Assembly: GCA_030390025.1 (NCBI GenBank)
Contig: JASTWF010000034.1
Coordinates: forward strand, 124,001 to 188,000
Length of the DNA: 64,000 nucleotides
Direction: 5' to 3'
Source: Squalus acanthias
Taxonomy: Eukaryota
Shown: piece after piece, positions 1-64,000 of the stretch
Layout: each line of letters begins with the position of its first letter
How positions within the stretch are numbered: position 1 is the stretch's first letter
Translations under genes and position numbers: made by a program
Notes under the pieces: model-generated
Seen by the model: the letters and a program-made list of their open reading frames with translations, nothing else
Databases searched by the model: none
What the model was told of the DNA's origin: nothing

Positions 1-2110
1 TAGTGGGAGGACAGAGGATTGGGAAAACTTTAAAAGGCAGCAAAAAATAACAAAAAGATTGATTAAGAAAGGGAAGATAGATTATGAAAGTAAATTAGCA
101 AAAAATATAAAAACAGATAGTAAGAGTTTTTATAGTTATATAAAAAGAAAAAGGGTGGCTAAAGTAAATGTTGGTCCCTTAGAGGATGAGACCGGGAAAT
201 TAATGGTGGGAAATATGGAGATGGCAAAAACACTGAATGAATATTTTGTATCAGTCTTTACAGTAGAGGACACTAAGAATATCCCAACACTGGACAAACA
301 GGGGGCTATAGGGGGAGAGGAGCTAAACACGATCAAAATCACTAAGGAAGTGGTACTCGGTAAAATAATGGGACTCAAGGCGGATAAATCACCTGGACCT
401 GATGGCTTACATCCTAGAGTCTTGAAGGAAGTGGCGGTAGGGATTGTAGATGCATTGGTAATTTTTCAAAACTCCCTGGATTCCGCTAAGGTCCCGGCAG
501 ACTGGAAAACTGCTAATGTAACACCCTTATTTAAAAAGGGCAGTAGACAGAAGGCTGGTAACTATAGACCGGTTAGCCTAACATCTGTGGTAGGTAAAAT
601 TTTGGAGTCCATTATTAAGGAAACAGTAACAGGACATTTGGATAATCATAATTTAATAGGACAAAGTCAGCATGGTTTTACGAAGGGGAAGTCATGTTTG
701 ACAAATTTGCTGGAGTTCTTTGAGGAAGTAACATATAGAGTGGATAAAGGGGAACCAGTGGACGTAGTGTATTTAGACTTCCAAAAGGCATTTGACAAGG
801 TGCCACACAAAAGATTATTGCTTAAGGTAAAAAATCACGGGATTGGGGGTAATATTCTGGCATGGATAGAGGATTGGCTATCTAACAGAAAGCAAAGAGT
901 TGGGATAAATGGTTCATTCTCAGACTGGCAATCAGTAACTAGTGGTGTTCCACAGGGGTCAGTGCTGGGTCCCCAACTCTTTACAATCTATATTAACGAT
1001 TTGGAGGAAGGGACCAAGTGTAACATATCAAAATTTGCAGATTATACAAAGATGGGAGGGAAAGTAGTGAGTGAGGAGGACATAAAAAACCTGCAAGGGG
1101 ACATAGACAGGCTAAGTAAGTGGGCAGAGATTTGGCAGATGGAATACAACACTGGAAAGTGTGAGGTGATGCACTTTGGCAGGAAAAATCCTAGAGCAAT
1201 TTATTATCTTAATGGCAAGAAACTGGAGAGTACTGAAGTGCAAAGGGATCTGGGGGTCCTGGTGCACGAAACTCAAAAGGTTAGTATGCAGGTGCAGCAA
1301 GTGATTAAGAAGGCAAATGGAATGTTGGCTTTCATTGCTAGGGGGATAGAATATAAAAATAGGGAGGTATTGCTTCAGTTGTACAAGGTATTGGTGAGAC
1401 CGCACCTGGAATACTGCATACAGTTTTGGTGTCCTTACTTAAGGAAAGACATCCTTGCTCTCGAGGCAGTGCAAAAAAGGTTCACTCGGTTAATCCCGGG
1501 GATGAGGGGGTGGTCATATGAGGAGAGGTTGGGTAGATTGGGACTCTACTCATTGGAGTTCAGAAGAATGAGAGGCGATCTTATTGAAACATATAAGATT
1601 GTGAAGGGGTTGGATCGGGTGGATGCGGGGAGGATGTTCCCGATGATGGGTGAGACTAGAACTAGGGGACATAGTCTTAGAATAAGGGGCTGCTCTTTCA
1701 AAACTGAGATGAGGAGGAACTACTTCACTCAGAGGGTGGTAGGTCCATGGAATATGCTGCCACAAATAGCTGTAGAAGCTACATCATTAAATAAATTTAA
1801 AACAGAAATAGACAGTTTCCTAGAAGTAAAGGGCATTAAGGGTTACGGGGAGCGGGCAGGAATTTGGACATGAGTCTAGGTTCGGATCGGTCATGGCCCT
1901 GTGGGTAGTGGAGCGGGCCCAGGGACCGTGTAGCCTGATTCTGCTCCTATTTCGTGTGTGCAATTCTGTTAGATGCAGGAGATGGTTCTGTGATAGATAG
2001 TAGATTGGCGGTTAGGATCAGATCAGCCATGATCTTATTGAATGGCGGAGCAGGCTCGAGGGGCCGATTGGCCTACTCCTGCTCCTATTTCTTATGTTCT
2101 TATGTTCTTA
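1..2110 (+). mobile_element. CR1-clade LINE, RT half of ORF2 plus 3'UTR (runs off the left edge)
   Basis: ORF 59-1873 has [39 protein letters not shown] and KFADY (catalytic D mutated). 3' stem-loop ggagcagg...cctgctcc and (ttcttatg)n tail end near 2110. Confidence 0.93.
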
Positions 2111-4525
2111 TAGTCAGAGTGTGAAAGGCTTAGAGGGTGCGGAATTCTTAAAGTGCATCCAGGAGAGCTTTTTGAGCCAGCATGTAGAAAGTCCTACAAG
2201 AGAGGGGGCGGTACTGGACCTAGTTCTCGGGAATGTAGCCGGGCAAGTGGGAGAAGTGTCAGTAGGAGAGCATTTTGGTGACAGTGACCATAATTCGGTG
2301 AGATTTAAGGTAGTCATGGAAAAGGATAAAGGTTCTAAATTGGGGGAAGGCCGATTTTAATATGATAAGGCAGGATCTGGCCAAAGTGGACTGGGATCAG
2401 CTACTTGTAGGAAAATCCACATCAGAGCAGTGGGAGTCTTTCAGAAAGGAAATAGAGAGAGTACAACGCCAACACGTTCCCGTAAAGGTCAAGGGTGGGA
2501 CCAACAAGCCCAGGGAACCCTGGATGTCAAGAGCTGTACAAGAATGGATTAGGAAAAAAAGGGAGGCTTTTGGCAGATACAAAGGACTAAAAACAGTGGA
2601 AGCCCTAGAGGAGTATAGAAAGTGCAGGGGGGTACTTAAAAAAGAAATTAGGAGAGCGAAGAGGGGGCATGAAATAACACTGGTGGGCAAAATAAAGGAA
2701 AATCCCAAGGTGTTTTATAAGTATATTAAGGGCAAGAGGATAACCAGGGAAAGAGTAGGGCCCATTAGGGACCAAAGTGGCAATCTGTGTGTAGAACCAG
2801 AAGATGTAGGTGACGTTTTAAATCAATATTTTGCATCTGTGTTCACTATGGAGAAGGACGATGTAGGCATAGAAATCAGGCAGGGGGATTGTGATATACT
2901 TCAACAAATTAGTATTGAGAGGGAGGATGTACTAACGGTTTTAGCGGGCTTAAAAGTGGATAAATCCCCAGGCCCAGAGGAGATGTATCCCAGGCTGCTG
3001 TGTGAGGCAAGGGAGGAGATTGCAGGGGCTCTGACACAAATTTACAAATCCTCTCTGGCCACAGGGGAGGTGCCAGAGGACTGGAGAACAGCTAACGTAG
3101 TACAATTATTCAACAAGGGTAGTAGGGATAAACCAGGGAATTACAGGCCAGTGAGCCTAGCATCAGTGGTAGGCAAATTATTGGAAAAAATTCTGAGGGA
3201 CAGAAGTAGTCTCCACTTGGAGAGGCAAGGATTAATCAAGGATAGTCAACATGGCTTTGTCAGGGGGAGATCATGTCTAACCAATATGATTGAATTTTTT
3301 GAGGGGGTGACTAGGTGTGTGGATGAGGGTAGTGCAGTTGATGTAGTCTACATGGACTTCAATAAGGCTTTTGACAAAGTCCCGCATGGCAGACTGGTCA
3401 AGAAGGTCAGAGCCCATGGGATCCAGGGCAATTTGGCACACTGGATCCAAAATTGGCTTAGTGGCAAGAGGCAGAGGGTGATGGTCGAAGGTTGTTTTTG
3501 TGACTGGAAGCCTGTGTCCAGTGGTGTACCGCAGGGATCGATGCTGGGTCCTTTGCTGTTTGTAGTGTACATTAATGATTTAGATATGAATGTAGGACGT
3601 ATGATCAGTAAGTTCGCAGATGACACGAAAATTGGTGGAGTGGTAAATAGCGAGGAGGGAAGCCTCAGGCTACAGGAGGATATAGACGGGTTGGTCAGAT
3701 GGGCAGAACAGTGGCAAATGGAATTTAACCCTGAAAAGTATGAGGTCATGCATTTTGGGAGGACTAACAAGGCAAGGGAATACACAATGAATGGTAGGAT
3801 CCTAGGAAGGACAGAGGATCAGAGAGACCTTGGTGTGCATGTATATAGATCCCTGAAGGCAGCAGGACAGGTAGATAAGGTGGTTAAAAAGGCATAAGGT
3901 ATACTTGCCTTCATTAGCCGAGGCATAGAATATAAGAGCAGGGAGGTTATGATGGAGCTGTACAAAACGCTAGTTAGGCCACAGCTGGAATACTGTGTGC
4001 AGTTCTGGTCGCCACACTATAGGAAGAATGTGATTGCATTGGAGAGGGTGCAGAGGAGATTCACCAGGATGTTACCTGGGCTGGAGCGCTTCAGCTATGA
4101 AGAGAGAGTGGTCAGGCTGGGGTTGTTTTCCTTAGAGCAGAGAAGGCTGAGGGGGGACCTGATTGAGGTGTACAAAATTATGAGGGGCATAGATAGGGTG
4201 GATAGAAAGGAACGTTTCCCCTTAGTAGAGGGGTCAATAACCAGGGGGTATAGTTTCAAGATAAGGGGCAGGAGGTTTAGAGGGGATTTGAGGAAAATCT
4301 TTTTCACCCAGAGGGTGGTTGGAATCTGGAACTCACTGCCTGAAAGGCTGGTAGAGGCAGGAACCCTCACAACATTCAAGAAGCATTTAGATGAGCACTT
4401 GAAACGCCACAGCACACAAGGCTACGGACCAAGTGCTGGAAAATGGGATTAGAATAGACAGGGCTTGATGGGCAGCACAGACACGATGGGCCGAAGCGTC
4501 TCTTTCTGTGCTGTATGACTCTAAG
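2111..4525 (+). mobile_element. 5'-truncated CR1 LINE (family B), disrupted ORF2
   Basis: End of APE domain (LDLVL..DSDH), RT with KFADD, stop at 3895-3897, C-terminus ...GYGPSAGKWD. Near-identical copies at 20657-24245 and 47728-49089. Confidence 0.93.
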
Positions 4526-4901
4526 TAAAACCACACGGGGCACAGAGAGACAGAAATGCAGACATGTGGTTTGACTCAAGGTTACAAGCTGTAACAACAA
4601 GTGAGATCATAAAGACCAGTGACCAGCTGGAATAGACATAGGGGCGAACGGTTATGTGACGCGAGATTGGAAATTTGCCAATCAACAACTGTGCACGCGG
4701 GCCTTAGGCCAATTAAAACTGTGTAACGGGATCGTACACGGGACTGAGCTTGTATGATTAAGTGTATAAAAGATTGCTTAAAATTTGTAACAGCGGAGGA
4801 GTCTCCTGGTGCGCCAGTCGAGATTGTCTTCCAACCGGTGTAATAAAGACCATTTGAATAACGATCTAAAACCTTGTGTTGGTTTAAAATACTCCACAGC
4901 A
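4526..4901 (+). mobile_element. Partial solo LTR related to the ERV LTRs at 37620-46880
   Basis: CCAAT boxes, TATAAAA (about 4765) and AATAAA. The end 'ccggtgtaataaagac...aaaaccttgtgttggtttaaaata.tccacagca' matches the R/U5 end of the ERV LTRs. Confidence 0.7.
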
Positions 4902-6312
4902 CCAGGAATCAATCTAGTGAAGCTTCGTTGCACCACATCCAAGGCAAATATATCCTTCCTTAGATAAGGAGACCAAAACTGTGCACAGTACTCCAGGTGT
5001 GGTCTCACCAAGGCCCTGTACAATTGTAGCAAGACTTCCTTACTCTCATACTCCAACCCCCTTGCAATAAAGGCCAACATGCCATTTGCCTTCCTTATTG
5101 CTTGCTGTACCAGCATACTAGCTTTCTGTGTTTCTTGCACGAGGACACCCAAATCTCTCTGAACACCAAATTTTGAAAGTTTCTCCCCATTTAAAAAATA
5201 TTCTGTTTTTCTATTCTTCCTACCAAAGTGAATAACCTCACATTTTCCTACATTATACTCCATCTGCCACCTTACTGCCCACTCACTTAATCTATCTATA
5301 TCCCTTTGCAGACTCTTTGTGTTCTCCTCACAGCTTACTCTCCCACCTAGCTTTGTATCATCAGCAAACTTGGATACATTACACTTGGTCCCTTCATCTA
5401 GGTCATTAATATAGATTGTAAATAACTGAGGCCCCAACACTGATCTATGCGGCACCCCACTCGTTCCAGACTGCCAACCTGAAAAAGACCCGTTTATCCC
5501 TACTCTCTGTTTTCTGCCCATTAACCAATCCTCTATCCATGCTACTATATTGCAACACGGTGGCATAGTGGTTAGAACTGGTGCCTCACAGCGCCAGAGA
5601 CCCGGGTTCGAATCTGACCTCGGGTGACTGTCTGTGTGGAGTTTGCACATTCTCCCCGTGTCTGCGTGGGTTTTCTCCGGGTGCTCCGGTTTCCTTCCAC
5701 AGTCCAAAAGTGTGCGGGTTAGGTTGATTTGGCTATGATAAATTGACCCTTAGTGTTAGGGGGGGATTAAATATGTGGGGATAGGATATGTTAGGGGGAA
5801 TTAAATACGTGGGGTTACGGGGGTAGAGTGGGATATGTGTACTGTGGGGATTAAAGCAGGGACAGGGTACTGGACTTGGATGATCAGCCATGATCGTATT
5901 GAATGGTGGAGCAGGCTCGACGGGCCGAATGGCCTACTCCTGCATCTAGATTCTATGTTTCTATGTTTCTACCCAACCCCATGAGGCCTAATCTTGTGTA
6001 ATAATCTTTTATGTGGCACCTTATCGAATGCCTTTTGGAAATCCAAATATGCTACATCCACTGGTTCCCCTTTATCTACCCTGCTAGTTACATCCTCAAA
6101 AAACTCTAATAAATTTGTCAAACACGATTTCCCTTTCATAAAACCATGTTAACTCTGCCTAATCATGTTATGATTTTCTAAGTGCCCTGATACCACTTCC
6201 TTAACAATGGATTCCAGCATTTTCCCAACAACTGATGTCAGGCAAACTGGCCTGTAGTTCCCTGTTTTTTCTCACCCTCCTTTCTTGAATAGTGGTGTTA
6301 CATTTGCGACCT
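4902..6312 (-). mobile_element. CR1 RT fragment interrupted by a SINE
   Basis: ORF 4778-5707(-) has CR1 RT motifs (KFADDTKLGG). CR1 sequence resumes at 5971. Confidence 0.88.
5552..5970 (+). mobile_element. tRNA-derived V-SINE (HE1-like) with CR1-derived tail
   Basis: A box tggcatagtgg, B box ggttcgaatc, V-domain 'tgtgtggagtttgcacattctccccgtgtctgcgtgggtt', CR1-type 3' stem-loop and (ttctatgt)n tail. Second copy at 61973. Confidence 0.88.
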
Positions 6313-6396
6313 TTTTACTAATCCAGTAACATTACCACCATGCTACCGTTCCCGAGTTAGCAATTCAGTGATGTCAAGTCTGTCTCTCTCTCCACA

Positions 6397-7780
6397 GGTT
6401 AGATACAGAGTAAAGCTCCCTCCACACTGTCCCATCAAACACTTCCAGGGCAAGTACAGCATGGGTTAGATACAGAGTAAAGCTCGCTCTACACTGTCCC
6501 ATCAAACACTCCCGGGGCAGGTACAGCACGGGTTAGATACAGAGTAAAGCTCCCTCGACACTGTCCCATCAAACACTCCCGGGGCAGGTACAGCACGGGT
6601 TAGATACAGAGTAAAGCTCCCTCTACACTGTCCCATCAAACACTCCCAGGGCAGCTAAAGCACGGGTTAGATACAGAGTAAAGCTCCCTCTACACTGTCC
6701 CATCAAACACTCCCAGGGCAGGTACAGCACGGGTTAGATACAGAGTAAAGCTCCCTCTACACTGTCCCATCAAACACTCCCAGGGCAGGTACAGCACAGG
6801 TTAGATACAGAGTAAAGTTCCCTCTACACTGTCCCATCAAACACTTCCAGGGCAAGTACAGCACGGGTTAGATACAGAGTAAAGCTCCCTCGACACTGTC
6901 CCATCAAACACTCTCAGGGCAGGTACAGCACGGGTTAGATACTGAGTAAAGCTCCCTCTACACTGTCCCATCAAACACTCCCGGGGCAGGTACAGCATAG
7001 GTTAGATACAGAGTAAAGCTCCCTCGACACTGTCCCATCAAACACACCCAGAGCAGGTGCAGCATGGGTTAGATACAGAGTAAAGCTCCCTCTACACTGT
7101 CCCATGAGAAACTCCCAGGGCAGGTACAGCACGGGTTACATACAGAGTAAAGCTCCCTCTACACTGTCCCATCAAACACTCCCAGGGCAGGTACAGCGCA
7201 GGTTAGATACAGAGTAAAGCTCCCTCTACACTGTTCCATCAAACACTCCCAGGGCAGGTACAGCACGGGTTAGAATAAAGCTCCCTCTACACTGTCCCAT
7301 GACAAACTCCCAGGGCAGGTACAGCACGGGTTAGATACAGAGTAAATCTCCCTCTACACTGTCCCATCAAACACTCCCAGGGCAGGTACAGCGTGGGTCA
7401 GATACAGAGTAAAGTTCCCTCTACACTGTCCCATCAAACACTCCCAGGGCAGGTACAGCACGGGTTAGATACAGAGTAAAGCTCCCTCTACACTGTCCCA
7501 TCAAACACTCCCAGGGCAGGTACAGCACAGGTTAGATACAGAGTAAAGCTCCCTCCACACTGTCCCATCAAACACTCCCAGGGCAGGTACAGCACAGGTT
7601 AGATACAGAGTAAAGCTCCCTCTACACTGTCCCATCAAACACTCCCAGGGCAGGTACAGCACGGGTCAGATACAGAGTAAAGCTCCTTCTACACTGTCCC
7701 ATCAAACACTCCAGGGCAGGTACAGCACGGGTTAGATACAGAGTAAAGCTCCTTCTACACTGTCCCATCAAACACTCCAG
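6397..7780 (+). repeat. 67-bp tandem repeat, about 21 copies
   Basis: Unit gggttagatacagagtaaagctccctctacactgtcccatcaaacactcccagggcaggtacagcac. Reverse-strand copies at about 54675-54785 and 61667-61970. Confidence 0.95.
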
Positions 7781-9357
7781 GGCCCTGCCGAGGGAGCTTT
7801 ATTCTGGATGTAAACTGTGCTGTCACTGCCTCGGGAGTCACAGATGCAAACAAAGGTGCTCCGTCTGATAGAATGTCTCATTCCCCGGCTCTGACGTCCA
7901 TCACCTCGATGAGCACAAAGATTCACCTGAAGAAGGTAAGACAAACCCATCAGCCGCTCCCCGACACAGATACCGAGGGACAGGGAGTGTCCGGACAATG
8001 ACATTTCTCACTCAATAAGGTATAAATTGATCCTGTACCTCTCCCCATTAATCCTGGGCTCCACACGGGGCGACTCCTGCTCCTGTTTCCCTTCCTGTAA
8101 CAGCACTGAGCTAAACCCAGCCCATAATGAGCAGGGCTCAGGGAGGTTGGTTGCTAGGCACTGCAGTGATGTCATAAAGCAGGGCCATTCAGCCCAGCTG
8201 GTCGTCTCCTTGTCCCTTTAAAGGTGGAGAGCGGAGTCACCCTGTCTCCAAACACACCCCACCTGTTCAAACTGAGAATCCCCAGGGAAGGCCCAAGGCC
8301 CAGAGTGTGGAACACAACCAAGGAGGAAAGAGGAGGAGAGAAGCGGAGGTAAATCAAGGAGGCGGGACTGAGGGACACCAAGCTTCAGTTTTCGAGCCTG
8401 TAGACTTCAGGAGGGGAAGAGTGAGTTCAGTAGTTTTAGGATCCAGGGAGAGAACAAGGAGCAGATGGGGAGACTGGTGTGGATTCCAGCACAGTGAGGA
8501 TGTAGGGGGAGGAAGATTGTGTCGGGCCGTGTATTAGGGGTGTAGGAGGGACAAGAGAGGAAAGGTCAGAGGAGCAATTACTGCAGCAGTGCCCATAAAT
8601 AGTGAGAGAGAGAGAAGGTGGGGGTTCGAGTGGACCAGGGACTGTCTGTTAAACTCTCTGTTTGCTGTGACCAGTTTTCCTTCAGTTAAAAATGGCCTCC
8701 TGTAGCCCAGTGACACAAACAGCCCATTAAACTCCACCAATGGCCTTTGGTCTGGTGAGGTCTCCCTTTGTGAAACATCGGCTGCTGTTAAAGCTTTTCA
8801 TTCTGACACGCTCACACTGAGAAATGAGCTGCAGAACTGCCGACACTGTCAGCTTTAAGGAGACGTTTCCCTTTGGAGATCGGATTGCCCATTGAGTTTA
8901 TTAAACTGATGTTAAAGTAACAAGGCTGCTTTGCCCCGTGACAATAACAGATTATCAGAATATTTCCCATAGGTTAAAATCCAATGTTACAGGGACTCAC
9001 TGCCCTGGATGGTTGAAGTCGACCCTGTAATATAATAGAATTTTCTGTCCTGTCAGACTTGGACATCTTGTAGATCCATCTTTTAAAAAGTTGTGGGATT
9101 TCAGTTCTCAGATGGATTCCACTCAGTTTGTAACAAGTCCTCAATCAGCTCGTCTTATTGTCGAGATATCAAGGACCCGACACACTGCGTGTGTGTGAAA
9201 CAAAGCTAATTTATTTAACATTGATACAGATTAAACTCCAGCCCAGTTATAGGGGTTACTAACATCAGCTGAAACAAACCCCAACTGTCAGAATGAACAT
9301 GGTTCAGTCCTGGATGTGATTAACAGCAGCAATAACAGCAGAATTCAACCCCCGCAG

Positions 9358-10645
9358 TCACTTGTGAACTCGCTGGTGTGTCCGCAGGTTGGACGACTGA
9401 GTGAATCCCTTCCCACACTCAGAGCAGGTGAATGGCCTCTCCCCAGTGTGAACTCGCTGGTGTGTCCGCAGGTTGGATAAATTAGTGAATCCCTTCCCAC
9501 ACTCGGGGCAGGTGAACGGCCTCTCCCCAGTGTGAATTCGCTGGTGTGTCAGCAGATCCTTTGTGCTTTTAAAGCTCTTCTCACACTCAGAACATTTAAA
9601 AGGTCTCTTATTAGTGTGAACAAGTTGGTGTGTCCGGAAGTTGGATGACTGAGTGAATCTCATCCCACACACAGAGCAGGTGAACGGCTTCTCCTTAGTG
9701 TGAACCCGCTGGTGTGTCTGCAGATGGGAAGAATGAGCAAATCCTTTCCCACACACAGAGCAGGTGAACAGCCTCTCCCCTGTGTGAACTAGCTGGTGTG
9801 TCAACAGGTTGGCTGAACGAGTGAATCTCTTCCCACATATGGAGCAAGTGAACAACCTCTCCCTGGTGTGAGCTCGCTGGTGTTTCAGCAGGTTGGATGA
9901 ACGAGTGAACCCCTTCCCACATACGGAGCAAGTGAACAACCTCTCCCTGGTGTGAACTCGCTGGTGTTTCAGTACGTTGGATGAGTGGGCAAATGTCTTT
10001 GCACAGTGAGAGCACCTGAACGGTCTCTCGTCACTGTGAACTCGCTGGTGTGTCAGCAGGTGGTTGGATTCAGAAAATCCCTTCCCACACAATGAGCAGG
10101 TGAACGGCCTCTCCCCAGTGTGAATTTGCTGGTGTTTTAGCAGGTTTGATGTTTCTTTGAAAGTCTTCAGGCAGTGAGAGCAACTGAAGGGTCTCTCCCC
10201 AGTGTGAATGCGCCGATGAGTTTCCAGTTGGGACGGGTAATTGAATCCCTTCCCACAGTCCTCACATTTCCACGGTTTCTCCGTGGTGGGTGTCCTTGTG
10301 TCTCTCCAGCTTGGATGATCAGTTGAAGCCTCGTTCACACACAGAACACGTGTACGGTTTCTTCCTACAGTGAATGATGCAACTTTTTTCAGGCTGTGTA
10401 ACTGGTTAAAGCTCTTTCCACAGTCAGTGCACTGGAACACTCTCACTCGGGTGTGTGTGTCTCGGTGCTTTTCCAGTCACACTGATGTTTGAAATCTTTT
10501 CCCACAGACAGAACAGACAAACATTTCTCCTTCCACATTCAAAGGCCGATGATATTCAGGTCCTGATGAATGAAGTGACTCTGTCAGATCTTGATGTGAT
10601 GTTTGGTTTGAGCTTGCATTCCGTGAATGCTGCCTTTCTCACAGC
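9358..10645 (-). CDS. C2H2 zinc-finger gene copy 1, last exon (11 canonical fingers; no in-frame ATG ahead of the fingers, possibly a pseudogene)
   Basis: ORF 9358-10446 with repeated TGERPF-C-x2-C...H-x3-H units. Splice acceptor ttttacag| at 10646/10645. The paralogous MEKPW start is ACG here. Confidence 0.8.
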
Positions 10646-10712
10646 CTGTAAAAGGAGTTTACAAAAGTCATCATTGCAAAGCAAGAATAGAAAATCGGAA
10701 CAGACAATTCTA

Positions 10713-11380
10713 GGTGCTGATACTGGTTGGGTTCAGTTCTAAACTCACTGGTTCCCCTCTCTCTCCTCCCCTGAAGGTGCTGACTCTGGCTGGGTTCTGT
10801 TCTAAACTCACTGGTTCCACTTCCTCTCCTCCCCTGAAGGTGCTGACTCTGGCTGTGTTCAGTTCTACACTCACTGGTTCCACTCTCTCCTCCCCTGAAG
10901 GTGCTGACTCTGGCTGGGTTCAGTTCTACACTCAGTGGTTCCCCTCCCTCTCCTCCCCTGAGGGTGCTGACTCTGGCTGGGTTCAGTTCTACACTCACTG
11001 GTTCCACTCTCTCCTCCCCTGAAGGTGCTGACTCTGGCTGGGTTCAGTTCTCCACTCACTGGTTCCCCTCCCCCTCCTCCCTTGAAGGTGCTGACTCTGG
11101 CTGGGTTCAGTTCTGCACTTACTGGTTCCCCTCCCTCTCCTCCCCTGAGGGTGCTGACTCTGGCTGTGTTCAGTTCTACACTCACTGGTTCCACTCCCTC
11201 TCCTCCCCTGAAGGTGCTGACTCTGGCTGGGTTCAGTTCTACACTCACTGGTTCCTCTCCCTCTCCTCCCCTGAAGGTGCTGACTCTGGCTGGGTTCAGT
11301 TCTACACTCACTGGTTCCTCTCCCTCTCCTCCCCTGAAGGTGCTGACTCTGGCTGGGTTCAGTTCCACACTCACTGGTTC
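10713..11380. repeat. About 63-bp tandem repeat, about 11 copies
   Basis: Unit gaaggtgctgactctggctgggttcagttctacactcactggttcc(c/t)ctccctctcctcccct. Confidence 0.93.
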
Positions 11381-11817
11381 ATAAGAACATAAGAAATAGG
11401 AGCAGGAGTGGGCCTCATCTCAGTCTGACCCCTTATTCTGAGACTGTGACCCCTGGTTCTAGACTCCCCAGCCAGGGGAAACATCCTCCCTGCATCTACC
11501 CTGTCAAGCCCTGTAAGAATTTTGTATGTTTCAATGAGATCACCTTTCATTCTTCTAAACTCCAGAGAATATAGGCCCATTCTACTCAATTTCTCCTCAT
11601 AGGACAAACCCCCCATCCCAGGAACCAGTCTGGTGAACCTTCGTTGCACTCCCTCTATGGCAAGTATATCCTTCCTTAGGTAAGGAGACCAAAACTGTAC
11701 ATAATACTCCAGGTGTGATCTCACCAGGGCCCTACATAATAGCAGTAAGACGTCTTTACTCTTATACTCAAATCCTCTTGTAACAAAGGCCAACATACCA
11801 TTTGCTTTCCTAATTGC
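11381..11817 (-). mobile_element. CR1 3' fragment (continues at 16397-16490 after a nested insertion)
   Basis: KANGMLAF...YSLEFRRM in ORF 11371-11934(-). Tail cataagaacataagaaat. Confidence 0.85.
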
Positions 11818-12375
11818 CAGCGTCGACAGCGGGGGAGGAGGAGCCTTTCTTTCTTTCTCTCTCCCACAGAGCGGTCGGCAGCGGGGAAGGAGGAGCGGAC
11901 CTGGTTGGAGCGGCAGAGGCCTGAGGTGAGTCAATAAAGGGAGGCCCGAGGCTCAGGTAGGCCTCAGACCAGCGTCGACAGCGGGGGAGGAGGAGCCTTT
12001 CTTTCTTTCTCTCTCCCACAGAGTGGTCGGCAGCGGGGAAGGAGGAGCGGACCTGGTTGGCGCGGCAGAGGCCTGAGGTGAGTCATTAAACTCACCTACG
12101 TGGCCTTTTTCCCCAGCGGGGTAAGAGCTTCGCGGGATTTTTCAAAGGCAGGGGGCGGGGCCAATTCATTGGTACCCGTATATAGGTGGAGCGGTTGCTA
12201 AACCCGAGACACTACACTAGTAGTGACTCCCACCCTCCCACCTCCTCTAACCTTTAGGGGTAGAGGGAATTTAAAAGGTAGGTTCGATTTTATATTTTGT
12301 TTTCAGGGACTTAACTCCTGGACCTAAGATAAATAAGTTTAAATTTTAGTAATAAAGTTACATAAGGGTTAAGTC

Positions 12376-13320
12376 ATGACAGGAAGTCTCGGACCCGTTT
12401 CATGCTCCTCCTGTGCCATGTGGGAAACCAGGGACACTTCCAGTGTCCCTGACAACTACATGTGCGGGAAGTGTGTCCAGCTGCAGCTCCTGACAGCCCG
12501 CATGGCGGTGTTGGAGCTGCGGGTGGACTCACTCTGGAGCATGCACGATGCCGAGAACTCGGTGAATCGCTCATTTAGTGAGTTGTCCACACCGCAGGTA
12601 AAGGCTAGGACAGACAGTGAATGGGTGACCAAGAAGCAGGGCAATATCAGGAAGGTAGTGCAGGAGTCTCCTGTGGTCATCTCCCTCCAAAACAGGTATG
12701 CCGCTTTGGATACTGTTGGGGGAGATGGCCTACCAGGGGAAGGCACCAGCAGCCAGGTTCATGGCACCATGGCTGGCTCTGCTGCACAGCAGGGCGGGAA
12801 AAAGAGTGGTAGGGCTATAGTGATAGGGGACTCAATTGTAAGGGGAATAGACAGGAGTTTCTGTGGCCGCAACCGAGATTCCAGGATGGTATGTTGCCTC
12901 CCTGGTGCAAGGGTCAAGGATGTCTCGGAGCGGCTGCAGAACATTCTGAAGAGGGAGGGTGAACAGCCAGCTGTCGTGGTGCATGTAGGTACCAACGATA
13001 TAGGTAAAAAGCGGGAAGAGGTCCTACAAGCAGAATTTAGGGAGCTAGGAGCTAAATTAAAAAGTAGGACCTCTAAGGTAGTAATCTCTGGATTGCTACC
13101 AGGGCCACGTGCTAATCAGAATAGAGAGAACAGGATAGTGAGATTGAATACGTGGCTTGAGCAGTGGTGCAGGAGGGAGGGATTCAAATTCCTGAGGCAT
13201 TGGAACCAGTTCTGGGGGAAGTGGGACCTGTACAAAAGGGACGGTCTGCACTTGGGCAGGACTGGAACCGATGTCCTCGGGGTAATATTTGCTAAAGCAG
13301 TTCGGGAGGATTTAAACTAA
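12376..13320 (+). CDS. CR1 ORF1p (N-terminal C4 zinc finger/coiled coil plus SGNH esterase)
   Basis: CSSCAMWE...CGKC, leucine-rich heptads, IVIGDSIVR, HVGTND and DGLH motifs. Confidence 0.9.
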   Translation: MTGSLGPVSCSSCAMWETRDTSSVPDNYMCGKCVQLQLLTARMAVLELRVDSLWSMHDAENSVNRSFSELSTPQVKARTDSEWVTKKQGNIRKVVQESPVVISLQNRYAALDTVGGDGLPGEGTSSQVHGTMAGSAAQQGGKKSGRAIVIGDSIVRGIDRSFCGRNRDSRMVCCLPGARVKDVSERLQNILKREGEQPAVVVHVGTNDIGKKREEVLQAEFRELGAKLKSRTSKVVISGLLPGPRANQNRENRIVRLNTWLEQWCRREGFKFLRHWNQFWGKWDLYKRDGLHLGRTGTDVLGVIFAKAVREDLN

Positions 13321-13367
13321 TATGGCAGGGGAAGGGGAACCTATGTAGCGAAACAGGGGGAAGTAAT

Positions 13368-16304
13368 ATGCAGTCAGAAACAAATGTTAGAAGGGTGAGA
13401 AACAATAGGGGAAGGCCGAGTAAACAAAGGCAAGAAACACAAAGGGCCATACTAAATCAGAAGTCTAAAAGGACAAAGGATGTTAATAAAATAAGCCTAA
13501 AGGCTCTGTGTCTTAATGCAAGGAGTATCCGTAATAAGGTGGATGAATTGACTGTGCAAATAGATGTTAACGGATACGATGTGATTGGGATTACAGAGAC
13601 GTGGCTCCAGAACAATCAAGGCTGGGAACTCAACATCCAGGGGTATTTAACATTCAGAAAGGATAGAATAAAAGGAAAAGGGGGTGGGGTAGCATTGCTG
13701 GTTAAAGAGGAGATTAATGCAATAGCTAGGAAGGACATCAGCTTGGAGGATGTGGAATCAATATGGGTTGAGCTGCAGAACACCAAAGGGCAGAAAACGT
13801 TAGTGGGAGTTGTGTACAGACCTCCAAACAGCAGTAGTGAGTTGGGGGAGGGTATGAAACAGGAAATCAGAGGTGCGTGCAAAAAAGGCACGGCAGTTAT
13901 CATGGGTGACTTTAATATGCATATAGATTGGGCTACTCAAACTGGAAGCAATACGGTGGAGGAGGATTTCCTGGAGTGTTTAAGGGATGGTTTCCTAAAC
14001 CAATATGTTGAGGAACCAACTCGAGGGGAGGCCATTCTGGACTGGGTGTTGTGTAATGAGGAAGGACTAATCAGCAATCTTGTGGTACGAGGCCCCCTGG
14101 GGAAGAGTGACCATAGTATGGTGGAGTTCTACATTAGGATGGAGAAGGAAACAGTTAAGTCAGAGACCATGGTCCAGAACTTAAATAAGGGCAACTTTGA
14201 GGGTATGAGGCGTGAATTGGCGAGGTTAAATTGGCAAGCGATATTTAAGGGGCTATCAGTGGAAGGGCAATGGCAGACATTTAGAGATCGCATGGATGAA
14301 CTACAACAATTGTACATCCCAGTCTGGCATAAAAATAAAAAAGGGAAGGTGGCTCAACCATGGCTAACAAGGGAAATCAGGGATAGTATTAAAACCAAGG
14401 AAGTTGCATACAAATTGGCCAGAAGTAGCAGCAAACCCGTGGACTGGGAGAACTTCAAAACTCAGCAGAGGAGGACGAAGGATTTGATTAGGGCAGGGAA
14501 AATAAAATATGAAAGGAAGCTTGCAGAGAACACTAAAATGGACTGCAAAAGCTTCCATAAATATGTAAAAAGAAAGAGGTTAGTAAAAACAAACGTAGGT
14601 CCCCTGCAGTCGGAAACAGGGGAAGTCGTAATGGGGAACAAGGAAATGGCAGATCAATTGAACAAGTACTTTGGTTCGGTGTTTACTGTGGAGGACACAC
14701 ACAACCTGCCGGAAATAAAAGGGGTCAGAGGATCTGGTAAGAGGGAGGAGCTGAGGGAAATCCTTATTAGTCGGGAACAGGTATTGAGGAAATTGATGGG
14801 ACTGAAGGCTGAAAAATCCCCGGGGCCTGATGGTCTGCATCCCAGAGTACTTAAGGAGGTGGCCTTGGAAATAGTGGATGCATTGACGATCATTTTCCAA
14901 CAATCCTTAGACTCTGGACCAGTTCCGATGGAGTGGAGGGTGGCCAATGTAACCCCTCTTTTTAAAAAAGGAGGGAGGGAGAAAGTAGGGAATTATAGAC
15001 CGGTCAGCCTGACATCGGTCGTGGGTAAAATGATGGAAGCAATTATTAAAGATGTCATAACAGACCATTTGGAAAGTGGCGACATGATAGGTCCAAGTCA
15101 GCATGGATTTGTGAAAGGGAAATCATGCTTGACAAATCTTCTGGAATTTTTTGAGGATGTTTCCAATAGGGTGGACAGGGGGGAACCAGTAGATGTGGTG
15201 TATTTGGACTTTCAGAAGGCCTTCGACAAGGTCCCACACAAGAGATTGGTGAGCAAAGTTAAAGCACATGGGATTGGGCGTAATGTGTTGACGTGGATTG
15301 AGAACTGGTTGGCAGACAGGAAACAAAGAGTAGGAGTAAATGGGTACTTTTCAGAATGGCAGGCAGTGACCAGCGGGGTACAGCAGGGTTCGGTGCTGGG
15401 ACCCCAGCTGTTTACATTATATATTAATGATTTGGACGAAGGGATTAAATGTAATATCTCCAAATTTGCGGATGACACTAAATTGGGAGGCAGTGTGAAC
15501 AATGAGGAGGATGCTAGGAGGCTACAGAGTGACTTGGACAGGTTGGGTGAATGGGCAAATGTATGGCAGATGAAGTACAATGTGGATAAATGTGAGGTTA
15601 TCCACTTTGGTGGTAAAAATAGAGAGGCGGACTATTACCTGAATGGTGGCAAATTAGGGAAAGGGGAGGTGCAACGAGACCTGGGCGTCATGGTACATCA
15701 GTCACTGAAGGTGGGAATGCAAGTGCAGCAGGCAGTCAAGAAAGCAAACGGAATGATGGCCTTCATAGTAAGGGGATTTGAGTACAGGAGTAGGGAGGTG
15801 ATGCTGCAGTTGTACAGGGCCTTGGTGAGGCCACACCTGGAGTATTGTGCGCAGTTTTGGTCTCCTAACTTAAGGAAGGACATTCTTGCTATTGAGGGAG
15901 TGCAGCAAAGGTTCACTAGATTGATTCCTGGGATGGCCGGACTGACATATCAAGAAAGATTGGGTCAACTGAACTTGTATCCTCTGGAGTTCAGAAGAAT
16001 GAGGGGGGATCTTATAGAGGCATTTAAAATCCTGACTGGTTTAGACAAATTAGATGCGGGCAGAATGTTCCCAATGTTAGGGAAAACTAGAACCAGGGGT
16101 CACAGTCTAAGGATTAAGGGGAAGCCATTTAAGACTGAGCTGAGGAGGAACTTCTTCACCCAGAGAGTGGTGAATCTATGGAATTCTCTTCCACAGAAGG
16201 TTGTTGAGGCCAGTTCGCTAAATATATTCAAAAGGGAGTTAGATATAACACTCACAACGAGGGGGATCGAGGGGTATGGCGAGAAAGCAGGAATGGGGTA
16301 CTGA
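13368..16304 (+). CDS. CR1 ORF2p (APE endonuclease plus reverse transcriptase), 978 aa open
   Basis: CLNARS, GITETWL, MGDFN, LDWVL and SDH; RT motifs YLDFQKAFD and KFADDTK. Confidence 0.93.
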   Translation: MQSETNVRRVRNNRGRPSKQRQETQRAILNQKSKRTKDVNKISLKALCLNARSIRNKVDELTVQIDVNGYDVIGITETWLQNNQGWELNIQGYLTFRKDRIKGKGGGVALLVKEEINAIARKDISLEDVESIWVELQNTKGQKTLVGVVYRPPNSSSELGEGMKQEIRGACKKGTAVIMGDFNMHIDWATQTGSNTVEEDFLECLRDGFLNQYVEEPTRGEAILDWVLCNEEGLISNLVVRGPLGKSDHSMVEFYIRMEKETVKSETMVQNLNKGNFEGMRRELARLNWQAIFKGLSVEGQWQTFRDRMDELQQLYIPVWHKNKKGKVAQPWLTREIRDSIKTKEVAYKLARSSSKPVDWENFKTQQRRTKDLIRAGKIKYERKLAENTKMDCKSFHKYVKRKRLVKTNVGPLQSETGEVVMGNKEMADQLNKYFGSVFTVEDTHNLPEIKGVRGSGKREELREILISREQVLRKLMGLKAEKSPGPDGLHPRVLKEVALEIVDALTIIFQQSLDSGPVPMEWRVANVTPLFKKGGREKVGNYRPVSLTSVVGKMMEAIIKDVITDHLESGDMIGPSQHGFVKGKSCLTNLLEFFEDVSNRVDRGEPVDVVYLDFQKAFDKVPHKRLVSKVKAHGIGRNVLTWIENWLADRKQRVGVNGYFSEWQAVTSGVQQGSVLGPQLFTLYINDLDEGIKCNISKFADDTKLGGSVNNEEDARRLQSDLDRLGEWANVWQMKYNVDKCEVIHFGGKNREADYYLNGGKLGKGEVQRDLGVMVHQSLKVGMQVQQAVKKANGMMAFIVRGFEYRSREVMLQLYRALVRPHLEYCAQFWSPNLRKDILAIEGVQQRFTRLIPGMAGLTYQERLGQLNLYPLEFRRMRGDLIEAFKILTGLDKLDAGRMFPMLGKTRTRGHSLRIKGKPFKTELRRNFFTQRVVNLWNSLPQKVVEASSLNIFKRELDITLTTRGIEGYGEKAGMGY

Positions 16305-16751
16305 GGTAGCATGTTCAGCCATGAACGCATTGAATGGCGGTGCAGGCTCGAAGGACCGAATGGTCTACTCCTGTACCTATTTTCTATGTTTCTATGTACC
16401 TGCATGTTAACTTTCAGTGATTCGTGTACAAGGACACCCAGGTCCCTCTGAACACCAACATTTCCCAATCTCTCACCATTTAAAAAACTTGGATATATTA
16501 CATACTCAAATCCTCTTGTAATAAAGGCCCACCTTTCGTGAAGTGCTCCGGGCACTTTATTAAACACACACACAGCAGAAGCACTTTAATCTGATGGGAG
16601 ATCACTGACACATAATCAGTCAGCGGTGTGGAGCCTCCTGAGAGTCCGGCCCCTTTACAGCCAGTATTTACAGGAGCTGGGACACAGAAAGAAGTCTCAT
16701 TAAAATTACGGATATATTTGTTCACACAAACCAGCCCCCAAAATACTGAGT

Positions 16752-16900
16752 AATTTCTCCTCCATTTACAGACGCTCCCTGACCAGTCACCATTTCTCCT
16801 CCATTTACAGACGCTCCCTGACCAGTCACCATTTCTCCTCCATTTACAGACGCTCCCTGACCAGTCACCATTTCTCCTCCATTTACAGACGCTCCCTGAC
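16752..16900. repeat. 39-bp tandem repeat, about 4 copies
   Basis: Unit atttctcctccatttacagacgctccctgaccagtcacc. Confidence 0.9.
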
Positions 16901-16939
16901 TCACTTCCTGTCTATCCCGGAGTTTGGCGCTTTGTTGAG

Positions 16940-17600
16940 ATTCGGGCCGGAGCGAAACGGGAACCCACGGGTGGGGGCGGATAATGTTCACTGCTCTTAT
17001 AATGGGGCCTGGGGCCGCACTCGGGGTGTGTGCAGCCCGCGTCCCCCCGGGGTTTATTAACCCGCTCCCTGAGCTCTCTCACCTGATGTGTCTGCGGCTG
17101 CTGCCAAGGTCCGCGCATGCTCAGCTCACACTGCCCGGGTGATTGACGGGAGCTCCGGACCAATAAGAAGAGCGGGGCTGGAGGACCGAGCGGGCGGCAG
17201 GTCCTCCAACCAATCGGAGTGTGTGAGGGGCGGGGCTTGACCTTTAAACCTGATCAACGGAAGGTGAGCTGAGCATGCGCAAACCTTGGCAGCAGCCGCT
17301 GACACATCAGGTGAGAGAGCTCAGGGAGCGGGTTAATAAACCCCGGGGGGACGCGGGCTGCACACACCCCGAGTGCGGCCCCATTATTAAAACACTCCAC
17401 ATTATCCGCTTCACAAACACCCGGGGTGGGCCTCAGGCCCGAACAAGAGACTCCGGGCCGGGCGTTTGCCCCGAGCGGGGCGGCAGCTGCGGGGCTTTCT
17501 CCCGGTGACAGGCCCGGGTTAACGGCCGCCATCTTGACAGGCTCAGGGGGCAGCAGGGCGCATGCGCGGCCCCCTTGGCCAGGAACCAGGAGGAGAGAAT
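16940..17600. promoter_or_regulatory. CpG-island bidirectional promoter with about 120-bp inverted arms
   Basis: CpG-rich. Arms 17011-17129 and 17264-17382 are inverted copies. The spacer has CCAAT boxes and a GC box. YY1-like gccgccatctt (about 17525) and NRF1-like gcgcatgcgc (about 17558). Confidence 0.75.
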
Positions 17601-18004
17601 CTTGTCCATTTCTATCCTGGACTCACAGTCATGGCTTTTGGAAACTCCTTTTACAGGCTGTGAGAAGGGCAGCGTTTACACACCGCAAACTCACACCAAC
17701 AACAACAACATACCTTTATATAGCACCTTTAAAATGTCACAGTAATGCAGTCAGACAATAATCGACACACATACTTTGTGCACTGACACAAAGTTCCTTC
17801 ACAACTGTAACAATTTTATTGCGGTTGCTGTGAAGGCTGCGCTCACTCTGCTCGTACACCTGGTCTCCAAAGGAGGCAAAACAGGACTAATGCTGCCGAG
17901 CTCAGCTCTTTTTGATCAGAAAATATCAACTGTTTCGCCTCACCAGGAAATGCACAAAAGAGGCAGCAGTGCTCATTGGCTGCCCAGGAAAGTCCTATTT
18001 AGAT

Positions 18005-18240
18005 TAAACTCCTTCACCCAGAGAGTGCTGAGAATGTGGAATTTGCTACCACAGGGAGTAGTTGAGGCGAACAGCGTGGATGCATTTAAGGGGAAGCTGG
18101 ATAAACACATGGGAGAAAGGAATAGAAGGAGATGCTGATAGGGTGAGATGAAGAGAGATGGGAGGAGGCTCGTGTGGAGTATAAACACCGCATGGACCAG
18201 TTGGGCCGATTGGCCTGTTTCTGTGCTGTACAATCTATGT
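18005..18240 (+). mobile_element. CR1 3'-end fragment
   Basis: FTQRVLRMWNLLPQGVVEANSVDAFKGKLD. Similar to 61340-61660. Confidence 0.8.
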
Positions 18241-18612
18241 AATAAGAGAGGAAAGAATGTTCCATAGAAACTAGAATTATCTGTTCTGCAGTTTTATCCT
18301 GAACTTAGTGATGTCTTTTGTAAACTGCTTTTACAGGGAATATCAGCAGCCTTTGAATGTGGAAGGAGAAATGTTTGCCTGTTCTGTCTGTGGGACAAGA
18401 TTTCAACATCAGTGTGACTGGAAAAGCACCGAGACACACACACCCGAGTGAGAGTGTTCCAGTGCACTGTCTGTGGAAACAGCTTTCACCAGTTACACAG
18501 CCTGAAAAATCATCACACCATTCACAGTGAGGAGAAACCGTACACGTGTTCTGTGTGTGGACGAGGCTTCAACTGATCGTCCAACCTGGAGAGACACAAG
18601 GACACCCGCACC

Positions 18613-19371
18613 ATGGAGAAACCATGGCAATGTGGGGACTGTGGGAAGGGATTCAATTACCCATCCCTGCTGCAAACTCATCGACGCAGTCACACGGGGG
18701 AGAGACCATTCACCTGCTCATTGTGTGGGAAGGGATTCACTCAGTCATCCAGCCTCCAGACACACCAGCGAGTTCACACTGGGGAGAGGCCGTTCACTTG
18801 CTCCGTGTGTGGGAAGAGATTCGCTCAGTCCTCCCAACTGGTAACACACCAGCGAGTTCACACTGATGAGAGACCGTTCACTTGCCCCGTGTGTTGGAAG
18901 GGATTCACTTATTCAGCCAGCTTTATTGAACATCAACTTGTTCACTCTGATAAGAGACCATTTAAATGTTTTGACTGTGAGAAGAGCTTTAAACGCACAA
19001 GGGATCTGCTAAAACACCAACGCACTCACACTGGGGAGAGACCGTTCACTTGCTCTGTTTGTGGGAAGGGATTCACTAATTCATCCCATCTCACTGCACA
19101 TCAACTTGTTCACTCTGATAAGAGACCTTTTAAATGTTCTGACTGTGACAAAAGCTTTAAAAGCACAAAAGATCTGTTGAGACACCAACACACACACACT
19201 GGGGAGAGACCGTTCACTTGCTCTCTGTGTGGGAAGGGATTCACTGATTCATCTAACCTACTGATACACCAGCGAGTTCACACTGGGGAGAGGCCGTTCA
19301 CCTGCTCCGTCTGTGGGAAGGAATTCAGTCAGTCATCCAACCTGCTGACACACCAGCGACTTCACAAGTGA
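18613..19371 (+). CDS. C2H2 zinc-finger protein copy 2 (9 fingers, starts MEKPW)
   Basis: Intact ORF in good Kozak context (accATGg), TGERPF linkers, upstream acceptor ttttacag at about 18336. Confidence 0.88.
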
Positions 19372-19374
19372 CAG

Positions 19375-20021
19375 TGAAGGGTTGGGATTTGAATCAGTTG
19401 AATGTTGCAGTCGAGCGACACAGCATGACAACCTCGTCTCGGTTGAGACCAGTTGAAACCACAAATGGAACAGATGGTCAGAAACTGAACTACAAAAGTG
19501 ATTAAGCATGTGGCGATATGAGAAGCTGCAATAACAAGGTTAAAATTTGCAGAACAATGGGGTTACGAAGTAACAACTGTCACACGGATGTATGTAGGGT
19601 ATATTTGATTAACCTTTGAGCCATGTCCAATCACGAGTCACTGACTCAGATCGGCCGAAGCCACGATGAAGCAAGAATGGACCCTGCTGTCCAGATAACT
19701 GGACACACTTAGATAAAAGACAGAACTGAAAGAAGGGGCTTAGCTAACGATGTAAAGTTATAATTAGGTTGTTTTTGAAGGAATATAATTGGGGGGCGGC
19801 TGTTGCCACGGGGCCTGATTAGCCAAGGAATCAGTAATGTAATAACGGCTATCGGTGTGCTCCAGTCTTGTACTGTATATAAGCTTGTGAATTTTGCTGA
19901 TCGGGGAGAAGGTGCTCGCACAGACCGCGGGGGTCTGAAACCTTCTCCCAGTGCTCTGTTTTCAATAAACTGCACCTCTTACTTTACCACAGATTAGATG
20001 TGAATTTATTTTCACCCAACA
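19375..20021 (+). mobile_element. Solo LTR (647 bp) with 4-bp TSD ACAG
   Basis: TG...CA ends, ACAG at 19371-19374 and 20022-20025, TATA (about 19876) and AATAAA (about 19964). Removing it restores the paralogous ZNF 3'UTR. Confidence 0.85.
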
Positions 20022-21779
20022 ACAGCAAAGGTTGGATTCTGCTGTTATTGCTGCTGTTTATCACATCCGGGACTGGACCATGTTCATTCTGTAAGTTGGG
20101 GTTTGTTTCTGCTGATGTTAATAAACTCCATCCCAGGTATAGGGGTTAATATTCTGGATAAATGTCAAATAAATCAGCATTGTTTCAAACACACTTTGTG
20201 TCGAGTCTGTGATGACTCCATGATAAGAGGAGACTAATTGATGTCCTGTTACTGACTGCTCCATTTTTGGGCCGTTTCTCCTTTCTTACTCTGGATTATT
20301 TCGGTTCTGATCTAATTGGCCTTCTACCATCCTGGGAGTCCCATGATACAACGATAATGGAGTTGTTGACTAATCACAGTGATCAATCTCTATCAATGAG
20401 TCAACAACAGACCCAGACATGAGGCGAGGAAAACCCCAGTGGTGGAGAGCTTTAGGAGCCATCGGACCAAAGTCACCTCTTCCTCCCGAGCATTCTACAC
20501 TTACCACATGTCATGTCTCAAATTACTCACACACTGTGTCCCAAAATCTTATTCTATGAATGAAATCGGTCCAATTTGCATTTGAATGAATCAACACTAA
20601 CTGCTTCCACCATCTCCCTAGGGAGCCTGTCCTATAGATTGACCACTCACTCACTGAAGGTGAGGTTTTAAATGAATATTTTGCATATGTGTTCACTATG
20701 GAGAAGGACGATGTAGGCATAGAAATCAGGCAGGGGGATTGTGATATACTTGAACAAATTATTATTGAGAGGGAGGAGGTACTAGCGGTTTTAGCGGGCT
20801 TAAAAGTGGATAAATCCCCAGGCCCAGATGAGATGTATCCCAGGCTGCAGTGTGAGGAAAGGGAGGAGACTGCAGGGGCTCGGACACAAATTTTCAGAAC
20901 CTCTCTGGCCACAGGGGAGGTGCCAGAGGACTGGAGGACAGCTAATGTAGTAACATTATTCAAGAAGGGTAGCAGGGATAAACCTGGGAATTACAGGCCA
21001 GTGAGCCTAACATCAGTGGTAGGGAAATTATTGGAAAAAATTCTGAGGGACAGAATTAGTCTCCACTTGGAGAGGCAAGGATTAATCAAGGATAGACAGC
21101 ATGGTTTTGTCAGGGGGAGATCATGGCTAACCAATTTGATTGAATTTTTCAAGGGGGTGACTAGGTGTGTGGATGAGGGTAGTGCAGTTGATGTAGTCTA
21201 CATGGACTTCAGTAAGGCTTTTGACAAAGTCCCACATGGGAGACTGGTCAAGAAGGTAAGAGCCCATGGGATCCAGGGCAATTTGGCACATTGGATCCAA
21301 AATTGGCTTAGTGGCAGGAGGCAGAGGGTGATGGTCGAAGGTTGTTTTTGTGACTGGAAGCCTGTGTCCAGTGGTATACCGCAGGGATCGGTGCTGGGTC
21401 CTTTGCTGTTTGTAGTGTACATTAATGAGTTAGATATGAATGTAGGAGGTATGATCAGTAAGTTCGCAGTTGACACGAAAATTGGTGGAGTGGTAAATTG
21501 CGAGGAGGGAAGCCTCAGGCTACAGGACGATATAGACGGGTTGGTCAGATGGGCAGAACGGTGGCAAATGGAATTTAACCTTGAAAAATGTGAGGTAATG
21601 CATTTTGGGAGGACTAACATGGCAAGGGAATACACGATGAATGGTAGGACCCTAGGAAGGACAGAGGATCAGAGGGACATTGGTGTGCATGTACACAGAT
21701 CCCTGAAGGCAGCAGGACAGGTAGATAAGGTGGTTAAAAAGGTATATGGGATACTTGCCTTCATTCGCCAAGGCATAGA

Positions 21780-23640
21780 CACTACAGACTTCTTACAGAA
21801 ACTCAGCACCCACGGACCAGTTGAACCAGGAACACTCCTTGCCACGATGGACGTATCGGCACTCTACACCAGTATCCCCCACGATGACGGCATCGCTGCA
21901 ACAGCCTCAGTACTCAACATCAACAACAGCCAATCTCCAGACGCCATCCTACAACTCATCCGCTTCATCCTTGACCACAATGTCTTCACCTTCGACAACC
22001 ATTTTTTTACCCAAACACACGGAACAGCCATGGGGACCAAATTCGCACCCCAATACGCCAACATCTTCATGCACAAGTTCGAGCAAGACTTCTTCGCTGC
22101 ACAGGACCTCCAGCCAACGCTGTACACCAGATACATCGACGACATTTTCTTCCTTTGGACCCATGGCGAAGGATCACTGAAAAGACTACACGATAACATA
22201 AACAAGTTCCATCCCACCATCAAACTCACCATGGACTACTCCTCAGAATCGGTCTCATTCCTGGACACACGAATCTCCATCAAAGACGGACACCTCAGCA
22301 CTTCACTCTACCGCAAGCCCACGGACAACCTCACGATGCTCCACTTCTCCAGCTTCCACCCTAACCATGTTAAAGAAGCCATCCCCTATGGACAAGCCCT
22401 GCGAATACACAGGATCTGCTCAGACGAGGAGGAACGCGATGGACACCTACGGACGCTGAAAAACGCCCTCGTAAGAACGGGATATGACGCTCGACTCATC
22501 GATCGACAGTTCCGACGGGCCACAGCGAAAAATCGCATAGACCTCCTCAGAAGGCAAACACGGGACACAACCAACAGGGTACCCTACGTCGTCCAGTACT
22601 TCCCCGGAGCGGAGAAACTACGACATGTTCTTCGCAGCCTTCAACATGTCATCGATGACGACAAACACCTCACTAAGGCCATCCCCACGCCTCCACTACT
22701 TGCCTTCAAACAGCCGCCTAACCTCAGAAGTACCATCGTTCGCAGCAAATTACCCAGCTTTCAGGATAACAGCGACCACGACACCACACAACCCTGCCAT
22801 GGCAAACTCTGCAAGACATGCCAGATCATCAACACAGATACCACCATCACACGTGAGGACACTACCCACCAGGTACATGGTACATACTCATGTGACTCGG
22901 CCAACGTTGTCTACCTCATACGTTGCAGGAAAGAATGCACCGCGGCATGGTACATCGGCGAGACCATGCAGACACTGAGACAACGTATGAACGAGCACCG
23001 CGCAACAATCGCCAGGCAGGATTGTTACCTCCCAGTCGGGGAACACTTCAGCAGTCAAGGACATTCAGCCTCGGATCTGCGGGTAAGCGTTCTCCAAGGC
23101 AACCTTAGAAACACACGACAACGCAAAATCATCGAGCAGAAACTGATAGCCAAGTTCTGCACTCATGAAGACGGTCTCAATCGGGATCTTGGGTTTATGT
23201 CACGATACATGACGTGATCCGGACTCGAGTCGTCGTTAGCTTGTTCACAGATGTGATTCCCAGTAAAAAAGTAAAAATTTTCCCAGTAAAAAAGTAAATT
23301 TTTTTTTTTTAAAGCTTTTCGTTTTACATACAGACGGCAGCTTTTGACACGTTAGAACCCCTGCGACTTCACCTCATTGTCTCAGTTGTATCTTGCTATG
23401 TCTTTTGATGTGGTACCTTCCTGGCTGACTTAATTAACTTTATCACACCTCGGCAGATAGTCAGGATGATTTAATTTATTGGTCTGCAATTGTAAAGTAC
23501 ACATGCTTTTTTTTCCATCTATATATGCTCTGACGATTCTGTATCCAATTTACTTCACCTGAGGAAGGAGCGATAGTTCCGAAAGCTTGTGATTTCAAAT
23601 AAAACTGTTGGACTATAACCTGGTGTTGTGCGACCTCTCA
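21780..23640 (+). mobile_element. 5'-truncated Penelope-like element (RT plus Cys-rich linker plus GIY-YIG; Neptune-like)
   Basis: DVSALYTSIP, GTAMG, RYIDD, SLYRKPT, CHGKLCKTC, VVYLIRC..YIGET..R..EH, GLN. Abrupt composition switch. ATAGA duplicated at 21775-21779 and 23641-23645. Confidence 0.92.
23555..23592 (+). ncRNA. Minimal type-I hammerhead ribozyme in the Penelope 3' region
   Basis: tcac-CTGAGGA-a-ggagc-gata-gttcc-GAAA-gctt-gtga: stem I tcac/gtga, stem II hairpin and palindromic AAGCTT stem III. Confidence 0.75.
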
Positions 23641-24524
23641 ATAGAATATAAGAGCAGGGAGGTTATGATGTAGCTGTACAAAATGCTAGTTAGGCCACAG
23701 CTGGAATACTGTGTGCATTTCTGGTCGCCACACTATAGGAAGGATGTGATTGCATTGGAGAGGGTGCAGAGGAGATTCACCAGGATGTTACCTGGGCTGG
23801 AGCACTTCAGCTATGAAGAGAGACTGGACAGGCTGGGGTTGTTTTCCTTAGAGCAGAGAAGGCTGAGAGGGGACCTGATTGAGGTGTACAAAATTATGAG
23901 GGGCATAGATAGGGCAGATAGAAAGGAACTTTTCCCCTTAGTAGAGGGGTCAATAACCAGGGGTCATAGTTTCAAGGTAAGGGGCAGGAGGTTTAGAGGG
24001 GATTTGAGGAAAAACCTTTTCACCCAGAGGGTGGTTGGAATCTGGAACTCACTGCCTGAAAGGGTGGTAGAGGCAGGAACCCTCACAACATTCAAGAAGC
24101 ATTAGATGAGCTCTTGAAACGCCATAGCATACAAGGCTACGGACCAAGTGCTGGAAAATGGGATAAGAATAGACAGGGCTTGATGGCCGGTGCGGACACG
24201 ATGGGCCGAAGGGCCTCTTTCTGTGCTGTATAACTCTATGACTCTCTGAAATATTGTTTCCACAGATTGGGTTTGAATTTACCCCCTTCAAGCGCAGGCC
24301 GTGTCCTCTGGTTCTACTGTTCTGGACAGGGTGAAATAACTTGTCGTGCTTGACATTATCCAGTCCCTTTAGAATCCTTAAAACAGCAATCCTATCACCT
24401 CTCCACCTTCTCTTTCCAGTGTGAACAGGCCCAGTTTACATAACCTGGACATGCTGGCTCCAAACTAGAGATAATTTCTACACAAACCCTTTGATGCTTC
24501 TTAAGTTGCATTAACTGACACGTC

Positions 24525-25295
24525 ACAGAATGATAGAATGATGCAGCACAGAAGGAGGTAATTCGGCCCATCGTGCCTGTGCCGACTCTTTGGTCAAGCT
24601 ATCCAATTAGTTCCACTCCCCTGCTCTTTCTCCATAGCCCTAAACTATTTCCCTTCGAGTATTTATCCAATTCCCATTTGCAAGTTATTATTGAATCTGC
24701 TTCCACCACACTTTCAGGCAGTGCATTCCAGATCACAACAACTCGCTGTGTAAAAAAAAAATCTCATGTCGCCTTTGCTTCTTTTACCAATCACATTAAA
24801 TCTTTGTCCTCTGGAAACCGACCCTTCTGCCATCGGAAACAGTCTCTCCTTATTTACTCTATCAAAACCGTTAATGATTTTGAACACCTCTGTCAAATCT
24901 TCTCTTAGCCTTCTCTGCTCTAAGGAGAACCCCAGCTTCTCCAGTCTCCCCACGTAACTGTAATCCCTCATCCCTGGTGCCATTCTAGTTAATCTCTTCC
25001 GCACCCTCTCTAAGGTCTTGACATCATTCCTAAATTGTGGTGCCCAGAATTGAACTAAATACTCCAGCTGAGGCCTAACCAGTGATTTACAAAGGTTTAG
25101 CCTAACTTCCTTGCTTTTGTACTCTATGCCTCTATTTATAAAGCTCAGGATCCCACATGGTTCTTTAACAGCCTTCTCAACTTGTCCTCCCACCTTCAAA
25201 GATTTGTGTACAGACACTCCCGGGTCTCTCTGTTCCTGCACCCCCATTAAAATTGTATCATTTAGTTTATATTGCTTCTCCTCATTCTTCATACC
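24525..25295 (-). mobile_element. CR1 3' fragment
   Basis: ORF 24714-25292(-): VHKSLKVGGQV...LVRPQLEY. Confidence 0.85.
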
Positions 25296-25297
25296 AA

Positions 25298-25885
25298 ATA
25301 TTGCTCATCTCCATCCCTGCTTCTCCATCTGCTGCTGAAACCCTCATCCATGCCTCTGTTACCTCCAGACTCGACTATTCGAATGCTGTCCTGGACGGCC
25401 TCCCATCTTCCATCCTCCATAAACTTCAGCTCATCCAACTCGCTTCTGCCCAAATCTTAACTTGCACCAAGTCCTGTTCACCCATCATCCCAGTGCTCGC
25501 TGACCTACATTGGCTTCTGGTCCAGCAACACGTCAAGTTTAAAATTCTCATCCTGGTTTTCAAATCTCTCCATGGCCTCGCCTTCCCCATCTCTGTAATC
25601 TCCCCCAGCCCTACAACCCCCCGAGATATCTGCACACCTCCAATTCTGGCCTCTTGAACATCCCCGATTCACTCCACCATTGGCAGCTGCACCATCAGCT
25701 GCCAAGGCCCTGAGCTCTGGAACTCCCTCCCTAAACCTCTCCACCTCTCCTCCTTTAAGACGCTCCTTAAAACCTAACACTTTGACTAAGCTTTTGGTCA
25801 TCTACCATAATATCTCCTTATGTGGCTCAGTGTCAAATTTTGTTTGATATCGCTCCTGTGAAGCGCCTTCGGATGTTTTATTGCA
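25298..25885 (+). mobile_element. L2-clade LINE 3' fragment
   Basis: AETLIHASVTSRLDYSNA...LHKLQLIQ...LADLHWL...KFKILILVFKSLHGLA, typical of the L2 C-terminus. Confidence 0.8.
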
Positions 25886-25994
25886 TCTTCGATTTTAAAA
25901 TTCTCATCCTTGTTTTCAAATCTCTCCATGGCCTTGCCCTGCCCTATTTCTGTCACCTCCTCTAGCTCTACAACTCTCTGAAAATTCCTTTTAC

Positions 25995-26405
25995 TTGGTC
26001 CATGTGTGGGAAGGGATTCACTTGTTCAACCAACCTCACTTCACATCAACTTGTTCACACTGATAAGAGACCTTTCAAATGTTCTGACGAAAGTTCATCG
26101 ACCTGAAATGTTAACTCTGTTTCTCTCTCCACAGTTGCTGCCTGACCTGTTGATTATTTCCAGCATTTTCTGTTTTGATTTCAGATTTCCAGCATCCGCA
26201 GTAAGTTGCTTTTGTTTTAAATGATCTGACTGTGAGAAGAGCTTTAAATTCCAAGGGATCTGCTTAATTACCAATGTACTCACACAGGGGAGAGACCATT
26301 CACTTGCTTCATGTATGGGAAGAGATTTAATCAGGAATCCAGCCGGTTGACTCACCAGCAAGTTCACAAGTGACAGCAGGGATTGGACTCTGCTGTTAAT
26401 AACAT
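25995..26405 (+). pseudogene. Degenerate C2H2 ZNF fragment with a small hammerhead-bearing insertion
   Basis: tgtgggaagggattcact...[13 protein letters not shown]...; ends cacaagtgacagc like the paralogs; frameshifted. Confidence 0.75.
26084..26215 (+). mobile_element. Short Penelope pLTR-like repeat with a degenerate hammerhead core
   Basis: CTGACGA-aagttc-atc-gacct-GAAA-tgtt. Flanked by an imperfect duplication aaatg(t/a)tctgac. Confidence 0.55.
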
Positions 26406-27145
26406 CCAGCAACTACAAAAACTTGCATTTATGTAGCGCCTTTAAGATAATAAAACATCCTAAGACTCGTCACAGGAGCATTAGCAAACAAAGTTTGACA
26501 CTGAGCCAAATATGGAGATATTAGGACAGGAGTAAATAAATCCAAGGACCACTTACACTGTGACACAAAATGCAGGGGCCACTTACATAGACATACCAAA
26601 TCCAGGGACCTCTAACACTGAGACACCAAATCCAGGGACCACTTACACAGAGACACAAATCCAGGGACACTTACACTGAGACTATAAATGGGAATCAGGG
26701 AGCCTCAGTATGGGGAATGGTCATGGTGGTGAATCCAGCTCAAGTGAGGGTGAAAGGCGGGTAATGGATGAAGATATGACGGTGGAATCAGATGGTGACG
26801 GTGGGGCCTGGTGACAGGTTATTGTCAGAAACCCTTTTCAGGCAGTCCAACGCTTGGATGTAACCAACGCAACACCTGGATCCACCGGTTCTTGTCCCCA
26901 AACCCAAAGTCTAATGTCCCTGATGTTTGTTTCTGTGAGAATTGTAGAGATGTGAAAGAAGGGAGGAAATCAGGCTCAGGCCAGAAAGAAGGTTCCTTGA
27001 ATGAACAATTCATGAGGCTGTTTTGTGACTAATTTGCATGAGGCTAAAAGCATGAAATGAAGAAGGACGTGTCTAGTGACACTGGTGTTGGCAATAGTGG
27101 TTTCTAACCTTAATCACTATCTCCTAAGCCTAATATCCTATCGAC

Positions 27146-27890
27146 TAACCCCAATCTCTAACCCAATCCTAACCAATAACCACTAGCCCCAAACACTAAC
27201 CCCAATCCTAACCAATAACCACTAGCTCCAACCACTAACCCCAATCCTGACCAATAACCACTAGCCCCAGCCACTAACCCCAATCCTGACCAATAACCAC
27301 TAGCCCCAAACACTAACCCCAATCCTGACCAATAACCACTAGCCCCAAACACTAACCCCAATCCTGACCAATAACCACTAGCCCCAACCATTAACCCCAA
27401 TCCTGACCAATAACCACTAGCCCCAAACACTAACCTCAATCCTGACTAATAACCACTAGCCCCAACCACTTACCCCAATCCTAACCAATAACCACTAGCC
27501 CCAAACACTAACCTCAATCCTGACCAATAACCACTAGCCCCAACCACTAACCCCAATCCTAACCAATAACCACTAACCCCAATCCTAACCAATAACCACT
27601 AACCCCAATCCTAACCAATAACCACTAGCCCCAACCACTAACTCCAATCCTAACCAAGAACCACTACCCCAAGCACTGACCCCAATCCTAACCAATAACC
27701 ACTAGCCCCAACCACTAACCCCAATCCTAACCAATAACCACTAGCCCCAACCACTAACTCCAATCCTAACCAATAACCACTAGCCCCAACCACTAACCCC
27801 AATCCTAACCAATAACCACTAGCCCCAGTCCTAACCAATAACTACTAGCCACAAACACTAACCCCACACCCGAACCCCAGCCCCTAACAA
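27146..27890. repeat. 39-bp telomere-like minisatellite
   Basis: Unit ccccaa-tcctaa-ccaataa-ccactag-ccccaa-ccactaa. Confidence 0.92.
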
Positions 27891-28200
27891 AGGATCATTG
27901 ACAGGGATCAATGGAGGAGCTAAAGATCTGATAATGGAAGTATTTGAAACAATTATCTCGATGAAAGAAATAGTGCAAGGTATGTTAGTAACAAGAGATT
28001 AAATCAATGAGACCAACAAGCTCAGAAATTACTATTACAAAGATCAGAACATTTCAAAGGCTGTCACATGCAATACGTGTGGAGGAGTTTTACTAAATTG
28101 GATCGAAAAAGTGTTAAATGATACAGAAAATAATAGATTTAAAATCTTATACAAGATAGTTCTGTAAAGAGATGGTTCAAAGGAATTTCAGATGAGTGTA

Positions 28201-28628
28201 CTCTTTTGTGCTAATAAATAAACTAACTTAACTTAAAACATTAAGGGAAGCTTAATAAATGTAATTAAAATTCCTCGTGATGATGCTCTCCAGCCCCTGC
28301 GGTGCCCACCGGTCACGGAAGTCCTGGAGCGTGCCGGCGGACACCGCGTGCTCCATCTCCAGGGCCACCCGGGCGCGAACGTGGCCGCGGGAGAGAGGTT
28401 CAGATGAGTGTACTCTTTTTGATTGGGTGTTTCAACAAAAAAGTCTGTAATTTAATAAAACTTTAAATAAAACTTAACAAATTCAATTAAAATTTGGTTG
28501 ACCGGGGTGATGATGCTCTCCAGTCCCTGCGGCGCCCACCGGTCGCGGAAGGCCTCAAGCGTGCCGGCGAACACCGCGTGCTCCATCTCCAGGGCCAACC
28601 TGGCGCGAACGTGGCCGCGGAAGAGAGG
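28201..28628 (-). mobile_element. Two tandem 5'-truncated Tx1-like LINE 3' ends
   Basis: The minus strand encodes RGHVRARVALEMEHAVSAGTLQDFRDRWAPQGLESII and a second near-identical copy. Separated and flanked by ttcagatgagtgta. Confidence 0.65.
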
Positions 28629-28994
28629 TTCAGATGAGTGTAAAGTGAGATACTACAGTTCAGTCTATGACACCCACAAGCCGTGTACTCAAACAGAATA
28701 AGTTTGAGGTTTGATGTGGTAGACAGTGAACTGGATGAGAACTGAAACAATCCAGAGTAAGAAAAGGCCCAAAAATGGAATAATCGGTAACAGAACATCA
28801 ATTAGTCTTCTCTTATCATGGAGAAATCAAATATTCGACACACTGTGTTTGAAACAACGCTGATTTATTAAATATTTATACAGAATATTAATCTCCATCC
28901 CATTTATAGGGGTTATTAAGATCATTCAAATCAAACTATAACTGCTAGAATGAACATGGTTCAGTCCTCAATTCAATCACAAAAAATAATTTTC

Positions 28995-29850
28995 TATTCA
29001 CTAATGTAGGGGGCACAATTAAAGTTTGCAGAAGATACAAAAATTGTGGTTGATAGTGAGAAAGAAAATTGTAGACTACAGGAAGATATCGATGGACTGG
29101 TCAGGTGGGCAGAAAAGTGGCAAATGGAATTCAATCTGGAGAAGTGTGAGGTAATGCATTTGGGGAGGGCTAACAAGACAAGGGAATACATAATAAATGG
29201 TAGGATACTGAGAAGTGTAGAGGAACAGAGGATTCTTGGAGTGCCTGTCCACAGATCCCTGAAGGACAGGTGGATAAGGTGGTTAAGAAGGCATACGGAA
29301 GACTTTCCTTTATTAGCCGAGGCATAGAATATAAGAGCAGGGAGATTATGCTTGAATTGTATAAAATACTGGTTAGGCCACAGCTAGAATACTGCGTGCA
29401 GTTCTGGTCACCACATTACAGGAAAGATGTGATTGCAATAGAGAGGGTACAGAGGAGATTTATGAGGATGTTGCCAGGACTGAAGAATTTTAGCTATGAG
29501 AATAGATTGGATAGGCTGGGGTTGTTTTCTTTGGAACAGAGGAGGCTGAGAGGAGATTTAATTGAGGTGTATCAAACTATGAGGGGGTGAGATAGAGTGG
29601 ATAGGAAGGACCTATTTCCCTTAGCAGTGAGGTCAATAACCAGGGGGCATGGATTTAAAGTGATTGGCAGAAGGATTAGTGGGGAGTTGAGAACTTTATT
29701 CACCCAGAGGGTGGTGGGGGTCTGGAACTCACTGTCTGAAAATGTGGTCGAGGCAGAAACTCTCGTATTTAAAAAGTACTTGGATATGCACCTGAAGTGC
29801 CGAAACCAACAGGGCTACAGACCAAGAACTGTAAAGTGGGATTAGACTGG
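28995..29850 (+). mobile_element. CR1 RT 3' fragment
   Basis: LQEDIDGLVRWAEKWQMEFN, LVRPQLEYCVQFW. Confidence 0.87.
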
Positions 29851-30254
29851 GTTTTGTGTTTAGTGATCCCGGGCGTGTTACAGAGACATTCCCTGGATAC
29901 CAAGGCTAGGAGAGGCACTCTGGAAGGTATGGAGAGCTGGGACTTGTCCATGAGAGTAACCGAAGGTATGAGAACTGAAATAATCTAGAGTTAGAAAGGA
30001 GAAAAGGCCCAAAAATGGAGCAGTCAGTAACAGGACATCAAATAGTCTCCTCTTATCTTGGAGAAATCAAGGACTCGACACACTGTGTGTTTGAATCAAA
30101 GCTGATTTATTTGACAGATATCAAAATATTAAACTCCAGCCCAGTTATAGGGTTATTAACATCAGCAGAAACAAACCCCAACTGTCAGAATTAACATGGT
30201 TCACTCCCGGATGTGATTAACAGGAGCAATAACAACAGAATCCAACCTCTGCAG

Positions 30255-31293
30255 TCATTTGTGAACTCGTTGGTGTCTCAGAAGGGTGGATGACCGGGTG
30301 AATCCCTTCCCACACACGGAGCAGGTGAACGGCCTCTCCCCAGTGTGAACTCGCTGGTGTGTCAGCAGGTTGGATGACTGAGTGAATCCCTTCCCACACA
30401 CGGAGCAGGTGAATGGCCTCTCCCCAGTGTGAATTCGCTGGTGTGTCAGCAGATGGGATGACAGAGCAAGTCCCTTCCCACATACGGAGCAGGTGAACGG
30501 CCACTCCCCCGTGTGAACTCGCTAGTGTGTCAGCAGGTGAGATGACTGAGTGAATTCCTTCCCACACACGGAGCAGGTGAACGGCCTCTCCCCAGTGTGA
30601 ACTCGCTGGTGTGTCAGAAGATCCCTTGTGCTTATAAAGCTCTTCTCACAGTCAGAACATTTAAAAGGTCTCTTATCAGTGTGAACAAGTTGATGTGAGG
30701 TGAGGCTGGATGACAGAGTGAATCCCTTCCCACACTCAGAGCAGGTGAATGGCCTCTCCCCTGTGTGAAGTTGCTGGTGTATCAGCAGATAGAATGGCCA
30801 AGTGAATCCCTTCCCACACACGGAGCAGGTGAACGGTCTCTCCCCAGTGTGACTGCGTCGATGAGCTTCCAGCTGGGAAGGGTAATTGAATCCCTTCCCA
30901 CAGTCCCCACATTTCCACGGTTTCTCCGTGGTGCGGGTGTCCTTGTGTCTCTCCAGGTTGGACGATCAGTTGAAGCCTCGTCCACACACAGAACACGTGT
31001 ACGGTTTCTCCCCGCTGTGAACGGTGCGATGTTTTTTCAGGCTGTGTAACTGGTTAAAGCTCTTTCCACAGTCAGTGCACTGGAACACTCTCACTCGGGT
31101 ATGTGTGTCTCGGTGCTTTTCCAGTCACACTGATGTTTGAAATCTTTTCCCACAGACAGAACAGACAAACATTTCTCCTTCCACATTCAAAGGCCGATGA
31201 TATTCGGGTCCTGATGAATGGAGTGACTCTGTCAGATCTTGAGGTGATGTTTGGTTTGAGTTTGCGGTGTGTAAATGCTGCCCTTCTCACAGC
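30255..31293 (-). pseudogene. C2H2 ZNF copy 3, probable pseudogene (8 fingers after the leader)
   Basis: Finger array with internal TAG at 30522-30524, ACG instead of ATG at the MEKPW position, acceptor at 31294/31293. Confidence 0.8.
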
Positions 31294-31369
31294 CTGTAAA
31301 AGGAGTTTCCAAAAGCCATGACTGAGAGTCCAGGATAGAAATGGACAAGATTCTCTCCTCCTGGTTCCT

Positions 31370-31770
31370 GGCCACGGGGGCCGCGCATGCGCCCTGCTGC
31401 CCCCTGAGCCTGTCAAGATGGCGGCCGTTAACCCGGGCCTGTCACCGGGAGAAAGCCCCGCAGCTGCCGCCCCGCTCGGGGCAAACGCCCGGCCCGGAGG
31501 CTCTTGTTCGGGGCCTGATGCCCACCCCGGGTGTTTATAAAGCCTCCCCGCCGGTTCTATTGCTTCCCTGCGCTCCGCCGCCTTCTCCCGCTCCGGAATC
31601 TTCACACCGCCTTCCGGCGCCATCATCCGACTGCCGGCACTGCGCATGTGTGGGACCCGCCCCGTACCGAGCCCGCCCCACGCCTGCGCACACCGGGCCC
31701 TGCAGCATTGATAGGGCCTATTCTAGCTCGCGGAGTATTCTGGGTAATAACCAGCGCCATGTTGGTCAAC
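31370..31770 (-). promoter_or_regulatory. CpG-rich promoter region of ZNF copy 3
   Basis: 31255-31535 is an inverted near-copy of 17420-17700. YY1-like aagatggcggc, NRF1-like gcgcatgcgc and GC boxes. Confidence 0.65.
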
Positions 31771-31849
31771 AAGAATGTGGAGGAAAACTGATTGGAACAG
31801 CTGAGGTCAGAGATACCTTTGGAGCAGGGAATAGGAGGAGGATGAGCGG

Positions 31850-34605
31850 TGCGGCACAGAGCTGGAGAATCTACTAAACGGAGTGGCTTGCTAAACAGAG
31901 TGGTAAGGGGAATTTGGTGAGAATGGGAATTGGATGCTGAGGGAGAAGGAGGTGCTCAGTAATTTAAACCAAGGAGCAACAGTAAATAATAAATAATCGC
32001 ACCGGAGGACACCGAAAAAAGTGACGTCATAATCAACACACAGCAGAGCAAATTAATATAAGTATAATCGGTAAGAGCAGCGATATCCCTTTGTGTGTTT
32101 AGTCTCTTTAATGGTTAGTGTTAAGCTTGACTTAGTAAGGATTAATTAGTGCAAGTAAGTGTAAATCAAAGGAAAACGATAGAAACATAGAAACATAGAT
32201 AGGAGCAGGAGTAGGCCATTCGGCCCCTCGAGCCTGCTCCGCCATTCGATGAGATCATGGCTGATCATCCAAACTCAGTACCCTGTACCTGCCTTCTCCC
32301 CATATCCCTTGATACCTTTAGCTTTAAGAAATATATCTAACTCATTCTTGAATATATTTAATGACTTGGCCTCAACTACCTTCTGTGGTAGAGAATTCCA
32401 CAGGTTCACCAATCTCTGGGTGAAGAAATTCTTCCTCATTTCTGTCCTAAATGGCTTACCCCTTATCCTTAGATTATGACCCCTGGTTCTGGACTCTCCG
32501 ACCATCGGGAACATTCTTCCTGCATCTAGTTTGTCCAGACCTGTCAGTATTTTATATGTTTTGATGAGATCCCCTCTCATTCTTCTATACTCCAGCGAGT
32601 ATAAGCCCAATCGACCCAATCTCTCCACATATGTCATTCCTGCCATCCCAGGTATCAGCCTTGTGAATCTTCGCTGAACTCCTTCCATAGCAAGAACATC
32701 CGTCCTCAGATAAGGCGACCAAAACTGCACACAGTACTCAAGGTGTGGTGTAAGTGATTAAATTCTAACTGCTTTTAAAGACACTCATAACTGATAAATA
32801 GCGAAGTAATTAATCACAGTTCAAGAAATAAACTACAGATAACAATAAATAAATTCATTCATTCATTAATAAAGACCAGGCAGTGTGTCGGGATTGTAGT
32901 ATGTGGGAGTTTGTGAACAATGAGACTGTCCCAGATGCCACATCTGCAACAAATGTCTCTGCCTCATGACATTCCAGCTCAGAGTCAGTGAGCTGGAGTC
33001 CGAGCTCGAGACACTCCGACATATAAGGGAGGAGCAGGAATTACTGGATAATTTACTTGAGTACAGTCACACACCAGAAGAAAGCACAGGTGCAGGAAGG
33101 GGAGAGTGTGACTGTCAGTCAGCCGGGTAAAGGGAACGTGGAGAAGTGGTGAAGGAAGTCCAGCAGACACAAAGTACTCAATACCTGTGAGGATAAGGAG
33201 AAAGACTGCGAAGGACAGCTAGAATGCTGCCCAATGTACCATGGAACAGGAGGCTGTCCAAGGCATGGAGGAGCAGAGTGGAAATAACATAGAACACAAG
33301 AAACAGGAGCAGGAGTAGGCCAATCGGCCCCTCGAGCCTGCTCCGCCATTCAATAAGATCATGGCTGATCCAATCTTGGCCTCAACACCACTTTTCCGCT
33401 CTCTCCCCATAACCCTTGACTCCCTTGTAGTTCAAATGTCTGTCAATCTCCGCCTTGAATATATTCAATGACTCCGCCTCCACAGCTCTCTGGGGTAGAA
33501 AATTTCAAAGATTCACGACCTTCTGAGAGAAGAAATTCCTCCTCATCTCCGTCTTAAATGGGCGACCCCTTATTCTGAAACTATGCCCCCTAGCTCTAGA
33601 TACCCCCACCAGGGGAAACATCCTCTCAGCATCCACCCTGTCAATCCCCCTCAGAATCTTATATGTTTCAATAAGATTACCTCTCATTCTTCTAAACTCC
33701 AGTGAGTATAGGCTCAACCTGCTCAACCTTTCGTCATACGTCAACCCCTTCATCCCAGGAATTAACCTAGTGAACCTTCTCTGTACTGCCTCCAATGCAA
33801 GTATATCCTTCCTTAAATATGGAGACCAAAACTGTACGCAGTACTCCAGGTGCGGTCTCACCAGAACCCTGTAAAGTTGCATCAAAACTTCTCTACTTTT
33901 ATACTCCATACACCTTTCAATAAAGGCCAACATTCCATTAGCCTTCCTAATTACTTGCTGTACCTGCATGCTAACTTTTTGTGTTTCATGTACAAGGACC
34001 CCCAGATCCCTTTGTACCGCAGCATTTTGTAGTCTCACTCCATTTAAATAATAATTTGCTTTTTCATTCTTCCTTCCAAAGTGGATAACCTCACATTTTC
34101 CCACATTATACTCCATCTGCCAAATTTTTGCCCACTCACTTAACCTATCTATATCCCTTCGCAGACTCTTTGTGTCCTCCTCACAACTTGCTAACCCACC
34201 TATCTTTGTATCATCAGCAAATTTGGCTACAGTACACTCGGTCCCTTCATCCAAGTCATTAATATAGATTGCAAATAGTTGAGGCCCCAGCACTGATCCC
34301 TGTGGCACCCCACCAGTTACTGATTGCCAACCGGAAAATGACCCATTTATCCCGACTCTCTGTTTTCTGTTAGTTAGCCAATCCCCTATCCATGCCAAAA
34401 TATTACTCCCAACCCCATGTACTCTTATCTTGTGCAGTAACCTTTTATGTGGCACCTTATCGAATGTCTTCTGGAAACAATGCAGTATTGGGGATTCTAT
34501 AATTAGAAGGATAGTCTTTACTGTCAGGATCGAGAGTCCCGAAGGGTGTGTTGCCTTTCTGTTGTCAGGGTAATGGACATCTCAAAATGGCTGGAAAAGA
34601 ATCTG
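31850..34605 (+). mobile_element. Decayed CR1 5'UTR/ORF1 interrupted by two antisense CR1 3' fragments (about 32180-32750 and 33288-34475)
   Basis: C..CSMWE remnant at about 32885 and LGDSIIR at about 34487. Minus-strand RT ORFs 32275-32730 and 33505-34455. Confidence 0.75.
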
Positions 34606-36878
34606 GACACCAAATCCAGGGACCACGTACATTGTGACACCAAATGAGGGACCACTTTCACTGAGACTATAAATGGAAATCAGAGAGCCTCAGTATGGAG
34701 AATGGTCATGGTGGTGAAAACTGCTCTAGTGAGGGTGAAAGGCAGGTAATGGATGAAGATATGACGGCGGAATCAGATGGTGACAGGTTATTTTCAGAAA
34801 CCCTTTTCAAGCAGGCTGATGATTGGGATGTAACCAGCCCAACACCTGGATCCGCCTGTTCTTGTCCCCAAATCCCAAAGTCTAATGTCCCTGATTTATT
34901 TTTCTGTGAGAAATGTAGAGATGTGAAAGAAGGGAAAAAATCAGGCTTGGGCCAGAGAGAAGGTTCCTTGAATGAACAATTCATGAGGCTGTTTTGTGAC
35001 TCGTCTGTGTGAGGTTAAAAAACATGACATGAAAAAAGATGTGTCCAGTGACACTGGTGTTGTTAATAGTGGTTTCAAACCCTAATCACTGTCTCCTAAG
35101 CCTAACCTCCAACTGACTACCCCCAACCACTAACCCCAATCCTAACCAATAACTACTAGCCCCAACCACTAACCCCAATCCTAACCAATAACCACTAGCC
35201 CCAATCACTAACCCCAATCCTAACCAATAACCACTAGCCCCAACCACTAACCCCAATCCTGACCAATAACCACTAGCCCCAACCACTAACCCCAATCCTA
35301 ACCAATAACCACTAACCCCAACCACTAACCCCAATCCTAACCAATAACCACTAGCCCCAACCACTAACCCCAATCCTGACCAATAACCACTAGCCCCAAC
35401 CACTAACCCCAATCCTAACCAATAACCACAATCCCCAACCACTAACCCCAATCCTAACCAATAACTACTAGCCCCAACCACTAACCCCAATCCTGACCAA
35501 TAACCACTAGCACCAACCACTAACCCCAATCCTAACCAATAACTACTAGCCCCAACCACTAATTCCAATCCTAACCAATAACCAATAGCCCCAACCACTA
35601 ACCCCAATCCTGACCAATAACCACTAGCACCAACCACTAACCCCAATCCTAACCAATAACCACTAGCCCCAACCACTAACCCCAATCCTAACCAATAACT
35701 ACTAGCCCCAACCACTAACCCCAATCCTGACCAATAACCACTAGCCCCAACCACTAACCCCAATCCTGACCAATAACCACTAGCCCCAACCACTAACCCC
35801 AATCCTAACCAATAACCACTAGCCCCAACCACTAACCCCAATCCTGACCAATAACCACTAGCCCCAACCACTAACCCCAATCCTAACCAATAACCACTAG
35901 CCCCAACCACTAACCCCAATCCTAACCAATAACCACTAGCCCCAACCACTAACCCCAATCCTAACCAATAACCACTAGCCCCAACCACTAACCCCAATCC
36001 TAACCAATAACCACTACCCCTAACCACGAACCCCTAAACCTACACCTTAATCCCAGCCCCTAACCCTAACCCCAGCCCCATACCAAGGATTATTGACAGG
36101 GATCAATGGAGGAGCTAAAGATCTGATAATGGAAGTATTAAAACAATTATCTCGATTAAAGAAATAGTGCAAGGTATGTTAGTAACAAGAGATTAAATCA
36201 ATGAGACCATTAAGCTCAGAAATTACTATTACAAAGATCAGAACCTTTCAAAGTTTATCACGTGCAGTACGTGTGGAGGAGTTTTACTAACTCGAATCCA
36301 CAAAGGGTTAAATGATACAGATAATAACAGATTTCAAATCTTATGCAAGATACTTCTATAAAGCTATGGTTGAAAGGAATTGCAGCTGAGTGTACTCTTT
36401 TGTGCAAAGAAATAAACTGTAACTTAACTTAAAACATTAAAGGAAACTTAATAATTTAATTTACAGTTCATTACCTGTGGTGATAATGCACTCCAGTCCC
36501 TGTGGTGTGCAGATGAGTGTAATTGAGACACTACAGTTCAGTCTATGACACCCACAAGTCGTGTACTCAAACGGAACAAGCTTGGGTTTGATGTGGTAGA
36601 AGGTGAATTAGATGAGAACGGAAATAATCTAGAGTAAGAAAAGGCCCAAAAATTAAACAGTCGGTAACAGAACATCAATTAGTCTTCTCTTCTCATGGAG
36701 AAATCAAATATTTGACATACTGTGTGTTTGAAACAAAGCTGATTTATTCACTATTTATACAGAATATTAATCTTCAATGCAGGTACAGGGGTTATTAAGA
36801 TCAGCAGAAACAAACCATAACTGCTGGAATGAACATGGTTCAGTCCTCAATCTGATCACAGTAAATCATGTTCTATTC
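34606..36878 (+). repeat. Segmental duplication copy B
   Basis: Colinear with 26540-28995. Confidence 0.85.
35110..36080. repeat. 39-bp telomere-like minisatellite, about 23 copies
   Basis: Same unit as 27146-27890. Ends in ccctaaccctaacccc. Confidence 0.93.
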
Positions 36879-38487
36879 TGAGAGAAATGGGTTTCGATTT
36901 GTGGGGCACTGGCACCAGTACTGGGATAAGAGGGAGCTGTTCCATTTGGACGGGCTTCACTTGAACCATGCTGGGGCTAGAGTCCTGGGAAATCGAATAA
37001 CTAGGGTTGTAGAGAGAGCTTTAAACTAAATAGTGGGGAGGAGGGTCCAGGTGAGCGGAAATTTAAAAAGTCAATGAGAAATGAGAAAGCAATAGAGCAG
37101 GATAGAGATAGGGGAAATAATAACCAGAGTGTGACAGGAAGGGACAGAATGTTTAAAAATAAGAGTGCAACAGAAAATGGGGCCAAAACCAGGAGAAATG
37201 GTAAAAAGACAAAGTTAAACGCTCTATATCTGAATGCATGCAGCATTTGTAACAAGATAGATGAGTTGATGGCACAAATAGATACAAATGGGTATGATCT
37301 GATCGCCATTACAGAGACGTGGTTGCAAGGTGACCTGGGCTGGGAACTGAATATTCCAGGGTATTTGACAATTCGGAAGGATAGACAGAAAGGAAAGGGA
37401 GGTGGGTGGCTTTGTTGGTAAAGGATGGGATCAGTGCAGTGTTGAGAAGTGATATTGGCTCAGAAGATCAATATGTAGAATCGGTTTGGGTGGAGATAAA
37501 AAATAATAAGGGGAAAAAGTCTCTGGTGGGCGTAGTCAACAGGCCCCCGAACTGTAGCAATACTGTTGGACAGAGTATATATCAACAAATAATGCAGGCC
37601 TGTAAAAAAGGTACGGTAATGCAGTGGGGAAAGAGTTAAACTGACATCGCTGGCAGTCTCACTGAATGGTGTAATAAAGACAATAATCTAATAGGCCTTT
37701 GCAGCAGTAAGCTTTTTTTAAATTGCTGAACTGGCAGTTGAGATAACTTAAGATAACTGGAACCCTAAGAGGCCGAGAGGATGTAAGTCCTGTTCTGGCA
37801 GGAAGGTAAAACAATGAGTTGGAAGTAAAGAGGCCGAGAGAGGCAGGAAAGGAGGACAATGAGTCAGAAGTACAATGTTGATGAGACCCCATTTGGCATA
37901 AACATAGGTCAGAGGTGCAACAACAGCTTGTGGGATAACGGACATATACTTTTCCGATAATAAAGGCAGCCCTTTAATGTAACGCAGTATAGGCAACCAA
38001 TCAGTGAAGATGCATGCGGGCCAATGTCCAATCAGGTGGCAGGAATGAATTTTGCATCAGCTGGACATGTGTATTGTAATGTATAAAAATGTAGTGTTTG
38101 CTGTAACAATTTGGAGAGGTCTGGCTAAGACAGAGTAGGCTGTCTCCCCACCGGTGTAATAAAGACGACTTGATTATCGATCCGAAAACCTTGTGTCCAG
38201 TGTTGGTTTAAAATAAGCCACAACAATTGGCGTCACGAACAGAATCCACACGGACAGGAGGCACGGGCGAGTGAAGCTGAGCCAAAAACGTGAGTACTTT
38301 TAAATACCACGTACAGTTAGGGCAAGGCAACACCGTCTCGTGTCCACTGCCCCCTTTGGAATCAAAGAACTAAAAGGTTTGAATCGATAAGTCAAGCGGT
38401 CTTGGGGTTAGGGTGAAACACGCGGAAGTATGGGCGTGGTATGAGTTGCAAGTAGTGCGTTAACTTTGGAGTAAAAGTCTAAAGCAT

Positions 38488-38800
38488 ACCTCTGACACAA
38501 ATTGTTGCAAGTATGGTCTCACTCTGCGAGAGTAAGTAAGAGAGGTACCTCTGACAACAAATTGTTGCAAGTACTGTCTCACTCTGCGAGAGTAAGTAAG
38601 GGAGGTACCTCTGACAACTGTGGTTGCAAGTACGGTCTCACTCTGCGAGAGTAAGTAAGGGAGGTACCTCTGACAACTGTGGTTGCAAGTACGGTCTCAC
38701 TCTGCGAGAGTAAGTAAGGGAGGTACCTCTGACAATTGTGGTTGCAAGTACGGTCTCACTCTGCGAGAGTAAAGTAAGGGACGTGCCGCTGACAACAATT
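38488..38800 (+). repeat. About 59-bp tandem repeat in the ERV leader (about 5 copies; about 3 at 42650-42845)
   Basis: Unit ggaggtacctctgacaactgtggttgcaagtacggtctcactctgcgagagtaagtaag. Confidence 0.85.
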
Positions 38801-41800
38801 AACCATGGGAAGTGAAAAACTCGAGTGTGGACCGGTGGGGTCTCTGACACGCTATTTAGCGGACAAAAATAAAAGATTCATTGACAAAATGGTTAAAAAC
38901 GATTGGCAACCGAACGACCCACCGGCCAAACAAAGAGAATGGTGGGCTAAAGAAACAACATTAAAGGAAGAAAAGGCCATCATTTTAGTGGCTCGCGCAT
39001 ATTATGAGTTGAGTAGACGGACTCGAATTTGGACCAAAAACGGGTGTCCACGGTGAAATTCTGGTTGGTGTAAATTTGTGTAGACCGCATTGAATAAGAT
39101 ATTTAATGGTCTGAAACCAGACTTTAAAATATTTACAGTCTTGGATATAGCGAACGGGTTCTGGTCCATACCATTGGCAGAGGAATCACAAGGGAAATTC
39201 ACCGTTACTGTCAGGGATAGACAGGAGACATGGACCAGGGTCCCGCAGGGGTTCCACAATAGTCCAAATATATTCCACGGTGTACTGAGTCAAGCCTTAG
39301 ACGAGTTAGACCTATCAAAGTACCAGAGCACCCTACTCCAGTTTGTCGATGACATAATGATTGCATCAGAGGATGCCAAAGGACACATGGGAGCATTACT
39401 AGTCACCCTCCAGACACTTAAGAAATCTGGCTTTAAATTGAACCCAAAAAAAAGGCACAGGTTGGACTGTCCAAAGTAAAGTATCTAGGGCACGAAATTA
39501 GCCAGGGGTATAAGGCACTCCCGCAGGAACGAAAGGCAGCCATAAAAGACATGCCAAGGCCAGTGACTGTCCGGGGAGTAAGGAAAGTGTTGGGACTATT
39601 TAACTACTGCAGGAATTTTATATCAGACTTTGCAGGGAAAGCAGAGCCGATTCAACGGTTAGTTAAAGGGGGGAGACCCGCCACGGATAAGATAGAATGG
39701 GAATCGGAGCAGGACGAGGCTTATGCAGGATTGCCAAATATAGTCAAACCATTCCATATATACTATAGTATAGACGGGAACTTCTATAATGCCGTAGTCA
39801 CCCAAGAGTACGGGGGAGATAGGAGGCCGATTGCCTATTACTCCACCCAACAAACCCCCGTGGCTAAAGGAATGGTGAGATGCGTGGCGAACCTCGACTG
39901 CGCCGCATGGGCGGTGCGGATATGCGAGCCCGTCACTATGCCAGGACAGCTGATATTACACACTGGTTGGGCAGTAGTATCTGAGAACGGAGAAACAGTC
40001 GCAAAGGGAGGGCTTGAAGGAGGAACCTCAGCGCAGGTAGCAGAACTAGTGGCTCTCATGGAAGCATGAAATTGGCAAAAGGAAAACGAGTAAATATATA
40101 TACAGACAGTAGATATGCATTTGGGGTAGTACATGATTATATGATAGCGTGGAATAGGAGAGGATATGTAACCTCCGGAGGAGGACAAATACAGCATGAG
40201 GAGGTAGTGAGAGACCGAGTAGAAGCAGTAAAAGGAGCAGAAGAGGTAGCAGTGATTAAAATAAAGGCACACCGCAAGATAGCGAGCGAGCAACAAAAAG
40301 GAAATATGCTAGCTGATCAGGCAGCAAGAGCAGCAGCGGACACAGAGATGCCTACACCAATAGCAGCAGCTAGAGTAACAGCAGAGGAAGTGAACATTAA
40401 AAGAATCCAAGAGGAGACTGAAATGGAGGAGCAGGAGCAGTGGACAAAGAGAGGCGCAGCCAAAGGTAGAGATGGAATATGGAAAAAGGATCACAGGGTA
40501 GTAGCCCCTCGCTGTATCCAGGAGAATTTGTTGAAAATATACCATGGGCCAGACCATGGGGGGCGGAATGGCATGACAGGTAGGCTAAGTATAGATTGGT
40601 GGTGGAGTGGAATGGGACAAGATGTGGCAAGATACTGCAGACGCTGCATCATCTGTGGACAGCACAACCCGGGTAGGCCCATAAAGGTTAGAATGGCCCA
40701 CCAGCCACGACCCAAAGGCCCCTGGTAAAACTTCCAGATAGACTTTACTGGACCCCTACCTAACAGTAGAGGGAAGAAATACTGTTTAGTGATCATAGAC
40801 CAGTTTACAAGGTGGGTGGAAGCATTCCCTACCAGAGACTGTAGTGCTCAGACTGTGGCCCGAATATTTGCATATGACGTGATACCGAGATGGGGGGGTC
40901 CCGTTGCAAATAGATTCAGATCAAGGTACCCACTTTATGGGAAAGGCACACTTACGATATGCCCACATCCGGTAGGAGAAGGCCCTAAGGATGAGTGCGG
41001 CTATAATAAGACAGAGGGGTGTGTGTTGGAATTATCACATGTTGATTACCATCACACCCGCTCGGGATATAGAGGCGAAGGGGAGTATTGCATAGCCACC
41101 ACAGAGACTGAGTACCAATATAGTAACCTTGTATGTGCAATCACAATGCCTAACTTCTGCTTTACGCCAAAAATCCCTGTGACAATTGGACACACCAGAT
41201 TGGTGTATGTACATTCGAGGGAGGAGATAAAACTAAATGTGCCAGATAGTCTAAAGGACGAGTTGGTTAATTAGGAAGATCCGTAGGGGCCCCAATACCC
41301 CGCCTGCAAGAGGATCTGCAAGAAATGAAAGAGGATTTAAGTAAGATGGTGAAACAATACATAGTGTTACAAAGGAATCTTGGGGAATTAGAAAAGGACA
41401 TAGAGGTAGAGCTACAGGAAGTCCTGTGGTATGAGAAGCAGTGGGATTGGGGAATGAATGTCAACATACACCCATGGATCCGCATCATTTCTTATATATT
41501 AGTGATAGTACAGTTAGTCATGGCTATAGGAAGGGGAATAGCAGCATGCGCCGCTTGTAAAAAGAAACGGACCAAACAAAGAGCTAAAGCGAGTCGGAAA
41601 GAGCTGGAAAACACAAGTTTGCTCTAAACATGATGGGTATGCAGGGCCTCCCGAACCAGCGACTGATCACCGCATGGGGCAGGAGGCACAGCGATGCTTA
41701 TACATGTGGTTTAACTTGGGCAAGGGCCAAGTACCAAAAGGGGGGATTGCAGTGGGGAAAGAGTTAAACTGACATCGCTGGCAGTTTCACTGAATGGTGT

Positions 41801-42352
41801 AATAAAGACAATAATCTAATAGGCCTTTGCAGCAGTAAGCTTTTTCTAAATTGCTGAACTGGCAGCTGAGATAACTTAAGATGACTGGAACCCTAAGAGG
41901 CTGAGAGGATGTAAGTCCTGTTCTGGCAGGAAGGTAAAGCAATGGGTTAGAAGTAAAGAGGCTGAGAGGCAGGAAAGGAGGACAATGAGTCAGAAGTACA
42001 ATGTTGATGAGACCCCATTTGGCATAAACAAAGGTCAGAGGTGCAACAACAGCTTGTGGGATAATGGACATATACTTTTCCGATAATAAAGGCGGTACTT
42101 TAATGTAACGCGGCATAGGCAACCAATCAGTGAAGATGCATGCGGGCCAAGGTCCAATCAGGTGGCAGGAATGAATTTTGCATCAGCTGGACATGTGTAT
42201 TGTAATGTATAAAAATGTAGTGTTTGCTGGAACAATGTGGAGAGGTCTGGCGAAGTTGAGTAGGCTGTCTCCCCACCGGTGTAATAAAAACGACTTTATT
42301 ATCGATCCAAAAACCTTGTGTCCAGTGTTGGTTTAAAATAAGCCACAACAAT

Positions 42353-42370
42353 TGGCGTCACGAACAGGAT
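42353..42370 (+). other. Primer binding site, tRNA-Ser(CGA)-like
   Basis: TGGCGTCACGAACAGGAT, 2 nt after LTR2, is complementary to a vertebrate tRNA-Ser(CGA) 3' end as recalled (ATCCTGTTCGTGACG-CCA). Copy with one mismatch at 38228-38245. Confidence 0.75.
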
Positions 42371-45300
42371 CCACACGGACAGGAGGCACGGGCGAGTGAA
42401 GCTGAGCCAAAAACGTGAGTACTTTTAAATACCACGTACAGTTAGGGCAAGGCAACACCGTCTCGTGTCCACTGCCCCCTTTGGAATCAAAGAACTAAAA
42501 GGTTTGAATCGATAAGTCAAGCGGTCTTGGGGTTAGGGTGAAACGCGCGGAAGTATAAGCGTGGTATGAGTTGCAAGTAGTGCGTTAACTTTGGAGTAAA
42601 AGTCTAAAGCATACCTCTGACAACTTGAGTTGCAAGTAGTGCTAAGCATACCTTTGACAACAAATTGTTGCAAGTATGGTCTCACTCTGCGAGAGTAAGT
42701 AAGGGAGGTACGTCTGACAATTGTGGTTGCAAGTACGGTCTCACTCTGTGAGAGTAAAGTAAGGGAGGTACGTCTGACAATTGTGGTTGCAAGTACGGTC
42801 TCACTCTGCGAGAGTAAAGTAAGGGACGTGCCGCTGACAACAATTAACCATGGGAAGTGAAAAACTCGAGTGGGGACCGGTGGGGTCTCTGACACGCTAT
42901 TTAGCGGACAAAAATAAAAGATTCATTGACAAAATGGTTAAAAACGATTGGCAACCGAACGACCCACCGGCAAAACAAAGAGAATGGTGGGCTAAAGAAA
43001 CAACATTAAAGGAAGAAAAGGCCATCATTTTAGTGGCTCGCGCATATTATGAGTTGAGTAGACGGACTCGAATTTGGACCAAAAACGGGTGTCCACACTG
43101 TGCCCGAGTACCAGTAATTTAAGAAAGGGAATAAGGAAAAAATTAAAGTTTTATCGACACAGATGCTATCAGCTTCTGTCCAAAACAAGTAAAATACCTG
43201 AGTGAAAGGAATCTTAAAAGGAATGCTGGAATCTCAGTTTGTGTGAAAGTGTGTGTTAAAAGTGTGGAAGTTTTCTGTCTTTGAAAGAAAATATCTGTTG
43301 TGTTTGCTTTAGCTCCACCCACTCTTTTGTACAGAGAGCTAAAAGCTGTTTAACCCTTTGAAGACTTGTCTTGAATGATGGACAAGCGTGTGTTGTTTTA
43401 AGTTTGTTAATTGTTTTACCAAAGATAAGCTTCAGCCTTGAAGTCACAGTTGCCAATGTGCCTGGAAGAAAATGAAGCTATGGTTTCTTTTTTTTTCAAG
43501 TGATACTGGTTAGTTTAAAAAAAATTGATCTGGATTGGATTGAAGTTATGAGGTTAATTAATCTATTAAAACCAGACTTTTATTGTGGCCACGGTGAAAT
43601 TCTGGTTGGTGTAAATTTGTGTAGACCGCATTGAATAAGATATTTAATGGTCTGAAACCAGACTTTAAAATATTTACAGTCTTGATATAGCGAACGGGTT
43701 CTGGTCCATACCATTGGCAGAGGAATCACAAGGGAAATTCACCTTTACTGTCAGGGATAGACAGGAGACATGGACCAGGGTCCCGCAGGGGTTCCACAAT
43801 AGTCCAAATATATTCCACGGTGTACTGAGTCAAGCCTTAGACGAGTTAGACCTATCAAAGTACCAGAGCACCCTACTCCAGTTTGTCGATGACATAATGA
43901 TTGCATCAGAGGATGCCAAAGGACACATGGGAGCATTACTAGTCACCCTCCAGACACTTAAGAAATCTGGCTTTAAATTGAACCCAAAAAAAAGGCACAG
44001 GTTGGACTGTCCAAAGTAAAGTATCTAGGGCACGAAATTAGCCAGGGGTATAAGGCACTCCCGCAGGAACGAAAGGCAGCCATAAAAGACATGCCAAGGC
44101 CAGTGACCGTCCGGGGAGTAAGGAAAGTGTTGGGACTATTTAACTACTGCAGGAATTTTATATCAGACTTTGCAGGGAAAGCAGAGCCGATTCAATGGTT
44201 AGTTAAAGGGGGGAGACCCGCCACGGATAAGATAGAATGGGAATCGGAGCAGGACGAGGCTTATGCAGGATTGCCAAATATAGTCAAACCATTGCATATA
44301 TACTATAGTATAGACGGGAACTTCTATAATGCCGTAGTCACCCAAGAGTACGGGGGAGATATGAGGCCGATTGCCTATTACTCCACCCAACAAACCCCCG
44401 TGGCTAAAGGAATGGTGAGATGCGTGGCGAACCTCGACTGCGCCGCATGGGCGGTGCGGATATGCGAGCCCGTCACTATGCCAGGACAGCTGATATTACA
44501 CACTGGTTGGGCAGTAGTATCTGAGAACGGAGAAACAGTCGCAAAGGGAGGGCTTGAAGGAGGAACCTCAGCGCAGGTAGCAGAACTAGTGGCTCTCATG
44601 GAAGCATGAAATTGGCAAAAGGAAAACGAGTAAATATATATACAGACAGTAGATATGCATTTGGGGTAGTACATGATTATATGATAGCGTGGAATAGGAG
44701 AGGATATGTAACCTCTGGAGGAGGACAAATACAGCATGAGGAGGTAGTGAGAGACCGAGTAGAAGCAGTAAAAGGAGCAGAAGAGGTAGCAGTGATTAAA
44801 ATAAAGGCACACCTGCAAGATAGCGAGCGAGCAACAAAAAGGAAATATGCTAGCTGATCAGGCAGCAAGAGCAGCAGCGGACACAGAGATGCCTACACCA
44901 ATAGCAGCAGGTAGAGTAACAGCAGAGGAAGTGCACATTAAAAGAATCCAAGAGGAGACCGAAATGGAGGAGCAGGAGCAGTGGACAAAGAGAGGTGCAG
45001 CCAAAGGTAGAGATGGAATATGGAAAAAGGATCACAGGGTAGTAGCCCCTCGCTGTATTCAGGAGAATTTGTTGAAAATATACCATGAGCCAGACCATGG
45101 GGGGCGGAATGGCATGACAGGTAGGCTAAGTATAGATTGGTGGTGGAGTGGAATGGGACAAGATGTGGCAAGATACTGCAGACGCTGCATCATCTGTGGA
45201 CAGCACAACCCGGGTAGGCCCATAAAGGTTAGAATGGCCCACCAGCCACGACCCAAAGGCCCCTGGTAAAACTTCCAGATAGACTTTACTGGACCCCTAC

Positions 45301-45564
45301 CTAACAGTAGAGGGAAGAAATACTGTTTAGTGATTATAGACCAGTTTACAAGGTGGGTGGAAGCATTCCCTACCAGAGACTGTAGTGCTCAGTCTGTGGC
45401 CCGAATATTTGCATATGACGTGATACCGAGATGGGGGGGGTCCCGTTGCAAATAGATTCAGATCAAGGTACCCACTTTATGGGAAAGGCACACTTACGAT
45501 ATGCCCACATCCGGTAGGAGAAGGCCCTAAGGATGAGTGAGGCTATAATAAGACAGAGGGGTGT

Positions 45565-46170
45565 GTGTTGGAATTATCACATGTTGATTACCATCACACC
45601 CGCTCGGGATATAGAGGCGAAGGGGAGTATTGTATAGCCACCACAGAGACTGAGTACCAATATAGTAACCTTGTATGTGCAATCACAATGCCTAACTTCT
45701 GCTTTACGCCAAAAATCCCTGTGACAATTGGACACACCAGATTGGTGTATGTACATTCGAGGGAGGAGATAAAACTAAATGTGCCAGATAGTCTAAAGGA
45801 CGAGTTGGTTAATTATGAAGATCCGGTAGGGGCCCCAATACCCCGCCTGCAAGAGGATCTGCAAGAAATGAAAGAGGATTTAAGTAAGATGGTGAAACAA
45901 TACATAGTGTTACAAAGGAATCTTGGGGAATTAGAAAAGGACATAGAGGTAGAGCTACAGGAAGTCCCGTGGTATGAGAAGCAGTGGGATTGGGGAATGA
46001 ATGTCAACATACACCCATGGATCCGCATCATTTCTTATATATTAGTGATAGTACAGTTAGTCATGGCTATAGGATGGGGAATAGCAGCATGCGCCGCTTG
46101 TAAAAAGAAACGGACCAAACAAAGAGCTAAAGCGAGTCGGAAAGAGCTGGAAAACACAAGTTTGCTCTAA
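45565..46170 (+). CDS. Env-like C-terminal fragment (Cys-rich, coiled coil, TM, basic tail); broken copy at about 40945-41627
   Basis: YCIAT..C..NFCF, heptads LQEDLQEMKEDL, hydrophobic IISYILVIVQLVMAIG followed by CKKKR. Sits just before the PPT. Confidence 0.7.
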   Translation: MLELSHVDYHHTRSGYRGEGEYCIATTETEYQYSNLVCAITMPNFCFTPKIPVTIGHTRLVYVHSREEIKLNVPDSLKDELVNYEDPVGAPIPRLQEDLQEMKEDLSKMVKQYIVLQRNLGELEKDIEVELQEVPWYEKQWDWGMNVNIHPWIRIISYILVIVQLVMAIGWGIAACAACKKKRTKQRAKASRKELENTSLL

Positions 46171-47727
46171 ACATGATGGGTATGCAGGGCCTCCCGAACC
46201 AGCGACTGATCACCGCATGGGGCAGGAGGCACAGCGATGCTTATACATGTGGTTTAACTTGGGCAAGGGCCAAGTACCAAAAGGGGGGATTGCAGTGGGG
46301 AAAGAGTTAAACTGACATCGCTGGCAGTTTCACTGAATGGTGTAATAAAGACAATAATCTAATAGGCCTTTGCAGCAGTAAGCTTTTTCTAAATTGCTGA
46401 ACTGGCAGCTGAGATAACTTAAGATGATTGGAACCCTAAGAGGCCGAGAGGATGTAAGTCCTGTTCCGGCAGGAAGGTAAAACAATGGGTTAGAAGTAAA
46501 GAGGCTGAGAGGCAGGAAAGGAGGACAATGAGTCAGAAGTACAATGTTGATGAGACCCCATTTGGCATAAACAAAGGTCAGAGGTGCAACAACAGCTTGT
46601 GGGATAATGGACATATACTTTTCCGATAATAAAGGCGGCACTTTAATGTAACGCGGTATAGGCAACCAATCAGTGAAGATGCATGCGGGCCAAGGTCCAA
46701 TCAGGTGGCAGGAATGAATTTTGCATCAGCTGGACATATGTATTGTAATGTATAAAAATTTAGTGTTTGCTGTAACAATTTGGAGAGGTCCAGCTAAGAC
46801 AGAGTAGATTGTCTCCCCAACGACATGATTATAAATCCAAAAACCTTGTGTCGAGTGTTGGTTTAAAATAAGCCACAACAGGTAATAATCATGGGTGGTT
46901 TTAATCTCCATATTGATTGGACAAATCAAATTGGCCATGGTAGCTTTGAGGAGGAGTTCAAAGTGTGCATCCGGGATGGTTTCCTCGATCAGTATGTAAT
47001 GGAACCAACCAGGGAGCAGGCTATCTTGGATCTGGTACTGTGTAATGAGACAGAATTAATAAATGATCTCATAGTAAAGGATCCTCTAGGAAAGCGTGAT
47101 CATAGCATGGTTGAATTTCAAATTCAGTTGGAGGGTGAGAAAGTTGTATCTCAAACCAGTGTCCTGATCTTAAACAAAGGCAATTACAATGGCATGAGGG
47201 CAGAACTGCCTAAAGTGGACTGGAAAAATAAATTAAAGAGTAAGACAGTTGAAATGCAGTGGCAGACATTGAACAAAAATTTATTCCAGTGAGAAAGAAA
47301 GATTTTAAGAGAAGGGAGCACCATCCGTGGCTAACTAAGGAAGTAAAGGATGGTATCAAATTGAAAACAAAGGCATACAATGTTGCCAAGATTAGTGGGA
47401 GACCAGAGGATTGGGAATTTTTTAAAAACCAGCAAAGGATGGCTAAAAAAATAATAGAGAGAGAAGATGAATTATGAGAGTAAATTGGCAAGAAATATTA
47501 AAACAGATAGTAAGAGCTTCTACAGGTATATAAAAAGGAAGAGAGTAGCTAAAGTAAACGTTGGTCCCTCAGAGGATGAGACTGGGGAATTAATAATGGG
47601 GAACGGGGAAATGGCAGACACTCTGAACAAATATTTTGCATCTGTCTTCACGGTAGAAGACACTGACAACATCCCAAGAAAGGATAATCAAGGGGCCACA
47701 GGAAGGGGGGAACTAAATACAATCACT

Positions 47728-49089
47728 GGTAGGGAAATTATTGGAAAAAATTCTGAGGGACAGAATTAGTCTCCACTTGGAGTGGCAAGGATTAATCAAG
47801 GATAGTCAGCATGGCTTTGTCAGGGGGAGATCATGTCTAACCAATTTGATTGAATTTTTCGAGGGGGTGACTAGGTGTGTGGATGAGGGTAGTGTAGTTG
47901 ATGTAGTCTACATGGACTTCAGTGAGGCTTTAAACAAAGTTCCACATGGGAGACAGGTCAACAAGGTAAGAGCCCATGGGATCCAGGGCAATTTGGCACA
48001 TTGGATCCAAAATTGGCTTAGTGGCAGGAGGCAGAGGGTAATGGTCGAAGGTTGTTTTTGTGACTGGAAGCCTGTGTCCAGTGGTGTACCACAGGGATCA
48101 GTGCTGGGTCCTTTGCTATTTGTAGTGTACATTAATGATTTAGATATGAATTTAGGAGGTATGATCAGTAAGTTCGCAGATGACACGAAAATTGGTGGGG
48201 TGGTAAATAGCGAGGAGGGAAGCCTCAGGTTACAGGACGATATAGACGGGTTGGTCAGATGGGCAGAACAGTGGCAAATGGAATTTAACCCTGAAAAGTG
48301 TGAGGTGATGTATTTTGGGAGGACGAACAAGTCAAGGGAATACACAATGAATGGTAGGACCCGAGGAAGGACAGAGGATCAGAGGGACCTTGTTGTGCAT
48401 GTACATAGATCCCTGAAGGCAGCAGGACAGGTAGATAAGGTGGTTAAAAAGGCATATGGGATACTTGCCTTCATTAGCTGAGGCATAGAATATAAGAGCA
48501 GGGAGGTTATGATGGAGCTGTACAAAATGCTAGTTAGGCCACAGCTGGAATACTGTGTGCAGTTCTGGTCGCCACACTATAGGAAGGATGTGATTGCATT
48601 GGAGATGGTGCAGAGGAGATTCACCAGGATGTTACCTGGGCTGGAGCGCTTCAGCTATGAAGAGAGACTGGACAGGCTGGGGTTGTTTTCCTTAGAGCAG
48701 AGAAGGCTGAGGGGGGACCTGATTGAAGTGTACAAAATTATGAGGGGCATAGATAGGGTAGATAGAAAGGAACTTTTCCCCTTAGTAGAGGGGTCAATAA
48801 CCAGGGGACATAGTTTCAAGGTAAGGGGCAGGAGGTTTAGAAGGGATTTGAGGAAAGACTTTTTCACCCAGAGGGTGGTTGGAATCTGGAACTCACTGCC
48901 TGAAAGGGCAGTAGAGGCAGGAAACCTCACAACATTCAAGAAGCATTTAGATGAGCACTTGAAACGCCATAGCATACAAGGCTACGGACCAAGTGCTGGA
49001 AAATGGGATTAGAATAGACAGGGCTTGATGGCCGGCGAGGACACAATGGGCCAAAGGGCCTCTTTCTGTCCTGTATAACTCTATGACTG
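47728..49089 (+). mobile_element. CR1 family B, 5'-truncated, nested in the host CR1
   Basis: Near-identical to about 3170-4520. Possible TSD tcact (47723-47727 and 49090-49094). Confidence 0.88.
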
Positions 49090-50739
49090 TCACTAAGGAA
49101 AAATTCTTGGTAAAATAATGGGACTAAAAGTGGACAAGTCCCCTGGACCGGATAGCCTGCATCCCAGGGTCTTAAAAGAAGTGGCTGCAGAGATAGTGGA
49201 TGCATTGGTTGCAATATACCAAAATTCCCTGGACTCTGGAGAGGTCCCAGCGTATTGGAAAACAGCAAATGTAACACCCCTATTTAAGAAAGGAGGGAGA
49301 CAGAAAGCAGGAAACTATAGACCAATTAGCCTAACATCTGTCGTTGGGAAAATGCTGGAGTCCTTGATTAAGGAAGCAGTAGCAGGACATTTAGAAAATC
49401 ATAATGCAGTCAAGCAGAGTCAGCATGGTTTTATGAAAGGGAAATTGTGTTTAACAAATTTGCTGGAGTTCTTTGAGGATGTAACGAGCAGGGTGGTCAA
49501 AGGTGAGCCAGTGGATGTGGTGTATTTGGATTTCCAGAAGGCATTCGATAAGGTGCCACATAAAAGGTTACTGCATAAGATAAGAGCTCACGGAGTTGGG
49601 GGTAATATATTAGCGTGGATAGAGAATTGGCTAACTAACAGAAAGCAGAGAGTCGGGATAAATGGGTCATTTTCCGGTTGGCAAGCGGTAACTAGTGGGG
49701 TGCCACAAGGATCGGTGCTGGGGCCTCAACTATTTACAATCTACATTAATGACTTGGATGAAGGGACCGAGTGTAATGTAGCCAAGTTTGCGGATGATAC
49801 AAGGATGGGTGGGAAAGCAAGTTGTGCAGAGGACTCAAAGAATCTGCAAAGGGATATAGACAGGCTAAGTGAGTGGGCAAACATTTGGCAGATGGAGTAT
49901 AATGTGGGAAAGTGCGAGGTTATACACTTTGGCAGGAAAAATAAAAAAGCAAATTATTATTTAAATGGAGATTACAAAATGCTACAGTTCAGAGGGACCT
50001 GGGGGTCCTTGTGCATGAAACACAAAAAGTTAGCATGCAGGTACAGCAAGTAATCAAAAAGGCAAATGGAATGTTGGCTTTTATTTCAAGGGGGTTGGAG
50101 TATAAAAGCAGGGAAGTCCTGCTACAACTGTACAGGGTATTGGTGAGACCACACCTTGAATACTGCGTACAGTTTTGGTCTCCTTATTTGGTCTCTGAAC
50201 TGCATTGGAGGCAGTTCAGAGATGATTCACTAGGTTAATTCCAGAGATGAGGGGGTTGACTTATGAGGAAAGGTTGAGCAGGTTGGGCCTATACTCATTG
50301 GAATTTAGAAGAATGAGAGGTGATCTTATTCAAACATATAAGATACTGAGGGGGCTCGACAAGGTAGATGTAGAGAGGAATGTTTCCCCTCGTGGGGAAA
50401 TCTAGAACTCGGGGGCACAGTCTCAGAATAAAGGGTCGCCCTTTTAGAACTGAGATGAGGAAGAATTTCTTCTCTCAGAGGGTCGTAAATCTGTGGAATT
50501 CTCTGCCCCAGAGAGCTGTGGAGGCTGGGTCATTAAATACATTTAAGGTGGAGATAGACAGATTTTTCAAGTTAAGGGAGTGAAGGGTTATGGGGAGCGG
50601 GCAGGGAAGTGGCTTTGAGCCCAAGATCAGCCATGATCTTATTGAATGGCGGAGCAGGCTCGAGGGGCCAAGTGGCCTGTTCCTGCTCCTATTTCTTATT
50701 CACTAATTTGGTCTTTCAATGGGGGGCTTTTACCCAGCA

Positions 50740-51130
50740 TGCCCCGCGGTGGAGAATGTGCCGCACCCAGACAACAGGCGCCCAACGCGCAGGCGCGGCA
50801 CGTATATTGAGCATGCGCAGTGCAGTGTACGGGAGATGGACAGACGGAGGAACAGCAGCCGGAATCGCGCTTCGGCAGCGGGTAAGAATCGGTGGCCGCA
50901 GCGGAGCAATGGACTGCTAGGTAGGTGAGGAGGCTTCCTAAATAACTGGGGTAGGCCGCAAGTCCCGAATAGTAACCTAAAGATCGAGTGTTTGCAGCTG
51001 CGGGGGCGGAAAGTTCCAGAGCGACGCCATTTTGATTCAGTGTGGAACAGAGCGCATGCGCGGCCATGTTACCTACAGTGGGCGGGGCTTCAGTGTCTGC
51101 TTCCATCCGGGTCTCAGTGCCCGGGAGAGA
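50740..51130 (+). promoter_or_regulatory. CpG-island promoter and first exon of ZNF copy 4
   Basis: CpG-rich, NRF1-like gcgcatgcgc, YY1-like cgccatttt and splice-donor-like gcgg|gtaaga at about 50881. Confidence 0.6.
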
Positions 51131-51254
51131 CAATCAAAGTCTCAGTTATTTTATTCTCAGTCTCCACACAGGGGATTTCTTACCATCTCTCCTGAAGGCG
51201 CTGGGAAGTGCCAAGCTCAGAGTTTACATGCCGTAGGATTGTAAGAGAAGAGCC

Positions 51255-51690
51255 CCAGAAGGTTGTGGGTTAAAATCCCACTCCAGGGACTGGAGCGCAA
51301 AAATCTAGACTGACGCTCCAGTGCAGTGCTGAGGGAGTGCTGCACTGTCAGAGGTGCCGTTTTTTTAGATGCGACGTTAAACGAGGCCCCGTCTGCCCCC
51401 TCAGGTGGAAGTAAAAGATCCCTTGGCACTGTTTCGAACAAGAGCAGGGGAGTTATCCCCGGTGTCCTGGCCAATATTTATCTCTCAATCAACATCATAA
51501 AAAAAAACCCAGATTATCTGGTCATTATCACATTGCTGTTTGTGGCAGCTTGCTGTGCACAAACTGGCTGCTGCCTGTTCGACACTGCAACAGTGACTAC
51601 ACTTCAAAAAGTACTTCATTGGCTATAAATCGCTTTGGGACGTCCAAGGTCGTGAAAGGCGCCATAGAAATACAAATCTTTTGTTCTTTC
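51255..51690 (+). mobile_element. Deu-domain SINE (SacSINE1/AmnSINE-like), 5'-truncated
   Basis: cagtgcagtgctgagggagtgctgcactgtcagaggtgccg...gaggccccgtctgcccc core with an L2-like 3' tail. Confidence 0.75.
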
Positions 51691-51701
51691 AGAGCTGTGC
51701 T

Positions 51702-52733
51702 CCCATGTCCAGTCCCAGGGTAAGAATCCCCATGTCCAGTCCCAGGGTTAGAATCCCCATGTCCAGTCCCATGGTTAGAATCCCCATGTCCAGTCCCAGG
51801 GTTAGAATCCCCATGTACAGTCCCAGGGTTAGAATCACCATGCACAGTCCCAGGGTTAGAATCCCCATGTACAGTCCCAGGGTCAGAATCCCCATGTACA
51901 GTCCCAGGGTCAGAATCCCCATGTACAGTCCCAGGGTTAGAATCCCCATGTACAGTCCCAGGGTTAGAATCCCCATGTACAGTCCCAGGGTTAGAATCCC
52001 CATGTACAGTCCCAGGGTTAGAATCCCCATGTACAGTCCCAGGGTTGGAATCCCCATGTACAGTCCCAGGGTTGGAATCCCCATGTGCAGTCCCAGGGTT
52101 GGAATCCCCATGTACAGTCCCAGGGTTAGAATCCCCATGTACAGTCCCAGGGTTAGAATCCCCATGTACAGTCCCAGGGTTAGAATCCCCATGTACAGTC
52201 CCAGGGTTAGAATCCCCATGTACAGTCCCAGGGTTAGAATCCCCATGTACAGTCCCAGGGTTAGAATCCCCATGTACAGTCCCAGGGTTAGAATCCCCAT
52301 GTACAGTCCCAGGGTTAGAATCACCATGTACAGTCCCAGGGTTAGAATCACCATGTACAGTCCCAGGGTTAGAATCCCCATGTACAGTCCCAGGGTTAGA
52401 ATCCCCATGTACAGTCCCAGGGTTGGAATCCCCATGTACAGTCCCAGGGTTGGAATCCCCATGTACAGTCCCAGGGTTAGAATCCCCATGTACAGTCCCA
52501 GGGCTGGAATCCCCATGTACAGTCCCAGGGTTAGAATCCCCATGTACAGTCCCAGGGGGTTAGAATCCCCATGCACAGTCCCAGGGTTAGAATCCCCGTG
52601 TACAGTCCCAGGGTCAGAATCCCTGTGTACAGTCCCAGGGTCAGAATCCCCGTGTACAGTCCCAGGGTCAGAATCCCCATGTACAGTCCCAGGGTTAGAA
52701 TCCCCATGTACAGTCCCAGGGCTGGAATCCCCA
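51702..52733. repeat. 27-bp tandem repeat, about 38 copies
   Basis: Unit ccccatgtacagtcccagggttagaat. Confidence 0.95.
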
Positions 52734-53184
52734 CGTGTGAAAGAACGTTGTATAGAAACCAGAATTGTCTGTTTTGAATTTCTATCCTGTACTTACAGTG
52801 ATGACTTTTGTAAACTCTTTTTACAGGGTGTGAGAAGGGGAGGATTTGCAGATGGGAAACTCAAACCAAACATCACAACAAGATCTGACAGAGTCACTCA
52901 ATTCATCAGGGTTGAATATCATCGACCTTTGAATGTGAGAAATGCTTGTCTGTTCTGTCTGTGGGGAAAAATTTCAAACATCAGTGTGACTGGAAAAGCA
53001 CCGAGACACACACACCCGAGTGAGAGTGTTCCAGTGCACTGACTGTGGAAAGAGCTTTAACCAGTTACACAGCCTGAAAAATACTCGCACCATTCACAGC
53101 GGAGAGAAAACGTACACGTGTTCTGTGTGTGGACGAGGCTTCAACTGATCGTCCAACCTGGAGAGATACAAGGACACCCGCACC

Positions 53185-53997
53185 ATGGAGAAACTGTGGC
53201 AATGTGGGGACTGTGGGAAGGGATTCAGCTCCCCATCCCACCTGGAAATTCATCGACGCAGTCACACTGGGGAGAGGCCGTTCACCTGCTCAGTGTGTGG
53301 GAAGGGATTCGCTCAGTCATCCAACCTGCTGAGACACCGGCAAGTTCACACTGGGGAGAGGCCGTTCACCTGCTCCGTGTGTGGGAAGGGATTCACTAAT
53401 TCAGCCCACCATCTGAGACACCAGCGAGTTCACACTGACGAGAGACCTTTTAAATGCTCCGACTGTGTGAACTGCTTTAAAAGCTCTGAGGAACTGATTC
53501 AGCACCAGCGAGTTCACACTGACGATAAACCATTCAGTTGCTCTCACTGTGGGAAAAGCTTCAGGCAGTCATTCAATCTCATTGTACACCAGCGCACTCA
53601 CACTGGGGAGAGGCCGTTCACCTGCTCCGTGTGTGGGAAGGGATTCACTCAGTCATCCAACCTGCTGACACACCAGCCAGTTCACACTGGGGAGAGGCCG
53701 TTCACCTGCTCCGTGTGTGGGAAGGGATTTACTCGATCATCCAGCCTGCTGACACACCAACGAATTCACACTGGGGAGAGGCCGTTCACCTGCTCCGTGT
53801 GTGGGAAGGGTTTCTCTCGATCGTCCAGCCTGCTCACTCACCAGCGAGTTCACACTGAGGAGAGGCCGTTCACCTGCTCCGTGTGTGGGAAGGGATTCAC
53901 ACATTTATCCAGCATGCTGAGACACCAGCGAGTTCACAAGTCACTGCAGGGGTTGGATTCTGCTGTTATTGCTGCTGTTAATCACATCCAGGACTGA
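53185..53997 (+). CDS. C2H2 zinc-finger protein copy 4 (9 fingers, extended C-terminus)
   Basis: Intact ORF MEKLWQC..., acceptor ttttacag at about 52826. The paralogous stop TGA is TCA here. Confidence 0.88.
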
Positions 53998-54486
53998 ACC
54001 GTGTTCATTCTGACAGTTGGGGTTTGTTTCTGCTGATGTTAACTCTATAACTGGCTGGAGTTTAATATTCTGGATTTATAGCTGATTGACTTGTTGGGGC
54101 TGCAGTGTCCCTTTAAGAACCGTTGTCTGTGATCGTTCCCGTTAATTCAGGACTTTCATAAGAAATTATTTGACAATAAAATTATGAATTTTACTTTAAC
54201 CCTAAATTGACCTTTGGTACAAAATCTACAATTTATTGTCTGAAAAGTTCCACTGATTAACACCTCCAATTAGAAAGTGCTGATTAATCCTCGCTGACAA
54301 TTCTTACTGACTTGCACATTACACACAGTGGCACCTCCATTATCCACCAGAAAGAAGGGGAATGGGAATTGGTGGCGAATCGAGAGTCCCCAAATGTTGC
54401 CCCTCCCGTCTGGTACAGCAATCCCCTCAGCACGGGAATGGAGTCAAGTCCAGTTATAGTAACGGGATGAGTTTAATCTTTCTGGG

Positions 54487-54675
54487 CGTGTGGGATTGGC
54501 TTATATCAGACTGGAGGAGATTGGTGTCAGTGACTGTGGGGTTGGTTTATATCAGACAGGAGGAGATTGGTGTCAGTGACTGTGGGATTGGTTTATATCA
54601 GACTGGAGGAGATTGGTTTCAGTGACTGTGGGGTTGGTTTATATCAGACAGGAGGAGATTGGTGTTAGTGACTGT
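54487..54675. repeat. 46-bp tandem repeat, about 4 copies
   Basis: Unit tgtgggrttggtttatatcagacwggaggagattggtgtcagtgac. Confidence 0.85.
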
Positions 54676-54785
54676 ACCTAACCTGTGCTGTACCTGCCCT
54701 CGCAGTGTTTGATGGGACAGTGTAGAGGGAGCTTTACTCTGTATCTTACCCGTGCTGTACCTGCCCTGGGCTTGTTTGATGGGAC

Positions 54786-55180
54786 TTGGAAGAATGAGAG
54801 GTGATCTCATTGAAACATATAAGACTCTGAGTGGGATTGACAGGGTAGATGCTGAGAGGTTGTTTCTCCTGACTGGAGAGTCTAGAACTAGGGGCATAGT
54901 CTCAGGATAAGGGGTCAGCCATATAAGACAGATGAGGAGGAATTTCTTCACTCAGAGGGTTGTGAATCTTTGGAATTCTCTTCCCCAAAGGGCTGTGGAT
55001 GCTGAATCGTTGAGTATATTCAAGGCTGAGATAGATTTTTGGACTCTAGGGGAATCAAGGGATATGGAGATCGGTCAGGAAAGTGGAGTTGAGGTCGATG
55101 ATCAGCAATGATCTTATTGAATGGCGGAGCAGGCTCGAGGGGCCGTGTGGCCCACTCCTGCTCCTAATTCTTATGTTCTT
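54786..55180 (+). mobile_element. CR1 3' fragment
   Basis: RMRGDLIETYK..., 3' hairpin and ttcttatgttctt tail. Confidence 0.82.
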
Positions 55181-55629
55181 AAGCTGACCACTGTGTTTTT
55201 ATTCATTCACAGGATGTGGGCACCGCCAGCAAGGCCAGTATTTATTGCCCATCTCTAATTGCCCTCGAAGGTGGTGGTGAGCCGCCTTCTGAATACAACT
55301 GAGTGACTCGCTGGGCCATTTCAGAGAGCAGTTAAGAGTCAACCACATTGCTGTGGGTCTGGAGTCACCGATAGGCCGGGCCAGGTAAGGACGGCAGATT
55401 TCCATCCCTAAAGGACATTAGTGAACCAGATGGGTTTTTACGACAATCCGATCGTTTCATGGTCACCATTACTGATACAAACTTTTCACTGCAGATTTAT
55501 TTAATGTTGTACTTCATCTTTTTCTGGTGAATGAAACATCTTTAAAATCTGAGACAGTACGTTGTGAAACAAAGAGCCTTGTGTCCAATAAGGGGAATAA
55601 AGGTCCACAGACTCACCTGGCCCCGGGCC

Positions 55630-58600
55630 CGGAACATTCTGAGGGGCGAGGGTGAACAGCCAGAGGTCGTGGTCCATATCAGTACCAACGACATAGGTAG
55701 AAAGAGGGATGAGGTCCTGCAGGCAGATTTTAGGGCGCTAGGAGAGATTAAAAAGCAGGATCTCAAAGGTAGTAATCTCCGGATTACTCCCGGTGCCACA
55801 CGCTCGTGGGTATAGAAATAGAAGGATAGAACAGATGAATGTGTGGCTGGAGAGAAGGTGCAGAAGGGAGGGCTTTAGATTCCTGAGGCATTGGGACTGG
55901 GTCTGGGGGAGGTGGGACCTGTATAGGCCCGAAGGCTTGCACCTCAACAGGGCCGGAACCAATATCCTCACGGGGAGGTTTGCTGGTGCTGTTGGGGAGG
56001 GTTTAAACTAATTTGTCAGGGGGATGGGCACCAGGATGAAACATTAGAAAGGGGAAGTAAAGTGCTCACAGGATTGGGAGAGGCAGAGAGCACTAAAGTA
56101 AGATATAGTGAGGTATTAGGTGGGGTCAAACTAAGAGAGAATGCAGGATGGTCTAAGATGGGTTCACAGTGTTTGTATGTGAACGCACGAAGCGTAGTAA
56201 ACAAGGTCAGTGAGCTGCAGGCACAAATAGCCACATGGGAATATGATGGTGTGGCAATAACTGAGACCTGGCTCAAAAAAGGGCAGGATTGGGTATTAAA
56301 TATTCCTGGTTATAGAGTGTTCAGGAAAGATAGGGAAGGAAAGGTCGGAGGTGGTGTGGCAGTATTGGTCAAGGAGAATGTTACAGTGCTGGAGAGGGAG
56401 GATGTTCTGGAGGGGTCAAGGACAGAATCTATATGGCTAGAGTTAAATAGGTGCCATTACACTACTAGGTGTATTCTATAGACCACCAACTAGTGGGAAA
56501 GATATGGAGGAGCAAATTTGCAGGGAAATTACAGAGAGGTTCAAGAACTATAGAGTAGTAATAATGGGGGACTTCAACTATCCTAATATAGACTGGGATA
56601 GTAATAGTGTTAAAGGCAGAGAAGGGGAAGAATTTCTGAAGTGTGTTCAGGAGAACTTTCTTGATCAGTATGTTTCCGGCCCGACGAGGGAGGAGGCATT
56701 GCTGGACCTGGTTCTGGGGAATGAGGTGGGTCAAGTGGAGCAAGTGTCAGTCGGGGAACATTTAGGGAACAGTGATCATAGTATCATAAGGTTTAGATTA
56801 GCTATGGAAAAGGACAGGGAGCAATCTAGAGTAAAAATGTTTAACTGGGGGAAGGCCAATTTCAGTGGGATGAGAATGGATCTGGCCCGGGTAAACTGGA
56901 ATCAAAGATTAGCAGCAAAACTGTAATGGAACAATGGGCTGCCTTTAAAGAGGAAATAGTTCAGGTACAGTTGAGGTACATTCCCACTAGGGGGAAAGTC
57001 AGGGCTCCCTGGATGACGAAAGAGTTAGAGAATATGATGAAGCAGAAAAAGAGTGCGTATGACAGATGTCCGGTTGCAAATACAACTGAGAATCAGGCTA
57101 AATATAGAAAGGGCAGAGGAGAAGTGAAAAAGAAAATAAGAGGGGCAAAGCGAGGGTATGAGAATAGAATGGCAGCCACTATAAAAGGTAATCCAAAAGC
57201 CTTCTATAGGCATTTAAATAGTAAACGGGTAGTAAGAGGAGGGGTGGGCCAATTAGGGACCAAAAAGGAGACCTATGCATGGAGGCAGAGGGCATGGCTG
57301 AGGCACTAAACGAGTATTTTGCATCTGTCTTCACCAAGGAAGAGGATGCTGCCATAGACATAGTGAAGGAGGAGGTAGTGGAGACACTTGATAGGATAAA
57401 AATTGATAAAGAGGTATTGGAAAGGCTGGCTGTACTTAAAGTAGATAAATCACCAGGAGCGGATGGGATGCATCCTAGGATGCTGAGGGAATTGAGGGAG
57501 GAAATCGCGGAGGTACTGGCCATAATATTCCAATCCTCCTTGATACGGGGGTGGTGCCAGAGGACTGGAGAATTGCAAATGTTACACCCTTGTTCAAAAA
57601 AGGGTGTAAAGATAAACCCAGCAACTACAGGCCAGTCAGTTTGACCTCGGTAGTGGGGAAGCTTTTAGAAACAGTAATCAGGGACAAAATTAACAGTCAC
57701 TTGGATAGGTGTGGATTAATTAAGGAAAGCCAGCACAGATTTGTTAAAGACAAATCGTGTTTAACTAACTTGACTGAGTTCTTTGATGAGGTAACAGAGA
57801 GGGTTGATGAGGGTAATGCGGTTAACGTGGTGTACATGGATTTCCAGAAGGCGTTCGACAAAGTGCCACATAATAGGCTTGCCAGTAAAGTTGAAGCCCA
57901 TGAAATAAAAGGGACAGTGGCAGCATGGATAAGAAATTGGCTAAGTGACAGAAAACAGAGAGTAGTGGTGAACGGTTGTTTTTCGGACTGGAGGAAGGTA
58001 CACAGTGGTGTTCCCCAGGGGTCGGTTCTAGGACCACTGCTTTTCTTGATTATATATTAATTGGATGTGGGTGTACAGGCACATTTCAAAATTTGCAGAT
58101 GACACAAAACTTGGAAGTTTCGTGAACAGTGAGGAGGATAGTGATAGACTTCAGGAAGACATAGACAGGCTGGTGAAATGGGCGGACACGTGGTAAATGA
58201 AATTTAACGCAGAAAAGTGTGAAGTGATACATTTTGGTAGAAAGAATGGGGAGAGGCAATATAAACTAAATGGTACAATCCTAAAGGGGGTGCACAGAGA
58301 GACCTGGGGGTCTGTGTGCACAAATCGTTGAAGGTGGCAGGGCAGGTTGAGAAAACAGTTAAAAAGGCATACAGGATCCTGGGCTTCATAAATAGAGGTA
58401 TAGAGTACAAAAGTGTGGAAATTATGATGAACCTTTATAAAACACTGGTTCAACCCCAACTGGAGTACAGTGTCCAATTCTGGGCACCGCACTTTAGGAA
58501 GGATGTGAAGGCCTTAGAGAAGGTGCAGAAAAGATTTACGAGAATGATTCCAGGAATGTGGGACTTCAGTTACGTGGATAGACTGGAGAAGCTGGGGTTG

Positions 58601-58995
58601 TTCTCCTTAGAGCAGAGAAGGTTGAGAGGAGATCTGATGGAGGTGTTCAAAATCATGAGAGGTCTAGACAGAGTAGATAGAGAGAAACTGTTCCCATTGG
58701 CAGAAGGGTCGAGAACCAGAGGACACAGATTTAAGGTGATTGGCAGAAGAACCAAAGGTGATATGAGGAAAAACTTTTTTAAGCAGCGAGTGGTTAGGAT
58801 CTGGAATGCACGGCCTGAAAGGGTGGTGGAGGCAGATTCAATCACGGCTTTCAAAAGGGAGTTGGATAAGTACCTGAAGGAAAAAATTTGCAGGGCTACG
58901 GGGAAAGGGCGGGGGAGTGGGACTAGCTGAGAGCCGGCACGGGCTCGACGGGCCGAATGGCCGCCTTCCGTGCTGTAACCATTCTATGATTCTAT
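55630..58995 (+). mobile_element. Decayed near-full CR1 (ORF1 C-terminus plus frameshifted ORF2)
   Basis: VHISTND, EGLHLN..GLN*, YVNARS, ITETWL, MGDFN, RT and (ttctatga)n tail. Confidence 0.9.
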
Positions 58996-59029
58996 GACCT
59001 CAACACTTTCCCGTCCTCTCCCTGATGGA

Positions 59030-61660
59030 CTAAGTGTAATTTATCTGGATTTTCAAAAGGCCTTCGATAAGGTACCCCATAATAGACTGATGAACAAGGT
59101 CAGAGAATGCGGAGTCAGGGGACAAGTAGCAGATGGATTGCTGGCTGGCTTCAGGACAGAAAGCAGAGAGTGGGAGTAAAGGGCAGCTATTCACAGTGGC
59201 AGAAGGTGGGGAGTGGTGTTCCACAAGGATCAGTGCTGGGACCACTGCTCTTCACAATTTACATTAACGATTTAGACTTTGGAATCAAAAACACAATTTC
59301 TAAATTTGCAGATGACACCAAAGGGGGCGGGGCCAGTCAATACTGAGGAGGACAGCAACAAATGGGGCGGGGCTAGTCAATACTGAGGAGACTGCAACAA
59401 AGGGGGCGGGGCTAGTCAATACTGAGGAGACTGCAACAAAGGGGGCGGGGCTAGTCAATACTGAGGAGACTGCAACAAAGGGGGCGGGGCTAGTCAATAC
59501 TGAGGAGACTGCAACAAAGGGGGCGGGGCTAGTCAATACTGAGGAGACTGCAACAAAGGGGGCGGGGCTAGTCAATACTGAGGAGACTGCAACAAAGGGG
59601 GCGGGGCTAGTCAATACTGAGGAGGAGTGCAACAAAAGGGGCGGGGCTAGTCAACACTGAGGAGACTGCAACAAAGGGGGCGGGGCTAGTCAATACTGAG
59701 GAGTCTGCAACAAAGGGGGCGGGGCTACTCAATACTGAGGAGACTGCAACAAAGGGGGCGGGGCTAGTCAATACTGAGGAGACTGCAACAAAGGGGGCGG
59801 GGCTAGTCAATACTGAGGAGACTGCAACAAATTACAAGACATTAATAAACTTGAAGAATGGGCAAATAATTGGCAAATGAAATTCAACACAGATAAATGT
59901 ATTACATTTTGGTAAGACAAAAAGGGCGGTCACTTATTACTTGGAAAATAAGAATCTAAGTGGGATAGAAGAGCAAAGGGATCTCTGAGTACAAATACAC
60001 AAATCACTAAAAGTAGCAACACAAGGCCATAAAATAGCAAACCAAGCACTAGGGTTTATTTCTAGAGGGATTGAATTGAAAAGTAGGGAAGTTATGCTAA
60101 ACTTGTATCGAACCTTGGTTAGACCACACTCAGAGTACTGTGTATAATTCTGGTCGCCATATTATAAAAAGGATATCGAGGCACTAGAGAGGGTGCAGAG
60201 AAGATTTACAAGGATGATACCAGAAATGCGAGGGTGGATGAACAGGCTGGCTCTCTTTTCTCTTGAAAAGAGAAGGCTGAGGGGTGACCAAATAGAGGTC
60301 TTTAAAATTATGAACGGTTTCGATAGAGTAGACACAGAGTCATAGAGTCATAACGGCACAGAAGGAGGCCATTCGGCCCATCGAGTCCGTGCCGGCTCTC
60401 TGTAGAGCACTCCAGTTAGTCCCATTCCCCCGCTCTATCCCCGTAGCCCTGCAAGTTTATTTCCCTCAAGTGCCTATCCAGATTCCCCTTGAAAACATTG
60501 AGTGTCTCCGCTTCCACCACTTCCGTCAGCAACGAGTTCCAGGTTCTCACCACTCGCTGTGTAAAAAAGTTTTTCCTCACATCCCCACTGTATCTCTTGC
60601 CCAAAACCTTAAATCTGTGTCCCCCTAGTCCTTGTACCATCAACCAGTGGGAACAGCCTTTCCCCGTCTAGCCTATCCAAACCCATCATAATCATGTACA
60701 CCTCCATCAAATCACCCCTCAACCTCCTTTGCTCCAAAGCAAACAAATCCATCTTCTCCAACCTGTCCTTGTAGCTAAGATCCCCCATCCCCAGAACCAT
60801 TCTAGTAAATCTCCTCTGCACCCTCTCAAGGGCCTTCACATCCTTCCTAAAGTGTGGTGACCAGAACTGGACGCAATACTCCAGTTGAGGACTAACCAGT
60901 GCTTTATAAAGGTTCAGCATAACTTCTCTACTTTTGTACTCAATACCTCTATTTATGAAGCCCAAGATCCCATATGCTTTGTTAACCATTCTCTCAATAT
61001 GTCCTGCCACCTTCAGGGACCCATGCACATTAACTCCCAGGTCCCTCTGTCCCTGCACACTCTTTAAAACTGTGCCATTAAGTGTATATTGCCTCTCCCT
61101 GTTCCTTCTGCCAAAATGCATCACCTCAAACTTCTCTGTATTAAATTCCATCTGCCACTTGTCTGCCCATTCTGCTAGCCTTTCTATGTCCTGTTGCATT
61201 CGATTGGTATCATCATCACTGTTTGCCACACCCCCAAGTTTGGTGTCAACGGCAAATTTAGAAATTCTACTCTGTATTCCAATATCCAGGCCATTTATAT
61301 TTATATATCTATATCTATATCTATATATCTATCAAAACAAGAGTGTTTCCACTTGTGGGGAAGAGCAAAACTCGAGTCCATCAATATAAGATAGTCACCA
61401 AGAAATCCAATAGGGAATTCAGAAGAAACTTCTTTACCCAGAGAGTGGTGAAAATGTGGAACTCACTACCACAGGGAGTGGTTGAAGCGAATAGTATAGA
61501 TGCATTTAAGGGGAGACTAGATAAGCATATGAGGGAGAAGGGAAGAGAGGGTTTTGCTGATAGTTAGATGAGTCATGGGAGGAGGCTCGAGTGGAGCATT
61601 AACACCGGCATGGACGGGTTGGGCCAAATGGCCTGTTTCTGTGCCGTATATCCTGTGTAA
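59030..61660 (+). mobile_element. CR1 RT fragment with an internal minisatellite, interrupted by an antisense CR1 (about 60338-61300)
   Basis: YLDFQKAFDKV and KFADDTK. Resumes near 61340 (FPLVGKSKTR). Minus-strand ORF 60609-61229. Confidence 0.83.
59322..59830 (+). repeat. 39-bp tandem repeat, 13 copies, derived from CR1 RT coding sequence
   Basis: Unit gggggcggggctagtcaatactgaggagactgcaacaaa immediately after the FADDTK codons. Confidence 0.92.
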
Positions 61661-61972
61661 TGTAATCCTAACCCGTGCTGTACCTGCCCTGGGAGTGTTT
61701 GATGGGACAGTGTAGAGAGAGCTTTACTCTGTATTTAACCCGTGCTGTACCTGCTCTGGGAGTGTTTGATGGGACAGTGTAGAGGGAGCTTTACTCTGTA
61801 TCTAACCCGTGCTGTACCTGTTCTGGGAGTGTTTGATGGGACAGTGTAGAGGGAGTTTTACTCTGTATCTAACCCGTGCTGTACCTGACTGGAGATAGTT
61901 TGATGGGAATGTGTAGAGGGAACTTTACTCTGTATCTGACCCGTGCTGTACCTGACTGGAGATAGTTTGACA

Positions 61973-62401
61973 GGGCAACACGGTGGCATAGTGGTTAGCA
62001 CTGGTGCCTCACAGCGCCAGGGACCCGGGTTCGAATCTGACCTCGGGTGACTGTCTGTGTGGAGTTTGCACATTCTCCCCGTGTCTGCGTGGGTTTCCTC
62101 CGGGTGCTCCGGTTTCCTCCCACAGTCCAAAAATGTGCGGGTTAGGTTGATTTGGCTATGATAAATTGACCCTTAGTGTTAGGGGGGGATTAAATATGTG
62201 GGGTTATGGGGATAGGATGGGATATGTTAGGGGGAATTAAATACGTGGGGTTACGGGGGTAGGGTGGGATATGTGTACTGTGGGGATTAAAGCAGGGACA
62301 GGGTACTGGATTTGGATGATCAGCCATGATCGTATTGAAAGGTGGAGCAGGCTCGACGGGCCGAATGGCCGACTCCTGCTCCTAGATTCTATGTTTCTAT
62401 G
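61973..62401 (+). mobile_element. V-SINE (HE1-like), second copy
   Basis: Near-identical to 5552-5970. Confidence 0.88.
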
Positions 62402-62939
62402 TGATGTAAACCCATCAGCTTCTTAATGGAGTATTAAAGTTGGTGACACTGGACACTTGAACCTGCAAATTAATAGGACAAGGGGTTCGCTAGAATCTTA
62501 CACCCCAAGTCTCTCTTCTCTACTCCTTTCAAAGTTCTAACATTTCATGTTTAGATTTTAGGAGGAAGAAAAATGTATCACCTCCCATTTCTCTGCGTTA
62601 ATCTTCATCGGCCATCTGCCTGCCCCATTTATAACCTGTGTATTCACTGAAGTCACTGACAGGCCTTTCACAGTTGGCCAAGGTCCCTTTTTTGGTGTCA
62701 TCGAGAGACTTTGGTCTTGTGCCCCACAAACCCAAGCCCAGAACATTTCTCTATATTGAGAAGAGCAATGGTGCCAACACTGACCCTGGGGGACACCACT
62801 GTTTACATCCCTCCAGTCTGAAGAACATCATTAACCAGAACTCTCTGTTCTCTGCCCTTTACCCAACTTCCTATCCGCGCTGCCCCACTCCCTTTAATAC
62901 CCTGAGCCTTAATTTGATCAACAAGCCTCCGGCCCTCAC

Positions 62940-63267
62940 CCGTGTTGTTGATGAGGAGCAGCCGCTCCGGAGGTCCGTCCTGGTCCTGGCCACCGGTGAC
63001 CGAGCTCAGCACCCGCTGCACCGCCTCTGCCTCACTGAGCTTGGCTTCCACACGGCTCACCCTCAACCCGCCGCCCAGCAGAGCCGCTGCTTCCAGCACC
63101 TGGCGCTCCACCTCCCGCAGGTTGTCCCCAGACCTGGCCATCAGCACCAGGTGGGAGCCAGCCCGCAGCCTGGGAGCCAGCACCAGGGACAGCCTCTTCC
63201 CCAGACCCCTGGAGGCGCCCATGATGATGCACAGGCTCTTGCCGAGGTCCCTCAGTCCTCCATCCAT
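62940..63267 (-). CDS. spr: Sepiapterin reductase-like (SDR family) first coding exon
   Basis: MDGGLRDLGKSLCIIMGASRGLG...GSHLVLMARS...GLRVSRV...RLLLINNTG resembles the vertebrate SPR N-terminus. Ends at donor G|GTGAGG at the NNAG position where SPR exon 1 ends. Confidence 0.78.
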
Positions 63268-63464
63268 CCTCGCCACTTCCTCTCGCATCAGATCCGACTC
63301 CTGCTGATCTGTATCTTGTCAGCACCAGCCATCTGCACTTTGATCAGACTGGGCAACTGGCCAGTATTGTTGCAGTCTAGAATTTTTTTAATTCATTCTC
63401 GGGATGTGAGCATCACTGGTAAAGCCAGTATTTATTGCCCATCCCTAGTTGCCCTCGAGAAAAG

Positions 63465-64000
63465 AATAAGAATTAGGAGCAGGAGTGGGTCATACGGCCC
63501 CTCGAGCCTGCTCCACCATTCAATAAGATCATGGCTGATCTTCGACCTCAACTCCACTTTCCAGCCCGATCCCCGTATCCCTTGATTCCAAAAATCTATC
63601 GATCTCAGCCTTGAATATACTCAACGACTGAGCATCCACAGCACTTTGGGGCAGAGAATTCCAAAGATTCACAACCCTCTGAGTGAAGAAATTCCTCCTC
63701 ATCTCAGTCTTAAATGGCCGACCCCTTATCCTGAGACTATGCCCCCTAGTTCTAGACACTCCAGCCAGGGGAAACAACCTCTCAGCATCTACCCTGTCAA
63801 TCCCCTTCAGAATCTTATGTTTCAATGAGATCACCTCTCATTCTTCTAAACTCCAGAGAGTATAGGCCCATTCTACTCAATCTCTCATCATAGGACAGCC
63901 CTCTCATCCCAGGAATCAATCTAGTGAACCTTCGTTGCACCGCCTCCAAGGCAAGTATGTCCTTCCTTAGATAAGGAGACTGAAACTGTGCACAGTACTC
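63465..64000 (-). mobile_element. CR1 3' fragment (runs off the right edge)
   Basis: DRVDAERLFPLAG..RGHSLRIRG..FTQRVVNLWNSLP plus 3' hairpin. Confidence 0.85.

Follow-up and report, generated by a model that had tools for sequence, protein, structure and literature searches.

The window, that is, the whole stretch of 64,000 nucleotides that was analysed, contains a CR1 retrotransposon copy with two ORFs on the forward strand. ORF1 (12376..13320, +) encodes 314 aa from its ATG within a frame open from 12373 to 13320, carries a zinc-finger-like N-terminal motif (CX2C-X17-CX2C) and a GDSL/SGNH esterase domain (PF13472, E 3e-13), and terminates in Asp-Leu-Asn-stop. The heptamer T_TTA_AAC (13311..13317, +), a predicted −1 shift site in the ORF1 phase, is adjoined on its 3′ side by the ORF1 stop TAA (13318..13320, +), and a G-rich tract (13328..13337, +), a candidate stimulator, begins 10 nt past the heptamer. 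ORF2 lies in the −1 frame (13296..16304, +), which is open from stop to stop for 1002 aa and encodes an APE endonuclease followed by a reverse transcriptase (RT); after the predicted slip it would be entered at 13317, and the endonuclease Asn codon is at 13515. The 3′ UTR (16305..16396, +) contains a predicted hairpin and two 8-nt TTTCTATG repeats, without poly(A). When in-phase X_XXY_YYZ sites were counted (Y = A/T, Z not G), the heptamer was the only one among the 316 ORF1 codons, and none was present across the 1003 ORF2 codons.

The copy shows canonical CR1 features, namely, an esterase ORF1 with a zinc-finger-like motif, an APE and RT ORF2, and a hairpin/short-repeat 3′ end lacking poly(A). 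In the available parts of the literature, vertebrate CR1 is described as having an esterase ORF1 (type IVB ORF1, PMC4120745) and an ORF2 with APE and RT, without poly(A) (PMC13343379), and by-eye comparison indicated that the window junctions match CR1-labelled entries in the portion of the PMC13343379 supplement consulted.

Three CR1 junctions in the window

TTTAAAC was detected at 13311–13317, 37020–37026 and 56002–56008, in each case within the last ORF1 codons xxT TTA AAC, with TAA directly behind. The second junction (37020..37029, +) and the third (56002..56011, +) belong to other subfamilies; their −1 frames are open at 37005–37421 and 55927–56481, respectively. Both copies are decayed elsewhere, and the second is also truncated. 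The original prediction that an in-phase heptamer, a TAA and an ORF2 in the −1 frame occur at all three ORF1-bearing CR1 copies was confirmed from the sequence, and the statement that these are all the CR1 junctions holds because tblastn with ORF1 matched the window at three places only and at no fourth. Likewise, the flanks differ around the invariant heptamer, as had been claimed, with an identity among the three junctions of 51–72% upstream and 53–59% downstream. A G-run (at least 4 G) follows each heptamer, although the spacing given earlier had to be corrected to 10 nt in the first and third copies and 8 nt in the second.

The proposed ORF2 starts fared less well. ATG codons exist at 13368 and 37074, but neither is conserved between subfamilies, and ORF2 probably does not begin at 13368. 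At the third junction, the −1 frame is indeed open into 56062, but the codon there is GTG instead of ATG, and the first Met of this frame is at 56158.

Conservation of the heptamer and of the −1 frame

For genome-wide analysis, we used an ORF1-end pattern that left the Leu and Asn codons free. The exact heptamer was present in 25,169 of the 26,395 genomic matches; the exceptions included a CTN-Leu in 34 and a non-T first letter in 373, and were scattered over subfamilies among the matches listed. The last Leu codon was TTA in all 19 subfamilies, three other invariant Leu positions using 6, 4 and 4 different codons, and the codon preceding TTA ended in T in 19/19, despite coding four amino acids. 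Free synonymous variation of the Leu and Asn codons, named beforehand as evidence against frameshifting, was not found between subfamilies. The stop after the heptamer was TAA in 13 subfamilies and TAG in 6. The subfamilies share ancestry, and an Asp GAC codon at position −24 was likewise fixed in 19/19.

We then considered distant elements, using metagenome loci collected without the heptamer in the search pattern. Of the 15 CR1-type loci, 10 carried a heptamer, which was T_TTA_AAC (5), G_GGA_AAC (2) or A_AAA_AAC (3), these being three of the four heptamers named as most shift-prone in the consulted part of PMC5009743; 7 of these 10 had a −1 frame without stops as far as the endonuclease. The remaining five lacked a clean heptamer: four were damaged, and one (L081) had a non-canonical junction with the endonuclease in another frame. 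In the A_AAA_AAC loci, the ORF1 stop was located 11–13 codons further on. At the protein level, a residue whose codons cannot end in U (E/Q/K/M/W) preceded the terminal Leu-Asn in 1/42 ORF1 proteins, compared with 16% nearby, and the residue preceding a terminal Gly-Asn was Gln in 10/11; the ends of 23 of the 92 scorable distant ORF1 proteins fitted no class. On an esterase tree, built as a quick tree, the labels of ORF1-end type change several times. These swaps of heptamer in distant elements, with the phase kept, lend the frameshift reading support that the original prediction did not have. In-phase X_XXY_YYZ, conservation at the nucleotide level and swaps among slippery forms are features of a programmed −1 site, and all were found at the CR1 junctions. 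The viral contigs scanned contained no CR1 junction; contigs from four runs span the junction without a joint there, which is uninformative on expression.

The −1 frame was stop-free from the heptamer to the endonuclease in 52 of the 60 copies scored in frame, while every other frame contained at least two stops in all 60; stops in this interval had also been set out in advance as counter-evidence, and the outcome did not refute frameshifting. The other 30 of the 90 copies were not scored in frame (the endonuclease was in another frame in 17 and its motif was unmatched in 13), and these include four of the six copies of one cluster. Ten different linker lengths were found among the in-frame copies. 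ORF2 is without a conserved AUG: a Met ahead of the first active-site Asn of the endonuclease was present in 31 of the 52 open copies and missing from 21, and first-Met positions were scattered (3, 16, 19, 23, 26, 38, 43, 44 and 57). Upstream of the heptamer, the −1 frame closes at a median of 5 codons, and an ATG occurred in that stretch in 1/90 copies. In one locus (L277), the open stretch measures 311 aa in ORF1 and 968 aa in the −1 frame, whose first Met, at 166, comes 119 residues after the Asn aligned with Asn14 of the L1 endonuclease; this alignment was obtained by a profile search of PDB, a single-sequence PDB search having given no match. From the heptamer on, then, the downstream ORF is open in the −1 frame, and it has no conserved start of its own.

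How ORF2 of two-ORF LINEs is translated is a long-open question, for which termination–reinitiation serves as the working model. In this model, of the L1/SART1 type, ribosomes terminate after ORF1 and resume at an AUG or near-cognate codon further downstream, and the conserved letters represent a reinitiation or termination signal. It is accepted for other two-ORF LINEs (PMC2881922, in the part consulted), and a passage of PMC5009743 describes L1 ORF2 initiation as independent of its own AUG; in CR1, the abutment of the ORF1 stop on the heptamer and the Met ahead of the endonuclease in 31/52 open copies are also consistent with it. However, the first Met is scattered or, in 21/52, absent, the −1 frame is kept open upstream of the Met, and the model accounts neither for the exchange of one X_XXY_YYZ form for another nor for the A_AAA_AAC loci with their distant ORF1 stop. 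We thus consider reinitiation an unlikely source of CR1 ORF2.

The 3′ flank of the heptamer

The G-run approximately 10 nt downstream of the heptamer was conserved in both U- and G-type junctions, and CAG precedes it in 12 of the 19 clusters. A conserved hairpin, or a conserved pseudoknot, for which the original prediction proposed to look, was not supported: a local hairpin 3′ of the site reached z below −2.5 in only 1/19 clusters and 1/10 distant loci, and for the stem-loop or pseudoknot that a structure-stimulated site is expected to have 5–9 nt downstream, neither a conserved stem nor a C-rich partner was seen. A G-quadruplex, the other structure proposed for that check, was not found in every family. 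The two-tier pattern (four G-tracts, 6–8 nt spacing) was present in 12/19 clusters, a quadruplex appeared in the predicted fold of 8/19, and it was missing from the window family and from 5/7 distant G-run loci; a universal G-quadruplex stimulator was accordingly rejected. Also rejected was a luteovirus-type interaction in which the G-rich flank would pair with the 3′ tip of the element: shuffled UTRs equalled it in 24–93% of trials (10 elements), and the best pairing partners over whole elements had no shared place among 21 elements. UGGGA is a TURBS-like signal; this candidate was dropped by inspection, the motif lying downstream of the stop with no nearby conserved AUG.

The conserved letters might instead serve as a splice signal (a branch point and nearby AG) or as a TATA-like internal promoter for an ORF2 transcript, given the CAG ahead of the G-run and the motifs CTAA and TTTAAA, which we take to be close to a branch point and a TATA variant, respectively. 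Yet there is no pyrimidine tract and the AG follows the presumed branch point by only ~7 nt, TTTAAA is missing from the G_GGA_AAC and A_AAA_AAC loci and CTA from the A-type as well, neither signal requires the ORF1 phase, and an ORF2-only RNA would still be without AUG in 21/52 copies, so that this explanation is highly improbable. Equally implausible is conservation at the protein level or by inheritance only, in which ORF1 needs Leu-Asn at its end, an overlapping ORF2 needs Phe-Lys-Leu, and the codons come from a common ancestor. T TTA AA would be held constant by overlap coding, and inheritance can preserve a codon, as it does GAC, but the −1 frame has no upstream entry, a change of the ORF1 end to Gly-Asn or Lys-Asn goes along with one of the preceding base, and end types switch repeatedly on the esterase tree.

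Frameshifting as the probable route to ORF2

ORF1 has a slippery end and ORF2 lies one base back, often without a start codon; therefore, the copying enzyme is likely a fusion made by slipping. Programmed −1 ribosomal frameshifting is the best reading of the junction, and it is very probable that ORF2 is made as an ORF1–ORF2 fusion, as was originally predicted, in view of the codons fixed between subfamilies, the open −1 frame and the heptamer swaps. Most ribosomes would stop at the TAA or TAG after the heptamer and release ORF1p, while a minority would slip back by one base, with the Leu and Asn tRNAs on UUA AAC, and read a variable linker of 47–71 codons before the endonuclease and RT; the fusion of the window copy would be ~1309 aa. 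We infer the slip, the fusion protein and its low share from the anatomy of the junction. The adjacent stop and the unstructured G-run might perhaps stimulate the slip, and the G-run is more likely to act via a bound protein than via a hairpin. A tentative extension, which may well prove wrong, is that the RT of CR1, the dominant retrotransposon of most vertebrates, is a Gag-Pol-like fusion produced by an ancient −1 frameshift driven by protein rather than by RNA structure, in which a host G-run binder or ORF1p grips the G-run 10 nt downstream; CR1 would then be the first chromosomal element with a protein-stimulated frameshift.

With the −1 sites of coronaviruses, retroviruses and Ty3/gypsy LTR elements, as presented in the part of PMC5009743 consulted, CR1 shares the X_XXY_YYZ class, the phase, and the order of a structural protein upstream and RT downstream. 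Unlike these, CR1 is a non-LTR element resident in the host genome, its stop adjoins the heptamer, a conserved hairpin or pseudoknot on the 3′ side was not found, and its site is a predicted one. The Dictyostelium LINEs TRE5-A and TRE3-A, for which the review PMC5911963 states, in the section consulted, that ORF2 needs a −1 frameshift, are also two-ORF APE-type elements, but belong to another LINE lineage with an ORF1 unrelated to that of CR1. L1 and SART1 (PMC2881922, PMC5009743, both in part) similarly express ORF2 from a two-ORF RNA in dependence on ORF1 translation; they yield a separate ORF2p by reinitiation or coupling, whereas the CR1 anatomy points to a fusion. In PRRSV, frameshifting is stimulated by PCBP and nsp1beta, which bind a C-rich motif located 11 nt beyond the shift site on its 3′ side (PMC5009743, same part). 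The likeness to CR1, which also has a short motif without structure at a constant spacing of ~10 nt, is an analogy only, the CR1 motif being G-rich and its binder putative.

Searching passages and supplement text of PMC13343379 gave no instance of the word ‘frameshift’, which also had 0 occurrences in the text searched of PMC3905857, PMC4120745 and PMC2734521; the portion of PMC11835228 consulted mentions frameshifting only for retroviral gag-pol. Our literature search, which covered papers other than the original CR1 reports, found no report of CR1 frameshifting.

If frameshifting is the true route, the CR1 RT carries the ORF1 esterase domain along, and the CR1 particle has to be pictured differently; annotations that place the ORF2 start at the first AUG are incorrect and can lose the active site of the endonuclease, and screens for intact copies should check the heptamer and its phase, not an ORF2 AUG. 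One vertebrate genome would then hold tens of thousands of copies of a classic −1 site, and the host's antiviral frameshift inhibitors might, we infer, act on it. CR1 is very common in sharks and other vertebrates, and its abundance in sharks and rays is described in PMC13343379, in the part consulted.

Junctions in the window and the route into ORF2

The window contains a near-intact CR1-type LINE, with ORF1 (esterase, PF13472) at 12376‒13320 and ORF2 (endonuclease and RT) open over 13296‒16304, both on the forward strand, and with a 3′ end formed by a hairpin and 8-nt repeats. Its closest named ORF1 relatives come from sharks and rays. The original prediction of one slippery heptamer, T_TTA_AAC, at all three window junctions (13311‒13317, 37020‒37026 and 56002‒56008) was borne out: ORF1 ends xxT TTA AAC TAA, with the ten letters identical in both other ORF1-bearing copies, which belong to different subfamilies. 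X_XXY_YYZ heptamers are a textbook class of slippery site. It is highly probable that a programmed −1 frameshift yields a minor ORF1–ORF2 fusion, in which a minority of ribosomes would slip by −1 at the heptamer. Amid the CR1 copies lie three C2H2 zinc-finger array exons (9361‒10476, reverse strand; 18577‒19368 and 53149‒53994, forward strand), and the window appears to belong to a zinc-finger gene cluster. The long open frames for which Pfam gave no match (35086‒36033, reverse strand; 51597‒53042; 62635‒63585) are probably simple or tandem repeats.

A search of the 3.7-Gb genome with a pattern built around the DGLHL motif of the esterase, and with degenerate last codons, gave 26,395 ORF1-end matches (control, 4), and the first 90 were clustered into 19 subfamilies. 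The endonuclease motif lay in the −1 frame in 60 of the 90 copies, in another frame in 17, and was unmatched in 13. As anticipated, the −1 frame was open from the heptamer to the endonuclease Asn in 52 of these 60 copies, representing 13 of the 19 clusters, while every other frame contained at least two stops in all 60. In alignment, this Asn corresponds to Asn14 of the L1 endonuclease, an active-site residue.

Reinitiation at a Met downstream of ORF1 could draw on the 31 open copies with a Met in the linker of 47 to 71 codons, but the first Met is scattered over nine positions in these, and the other 21 of the 52 have none. In L277, a copy with both ORFs open, the first −1 Met is residue 166, adjoining the GDFN motif; in L268, open for 994 aa, it is residue 162. 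On the upstream side, the −1 frame is closed at a median of 5 codons from the heptamer (90 copies), with an ATG there in one of the 90. Taken together, the upstream closure, the scattered or absent Met and the open linker indicate that the heptamer marks the exact point from which the frame stays open, and the ORF2 frame has no other conserved entry. We therefore regard reinitiation as unlikely to be the mechanism, although some of it could coexist with frameshifting. Entry by splicing or from an internal promoter is very improbable.

In single copies (L290, L291, L299, and also L297 and L305) and in the protein P0021, an indel, often located in a run of G immediately before the heptamer, brings ORF1 into the frame of ORF2; these are natural fused copies. 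L269 and L276 carry a nearly identical 3′ UTR and endonuclease behind differing ORF1 and junction types, likely owing to recombination between subfamilies.

Codon fixation and exchange of the heptamer

The exact heptamer was present in 25,169 of the 26,395 matches. CTN-encoded Leu occurred in 34 (33 CTA and one shifted heptamer), and the first letter was not T in 373, with mixed letters from many subfamilies among the 100 listed. The terminal Leu was TTA in all 19 subfamilies, compared with six, four and four codons at three other invariant Leu positions, and Asn was AAC in 18; the Leu and Asn codons thus do not vary freely among synonyms, which agrees with the original proposal. The preceding codon ended in T in all 19, though coding for Gly, Ala, Asp or His. 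One other codon, GAC for Asp, was likewise fixed in all 19, which shows that a two-fold site can become fixed through descent alone. Since the DGLHL-anchored pattern presumes Leu-Asn-stop, a second pattern ending before the junction was run (24,973 matches). Among 20 of its rows missing from the first set, the heptamer was displaced by indels (10), mutated (8) or cut off (2), and no other junction type was found.

Among the best 150 of 2,953 representatives of distant ORF1 proteins, 92 had a scorable motif: 33 ended in Leu-Asn, 10 in Gly-Asn, four in Gly-Phe or Phe-Phe and 23 otherwise, 12 had Lys-Asn (one doubtful), and 10 were of the DGLHP type, nine of these without any such end. Swallow, tegu, common lizard and coelacanth are among the named species with Leu-Asn. 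The X_XXY rule was obeyed by the residue preceding the dipeptide, with 1 exception in 42 for Leu-Asn versus 16% nearby, and with Gln in 10 of 11 for Gly-Asn. On a quick esterase tree (74 rows, C-terminus excluded), five changes were needed for Leu-Asn, five for Gly-Asn and three for Lys-Asn, and well-supported branches forced at least two for each. Protein constraint or descent, which has the fixed GAC on its side, is very improbable beside these repeated changes.

A metagenome scan with a pattern stopping short of the junction gave at least 122 loci, mostly of a bacterial esterase family; 15 of the 17 examined look CR1-type. Ten of these carried an in-phase canonical heptamer (T_TTA_AAC, 5; G_GGA_AAC, 2; A_AAA_AAC, 3), followed in seven by a −1 frame open to the endonuclease, five without a Met before the Asn and two with one only two codons before it. 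Of the remaining five, four were damaged at the junction and L081 was nonconforming.

The fish DGLHP esterase ORF1s (P0068–P0074, P0184, P0207, P0219, P0229, P0232, P0244 and P0249), likely of L2 type, form one clade without slippery-type ends, and therefore probably express ORF2 by another route. Glu-Asn ends (P0174, P0192) and Gly-Phe/Phe-Phe ends (P0158, P0185, P0198, P0238) would fit further slippery forms. P0007, a shark-type CR1 ORF1 on a 4-kb contig under the name Pseudomonas aeruginosa, is likely contamination.

Candidate stimulator

The G-runs expected downstream were confirmed: positions +18 to +22 were G in 17–19 of 19 clusters, and GGGG occupied +18 to +21 in 14 of 19, compared with a rate of 1.1% per position in the neighbouring sequence. 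The G-run started at +17 or +18 in all seven distant T_TTA_AAC and G_GGA_AAC loci and was absent from all three A_AAA_AAC loci, two of them C-rich. Of the suggested downstream structures, neither a conserved stem nor a universal G-quadruplex was found; nor was pairing with the element's 3′ tip. Engineered G-quadruplexes at 6–8 nt spacing gave about 7% stimulation (PMC3919603, in part). In PRRSV, the protein-bound motif lies 11 nt out (PMC5009743, in part), comparable to the short fixed motif lying about 10 nt from the heptamer in CR1. This likeness leads us to guess, tentatively, that a protein bound to the G-run, helped by the adjacent stop, might stimulate the slip. The length of the downstream G-run differs between copies of clusters 14, 15, 16 (L032, L188, L226, L256) and 17, and the endonuclease is one base out of frame in four of six cluster 16 copies; this could reflect reverse-transcription slippage, later mutation or sequencing error.

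Earlier reports

A literature search found no paper on CR1 frameshifting; the first CR1 descriptions, beyond reach, may have raised the idea. In the part of PMC11835228 covered, frameshifting is mentioned for retroviral gag-pol alone. The TRE5-A and TRE3-A LINEs need a −1 shift, according to part of a review (PMC5911963), and the first 300,000 of 449,034 characters of PMC5009743 name HeT-A and not 'CR1'. In the 400-letter cells of supplementary table 2 of PMC13343379, the heptamer-plus-stop string occurs at least 23 times; by reading, 17 of these 23 are ORF1/ORF2 junctions and six lie elsewhere. Gaps make frames unreadable in all these consensus rows. The junctions bear the labels AllMis, CroPor, AmiCal, AquCat, CalMil, HypSab, LatCha, PriPec, ScyCan, SquAca and AldAff. 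The string likewise appears in the 5′ UTR of SquAca_CR1-3 and -18 in the part of that supplement covered.
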